Of a stretch of DNA of 23,343 nt, positions 1-23,343 are shown piece by piece. The number at the start of each line of letters is the position of its first letter. The stretch's first letter is position 1. The position numbers were made by a program, and so were the translations under genes. The DNA is from an uncultured Nitrososphaerota archaeon (lineage in GTDB: Archaea; Asgardarchaeota; Njordarchaeia; Njordarchaeales; Njordarchaeaceae): NCBI GenBank assembly GCA_964518475.1, contig CAZFGR010000025.1:1-23343 (forward strand). The letters run 5' to 3'. The notes under the pieces were generated by a model. That model worked only from the letters and a program-made list of their open reading frames with translations. It ran no database searches and was not told the DNA's origin.

Positions 1-150
1 AGCCATTAACTGGCAAGAACTAGGCTGAGAAAAGAGATAAATTTGAAACAAAGCCGAAAATACTAATTCTATAAAAATTTAACCACCACTACATATAAAC
101 TATAATTATTCTTAGTAGTATCAAGAACCTCATCGAACATTTTAGCATTA

Positions 151-1320
151 TTGATTAAAATTTTGGAGGAGATTAAAGTGTTGAAAAATCAAGATGTATG
201 CGCACTCTTTAACAATCTACGCGAAAAAGTTGAACAATACAGCGGCTTAATTGACCTTGAAAATAAATACCCAGAAGAATTGCTAAATACTCTCAAAGAG
301 AACGGAGTACTTTCAGTAACACTTCCTCAGGACGTGGGTGGGAAAAACTGGAACATATTAGAGACTGTCCTATTTCTTCGACTTATAGGCTCTATCAGTC
401 CAGCGCTTGGGTTGTCTCTAATGGTTCATTGTCAGGTCTGCGGGATCTTGAAGTCAGCTATGGATCGCTTTAAGGATTTGTTAGGGAAGATTAGTCAAGA
501 AGGTGTCATTTGTGGACTGGGGATTACTGAGATAGGTGGGGGTTCTGATATAAGTAAGATAGAGACTGTAGCTAAACTAGAAGACGACTCCTTAATAATT
601 AATGGAGAGAAAAGCTTCGTCACCAATGCTGTTTACGCCGACATATTCGCGATCCTAACAAAATTGCCTAAGAACGACTGGGGAATCATTATCGTAGAGA
701 AAAACGATAGTGTAGAAGTAGCACCGAGTCTTAAATTAGTAGGAATGAGAGGCAGCGGTATATCAAAAGTATTTTTCAGAAATACAAAAATACCAAAAGA
801 AAATTTAGTTGCCAGCGGAAAAGATGCTCTAAAACTTCTTTTCACAGTTATTAACTTTGGAAGAATAGCCACTGCTGCGATAAGTATAGGTGTCGTGGAT
901 AGATTGCTTAATGAAGCTTTAAAATGGATAACTACTAGACAAGTTTTCCAAAAATACTTAAGCGAGAATGAATATGTACAGCAAAGAATAGCAGAATTAG
1001 CTTCAAGAGCTGAGACTGCTTGGTTAGCAACTATTAGGGCTGCCAGAGAAATGGATGATGGAAAAGATGCAAAGTATCTCGCAGCGATATCTAAACTAGA
1101 AGCAAGTAAAGTCGCTATGGATACTGCTTTATACATCATGCACCTCTTCGCTAGCCACGCATATGTTCAAGGATCCATTATAGAGAGATTCTATAGAGAC
1201 GCTAAAGCCCTTGAAATCATGGAAGGAACCAGCGAAGTTCAACGTATATTAATATTCAAGGAGATTCTAAAACGTTATGAAAAGAACCAAAGTATATTAT
1301 CCCTTACTCACTATGCTTAA
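151..1320 (+). CDS. Acyl-CoA dehydrogenase family protein (probable true start GTG 178 or TTG 181)
   Basis: ACAD motifs: GITEIGGGSD, INGEKSFVTNA, GMRGSG, FGRIATAA, RQVFQK and IERFYRDAKALEIMEGTSEVQR (catalytic Glu). A GGAGGAG SD lies at 165-171. Confidence 0.93.
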   Translation: MIKILEEIKVLKNQDVCALFNNLREKVEQYSGLIDLENKYPEELLNTLKENGVLSVTLPQDVGGKNWNILETVLFLRLIGSISPALGLSLMVHCQVCGILKSAMDRFKDLLGKISQEGVICGLGITEIGGGSDISKIETVAKLEDDSLIINGEKSFVTNAVYADIFAILTKLPKNDWGIIIVEKNDSVEVAPSLKLVGMRGSGISKVFFRNTKIPKENLVASGKDALKLLFTVINFGRIATAAISIGVVDRLLNEALKWITTRQVFQKYLSENEYVQQRIAELASRAETAWLATIRAAREMDDGKDAKYLAAISKLEASKVAMDTALYIMHLFASHAYVQGSIIERFYRDAKALEIMEGTSEVQRILIFKEILKRYEKNQSILSLTHYA

Positions 1321-1417
1321 ACTCTTTGTTTTCATTTTAATCCATATATTCGCTTACACTTAAATATTTATTTTTACAGATATAGTTAATGGATCGCATT
1401 TCTAGGAGTGGATCATA

Positions 1418-2092
1418 TTGAAATGGAAAATTGAATTCTCTCCAGCTTATTCATTACTTAAAACAAGATTAGAGCCTGGCGAAAAGATCGTCGCTGAAAG
1501 CGGAGCAATGGTAGTGACGAAGGGCGATGTTAAGGTTAAAACTGGTGTGTATGGTGGTATAGTATCGGGCTTTCTCAGGAAAATGTTTGGTGGCGAAAGC
1601 TTTTTCATGAATGAATACACGGGTGGTGGTTCTGGAGGAGAAATATGGTTGGCTCCCGCTTTACCAGGAGATATTGTGTATATAGAGCTTCAGAACTCAG
1701 AGGTTCATGTTCAGGATATGGCTTACTTGGCTCATCACGGAAACATCGATATAGGCGTGAAGTTTAGAGGTTTAAAGGGACTACTAGCTGAGGGAGAGGT
1801 GGTTTGGTTGAAGCTAAAAGGTACTGGTGGTGTATGGGTCTCTGGTTATGGTGGCATAGATGTCATAAATCTCAACCCAGGTGAGGAAGTTATTGTGGAT
1901 AACTTCCATGCCGTAGCTATAGATGGCAACGTAAAATGGAGCATTGGAAAATTTGGAGGATGGAAAACATTCTTCCTGGGTGGCGAAGGTATTGCAATTA
2001 AGGCTAAAGGTCCCGGTAGAATATTCGTCCAGACCAGAATCATACCACAGTTCGTGAAACTGTTGCTCAAATACCTGCCTAAGAATAGATAG
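1418..2092 (+). CDS. AIM24 / TIGR00266 family protein
   Basis: Motifs LEPGEKIVAESGAMV, GGESFFMNEY, LAPALPGDI, GYGGI, VDNFHAVA, GGEG and GPGRIFVQTR. The TTG start follows an AGGAGTGG SD. Confidence 0.93.
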   Translation: MKWKIEFSPAYSLLKTRLEPGEKIVAESGAMVVTKGDVKVKTGVYGGIVSGFLRKMFGGESFFMNEYTGGGSGGEIWLAPALPGDIVYIELQNSEVHVQDMAYLAHHGNIDIGVKFRGLKGLLAEGEVVWLKLKGTGGVWVSGYGGIDVINLNPGEEVIVDNFHAVAIDGNVKWSIGKFGGWKTFFLGGEGIAIKAKGPGRIFVQTRIIPQFVKLLLKYLPKNR

Positions 2093-2301
2093 TTTCTCCG
2101 GAATCTTTTCCCAAATTTATTCTAATGTAAAGCTTTATTCAAAAACATCTTATGAAAGAATCTATACAAAGAAACAAGGAATAGTAGGTTGTTAACCTAC
2201 TATTTCCTATCAATAGTGTTTTCTGTTATTACCTATATTATTTAAAGATAGTTTACGTTGCAATATTTTTGCTCCAGTTATGTAATAGGGGTGTTTTTAT
2301 A

Positions 2302-3324
2302 GTGCGAATCGCGATCATTGGTGCCGGGCCTGCGGGTTTAAGTACTGCTTACAATGCAGCAAAGGATGGTCATGATGTAATTGTTTATGAAGCTGATCCC
2401 TTTGAGAAAGTGCCCTCGAAACCTTGTGGAGAAGCTATACCCGCGGATGCGTTGAGATATACGCCGTTTACTGAGAGATCAGATTTCATTCTCAATAATA
2501 TTAGGAGTGTAATGTTTTACTGGGAGGGCGAATTTGTACGAGAAATGAGAGACTTCCCCTTAGCAAACGGATACATAATCGATAAAAGAGCCTTTCTAGT
2601 GGCTCTGATGGAAGCTGCCGAAAGCGAGGGAGCTAGGATCTTCTTTAATAAACGCATTCTTTATAAAGACTTACCAAAGCTGGATAATTTTGATATGATC
2701 GTGGATGCCTCCGGTATTGGTGTATTAGGACGATATTTTCTAGATTATAAGAATTACAAGACTATTCCAGTGCTTCAAGCTTATGCCCGTGGAGAGAGTG
2801 TTCCGCCTGATACCATTGTTTTTTGGGGTCTAGAAAGAGGATATGCATGGGTCTTTCCTAGAGGAGATCTCTACAATATAGGCGTGGGCGGAATTAATTA
2901 CTCTTCCCAATTCCTTCGAGAAACCCTTGATAAAGTGCTTGAAAAATTCGAATTACAATTAGTAACTAATATACGAGGAAGCTATGTAAGCGCAGGTGGT
3001 CCATTAAAAAAGCTTGTTAAAGGAAAAATACGTGTTGTAGGAGAGAGTGCTGGAATGGTCATGCCTCTGACGGGTGAAGGTATCAGATACGCGTTGATTG
3101 GAGGTACCATGGTGTATAAGGAGAACTACGAAGAATTATTCGATAACACTATTAGACCTCGTCTCGAGAAAGGCGCTTTATTATTAAAGATTGTTCTCAG
3201 GATCCCTAATAAGGGAAGATTGGCTAAAAAAGCAAGTGATGAGCTACTCTACAGGTTCTTCGAAGGTACTTTCAGTATTAAAGATGCTTTCAAGACTCTT
3301 GTAAAATATATAAGCCTTAAATAA
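2302..3324 (+). CDS. Geranylgeranyl reductase family flavoprotein, short divergent paralog (ORF track start 2269; GTG 2302 preferred)
   Basis: N-terminal IAIIGAGPAG, KPCGEA, VDASG, GYAWVFP and VGESAGMVMPLTGEGI. A GGGGTG SD at 2288-2293 precedes the in-frame GTG at 2302. Confidence 0.88.
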   Translation: MRIAIIGAGPAGLSTAYNAAKDGHDVIVYEADPFEKVPSKPCGEAIPADALRYTPFTERSDFILNNIRSVMFYWEGEFVREMRDFPLANGYIIDKRAFLVALMEAAESEGARIFFNKRILYKDLPKLDNFDMIVDASGIGVLGRYFLDYKNYKTIPVLQAYARGESVPPDTIVFWGLERGYAWVFPRGDLYNIGVGGINYSSQFLRETLDKVLEKFELQLVTNIRGSYVSAGGPLKKLVKGKIRVVGESAGMVMPLTGEGIRYALIGGTMVYKENYEELFDNTIRPRLEKGALLLKIVLRIPNKGRLAKKASDELLYRFFEGTFSIKDAFKTLVKYISLK

Positions 3325-3373
3325 GTGATTAAGTGAATGAAATCGGATCAAAATGATTATTTAATATACCAAT

Positions 3374-4342
3374 GTGAATCATGTAACAAGAGGCGAGAAG
3401 ATGCACAAAGAGAAACAGAAAATACAGGAATTCACTAGTCTTTTAGAAAGATTACGAGCAGAAGTTGATGAGGGTATAAACGAGCTTATTAGCCGAATCC
3501 CATATATTAGACAGTTAGCCGAAAGAGCTTTGCGTGGAGGGAAAAGATTCAGAGGAGTTCTTGTTTTAGTTTTCTCGAGAGCGTTAAGAGGCAATAGTAG
3601 ACTCGCTAAATACTTCGCAGCCATTATAGAATTTATACATGCCGCTACACTACTCCATGATGACTTTATCGACGGACACCAGGTTAGGAGAGGCTTACCA
3701 GCTTTTTGGAAAGAGTACGGTGCTAAATTAGCTGTACTGGTTGGGGATTTCTTATTCACTGCTGCCAGTCAATTCACTAAATACATATCTAATGAAGCGT
3801 TAAGATTTCTAGCCACGACCATATATAAAATAACTCTTGGAGTCTTAATAGAAACCGACCCCAAACTTTATACAAAAGATATTACCAAAGCCTATACTTT
3901 AATGAATAGATTAAAGACTGGCGAACTATTTGGAGCAGCATCTTATCTAGGAGTCCTCTCATCGGGAAGAAGAGAATACCTAAGAAATGCCTATAAGTAC
4001 GGTATCTTAACTGGCGAGGCCTACCAGATAGCTGATGATATTTTTGATCTGAGACTCCTCAAAAGCGGTGTTAGTAATGTTGATCTTAAGCCATTAAAAC
4101 TAGCTATCCTGAGCTTCTGCGAAGATAAATACTCAGTAGATGAGATCTTAGAGATAACGAAGGAAGAGACCTTACTAAGAATTGCTGAAGAGATAAATCT
4201 CGAACAAAAATTGCTTGAGTTAATGGTGAAAAGGATCTATGCTGGAATAGAAGCAATACAGGATCTACCCGATAGTTTTGAGAAGAAAGTTTTGATTGAT
4301 GCTCCAAAAATAATGGTTGATATTATGTTGCGTAAAGGCTAA
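3374..4342 (+). CDS. Trans-polyprenyl diphosphate synthase, predicted medium/long-chain (probable start ATG 3401)
   Basis: GGKRFR, FARM ATLLHDDFID...RRG, AVLVGD, KTGELF and SARM YQIADDIFD. Confidence 0.92.
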   Translation: MNHVTRGEKMHKEKQKIQEFTSLLERLRAEVDEGINELISRIPYIRQLAERALRGGKRFRGVLVLVFSRALRGNSRLAKYFAAIIEFIHAATLLHDDFIDGHQVRRGLPAFWKEYGAKLAVLVGDFLFTAASQFTKYISNEALRFLATTIYKITLGVLIETDPKLYTKDITKAYTLMNRLKTGELFGAASYLGVLSSGRREYLRNAYKYGILTGEAYQIADDIFDLRLLKSGVSNVDLKPLKLAILSFCEDKYSVDEILEITKEETLLRIAEEINLEQKLLELMVKRIYAGIEAIQDLPDSFEKKVLIDAPKIMVDIMLRKG

Positions 4343-4347
4343 TGAAT

Positions 4348-4887
4348 TCATTCTGGAACCGCTTTTAACAAAGTACTTAACAATGCTAAGCCGCCAATAA
4401 ACAGAGCGATTAGCTCGCTAAGCGTTAGAACCACGACAGCTTCTATGTATGACGCGCCCATTGAAAGCCCTGAAAGCTCTGGTGGTGCTAAGAAGACCAG
4501 CTCGTAGCCTATTAACAGACCTATTATCAGGGCACCTATTAATGCCCCAACACCTCCTAGGATTATTCTCAACTCTCTTCTTAGATTAAGTTTCCTTGAA
4601 AACATCCCTAGGTAATAGATCACTAAGCACACCAGTAGATTCGTGACCGGCCCGAATATTAAGTCCCAAGGCTGTATCGGGGAAACTAGATTTGCTAGGA
4701 ATCCTCCAAGCGTTAAACCTATGACAGCACTCTTCCCATACTTCTTATGAAACGGTATAATTAGCATGGCGTCACTTATCCTAATCTGGTTTATCAAATA
4801 GGCAATAGGCATGATCGCATAAGTCAATGCAGTATAGGCGGCAGCAAGTACAGCTACTTTTATCCAAGAAATCTCTTCTGTCATCAA
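4348..4887 (-). CDS. queT: QueT-family ECF S-component (7-deazaguanine precursor transporter family)
   Basis: Motifs AAAYTALT...PIAY..NQIRISDAM, GLTLGGFLANL.SP...WDLIFG and late SELIA, with about 5-6 hydrophobic helices. A GGTGA SD lies on the minus strand at 4891-4895. Confidence 0.85.
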   Translation of the reverse strand: MMTEEISWIKVAVLAAAYTALTYAIMPIAYLINQIRISDAMLIIPFHKKYGKSAVIGLTLGGFLANLVSPIQPWDLIFGPVTNLLVCLVIYYLGMFSRKLNLRRELRIILGGVGALIGALIIGLLIGYELVFLAPPELSGLSMGASYIEAVVVLTLSELIALFIGGLALLSTLLKAVPE

Positions 4888-4895
4888 TCTTCACC

Positions 4896-4923
4896 ATACG
4901 TAATTATACGTATTAATACGTAT
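4896..4923. promoter_or_regulatory. Triple ATACGTA repeat with exact 10-bp period; putative operator of queT
   Basis: ATACGTA occurs at 4896, 4906 and 4916. 4906-4923 (ATACGTATTAATACGTAT) is a perfect 18-bp palindrome. The array lies between the queT TATA box and its SD. Confidence 0.75.
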
Positions 4924-4934
4924 CCTCGATAGAG

Positions 4935-4950
4935 TATAAAAATTTTACTT
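4935..4950 (-). promoter_or_regulatory. Putative BRE + TATA box of queT
   Basis: The minus strand reads AAGTAAAATTTTTATA, about 50 bp upstream of the start codon. Confidence 0.6.
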
Positions 4951-5295
4951 TTGAGATCTCTTTCTTCGACATAATTCTCCTTAATACTCTTTAAAAAAGC
5001 AAAAAATAAACTGATGCTCTCCATGAAACATTTGAAAACTTATAGAAGCTCATTCGACTCTTCAGGATATACACTATTGTATCCCCGATGTTTTCTCCTA
5101 GTTCGCTATCAATCGTGAGAAAATTTTTACCCTATCTGACTCGGTTAATGCATTATTTTTCTATTTTTACTTCAGAATAATGCTTCTCAATTCATTAGAA
5201 TTATCTTAGATAGAGTTAATGTTCATGTTTCCTAGTTATTATTTAAATTCCTATTTTCAAGTATTATAGTGACCTAAATCTTTTGGTGCTCTACT

Positions 5296-6696
5296 ATGTA
5301 TGATGTTATAATTATCGGTGCTGGGTTTACAGGACTGCTTGCTGGATCTCTTCTCGTTAAGGATGGGTATAAAGTTGCTATTTTCGAAAGAAATAGTTTC
5401 GTTGGTGGCAGAGCCGCTACAAGGACTCCTAAGGAATGGGGATGGGCAGATAGAGAGGATTACCTAATTGATTTTGGTCATCATATTTTCGCTACTAATA
5501 ATTATCTAGAATTCATCTTGGATAGAGTTGGGGCAAAGAAATATTTCAAATTCGTACCTCTTAAAATGCCTTATTTCTACAAGAATGGTAAGTTGCATAA
5601 GCCTCCGGTTGGTATTATTGAGCAAATAAGAGCGTATCCATGGATCTCCTTTGGATCAAAGTTAAAACTTAGGAAGTTTCTGTCATATGTAAAGAAAGTT
5701 TCCTTTAGGGAGGTTATTGAGAAATGGGCTTATAGGCCCTTAAATGATCTCTACGACGAATTCGGTTTCGATGAGAATGCGCGTGAACTTTTCACAGATG
5801 GTTTTGTAGCTGGTTATCAAACAATTACTGATACAAATAGGAACTCTGCTGGCGACTTAATTCTCTGTATGAAAGCCTATCTTAAGGGAATTAAGAAATA
5901 TAAGACTCCAGTATTCTCTGCTGAAGGCGGCGTAGGGAAAATCGCTGAAGCATTACATAGAGTTATTACGGAGAGTGGTGGAGAAGTCCACCTTGAGAAA
6001 AATGTTCAAAAAATTATTGTCGAAAACGGTGAGGCAAAAGGTGTTATGGTGGATGATAAGGTCATAGAAGCAAAGAAAATTCTCCTAGCTGCTCCAGTAT
6101 ACTATCTTCTTGATCTAATAGAGGAGGAAAAAATGCCTGAGGACTTTAAGAAGAGGCTAGAAGAGGGGAAGAAAGAAGCTACAAAACTTTTCCTGATACT
6201 TGGTGGCGCCAAGAAACCTTTGAGAGATATACCAACAGAAACATGGATACTGGTGCCTAGGTCAGAGGTTAAGAAAGTAGAATCATACTACTTGATTTAT
6301 GAAGTAAGTCCAGAGCTTAAGCAGGCCCCCGAAGGAAGATATGTGCTAAGTATTGCTGTTTTACCTAAAGAGGAAGACCTCCGTGACAAGGATGCATTAG
6401 CCAAAAGAATGATAGAGGACATGAGCAACCTATTCCCCAATTTCGACTTTGAGAATGATTGGGACTGGAGAAACGAGGTACTGTTCCCGATAGTTGATGG
6501 AATTGGAAGAACTATTGATTGGTACTGGGAAAAAAGGCTAGGCCCAGAAACACCCATAAAGAATCTATACGTTGCCGGTGATTCTGCTCAAGAATTAAGT
6601 TCAGGAGTAGACGGATGTGCAAGCTCCGCAATATTTGCGGTAGAAGCTATAACTGGAAAGAAATTAATAAACTCGGAAGAATTTTATAAAATCTAG
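5296..6696 (+). CDS. FAD-dependent oxidoreductase of the phytoene-desaturase/amine-oxidase fold, with marked Rab-GDI/REP-like colinearity
   Basis: [43 protein letters not shown], APEG and [18 protein letters not shown] (TATA-like) lies at about 5242 and a GGTG SD precedes the ATG. Confidence 0.85.
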   Translation: [466 protein letters not shown]

Positions 6697-6881
6697 TGTA
6701 ATCTAGTTTTTAATTTCCCCTAATCCACATTTTTATTGTCCTTAACACAAGATATAACCGTGACTCATCCTATCCTTATGCGACTTCGTATTTAATAAGT
6801 AAATACAAAATATTATCATTATTGTTACGTTACTAGAAAAACACTTAGGAGTTCTAGCATCTTCTTATGGAGGGGTTCCTC

Positions 6882-7187
6882 TTGAAAAAGAAGCTAACCT
6901 TAACAGTAGAGGCCGAAACCGTCGAGAAAGCAAAGAAGAAGGCTTCAGAAATAGGTTTGCCTCTATCAAGGATTGTTGAGAATGCATTAAAATTCTTCGC
7001 TGATCCCGAGGTCTATTGTTTCTCTTGCGGACATAGATTTAAGATAGAGACAGCAGAGGTCTGCCCAAAGTGTGGATGGTATAAATGTCCGAAATGTGGT
7101 GCTTGTGGCTGTCACTTAGGTGATGAGGGCGCTAAGGTAGCGTTTTATATGCGAAAAACACTTGTTGAAATCTTCAGTAGAGCGTAA
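6882..7187 (+). CDS. Ribbon-helix-helix (DUF6364/CopG-like) DNA-binding protein fused to a Cys-rich Zn finger (ORF track start 6867; TTG 6882 preferred)
   Basis: KKKLTLTV beta-strand, then EAETVEKAKKKASEIGLPLSRIVENALK helices. The C-terminus CFSC...CPKCGWYKCPKCGACGCH has 8 Cys plus His. A GGAGGGG SD precedes TTG 6882. Confidence 0.8.
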   Translation: MKKKLTLTVEAETVEKAKKKASEIGLPLSRIVENALKFFADPEVYCFSCGHRFKIETAEVCPKCGWYKCPKCGACGCHLGDEGAKVAFYMRKTLVEIFSRA

Positions 7188-7242
7188 ATCTCTATGTAAG
7201 TGATTTTTGGTTCCTTAGCATCTAGACGATTGTTTCGAATAG

Positions 7243-7983
7243 GTGCTGGAGAGGATCCGATTGCTTTTAGAGATTATTAATCTAAGAGTTGTTATGGATA
7301 GCAGAGAGATTCTTAAGGACATTTCGCTCCGTTTTGAGGGGCCTGGTCTTTATTTTATTCTAGGTCCCAATGGTAGCGGGAAATCTACGTTACTAAGAGC
7401 TATGGCTCAATTAATAGATTACGAGGGATCCGTCATAATTAATGGTAGGGATGCTAAAGAGTTTAATAGATTGGAGCTTGTTAGAACCCTTGGTTATGTT
7501 TGGCAGAACCCCTTCTACGGATTTTTTGAGGCTTCTGTTAAGCGGGAAATATCATTTATTCTGAAGAACATTGGTGAAAGCCTTGATAAGATGTATAAAT
7601 TGGTCGAATTTTTCGGAATTCAAGACCTACTAGAGAGATCCCCCTTCACTCTGAGCGGGGGTGAGGCGAAGAGAGTTTGTCTCCTAAGCGTTTTGGTCGC
7701 TGATCAATCTATACTTCTACTAGATGAGCCAGAAACCGAGCTTGACTTAGACGGCCTATCCAGACTTATCCAGTATCTTAAAGAAAACGTGAATTCTAAA
7801 CTAATTATTGTTGCGACTCCTAATCCCTTGCTAGCGTATAAGCTAAGGACGTTGCTTCGAGGAATAGTGCTAATAAAGGATGGTCAAATAGTCTCTGTTG
7901 GAGGCGTTGAATTGCTTGAAAATGATGGATTACTTATAGAAACGGGGATCGTACCTATGAGGTGGTGGTATGAACCTTCTTAG
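7243..7983 (+). CDS. ecfA: ECF-type ABC ATPase (A component; probable start TTG 7261)
   Basis: Walker A GPNGSGKST, Q-loop VWQNP, signature LSGGE and Walker B LLLDEP. It overlaps the downstream T-component gene. The H-loop His is replaced by Pro. Confidence 0.88.
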   Translation: MLERIRLLLEIINLRVVMDSREILKDISLRFEGPGLYFILGPNGSGKSTLLRAMAQLIDYEGSVIINGRDAKEFNRLELVRTLGYVWQNPFYGFFEASVKREISFILKNIGESLDKMYKLVEFFGIQDLLERSPFTLSGGEAKRVCLLSVLVADQSILLLDEPETELDLDGLSRLIQYLKENVNSKLIIVATPNPLLAYKLRTLLRGIVLIKDGQIVSVGGVELLENDGLLIETGIVPMRWWYEPS

Positions 7984-8599
7984 ATTCATAGAGCTACAGA
8001 ACATGAACACTCAGCTTCACAGGCTTCCCATACCTATCAAGCTAATTCCATTCTTTATCGCCATTATCATTCCTAGACTAATACCTAATAAATCATTAGT
8101 AATGATTATAGAGCTCTCACTAATTATCTCATGCGGCTTAATCATCAGTGCGTATCTGAGAGCCCCTAGATACTTCCTCGATATTATTTTGACCTTCTTA
8201 CTCTTATGGATTTTCTTGTCCATTCTCTACCTCCCCTCAGTGCATCCTATCCTATTCTTCACAGTGTATATTGATCAATTGATCTACTGGATCAGTATTG
8301 CGAGCACCTTTGTGTTGTTTTTATCAACTACTAGCGTGTCTCAAGCGGAGAATTTTCTGGCGAGACTAGGAATTCCGTATAAGTATTCACGAGTACTAAT
8401 CGTAACGTATAACTTGATACCAGCTCTTTACAACGAAATTAAATTAATCACGATGACGCAGAAGGCTAGAGGACTACAATTCAGTAGGAATCCTCTAAAA
8501 AGAGCTGTCCAAATGATAGCTATCCTGATGCCGTCACTGTTCATAGCACTCCTAAGAGCTGAGATATTGGAGATAAGTATAAAGAGCAGAGGCGGTTAA
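7970..8599 (+). CDS. ecfT: ECF transporter T component (EcfT/CbiQ family)
   Basis: Hydrophobic N-terminus, FLSTTS...LARLGIP, and two X-Arg-Gly coupling motifs (TQKARG, IKSRG). Confidence 0.88.
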   Translation: MNLLRFIELQNMNTQLHRLPIPIKLIPFFIAIIIPRLIPNKSLVMIIELSLIISCGLIISAYLRAPRYFLDIILTFLLLWIFLSILYLPSVHPILFFTVYIDQLIYWISIASTFVLFLSTTSVSQAENFLARLGIPYKYSRVLIVTYNLIPALYNEIKLITMTQKARGLQFSRNPLKRAVQMIAILMPSLFIALLRAEILEISIKSRGG

Positions 8600-8614
8600 T
8601 AAACTACGTAATCA

Positions 8615-9757
8615 TTATAAGAGCTTTCTTAGTCTAGTAGATAAATACTTCATGACAAGTTCATATAACCTCTTCTTCTCCACTAATACATCAGCAAAAT
8701 CCCTAAGAAAATACTCATAACCTTTCTGTAAAGTACTGGATCCCTTTTTAAGCAAGTAATCAATAAGAATTCTCTGAGCCCTTAATTCCCAAGAGCATCG
8801 TCTCCATAACTTTTCATACCTGAGAAGATTCTTTATCGAAAAATCATTTCCGTTAAAACTCTCAGCAAGAATCCTTCCAGTCAAGAACCCTGCCCTTATA
8901 GCTAAGTGAATTCCAGCCCCAGTCAAAGGCGCTACTTGATGAGCAGCATCCCCTACCAATATTGCTCGTCTCTGTACTAATTTTTTAACCCCTCCAGAAA
9001 GCGGTACCAAGAAGGATTCCCTTCTAATAATCTTATTTTGAGTCATATTGTTCTTCTTGAGAATCTTCCTGATATAATACTCTGGTTGCACCCCCTTAGA
9101 ATATTTCATTAGATACCCTACGCCTACGCGAAAATGATTTATATGAGGGAATACCCAGGAATATCCTCCCGGACTATATTCTTTACCATAGTAGAATTCA
9201 TTGATAGAGTCTGTAGTCTCTGGATCCTTGTCAACCCACACCTGATAAGCAACCCCAAAATCCCCTAGATTCAAGGATGTTTTGAAAATTTTTCTCCTAA
9301 CCAGAGATACTGCACCATCAGCTCCTACAACAATTTTAGCTCTTATTTCCTTGGATCCACGAATCCTAACAGAATCCTTCTCCATAACAACATCTCTTAC
9401 CAAAAAACCGGTCTCAACGTGTATGTCTATCCGATCTAAGTATCTCATGAATAGATGAGATAACTCTTCCCTGCCAATATTCTTTGCCACGGGTTCTTTG
9501 AACCTTATTACTTTGTCAATATCTCTATAAACAATTCTAATACCTGTGATGAAAATCCCCGGCAGTCTTGTTACCTCCGGGAGGAGACACTGAGCGGGCC
9601 AGAGAACCATTCCTCCACAGGGCTTATTACCCAGTCTCTTATCCTTATCCACAACCAATACTTCTAGATCATTTCCTCTTTTTCTAGAGTAGAGATGTGT
9701 AGCAAGGGCTGTTGATAAGCCAGCGGGTCCAGCACCAATTATTGCTATATCTATCAT
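8615..9757 (-). CDS. Geranylgeranyl reductase family protein (DGGGPL-reductase-like)
   Basis: IIGAGPAG, KPCGG, VGADGA.S.VR, the complete PxxYxWxFP motif (SPGGYSWVFP) and LVGDAAHQVAPLTGAGI. Confidence 0.9.
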   Translation of the reverse strand: MIDIAIIGAGPAGLSTALATHLYSRKRGNDLEVLVVDKDKRLGNKPCGGMVLWPAQCLLPEVTRLPGIFITGIRIVYRDIDKVIRFKEPVAKNIGREELSHLFMRYLDRIDIHVETGFLVRDVVMEKDSVRIRGSKEIRAKIVVGADGAVSLVRRKIFKTSLNLGDFGVAYQVWVDKDPETTDSINEFYYGKEYSPGGYSWVFPHINHFRVGVGYLMKYSKGVQPEYYIRKILKKNNMTQNKIIRRESFLVPLSGGVKKLVQRRAILVGDAAHQVAPLTGAGIHLAIRAGFLTGRILAESFNGNDFSIKNLLRYEKLWRRCSWELRAQRILIDYLLKKGSSTLQKGYEYFLRDFADVLVEKKRLYELVMKYLSTRLRKLL

Positions 9758-10992
9758 TCCCCAACCCGACGTTTCAATTTTACAAGTTTTTTCCTGAATC
9801 TACTTAGGATTAAGTCTTTTATATCGGTTATTTTTGAAACCTTATATATTCCAGGGTCATTCGATACCACTACTGTATCTATCCAGTGAATACCTCTTCT
9901 AAGAGTAGACTTATTAGTGATAATCGGTTTACTCAGCACTATTTTAGTTAATCCAATACCTTTCTGGGGAACTATAACTAGGGAACTGTTTATCCTCAAA
10001 AAATCACATAATTTCCCCAATTTTCTTTCCAAGTAACTAGCTACCTCAGCTTTATAGGGAACAATTGTTAAGATATTATCCTCAGCACCAACAAGATTAA
10101 CTTCGTTGAAGCGGAAGAAACCAGATACGTAAGACCCCATATTCACAAAACTAAGAAAACCATATGTCTTCAGCAAACCAAGCTTAATTATCGTATCCGT
10201 ATTTGTCTTCTCTACCAATAAGTGGATAAAATGCTGATACCTCTTTGACCAGTGTATCAAATCGGCATCTATGAGAAGCCTAGGTATTGATATTGTGTAT
10301 TTCTTCTCGGCGAAACCATGATCACCAAAAACGATCCAGAAATTAGGCTTCAAATCTTCTATAAGATTCTTTATTAATTCATCTATATAGTTATAATAGT
10401 CTATCAATAGATCATTTCGTCTCCCATAGAAACTATGTGCTAATATATCAGTGTATCTAAACCAGAAAAAACCTACATCGATATTATAACTCTTGGCGAG
10501 AAATTTAAAGAGACTAAACTCTAACCTAGCCTTCTTTTTATAAATCTCATAGAACTTCTTATCACTACTGAAAAACTCCATTTCCTCAGGATTATACTTT
10601 ACTTTCTTGAGAAGAGCCCTTATAAAGTGATCATCCGTTAACCTAGGCGCTTCTAGACCCCATACCACAAAACCTTGATATTTTTTTGGATAGATCATGG
10701 GCACTTTCCAAATTCCTAGACGGTAACCCCACAGTTTCAGGATATCTGTAAAATATAAGTAATGCACATTCTTAGCTGTCACAACATTGAACTTGGTGTC
10801 ATAAAAATCAACAATACCGTGTTTCTTGGGCTCCATACCAGTTAATATAGAGACCGCACAAGCTGGTGTTATCGTTGGTTTAACGCTTTTTATGCCCTTA
10901 TGATACATCTTTTTGAGAAAAACCATATTTGCTTTTTCAAATAATTCCTTATCTAGTCCGTCGAGTACAATTATAAGCCCCTTGAGGCTCAC
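9754..10992 (-). CDS. Alkaline phosphatase superfamily (nucleotide pyrophosphatase/phosphodiesterase-like) protein
   Basis: IVLDG metal ligand, PTITP with Thr nucleophile, SILTG..P.KHGI.DF, TDILAH, GDHG and C-terminal GIH. It has a 4-bp ATGA overlap with the GGR gene. Confidence 0.88.
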   Translation of the reverse strand: MSLKGLIIVLDGLDKELFEKANMVFLKKMYHKGIKSVKPTITPACAVSILTGMEPKKHGIVDFYDTKFNVVTAKNVHYLYFTDILKLWGYRLGIWKVPMIYPKKYQGFVVWGLEAPRLTDDHFIRALLKKVKYNPEEMEFFSSDKKFYEIYKKKARLEFSLFKFLAKSYNIDVGFFWFRYTDILAHSFYGRRNDLLIDYYNYIDELIKNLIEDLKPNFWIVFGDHGFAEKKYTISIPRLLIDADLIHWSKRYQHFIHLLVEKTNTDTIIKLGLLKTYGFLSFVNMGSYVSGFFRFNEVNLVGAEDNILTIVPYKAEVASYLERKLGKLCDFLRINSSLVIVPQKGIGLTKIVLSKPIITNKSTLRRGIHWIDTVVVSNDPGIYKVSKITDIKDLILSRFRKKLVKLKRRVGE

Positions 10993-11174
10993 CGGTCATC
11001 AACCCACGACCACTCTTAAAGAACGGAAGTAAGTGTTCCGAAAGTACGAGATGAATTATTCATAGCTATCTAATTTATAAAATTAAAGTGTTACCCAATC
11101 ATCCAATCATTTTGATCCCTTATCTTTTGAATGTTACATTTATAGTTGCAATGCAGTTAAAAGGAGGAAGATCC

Positions 11175-11477
11175 ATGACTAAGCATCCCGAAATTCCTCC
11201 TTGGGTAGATTTCCTGATCCGTATGAAGATCGAGAAAGAAGAAGTTGTGGCTATTCACGTAAGGGAGAATCACCTTTCAAAGATTCACGAGATTATGGAG
11301 TTTCTGAAACAAAGTTTTGGAGCAAGTCGAATCATTCTTCTTAACGAAGTAACTTCGCCTTCGCTGAGGTATAAATTGTTAAAAGAAGGAAAGTTCCTAA
11401 TTGTTAATAATCCAAAAAGGTTGAGTAACTATATAAAGGAGACATATCTAGTGTTAAGGAGAATAGCCAATAATTAG
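11175..11477 (+). CDS. Hypothetical 100-aa protein, possibly a degenerate PD-(D/E)xK fold (ORF track start 11088; ATG 11175 preferred)
   Basis: A strong AGGAGG SD at 11162-11167 precedes the in-frame ATG at 11175. Alpha/beta pattern VDFLI...VVAIHVR...FGASRIILL. Confidence 0.6.
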   Translation: MTKHPEIPPWVDFLIRMKIEKEEVVAIHVRENHLSKIHEIMEFLKQSFGASRIILLNEVTSPSLRYKLLKEGKFLIVNNPKRLSNYIKETYLVLRRIANN

Positions 11478-11484
11478 TTCTCTC

Positions 11485-12219
11485 TTATTTCAGATCCGTT
11501 ACTTTTAATGCCCTCTCATAAGTGTTGTATATTGCTTTAGCGGCTTCTCTAATTCCTTTCCTCTCTTCTTCGGTTAGTGAGTCCCATATGTCTGGGCCTA
11601 GACTTCTACCAATTCTTGCAGGAATCGTTACATAAACAGGCTCTGGTGTTTCATCAAATTTTCTTAGTCTAGAGTAACTTAGGACACGACCTGTGTTCAA
11701 TAAGATACCTCTAATTATTTCTAGGAAAGATCCTGCGGGACCCCACCTAGTCCCTCCAGTAGCTCTTAAAATCTCAACACTTATTCCCTTAACATACTTC
11801 TCTACTTTCTCTCTATCAAGCGTCTTCCCAGTCTCCTCTAGATACTCTTCCAAGGGCTTTCCGTAGATATGGACTGTGCTCCGGAGAAGTACGGCTACCT
11901 CTCTGTGTTCTCCACCGACGTAGGCCTCTACAGCACTTACTGGGACTCCTAACTCTCTAGCAATTATTATTCTGAATCGTGAAGTTTCGAGATTGGTGCC
12001 AGTACCTATAACTTTTCTCTTTCCTTCTAAAACTCTATTAACCAATGTCGTCATAGCATCTACTGGATTTGTTATAACGAAATACCAGGCATTAGGATTA
12101 TTATCCCTAGTGGCTTCCGCAACTTCCTTCATTATTTCAGCATTCTTATCAGCGAGATCTCTCTTACTCATTCCTGGTTTTCTCGGATAACCAGCACAAA
12201 TAATTTTTAATTTTTGCAT
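11485..12219 (-). pseudogene. 5'-truncated lactate/malate dehydrogenase family gene
   Basis: Retains AG.PRKPGMS, VITNPVD, VIGTGT.LETSRFR, GEH and TRWGPA. It lacks the N-terminal GxGxxG Rossmann segment, with no room before the next gene, and carries substitutions at conserved sites. Confidence 0.82.
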
Positions 12220-12248
12220 TAAGTCTATTCTATTATTGGTGAGGAACC

Positions 12249-12845
12249 GTGGTGACTGTAGAAGTACCTAGTTACGAAATCATCGAAAAAGCAGAACTTC
12301 CCTCCAAAGAAACGGCTCTAATTATTGTTGATATGCAAAACGATTTTGCACACCCAAAGGGCAAACTCTTCGTACCTACGGCAAAAGATATCATTCCAAA
12401 AATAAGAGAATTGCTAGAAAAGGCTCGAAAAGCCAAAGTTCGAGTAATTTATACACAGGACTGGCATATGAAAGACGATCCAGAATTCAATATTTGGGGA
12501 GAGCATGCGGTAGCGGATACTTGGGGCGCTGAGATTGTTGAAGAGTTAAAACCTTCGGAGAATGATATCCTCATAAAGAAGCTCAGATATGACGCTTTCT
12601 TCGGAACACCTCTGGATCACATCCTTAGAATCTATGGGATCAAATACCTCATAATAACTGGCACCGTAGCTAACATATGTGTACTCCACACAGCTGGATC
12701 GGCGGCCCTACTCGGATACAAGGTCGTTGTTCCGATAGACGCGATAGCAGCTTTGAATGAATTCGATTATCACGCTAGTCTTAGGCAGATAAGCTTTCTC
12801 TACAAAGGAATATTAACCAAGGTAGAGAATATATCATTTAAGTAA
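12249..12845 (+). CDS. Isochorismatase/nicotinamidase family cysteine hydrolase
   Basis: ALIIVDMQNDF, TQDWH, WGEH, IKKLRYDAFFGT and GTVANICV supply the Asp-Lys-Cys triad. A GGTGAGG SD lies at 12238-12244. Confidence 0.93.
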   Translation: MVTVEVPSYEIIEKAELPSKETALIIVDMQNDFAHPKGKLFVPTAKDIIPKIRELLEKARKAKVRVIYTQDWHMKDDPEFNIWGEHAVADTWGAEIVEELKPSENDILIKKLRYDAFFGTPLDHILRIYGIKYLIITGTVANICVLHTAGSAALLGYKVVVPIDAIAALNEFDYHASLRQISFLYKGILTKVENISFK

Positions 12846-12893
12846 AACTATATACGTAATATTTTTTACACATTACTCCGTTTCTGAAAACTT

Positions 12894-14228
12894 ATGCACC
12901 AAGAAAAAGTAGATTACAGAAAATATCTCATTAATAGGATCTTACTACCCATTATAAGCTTCACCGTCACCCTAGGATTTGGTATGGCTCAAATCGTCAT
13001 GATATATCTCTTGTTGAGTTTTGAGGGGATACTAACCACGTTACCAGAAGAGCTAGGTACAATCCCTGAGGCACACCTAGTAGCTATCCATTACTCATTA
13101 ATGATGTCAGCATTTATGCTTACTAGGGCGTTCTTAGCTAGGTACTTTGGAAATTTAAGTGACTTAGTTGGGAGAAAAAAGTTAATAATTGTTGGTTTAT
13201 TTGGATACTCCCTCGTCTCCTACGGATACGTTTTATCCAGTAATTGGATCCACCTATTAATAATGCGGAGCTTACAAGGAATAGCGTCCGCAATGGTCTG
13301 GCCAGTAGCAGAGGCCCTGATTGTGGATTCCGCTCCTTGGAAAGAACGTGGTCGCTGGATGAGTATTTATATGATGGCTACAAATGCTAGTTTTGCCCTC
13401 GGACCTGCTTTAGGCGTCTACGTTTATAAGTTTGGAGTTATTTACTATCATTTGGGGGTTCCGGACGCGTTTAAGTTTCCCTTCTACGCTCTTTTCTATT
13501 TGTCTCTAGTATCATTCCTCATGTCATTTATGCTTAGAGAAACTATAAGGATCGAGGGTGAAAAATCTCAGAATAGGATGAAGTATAAAGCACTCAGAGA
13601 GACTCTTGAAAGGTCTCTTCCACCAGAGATAAGCAGAGCGATCCTCGTAATCTATATCATGGGCTTCGCTAATGGCGTTTCTATGGGGTTTGTATCCCCC
13701 CTCTTCACACTATACGTAAACGAATACGTTACATCAGACCCAGTAGTGCTCGGCTGGCTCTCAACAATTAGTGCCCTTGCAGGTATATTAGTGTCTTACC
13801 CAGCTGGCTACATATCCGATATAACTGGTAGAAAAAACATTATCATACTTGGCCAGCTCGGAACAAGAACAATGACGCTAGTCCTACCCTTTATAAGAAC
13901 AGTACCCGGACTACTAGGAGTCTATGTCATCAGAACAGTATCGTTCAACATAATGTCCCCAGTCTACAGGGCATTACAGGGAGATCTAGTCCCCAGAGAA
14001 CTCCGAGGCAAAGTTTTCGGAACAGTACAGACACTATTTAACTTAGGCGCCGCAGCATCTCCTTTCGGAGGATGGATATATCTCTACACATCAGACCTAA
14101 CCTTTAACATCCTAGGATACATACTACCTGGTGTAGCTGTAGTGTTCATTCTAAGCGCTTTAATAGGTTATTTCAGTACAGCGCTCTTCATACTCTTCGT
14201 CCCAGAACCAAGAAAGAGAGAAGAATAA
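12894..14228 (+). CDS. Major facilitator superfamily transporter (DHA1-like)
   Basis: Motif A occurs twice (GNLSDLVGRKK, GYISDITGRK), with RSLQG, ERGRWM, LGPALG and ELRGKVFG, and about 12 TM segments. Confidence 0.93.
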   Translation: MHQEKVDYRKYLINRILLPIISFTVTLGFGMAQIVMIYLLLSFEGILTTLPEELGTIPEAHLVAIHYSLMMSAFMLTRAFLARYFGNLSDLVGRKKLIIVGLFGYSLVSYGYVLSSNWIHLLIMRSLQGIASAMVWPVAEALIVDSAPWKERGRWMSIYMMATNASFALGPALGVYVYKFGVIYYHLGVPDAFKFPFYALFYLSLVSFLMSFMLRETIRIEGEKSQNRMKYKALRETLERSLPPEISRAILVIYIMGFANGVSMGFVSPLFTLYVNEYVTSDPVVLGWLSTISALAGILVSYPAGYISDITGRKNIIILGQLGTRTMTLVLPFIRTVPGLLGVYVIRTVSFNIMSPVYRALQGDLVPRELRGKVFGTVQTLFNLGAAASPFGGWIYLYTSDLTFNILGYILPGVAVVFILSALIGYFSTALFILFVPEPRKREE

Positions 14229-14251
14229 CGAATATTTCGCTATTCCTACTT

Positions 14252-14668
14252 TTATTTTAAGATTACTGGGATTCTAGCTATACTATTTTCCTCTAAGATG
14301 TAAAGGTAGCAGTCATAGGAACCGTTCAGAGAACTTATTATTAACCATGGAACTGGCCACAACTTCATTCCTTCCAAATCTCTTTTCGATGGTCGAGGAG
14401 GCCCGGGATGCGAATGGTATAGCCCTACGATATCTAATCCTTCCTGCTCACCTTCTACTATTGCTTGGTATAGATCTTCCGGATCTATCTCGAACAAGAC
14501 CGGTGATTCTTTGGTATTTTTAGCTCTTTTAACTCGCTTAACAATTACTTTTCCTTCAGAATCGACTGTCCCAAGCAGGACTCCACAGATTTCTGTTTTG
14601 CTTTCCATGGCTTCTTTAACGAGTCTCTCTAGTTCTTTTTTAGCAATTACCAATGCTCTATGACCCAT
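14252..14668 (-). CDS. JAMM/MPN+ (Mov34, M67) metalloprotease, desampylase-like
   Basis: EICGVLLG plus VGLYHSHPGPPRPSKRD gives the complete E...HxH-x7-S-x2-D motif. Confidence 0.92.
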   Translation of the reverse strand: MGHRALVIAKKELERLVKEAMESKTEICGVLLGTVDSEGKVIVKRVKRAKNTKESPVLFEIDPEDLYQAIVEGEQEGLDIVGLYHSHPGPPRPSKRDLEGMKLWPVPWLIISSLNGSYDCYLYILEENSIARIPVILK

Positions 14669-14717
14669 CTAGTGATTCCTCTTCAATGGTTTTTATCAGG
14701 TATAACGTCTGACTATC

Positions 14718-14732
14718 TTTTATATTTATATA
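14718..14732. promoter_or_regulatory. Putative shared divergent TATA region (JAMM gene / membrane gene pair)
   Basis: TTTTATATTTATATA sits centrally in a 112-bp divergent intergenic region. Confidence 0.45.
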
Positions 14733-14780
14733 CTTGTTATTGTAGTTAGCATTTAAGACTACTAGCATGAAGGGCTCACG

Positions 14781-15251
14781 ATGAGCACTATTAGTAAAGT
14801 GCTTAAAGCGATAGTATTGATATTGAGCATACTTCTCTCCGTCTTTAGCGCTGTTATAGGCTATGATGCGTATAGGCTAGCTAACTATGGAATCTATATA
14901 GGAGAAACTACGAGCGTTCAGGGGGAAGAATACGTTAACATTACGGTGCCCATAGTAATCAAAAACGTTGGTTATTTCTTCGACTTATCGAATATCAATA
15001 TTACAGTAATACTGTTCGATAATTATAACCGTTCACATGCTAGGGATACGGAGATAATAGATTATATACCACTGAAGGGCGAGAAAAACATAACAATAGA
15101 GTTATCAATACCGCTTAGTGTTGGAATGCAATGGATGAATGGCACAATAGAGCTCTACATAAAATTCATCATAAGATTCTGGTTTAGCAAATACGGCTTC
15201 GCATTCGTAGGTTTTGGGATCGCTGGAGTGTCTGTTTTAGAGAGGCGATAA
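14781..15251 (+). CDS. Membrane-anchored beta-rich protein (LEA_2/WHy-like)
   Basis: An N-terminal TM helix, then alternating beta strands (NITVPIVIKN.G, NITVIL, NITIELSIP) and several N-x-S/T sequons. Confidence 0.6.
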   Translation: MSTISKVLKAIVLILSILLSVFSAVIGYDAYRLANYGIYIGETTSVQGEEYVNITVPIVIKNVGYFFDLSNINITVILFDNYNRSHARDTEIIDYIPLKGEKNITIELSIPLSVGMQWMNGTIELYIKFIIRFWFSKYGFAFVGFGIAGVSVLERR

Positions 15252-15254
15252 GGA

Positions 15255-15677
15255 ATGGATAAAAAGAAAGCCATACTAAGCACGGTTTCCACGTTCATAT
15301 CTCTGGTCATACTGCCTATATATTCGGTAAAAACAATAGTTAGTATCGGAATAACAATCCCTGACTTTGATCCCTTAATAGTTACTGTTCTGGGCGTCAG
15401 CATAACAATCTTCGCTCTCCTCGATAGTTTAATTCCTGAGAAAAGTGGAGCATTATTCACGCTAATCAAGTATATCGCATCAGCATATTATTCGTACAAG
15501 ATACTAAATATGTTCTCCTGGTTCACCTATAGAGCACAACAGGCTTATGCTGAGCTATACGTTGACTGGGGCTTATGGCTTATAATGGTTGTCACACTCA
15601 CGATACTCTCTGGAATCCTATCAGCTTTAAGAAAAGTCAGCGAAAAACCGAAAGAAGAGGAGAAGAAGAAATCTTAA
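15255..15677 (+). CDS. Hypothetical integral membrane protein (about 4 TM)
   Basis: Four hydrophobic segments and a charged C-terminal tail. It starts 3 bp after the upstream stop. Confidence 0.65.
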   Translation: MDKKKAILSTVSTFISLVILPIYSVKTIVSIGITIPDFDPLIVTVLGVSITIFALLDSLIPEKSGALFTLIKYIASAYYSYKILNMFSWFTYRAQQAYAELYVDWGLWLIMVVTLTILSGILSALRKVSEKPKEEEKKKS

Positions 15678-15736
15678 GAAAAATGTGAAAACTTGTGCCA
15701 ATATTTACTATTTTTTCATCATTAATTATTGAGTTA

Positions 15737-18700
15737 TTAAGTCGAGGGGTTTCTGATTCTGGAGAAGATTTTCTTATATAACGTTCTTAGCTGTGGGTCA
15801 AGTTTCTTGTCGGATAAGACGTACCGAATTATTTTTTTCATTATTTGTTTATACTTCTGAGCTCTAGCACGCTCACCTTTCTCGGCTAGTAGCTCTAGCT
15901 TCTCTAGCGCCAGTACTAGTTTATCATAAGCTGATCGGTAATCGTGGAGAAAAGCGTTTAATCTTGCCTCTAAAATAGTCATGTCACAAATCATTCTTGT
16001 CAACGTTCTTTCATTAACTCTGTCTCTGACCGATTCAATTATCTCCCGACACTCATCTATACAGTTCCTTACAGTATCGACGTCGCCTTCTCCGAAGTAC
16101 TTCATGATAGCTTTCATCGTTAATAAGTCAAATTTAGCTAGCTGTATCTTTAAGAGCTTATCTTCATTTTCCGAGAATTTCTCCTCAATCTGCTTAATGA
16201 GAGATAATGCATTCTCCACCGAGGAATAGGCTTTTTCAAATTGAGCGCTTTTCCACAACAAGTCAGCCTTTAGAATCACTGCCTTAGAGAAAAGCCTTAC
16301 AAGGAACTCGAAATCTTCGACAGTATCCGATAGTATTAACTGTGAAATCCTCTCAACGATAATAGTGAAATCTTCTATAAGCTCTTGAGAAAACTCATTC
16401 ATTAACTTCTTCTTCATCTCCTCAGCGGTGCTAAGGAAGAAGCTTATTAACTGCGAATCACGCCACTCTATCTCATCAAGCAACTGTCGCATGACTAATC
16501 TATATTTCCTATAGTACTCTTTTGTAATTTCTTTATTCGCATCTGCGTTCATCAAACATGCCTCTTGGAGGGCTCTAGAGTAGTATATCTTGTACTTCCT
16601 TATCGGTAAGGTCTTGACGAGTTCATCACCGTATTTCACAGCGTCCCTTATTATCTTAGCTGCCTCTTCTCTTCTGCCAGATCGATAGAGGGTTCTCGCA
16701 ATGTTTGTCTGAGCCATTGTTAAGAGGCCCAAAATATAGCTGTCTCTCGACTTGCTTAGATACAGAGCTCTTAAACCATGATCCAGAGCGGTCCTAAATG
16801 CTTCATAAGCTTCTGAGAATTCGCGCTGCCTTAAATATATCTTTCCAAGACTATAATACAGTTGCGCATAGATAGTTACCAGTAATGGGTCTTTGCTCTC
16901 CTTGGCAATATCTTCTAAAGCATCTATTCCATCTCTGAAAGCTCTGATAGCATCCTCACTCTGTCCCTTCTCATTTAATCCCTTGCCAAGGACGATATAC
17001 CCTCGACCCATAAAGTATTTCTGAAAAACTCCACCGCTACCTCGCAAGTCTCTTAGAGCCTCATTTACGATCTCGATCGCTTTGTCCGCCTCACCACTTT
17101 CTAAGACTGTGTGGGCGATTCCTACTTTAGCACACGCTTTCCAGGAATCTTCTTTAGCGGAAGATATTCTGTAGTTCAGTGCTTCAGTAAACCACTTAGA
17201 CGCCTCATCTATCCTATCTAGTCTAATACCAATCTCACCCAACAGTACATAGCTCTTCAAAATTACTTCGCTACTCTCCTCGCTTTTCAATACTTCCACG
17301 ATCTCTAAGAAGTTCTTTATAGCATTATCATAATCACCCATCCTTAAGAATAGTTCACCAAGCAACGAGAGAGACTCTGCTTTGAGGATTCGTTTCTCAC
17401 TCTCTGGGAGCTTTTCACAGATTTTTAAAGATTCTTCAAGTCTTGATCTCGCTCGATCATAGTTACCATTAAGAATCTCTAAACGACCATATTCCTGAAG
17501 AACCCACGCTATGCCCTTTAAAACTCTGGCATCACCCTTAACTTCCTCACTCAGTTTTTGAAAAAGCTTATAGCTCTCTTCTAGAGCAGAGAGAGCGTTT
17601 TTTGTCTTATTCAAGCCTACAAAAGCATCTATTAGCAATTTATACGAGCGTATAAGTGCATTCAACTTATCTAATCCTTTATACCTAGAGTAGTCTAGAT
17701 ATAGGCGATAATACTCAATGCTTGTATTGAAATAGGTTACTGCCTCTCTATCCCTGCCTAAGTGAATAGAGCACTCACCAAGCATTCGATAGATTTCTCC
17801 AAGATCCTTAAGGATTCTGAGATAGTACCAGCCCGCCCTGTTTATTACTTCCCTATAAAGCACGCTGCTTCGATCAAGTAGCTCTGATGCCTTCTCAAAA
17901 TCATCACGAATAAAGAAGTGTTCACCTACTTCCTTAGCAATTAAGGCTTTTCTAACTAATACACCTGTTTCGAAGTCCCTTTCGTCGTTTAGTGAGAAGT
18001 TTAGGGCGGTAGTGGCGGTTGGTAATAATTCCTGTCCTTCTCGCGTTTTCTCTATCCTTATCCGCAAAAACAGTGCTGATAAGTAATGGAGGACATCCCT
18101 AAGAGTAATCATGCTTAGTGATGAATGAAGGTTGAGAAGTTCTTTTAATGCATTCTCAGCCTCTATCGTGTTTCCATCCTTAAGATATCTCCAAGCAGCA
18201 TTAATTAGGAAGGAAATCATGTTCCGGGAAATAGTCTCTGCAACATCTTTATCCTCTATAGTCCTTGACACGTCTAAGTAGAGCTTTTCTACATCATTAA
18301 GTATGGCAGAGTCGATATTGCTGCTGTAGCGTATTAGGAGGGAATATGCTTTAATGATTTCACTGATTATTAGTGGGTCTTTAAGACCAGCATAATCAAT
18401 TACTCTTTTCAGTAACTTTTCTCCGTCCCCAATATTACCCGCTCTCAGGAATTTCTCAGCGGATATGTTTAGTGCCTTAAGCAGGTATAGTGGTCTTACG
18501 TGAGGAGACGAAATTATTTGCGATAAGTCATATTTATCTAATCCTAGCCATATATCGAGTATTTCAGCATTCATGATCTCTAATCCAGCAACATTGTTCT
18601 CTAGCCTAAAGATATTCCTAGTACGTAAAGAGTCTATCAATTCTAGCAGATCAAGGATCGCACCATCTGAGAAGAAGTTTCTGAAGTACTGGGAAAGCAT

Positions 18701-19987
18701 TGATATGGCCTCATCCTCATTCAGAAATGCCTTAGCACTAATTAACTGCTCTAAGTAACGCACATCTCCTGTTTCCATATACAACCTTTCCAGATTTTTA
18801 ACCAAGTTATCCGCTACTACCTTTGCCTTATCCATAGATAAGATATCCACAAACTCTTGTCTAAGGGCAAAAATACTTCTTCCTAAATCTACGGGCTCTA
18901 CAATAGCTGATGAAATAATCTTTTCCAATAATTCCTCCTTACCACTTAAATCAACAAGTTTGGGAAAATCACTCAACTCAGTCTTATATAATAGATATAA
19001 TGAGGAAAATAGTTCCTGTAAATCCCCACTAATACGCTCCTTCAAAACATTCTTTACATCATCAATAGACTTAAAAGAAGCCTTGTCGCTTCCCAACATA
19101 TCAACTACATCAAGGACTAGAGAAGCATGAATAGGGAGAATCCTATCAGACTTTAAAAGAGATTGAAAAACTTCTAGTTCTTTAACCCCTCGCTTTGTAA
19201 GGTACTCGCGTAGCTCGTTTCTATCAAATCCATTAAGAGAAATTATCTTCAAGCTAGAAGAATTTATTAATTCGTTAAGCTTATTAGCCACTTCCTCATT
19301 CCTAGTAGCGATAACAATAAGAACGCTAGGTAATGCATGAATAAACCATGAAAGTGGTTCCAATTCATCAATATTGTCTAGGGAATCGAGGATTATGGCT
19401 AATGAGATCTCTCTCTCCTTAATCTCCTCTGCAATGTCCTGGGCCAAAGCTAGTGGGAGAAGATACACGAGCTTATGGATAGGAGCTTCCTCTAACGTAT
19501 CTGTGATCTCTAGTTGAAAAGTCTCGGCACTCTTCTTTAACGCATAATAACTCTTCGGAAAAGATGCTAGGAGATAAATCTCTGGAAACATCGGATCCTC
19601 ATCACTAATATCTTGGAGATCGTATTCGAGCACTTTTCTCCTTATCTCATACCACAACCCAGTAAAATTTGGTGCGTTAAATCCGTATTCATCCGATAAC
19701 CTGCTCTGAATCAAATGGAGAGCTCTTATCCAGGAAGACACGTCTTTTAGATTAACATAGAGGTGGAGAACCCCCAATGGCTTTATCCTTGTCTCAATTA
19801 CATAGTTGAGGAACCAGGTTTTCCCAGCACCTATTGGCCCCATTACAAGCACTACCTTTTTACGTCCAAGAGTAGTGTACTCATCGAATGCCTCATCAAA
19901 CGAGTTGAGGGCTTCTCGGTAACCAGTAAATAGTTCTGAAACCCTTCTAATGTATCCTTCAGTTATTTTCTCAGACACAACGCTCAA
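15737..19987 (-). CDS. Large STAND-class P-loop NTPase with C-terminal TPR array
   Basis: Pre-Walker FTGYRE, Walker A GPIGAGKT, Walker B AIILDSLD, sensor VIATR and LNGFD...YL. Multiple TPR-like units follow (LGELFLRMGDYDNAIKNF, LGKIYLRQREFSEAYEAF). A GGAGG SD lies upstream. Confidence 0.85.
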   Translation of the reverse strand: MSVVSEKITEGYIRRVSELFTGYREALNSFDEAFDEYTTLGRKKVVLVMGPIGAGKTWFLNYVIETRIKPLGVLHLYVNLKDVSSWIRALHLIQSRLSDEYGFNAPNFTGLWYEIRRKVLEYDLQDISDEDPMFPEIYLLASFPKSYYALKKSAETFQLEITDTLEEAPIHKLVYLLPLALAQDIAEEIKEREISLAIILDSLDNIDELEPLSWFIHALPSVLIVIATRNEEVANKLNELINSSSLKIISLNGFDRNELREYLTKRGVKELEVFQSLLKSDRILPIHASLVLDVVDMLGSDKASFKSIDDVKNVLKERISGDLQELFSSLYLLYKTELSDFPKLVDLSGKEELLEKIISSAIVEPVDLGRSIFALRQEFVDILSMDKAKVVADNLVKNLERLYMETGDVRYLEQLISAKAFLNEDEAISMLSQYFRNFFSDGAILDLLELIDSLRTRNIFRLENNVAGLEIMNAEILDIWLGLDKYDLSQIISSPHVRPLYLLKALNISAEKFLRAGNIGDGEKLLKRVIDYAGLKDPLIISEIIKAYSLLIRYSSNIDSAILNDVEKLYLDVSRTIEDKDVAETISRNMISFLINAAWRYLKDGNTIEAENALKELLNLHSSLSMITLRDVLHYLSALFLRIRIEKTREGQELLPTATTALNFSLNDERDFETGVLVRKALIAKEVGEHFFIRDDFEKASELLDRSSVLYREVINRAGWYYLRILKDLGEIYRMLGECSIHLGRDREAVTYFNTSIEYYRLYLDYSRYKGLDKLNALIRSYKLLIDAFVGLNKTKNALSALEESYKLFQKLSEEVKGDARVLKGIAWVLQEYGRLEILNGNYDRARSRLEESLKICEKLPESEKRILKAESLSLLGELFLRMGDYDNAIKNFLEIVEVLKSEESSEVILKSYVLLGEIGIRLDRIDEASKWFTEALNYRISSAKEDSWKACAKVGIAHTVLESGEADKAIEIVNEALRDLRGSGGVFQKYFMGRGYIVLGKGLNEKGQSEDAIRAFRDGIDALEDIAKESKDPLLVTIYAQLYYSLGKIYLRQREFSEAYEAFRTALDHGLRALYLSKSRDSYILGLLTMAQTNIARTLYRSGRREEAAKIIRDAVKYGDELVKTLPIRKYKIYYSRALQEACLMNADANKEITKEYYRKYRLVMRQLLDEIEWRDSQLISFFLSTAEEMKKKLMNEFSQELIEDFTIIVERISQLILSDTVEDFEFLVRLFSKAVILKADLLWKSAQFEKAYSSVENALSLIKQIEEKFSENEDKLLKIQLAKFDLLTMKAIMKYFGEGDVDTVRNCIDECREIIESVRDRVNERTLTRMICDMTILEARLNAFLHDYRSAYDKLVLALEKLELLAEKGERARAQKYKQIMKKIIRYVLSDKKLDPQLRTLYKKIFSRIRNPST

Positions 19988-20045
19988 TATGGATCTCCTC
20001 CATACCTCCTAAGCATATAGAGGTATCACAATTATTAGTGATTGC

Positions 20046-20057
20046 AAAATTATAAAA
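20046..20057. promoter_or_regulatory. Putative TATA region between divergent STAND-TPR and thg1
   Basis: AAAATTATAAAA can be read as TATA-like on both strands within a 144-bp gap. Confidence 0.4.
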
Positions 20058-20131
20058 CTTGAGCCTAGATAAACCTCTAACTCTATACTATATATTCTAG
20101 TGAAGAAAAAGATAAGCATAGGGAAACAATA

Positions 20132-20905
20132 ATGAATATCGAGGAATTAGAAAAATTATTCAAGAGCAGAGAAATATACTCTCGGGCCAGAATCGACACC
20201 AAATTTCTCCTAGTAAGGTGCGACGGTCGAAATTTCAGAAAACTAGCTAAACAGTTAAGGCTTGAAAGATTCGATAAACGCTTCCACGAAGCATTAGTAA
20301 TAGCCGCTGAGAAATTGATGAAAACTTCCGGATTCGATATAAGATTATCCCACATAGTAAGTGATGAAGTCAGCTTCCTTTTCCACGATATCCCCTTCAA
20401 TGGTAGAGTGGAGAAGATAGATAGTGTAACTTCTTCACTCCTAGCCTCTCTACTCACTATAGAATTAGCGAACCGCTTCAAATTTCAGGAAGGAGTCGCT
20501 TTCGACGCCAGAGTAATAAAGATACTAAACATTGAGGAGATCGCGAAATATATTTATTGGAGACAAAGCGATGCCTACCGAAACTTCCTCAACACATGGG
20601 CCTACGAAGCACTAAGAAGAAAAGGGTTCTCACCAAGAAGAATAGCTAAGATGTTAGAAGGTATGAAGAGTGACAAGTTAAGGGAGCTCATAGAGGATAC
20701 CTTCGGCCCACTCGAAAACTTCCCAGATTGGCAGAAATACGGAACAATAATATATGTAGATTGGGTAAGGAGAAAAGCTCTTAACAAACGAACAGGTGTC
20801 GAGACTTTTGTTGAGAGAAGAAAGTATCGTAAGAAAACTATGAAACACTATGATGAAATCCTAGATTGTATAAGAGTAGCGTTACGAACAAGACACACTA
20901 CATAA
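20132..20905 (+). CDS. thg1: tRNA(His) guanylyltransferase Thg1 / Thg1-like 3'-5' polymerase
   Basis: VRCDGRNF, SDEVSF, PFNGRVEKIDS, FDAR, YIYWRQ.DA.RN and P.WQKYG; the catalytic carboxylates are intact. Confidence 0.95.
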   Translation: MNIEELEKLFKSREIYSRARIDTKFLLVRCDGRNFRKLAKQLRLERFDKRFHEALVIAAEKLMKTSGFDIRLSHIVSDEVSFLFHDIPFNGRVEKIDSVTSSLLASLLTIELANRFKFQEGVAFDARVIKILNIEEIAKYIYWRQSDAYRNFLNTWAYEALRRKGFSPRRIAKMLEGMKSDKLRELIEDTFGPLENFPDWQKYGTIIYVDWVRRKALNKRTGVETFVERRKYRKKTMKHYDEILDCIRVALRTRHTT

Positions 20906-21191
20906 GGAAAATATTGCGGAAAAAATCAAATGATCCATAGAACTAGGAAAGTATGTACTAGGGAAAGCACCACACATAGCTATCGTGGAGCTGGGGACAG
21001 TAGCTACAATATCCCTCCAGAACTATACGCTATAAAGGGGTTCCTCTTCGCCCCCCAAATAAGGAAATAGTCAAACTTCTGAGAAACGCCGTAAGTAACC
21101 AAAATATCAAGTACTTAGCCATCATCAGCAAGGGCAATCCTCGTTTTTCCTGGGACAAGCTTTTAATAAAATTTAGAGAGAGTATAGATGA

Positions 21192-22124
21192 TTATTTGCT
21201 TAATGCTTCTAGGATCTTTTCTAAGGTAGTGTATTCTTTAGGTATTCTTGCTCGAACAGTTTTTGCTGGATCCACTAATTGGCTTATCTGGATATCAACT
21301 ACCATGCTAGCAAGCATATAGGCTTCGTCCCAATCCACGGCTAAACTGTGTTGAAGAACCTTAACTGCTAAATCAGTTGCTTCGTATAGTGCCCTGTTTA
21401 TATCCTCATAAGATACGATGAGGTAGAAGGCGTCATCAGTCTCGACTATTGGCCATGGAATACTCTTCCCTTTGATAACATTAGTAGTTACTAAGACCTT
21501 CCCAGATACTTCGCATCCAGCAACGCATACTTCCCCATCACCCATGACCGCGTGGAGATCTCCGATCCCCAGTAAACCACCCTCTTTAAAAACTGGTAAA
21601 TACACTGTAGCACCCTTCGTTATGAGTTTAGTATCCATGTTTCCACCATGTCTTCCAGGAACTCCGCAGGGAACCTTCTCATCATAAGCTACTCCAATAA
21701 CACCTATCATCGGCCTATAAGGCAATTTCATACCAACGAAGTAAGCTGTGCCTTTCCCAGTAAAGTATACGAATCCATCCCTGATCCTGCAAATCCTTGT
21801 TCTAGCTTCTTTAACCTTGTCACCCAGTACCCCGTATCCAGGAGCCGTTACTATAACTCCCCAATCCCTAGTCTCTATGTCCAAGATCTTAACAGCTAAA
21901 ACATCTCCTCTTTCGACACCCTCTATATAAACTGGACCAGTAGCCGGATTAACCTTGGAGAAATCAATATCCGTTACTAACTGAGACTCGGAAATTATTT
22001 GGTTAGAGAAACAGTCAAGAGTCTCGAAGTGTATAATATCTCCAGGCTTCGCACGAGAAACTGGTTCTATATCTGGACCGAAATGGTAAACAACCTTGCT
22101 TCCATCAATAAACACGTACCCCAT
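21192..22124 (-). CDS. Acetamidase/formamidase family protein
   Basis: ETLDCF, NPATGPVYIEG, PMIGVIGVA, PGRHGGNMD, GDLHAVMGDGEV and ISQLVDP. A GGAGGT SD lies upstream. Confidence 0.95.
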   Translation of the reverse strand: MGYVFIDGSKVVYHFGPDIEPVSRAKPGDIIHFETLDCFSNQIISESQLVTDIDFSKVNPATGPVYIEGVERGDVLAVKILDIETRDWGVIVTAPGYGVLGDKVKEARTRICRIRDGFVYFTGKGTAYFVGMKLPYRPMIGVIGVAYDEKVPCGVPGRHGGNMDTKLITKGATVYLPVFKEGGLLGIGDLHAVMGDGEVCVAGCEVSGKVLVTTNVIKGKSIPWPIVETDDAFYLIVSYEDINRALYEATDLAVKVLQHSLAVDWDEAYMLASMVVDIQISQLVDPAKTVRARIPKEYTTLEKILEALSK

Positions 22125-22253
22125 CCTTAATACCTCCTAAAAACTATCCCGAATAGAAGAAACGTTTCCAAATCTCATCAACACGCTCTAAATATTCAAA
22201 AGCATCTTTAAAAAGTTAATCATTACTAGTTTTATTTTTGAAAAAATTATTAC

Positions 22254-22961
22254 GTGGTGTCTAAAATTGGCGTGAATTTCGAAGAATTCGAGAAATTATC
22301 TGTAGCTGAGAATGCTGTCGCGATGATGTGGTTCAACCTATACTCAGGGTTCGTCTTTAAAACACCGAGATTCGAAATCGTAGTAGACCCCGCAGCTGTT
22401 GGCGAGGAAATAACCAAGCTCAACCCAGACATCATAATTGTTTCACACGAACATTTCGATCACTTCGACAAGAGCCTTGTAAAGAAACTACACAAGGGCA
22501 AAGCCATAATCATAGCACCAGGCCACATAATATCGGAACTCAAAGGAGAAATCCCTGAAGAACACTTGAGAAAAGTCAGTGCAGAAGACGTCGTCGAACA
22601 CGAAGGATTAAAGATAATCGCCTGCGAAGCAGATCATCCCTCTCCAGAACCACTAACATTCATTATCCAGAGCGAGAATGGAGTAACAATCTATCACGCA
22701 ATAGACTCCAGAACTTTCGACGGTATGAAGGAAATAGGAGAAAAATACTCAATAGACGTAGCCATAGCACCCATAGGCATAGCACCAGGAACCTCACCAA
22801 GAGAAGCGGCGAGGGCAATAAAAATGCTTAAACCTAAGATAGCGATACCACACCATGCGAAAGGAGGATTCGAAGAATTCAAGAAAATAATAGAGAAAGA
22901 AGGAATAGAAAGCCAAGTCAAAATAATAAAACAAGGAGAAATATACGTCTACGAAAAATAG
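22254..22961 (+). CDS. Metallo-beta-lactamase fold hydrolase (UlaG/UPF0173-like)
   Basis: IVVDP, SHEHFDH (HxHxDH), ADH, IYHAIDS and PKIAIPHH. Confidence 0.9.
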   Translation: MVSKIGVNFEEFEKLSVAENAVAMMWFNLYSGFVFKTPRFEIVVDPAAVGEEITKLNPDIIIVSHEHFDHFDKSLVKKLHKGKAIIIAPGHIISELKGEIPEEHLRKVSAEDVVEHEGLKIIACEADHPSPEPLTFIIQSENGVTIYHAIDSRTFDGMKEIGEKYSIDVAIAPIGIAPGTSPREAARAIKMLKPKIAIPHHAKGGFEEFKKIIEKEGIESQVKIIKQGEIYVYEK

Positions 22962-23106
22962 AAATTAACACAGTACTCAAAACCAGCTACTTAATTATCC
23001 AAACCATATTAAGAGAAGAGAGATAAACAAACCATAATCCCCTATCCTAACCCCAACAATTTACACCATTTTTCATATTCATTGTGAAGAAGAGATGCTA
23101 AAATTT

Positions 23107-23343
23107 TTATGGATCTATTCCAGCTTTTTGAGCTTCTTCTACAATTTTTATAGCTAGTTTCATAACGTCTTCATATTTCTTTTTGTTAAGAATTTCCCTG
23201 AGCAATTCTAGATTAATTCTTAAATAAGCATGAACTAGAACATTTCTGAATCCGATTATCTTGCTCAATAATTTTGCTTCATCAGGACTCAGGAATTCTT
23301 TCTCCGCAAGATCCTCCGCTATTTCCTTATAAATACTTGGAGG
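23107..23343 (-). CDS. Partial (C-terminal 78 aa) HEPN/DUF86 HepT-like ribonuclease toxin; not in the ORF track
   Basis: Manual translation gives PPSIYKEIAEDLAEKEFLSPDEAKLLSKIIGFRNVLVHAYLRINLELLREILNKKKYEDVMKLAIKIVEEAQKAGIDP*, with the Rx4HxY motif (RNVLVHAY). The frame runs off the window edge. Confidence 0.92.
   Translation of the reverse strand, partial: PPSIYKEIAEDLAEKEFLSPDEAKLLSKIIGFRNVLVHAYLRINLELLREILNKKKYEDVMKLAIKIVEEAQKAGIDP

Follow-up and report, generated by a model that had tools for sequence, protein, structure and literature searches.

A putative FAD-dependent oxidoreductase family, mostly archaeal, as a probable prokaryotic sister of Rab-GDI/REP

How eukaryogenesis gave rise to the machinery that prenylates and recycles Rabs is still an open question. 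A locus from an uncultured Njordarchaeal genome bears on it, because a preliminary description of the window (the whole stretch of 23 343 nucleotides that was analysed) had proposed that a 466-aa protein encoded there (5296..6696, + strand) belongs to a sister group of the Rab chaperones GDI and REP that still has its FAD site. Is this protein a true relative of GDI/REP and, if so, does it handle prenyl groups or bind GTPases? Structural kinship of GDI with FAD enzymes is long established (PMC1994686). Surkont and Pereira-Leal (2016; PMC4915359) found weak GDI HMM matches in archaea and named 3NRN as REP/GDI-like, a proposal that drew on fold recognition and on poor HMM statistics and concerned a more distant protein. 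A review table of 2016 has GDI/REP absent from Lokiarchaeum and TACK (PMC4917890), and a study of 2024 found no REP homologue by BLAST (PMC10933270). Searches of openly available articles on Asgard archaea and GDI or RabGDI turned up no account of the sister family, which large supplementary tables may nevertheless hold unremarked.

The 466-codon ORF has no internal stop and is predicted to encode an FAD-dependent oxidoreductase of CrtI/COG1233-like fold. Its N-terminal FAD-binding part (5317..5484, +) contains G8, G10 and G13, E31, G37-G38-R39, an inserted helix at residues 45-48 and D59-F-G-H-H63; the C-terminal FAD-binding segment (6574..6666, +) comprises A427-G428-D429 and the final helix, with a GDI-like terminal motif at its end. 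Across 34 homologues, G8-x-G10-x-x-G13, an acidic residue at 31, G38-R39 and G428-D429 are invariant, so that the ORF and the alignment bear out the original report of intact FAD motifs. From these motifs we predict, with high confidence, an active flavoenzyme, in which the invariant H62, H63 and E336 are candidate active-site residues. The Pfam profiles Amino_oxidase and GDI scored almost equally: PF01593 scored 92.9 bits over residues 11-452, and PF00996 scored 81.8 bits over residues 2-270 (model 5-287 of 436) with a curated cut-off of 23 bits, which unrelated Rossmann starts also exceed marginally. No NCBIfam equivalog came near its cut-off (crtI_fam 56 against 238; HpnE 73 against 283). 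The geranylgeranyl reductases (TIGR02032, DGGGPL reductase) are also FAD-dependent and isoprenoid-related, and two lie nearby in the window, but they form another flavoprotein family: their match to the protein, at 24.7 bits against 580, covers the Rossmann start alone, and their catalytic domain, PF22578, is absent from it.

Identity to GDIs is 21-26%. In HMMER, residues 2-269 of the protein aligned with bovine GDI (1gnd; E 2.5e-15, 59.7 bits), and this alignment contains, in order, the seven N-terminal motif pairs of the preliminary description. An eighth pair, at residues 318-350, fell below the HMMER threshold but was aligned in a profile–profile comparison, which extended to residue 356 (prob. 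99.8, E 1.9e-27). The suggested colinearity along the whole length stands by structure (residues 1-459 against GDI 9-442), but fails by sequence, where residues 400-456 are unmatched. A single-sequence search of the PDB returned M. mazei 3ka7 first (61.7 bits), followed by seven GDI entries; with the family profile, seven GDI entries came top (79-63 bits), ahead of 3ka7 (52), 3nrn (43) and REP (26), the last found via its middle region. The GDI profile detected neither 3nrn nor 3ka7 at E<=10.

The likeness is not confined to the Rossmann motif. A GDI profile without the Rossmann start scored 56.4 bits against residues 51-466, compared with at most 5.4 bits for 1000 shuffles and 4.9 for the reversed sequence; the family median was 41 bits, against 0.5 (maximum 28) for 237 other prokaryotic flavoproteins. 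With the full GDI profile, scores lay at 35-80 bits for full-length family members and did not exceed 36 for other flavoproteins, which owed them mostly to the Rossmann start, and with GDI residues 65-225 alone the medians were 24 bits for the family and -3 for the others (maximum 16). Along the protein the GDI signal is mainly in residues 61-210, is weaker in 290-360 and is absent from 400-456 (median -4 bits). Outside the Rossmann motif, then, the family is GDI-like and can be detected from GDI by sequence alone. The hhalign scores to GDI were 207 for the family, 125 for the ordinary COG1233 clade and 107 for a sister clade described below; the family matched ordinary COG1233 over its full length with a score of 440. 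For these comparisons the GDI/REP set consisted of 32 eukaryotic GDIs recovered from metagenome contigs and four REPs. Sixteen GDI-consensus columns are common to the family and rare elsewhere, and three go the other way. A terminal I-T-G-K-x-L-like motif, defined post hoc, is found in 32/39 family members, 21/32 GDIs and 3/137 others.

These results could in principle be explained if the protein were an ordinary COG1233/3ka7-like oxidoreductase whose GDI likeness reflects slow evolution, with ancestral states retained, or a tree artefact, with GDI/REP belonging elsewhere in the superfamily. 3ka7 and 3nrn are indeed its best whole-fold matches, and over its whole length the family profile ranks bovine GDI (79 bits) behind more than 130 prokaryotic flavoproteins (82-128 bits). 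However, that ranking stems from the FAD segments that GDI has lost, and in the reverse direction, with the GDI profile, nothing approaches the family. Furthermore, insertions near residues 45-48 and 204-207 that are common to the family and GDI are missing from 78-91% of other flavoproteins. We consider this explanation improbable, and the sequence comparisons indicate that the family is distinct from, and much closer to GDI than, the 3NRN-type protein of PMC4915359.

ML trees (IQ-TREE, LG+C20+F+G4; alignment columns corresponding to residues 1-360) grouped GDI+REP with the family and its sister clade. Support for this grouping was SH-aLRT 89 in a quick 105-row tree, 97/84 (965/1000 bootstraps) in a careful 72-row tree and 100/94 in a second tree, for which the aligner mode and most of the outgroups were changed. 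The stem that leads to GDI/REP is long (1.1). When the long-branched sister clade was left out, GDI+REP still grouped with the family (100/99), and attraction between those two long branches is therefore not the cause. That the grouping survives another aligner, other outgroups and long-branch removal argues against the artefact invoked above. In favour of an ordinary oxidoreductase, AU tests rejected the alternative placements weakly and indecisively (p 0.05-0.09): p was 0.049 with GDI/REP forced onto the ordinary COG1233 clade, and 0.065 and 0.094 with GDI/REP forced onto 3ka7/3nrn-like proteins, for which P0167 stood in (it matches 3ka7 at E 1e-37 and 3nrn at E 1e-32). In none of the ML trees did the protein nest in ordinary COG1233/CrtI clades no closer to GDI/REP. 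Profile scores suggest that GDI/REP arose within the family, to which the sister clade would be external; the trees favour the family together with the sister clade over that option (AU p 0.048; 92/79 in the second tree). Within an outgroup pool mostly picked by likeness to the family, with thin bacterial sampling (Chloroflexota, 14 control genomes and the best family-profile matches) and four REPs, this small, mostly archaeal family and its six-member sister clade are in our judgement probably the closest sampled prokaryotic lineage to Rab-GDI/REP.

The trees also bear on whether a eukaryotic GDI gene was transferred to archaea, or the contig is a contaminant, for which the patchy distribution of the family might speak. 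GDI and REP form a clade with 100/100 support, and the 466-aa protein lies outside it, as sister, which effectively refutes such an origin. The protein also keeps FAD motifs lost in both GDI and REP and matches COG1233 end to end, its neighbours are archaeal, and the closed chromosome of Thermococcus sibiricus carries a member. We attach virtually no weight to transfer or contamination.

An AlphaFold model of the protein, which may lean towards solved GDI structures, had a pLDDT of 92 and a pTM of 0.91. With the whole model, Foldseek tied GDI and 3ka7 at E 1e-29, whole-chain Z was 37.6 for 3ka7 (rmsd 2.5 over 399 residues), 35.0 for 3nrn, 32.8 for plant phytoene desaturase and 31.8 for GDI, and Atlas look-alikes reached TM 0.84-0.85. 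The helical domain II (residues ~105-203; 5608..5904, +) is the counterpart of the GDI domain that holds the geranylgeranyl group. Folded alone, its top 12 Foldseek matches were GDIs (TM 0.65-0.75), followed by REP, with 3ka7 at 0.45. Its VIA Z values, modest for a helical domain, were 10.3 for plant phytoene desaturase, 9.3-9.5 for GDI/REP (rmsd 2.8-3.0 over 116-119 residues), 5.0 for 3nrn and 4.8 for 3ka7. The model thus joins an enzyme-like domain I to a GDI-like domain II that superposes on domain II of GDI. The preliminary proposal of a GDI/REP sister group with an FAD site is supported by reciprocal profiles, genome surveys, three ML trees and this superposition.

With GDI/REP (PF00996; 1gnd, 1ukv, 1ltx) the protein shares the two-domain fold, colinearity over residues 2-356, short insertions and a domain II with TM up to 0.75, as well as individual residues: K122, which aligns with the invariant GDI K137 (bovine numbering), P104 (P120 in GDI) and a T-P/S-P before the SCR3B helix. 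In yeast GDI, Lys145 presumably shapes the lipid cavity. Unlike GDI/REP, the protein keeps the third Gly, G-G-R, D-x-G-H-H and the C-terminal G-D with its helix, and carries an additional segment of two helices near 268-293; in GDI, Glu replaces the third Gly, and Pro-Lys stands where the family's D-x-G-H-H has its two His. 3ka7 and 3nrn (P. furiosus PF1083) share with it the FAD motifs and an alignable C-terminal half, and are its closest whole structures, but match domain II poorly, and in the ML trees their relatives lie apart from GDI/REP. Phytoene desaturases and their relatives act on linear polyprenes. These enzymes (PDS 5mog, CrtI 4dgk, CrtD 4rep, HpnE, carotenoid isomerase) share its FAD fold and likewise have a helical domain for the substrate, and domain II of plant PDS superposes as well as that of GDI, but NCBIfam scores are far under cut-off and no carotenoid or hopanoid genes lie near the gene.

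A homologue search yielded ~40 clusters at 44-81% identity, after which E fell from 1e-125 to 1e-22. Named members come from Njordarchaeia, Asgardarchaeia, an Odinarchaeota-labelled MAG, Thermoplasmata, Thermococcaceae, Thermoproteota and Dehalococcoidia; that of T. sibiricus, a cultured organism with a closed chromosome, is WP_015850235.1 (77% identical). Searching 1.84 billion representatives with the family profile added a deeper member, P0122, and the six-member sister clade (170-250 bits), ordinary COG1233-like proteins beginning at 126 bits. Beside one sister-clade protein, P0130, a 610-aa roadblock/LC7 gene (L242:3736-5568) lies 31 bp upstream on the same strand, which suggests an Asgard-like host.

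Over ~1,200 genomes, each strong full-span match to Pfam GDI that was examined (57-82 bits, model 4-288) proved to be a family member, and the remaining matches were partial and scored <=31 bits. Strong matches occurred in 3/301 Asgard, 1/301 Thermoproteota, 3/251 Thermoplasmatota, 1/251 Chloroflexota and 2/121 Thermococci genomes. We rejected a pan-Asgard eukaryotic signature protein, as the GDI profile found 3/301 Asgard genomes, many of them incomplete MAGs, and the sister-clade profile found the same three. A search of viral contigs for the GDI motif found none. In one Thermococcaceae MAG the family gene has an in-frame stop (L031:5992-7392, G304), and in other Thermococcaceae it is divided in two (proteins P0392 and P0393); it is intact in T. 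sibiricus. It therefore seems dispensable there. The rare and patchy distribution suggests an accessory enzyme whose gene may have spread by transfer between anaerobes of sediments and vents.

Does the protein retain, or anticipate, the Rab-binding function of GDI? The helix equal to GDI SCR3B, the Rab-binding platform, is encoded at 5929..5982 (+), where K215, E218 and R222 face GDI E233, Q236 and R240. Together with Y39, these GDI residues are required for Rab binding (PMC2185574). They align with V36, K215, E218 and R222, of which only R222 matches. Throughout the 34 homologues the GDI identity at E233/Q236 (E or Q) occurs in none, and the R240 position is K/R in 30. The SCR1A signature G-T-G-x-x-E is likewise unmatched, with G13 in 34/34 homologues and E in all GDIs. 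Judged by sequence, the protein is not a GDI proper: three of the four Rab-platform residues are missing, and the carriers are mostly non-Asgard.

A true archaeal proto-GDI, binding the Rab-like GTPases of its host, would nevertheless be in keeping with several observations. By GTDB the host is an Asgard archaeon, with eight Rab/Ras-like small GTPases in its genome (L197-L204; 73-173 bits), the R240 position is indeed R here, and an interaction of this sort was predicted by Surkont and Pereira-Leal (PMC4915359). However, none of the ten Ras-family matches of the source genome ends in Cys, in agreement with published Asgard Rabs (PMC10933270), and the residues at GDI Y39, E233 and Q236 are V, K and E, the last two positions never having E/Q in the family. 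A small-GTPase-type neighbour was seen in one case only, the roadblock protein. Besides its 3/301 Asgard genomes, the family occurs in Thermococcus, Thermoplasmata and Dehalococcoidia, which are not known for Rab-like expansions. We therefore regard this explanation as very unlikely, and Rab binding by the protein as unlikely in general. Scarcely more credible is a living proto-GDI in Njordarchaeia that predates Rab prenylation, combining a geranylgeranyl-type chain in the domain II pocket used by GDI with contact to the host's Rab-like GTPases by way of the helix that later turned into the Rab platform. That the protein has the same prenyl pocket as GDI without GTPase binding is a tentative but more realistic prospect. 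Two of the eight host GTPases have long lysine-rich helical C-terminal tails. A GGTase-like prenyltransferase beta subunit was sought in the host and rejected, the PF00432 matches being large, with N-terminal hydrophobic segments, and wrong by size.

Prenyl handling had been proposed from the neighbourhood of the gene, with a prenyl synthase and two geranylgeranyl reductases (GGRs) within ~3 kb. The genes are as described: a polyprenyl diphosphate synthase (3374..4342, +) lies 954 bp upstream, and geranylgeranyl-reductase-family flavoproteins (2269..3324, +, and 8615..9757, -) lie ~2 kb to either side. A divergent gene for a QueT-family membrane protein (4348..4887, -) on the opposite strand separates the synthase from the flavoprotein gene, which are therefore not one operon. 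A prenyl synthase was found near the family gene in 1/31 loci, namely this one, and a GGR in 2/31; the argument from neighbourhood consequently fails, and a conserved operon with either gene is ruled out. QueT may belong, together with the ECF ATPase and EcfT genes that follow a small DUF6364/ribbon-helix and zinc-ribbon protein at 6867-8599, to a single ECF transporter whose genes lie on both sides of the flavoprotein gene. Further along the window there are a malate/lactate-dehydrogenase-like ORF (11485-12219), seemingly without its N-terminal nucleotide-binding start and possibly truncated, and, judged by eye, a STAND/TPR-like protein of 1416 aa that combines an N-terminal P-loop with long helical repeats (15737-19987) and a putative tRNA(His) guanylyltransferase of Thg1-like appearance (20132-20905).

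Most family loci have no isoprenoid neighbour, and ~31 loci show no conserved operon. A polyprenol/phytol-kinase-like membrane protein adjoins family members in three lineages (L033:5323-5985, L044:5094-5753, L193:6077-6754), these being Ca. Njordarchaeum guaymaensis, where the genes are co-oriented with a 3-nt gap, a Thermoplasmata MAG and the contig of P0025. The Atlas groups this protein with polyprenol/phytol kinases (score 0.94-0.96), it has no Pfam or NCBIfam match, and of the three copies the third has diverged (E 3e-4 against the second). At about one such gene per genome, adjacency would be expected by chance ~0.02 times in the sample, a link that was noticed post hoc. The source genome (2.3 Mb) has one homologue, on contig C7, unlinked to the flavoprotein gene. 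Archaea are known to have geranylgeraniol kinase activity, and ferredoxin is the electron donor for some GGRs (PMC9385802). In five related Thermoplasmatota MAGs, which represent one event, a 4Fe-4S dicluster gene (272-aa ORF) lies directly upstream and co-oriented, and its product is a possible electron partner of the flavoprotein. P0122 is surrounded by genes for a thiolase, DUF35/OB, MaoC and acyl-CoA synthetase. Taken together, the kinase adjacency, the 4Fe-4S gene and the P0122 context favour isoprenoid salvage or catabolism, on which we would put an even wager. One member adjoins a membrane protein that by eye resembles ICMT/PEMT-type methyltransferases (L032:1511-2080), and an Rce1-like protease lies two genes from another (L241:8691-9404); both families are common in prokaryotes, and these adjacencies are therefore possibly due to chance.

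The protein might instead be a sister of GDI/REP and yet act on a non-isoprenoid substrate, such as a fatty-acyl or steroid side chain, an amine, an aromatic or a porphyrinoid, the prenyl pocket of GDI having arisen later from a generic cavity. Amine oxidases, porphyrinogen oxidases and further oxidases also belong to the flavoprotein superfamily. The lack of a conserved operon is compatible with such a substrate, the thiolase/MaoC/BKACE context of P0122 fits general acyl-CoA catabolism, and the names of the Atlas look-alikes are mixed, protoporphyrinogen oxidase among them. On the other hand, the sole gene family that adjoins members in three separate lineages is polyprenol-kinase-like, and the best characterised neighbours of domain II, GDI/REP and phytoene desaturase, bind linear polyprenes. 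We consider a non-isoprenoid substrate rather unlikely, and see the chances of prenyl handling by the 466-aa protein itself as evenly balanced.

Our preferred reading, which we hold with moderate confidence, is of an FAD oxidoreductase of CrtI/COG1233 type that is the closest prokaryotic kin of GDI/REP among the lineages sampled and acts on isoprenoids. Domain I would hold FAD non-covalently, and helical domain II would form the walls of a hydrophobic cavity in which, at the membrane surface, a linear isoprenoid chain is accommodated, perhaps a prenol such as geranylgeraniol or phytol, or a lipid-derived chain. The flavin would give hydride to a C=C bond or take it from one, resulting in saturation, desaturation or cis–trans isomerization, and in these anaerobes ferredoxin would probably regenerate it. 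The enzyme would be likely to serve the salvage or breakdown of isoprenoid lipids. The ancestor of GDI/REP may have come from the lineage of this family, losing its flavin contacts, keeping domain II as a prenyl pocket and gaining the Rab platform. The findings point to an archaeal source for GDI/REP; an Asgard donor is unproven because few Asgards carry the family, which has passed from one lineage to another. The transition from enzyme to chaperone is thereby made testable, in particular whether the prenyl pocket is older than Rab binding and what the ancestor catalysed, and the family offers a testable stand-in for the enzyme ancestor of the GDI/REP chaperones.
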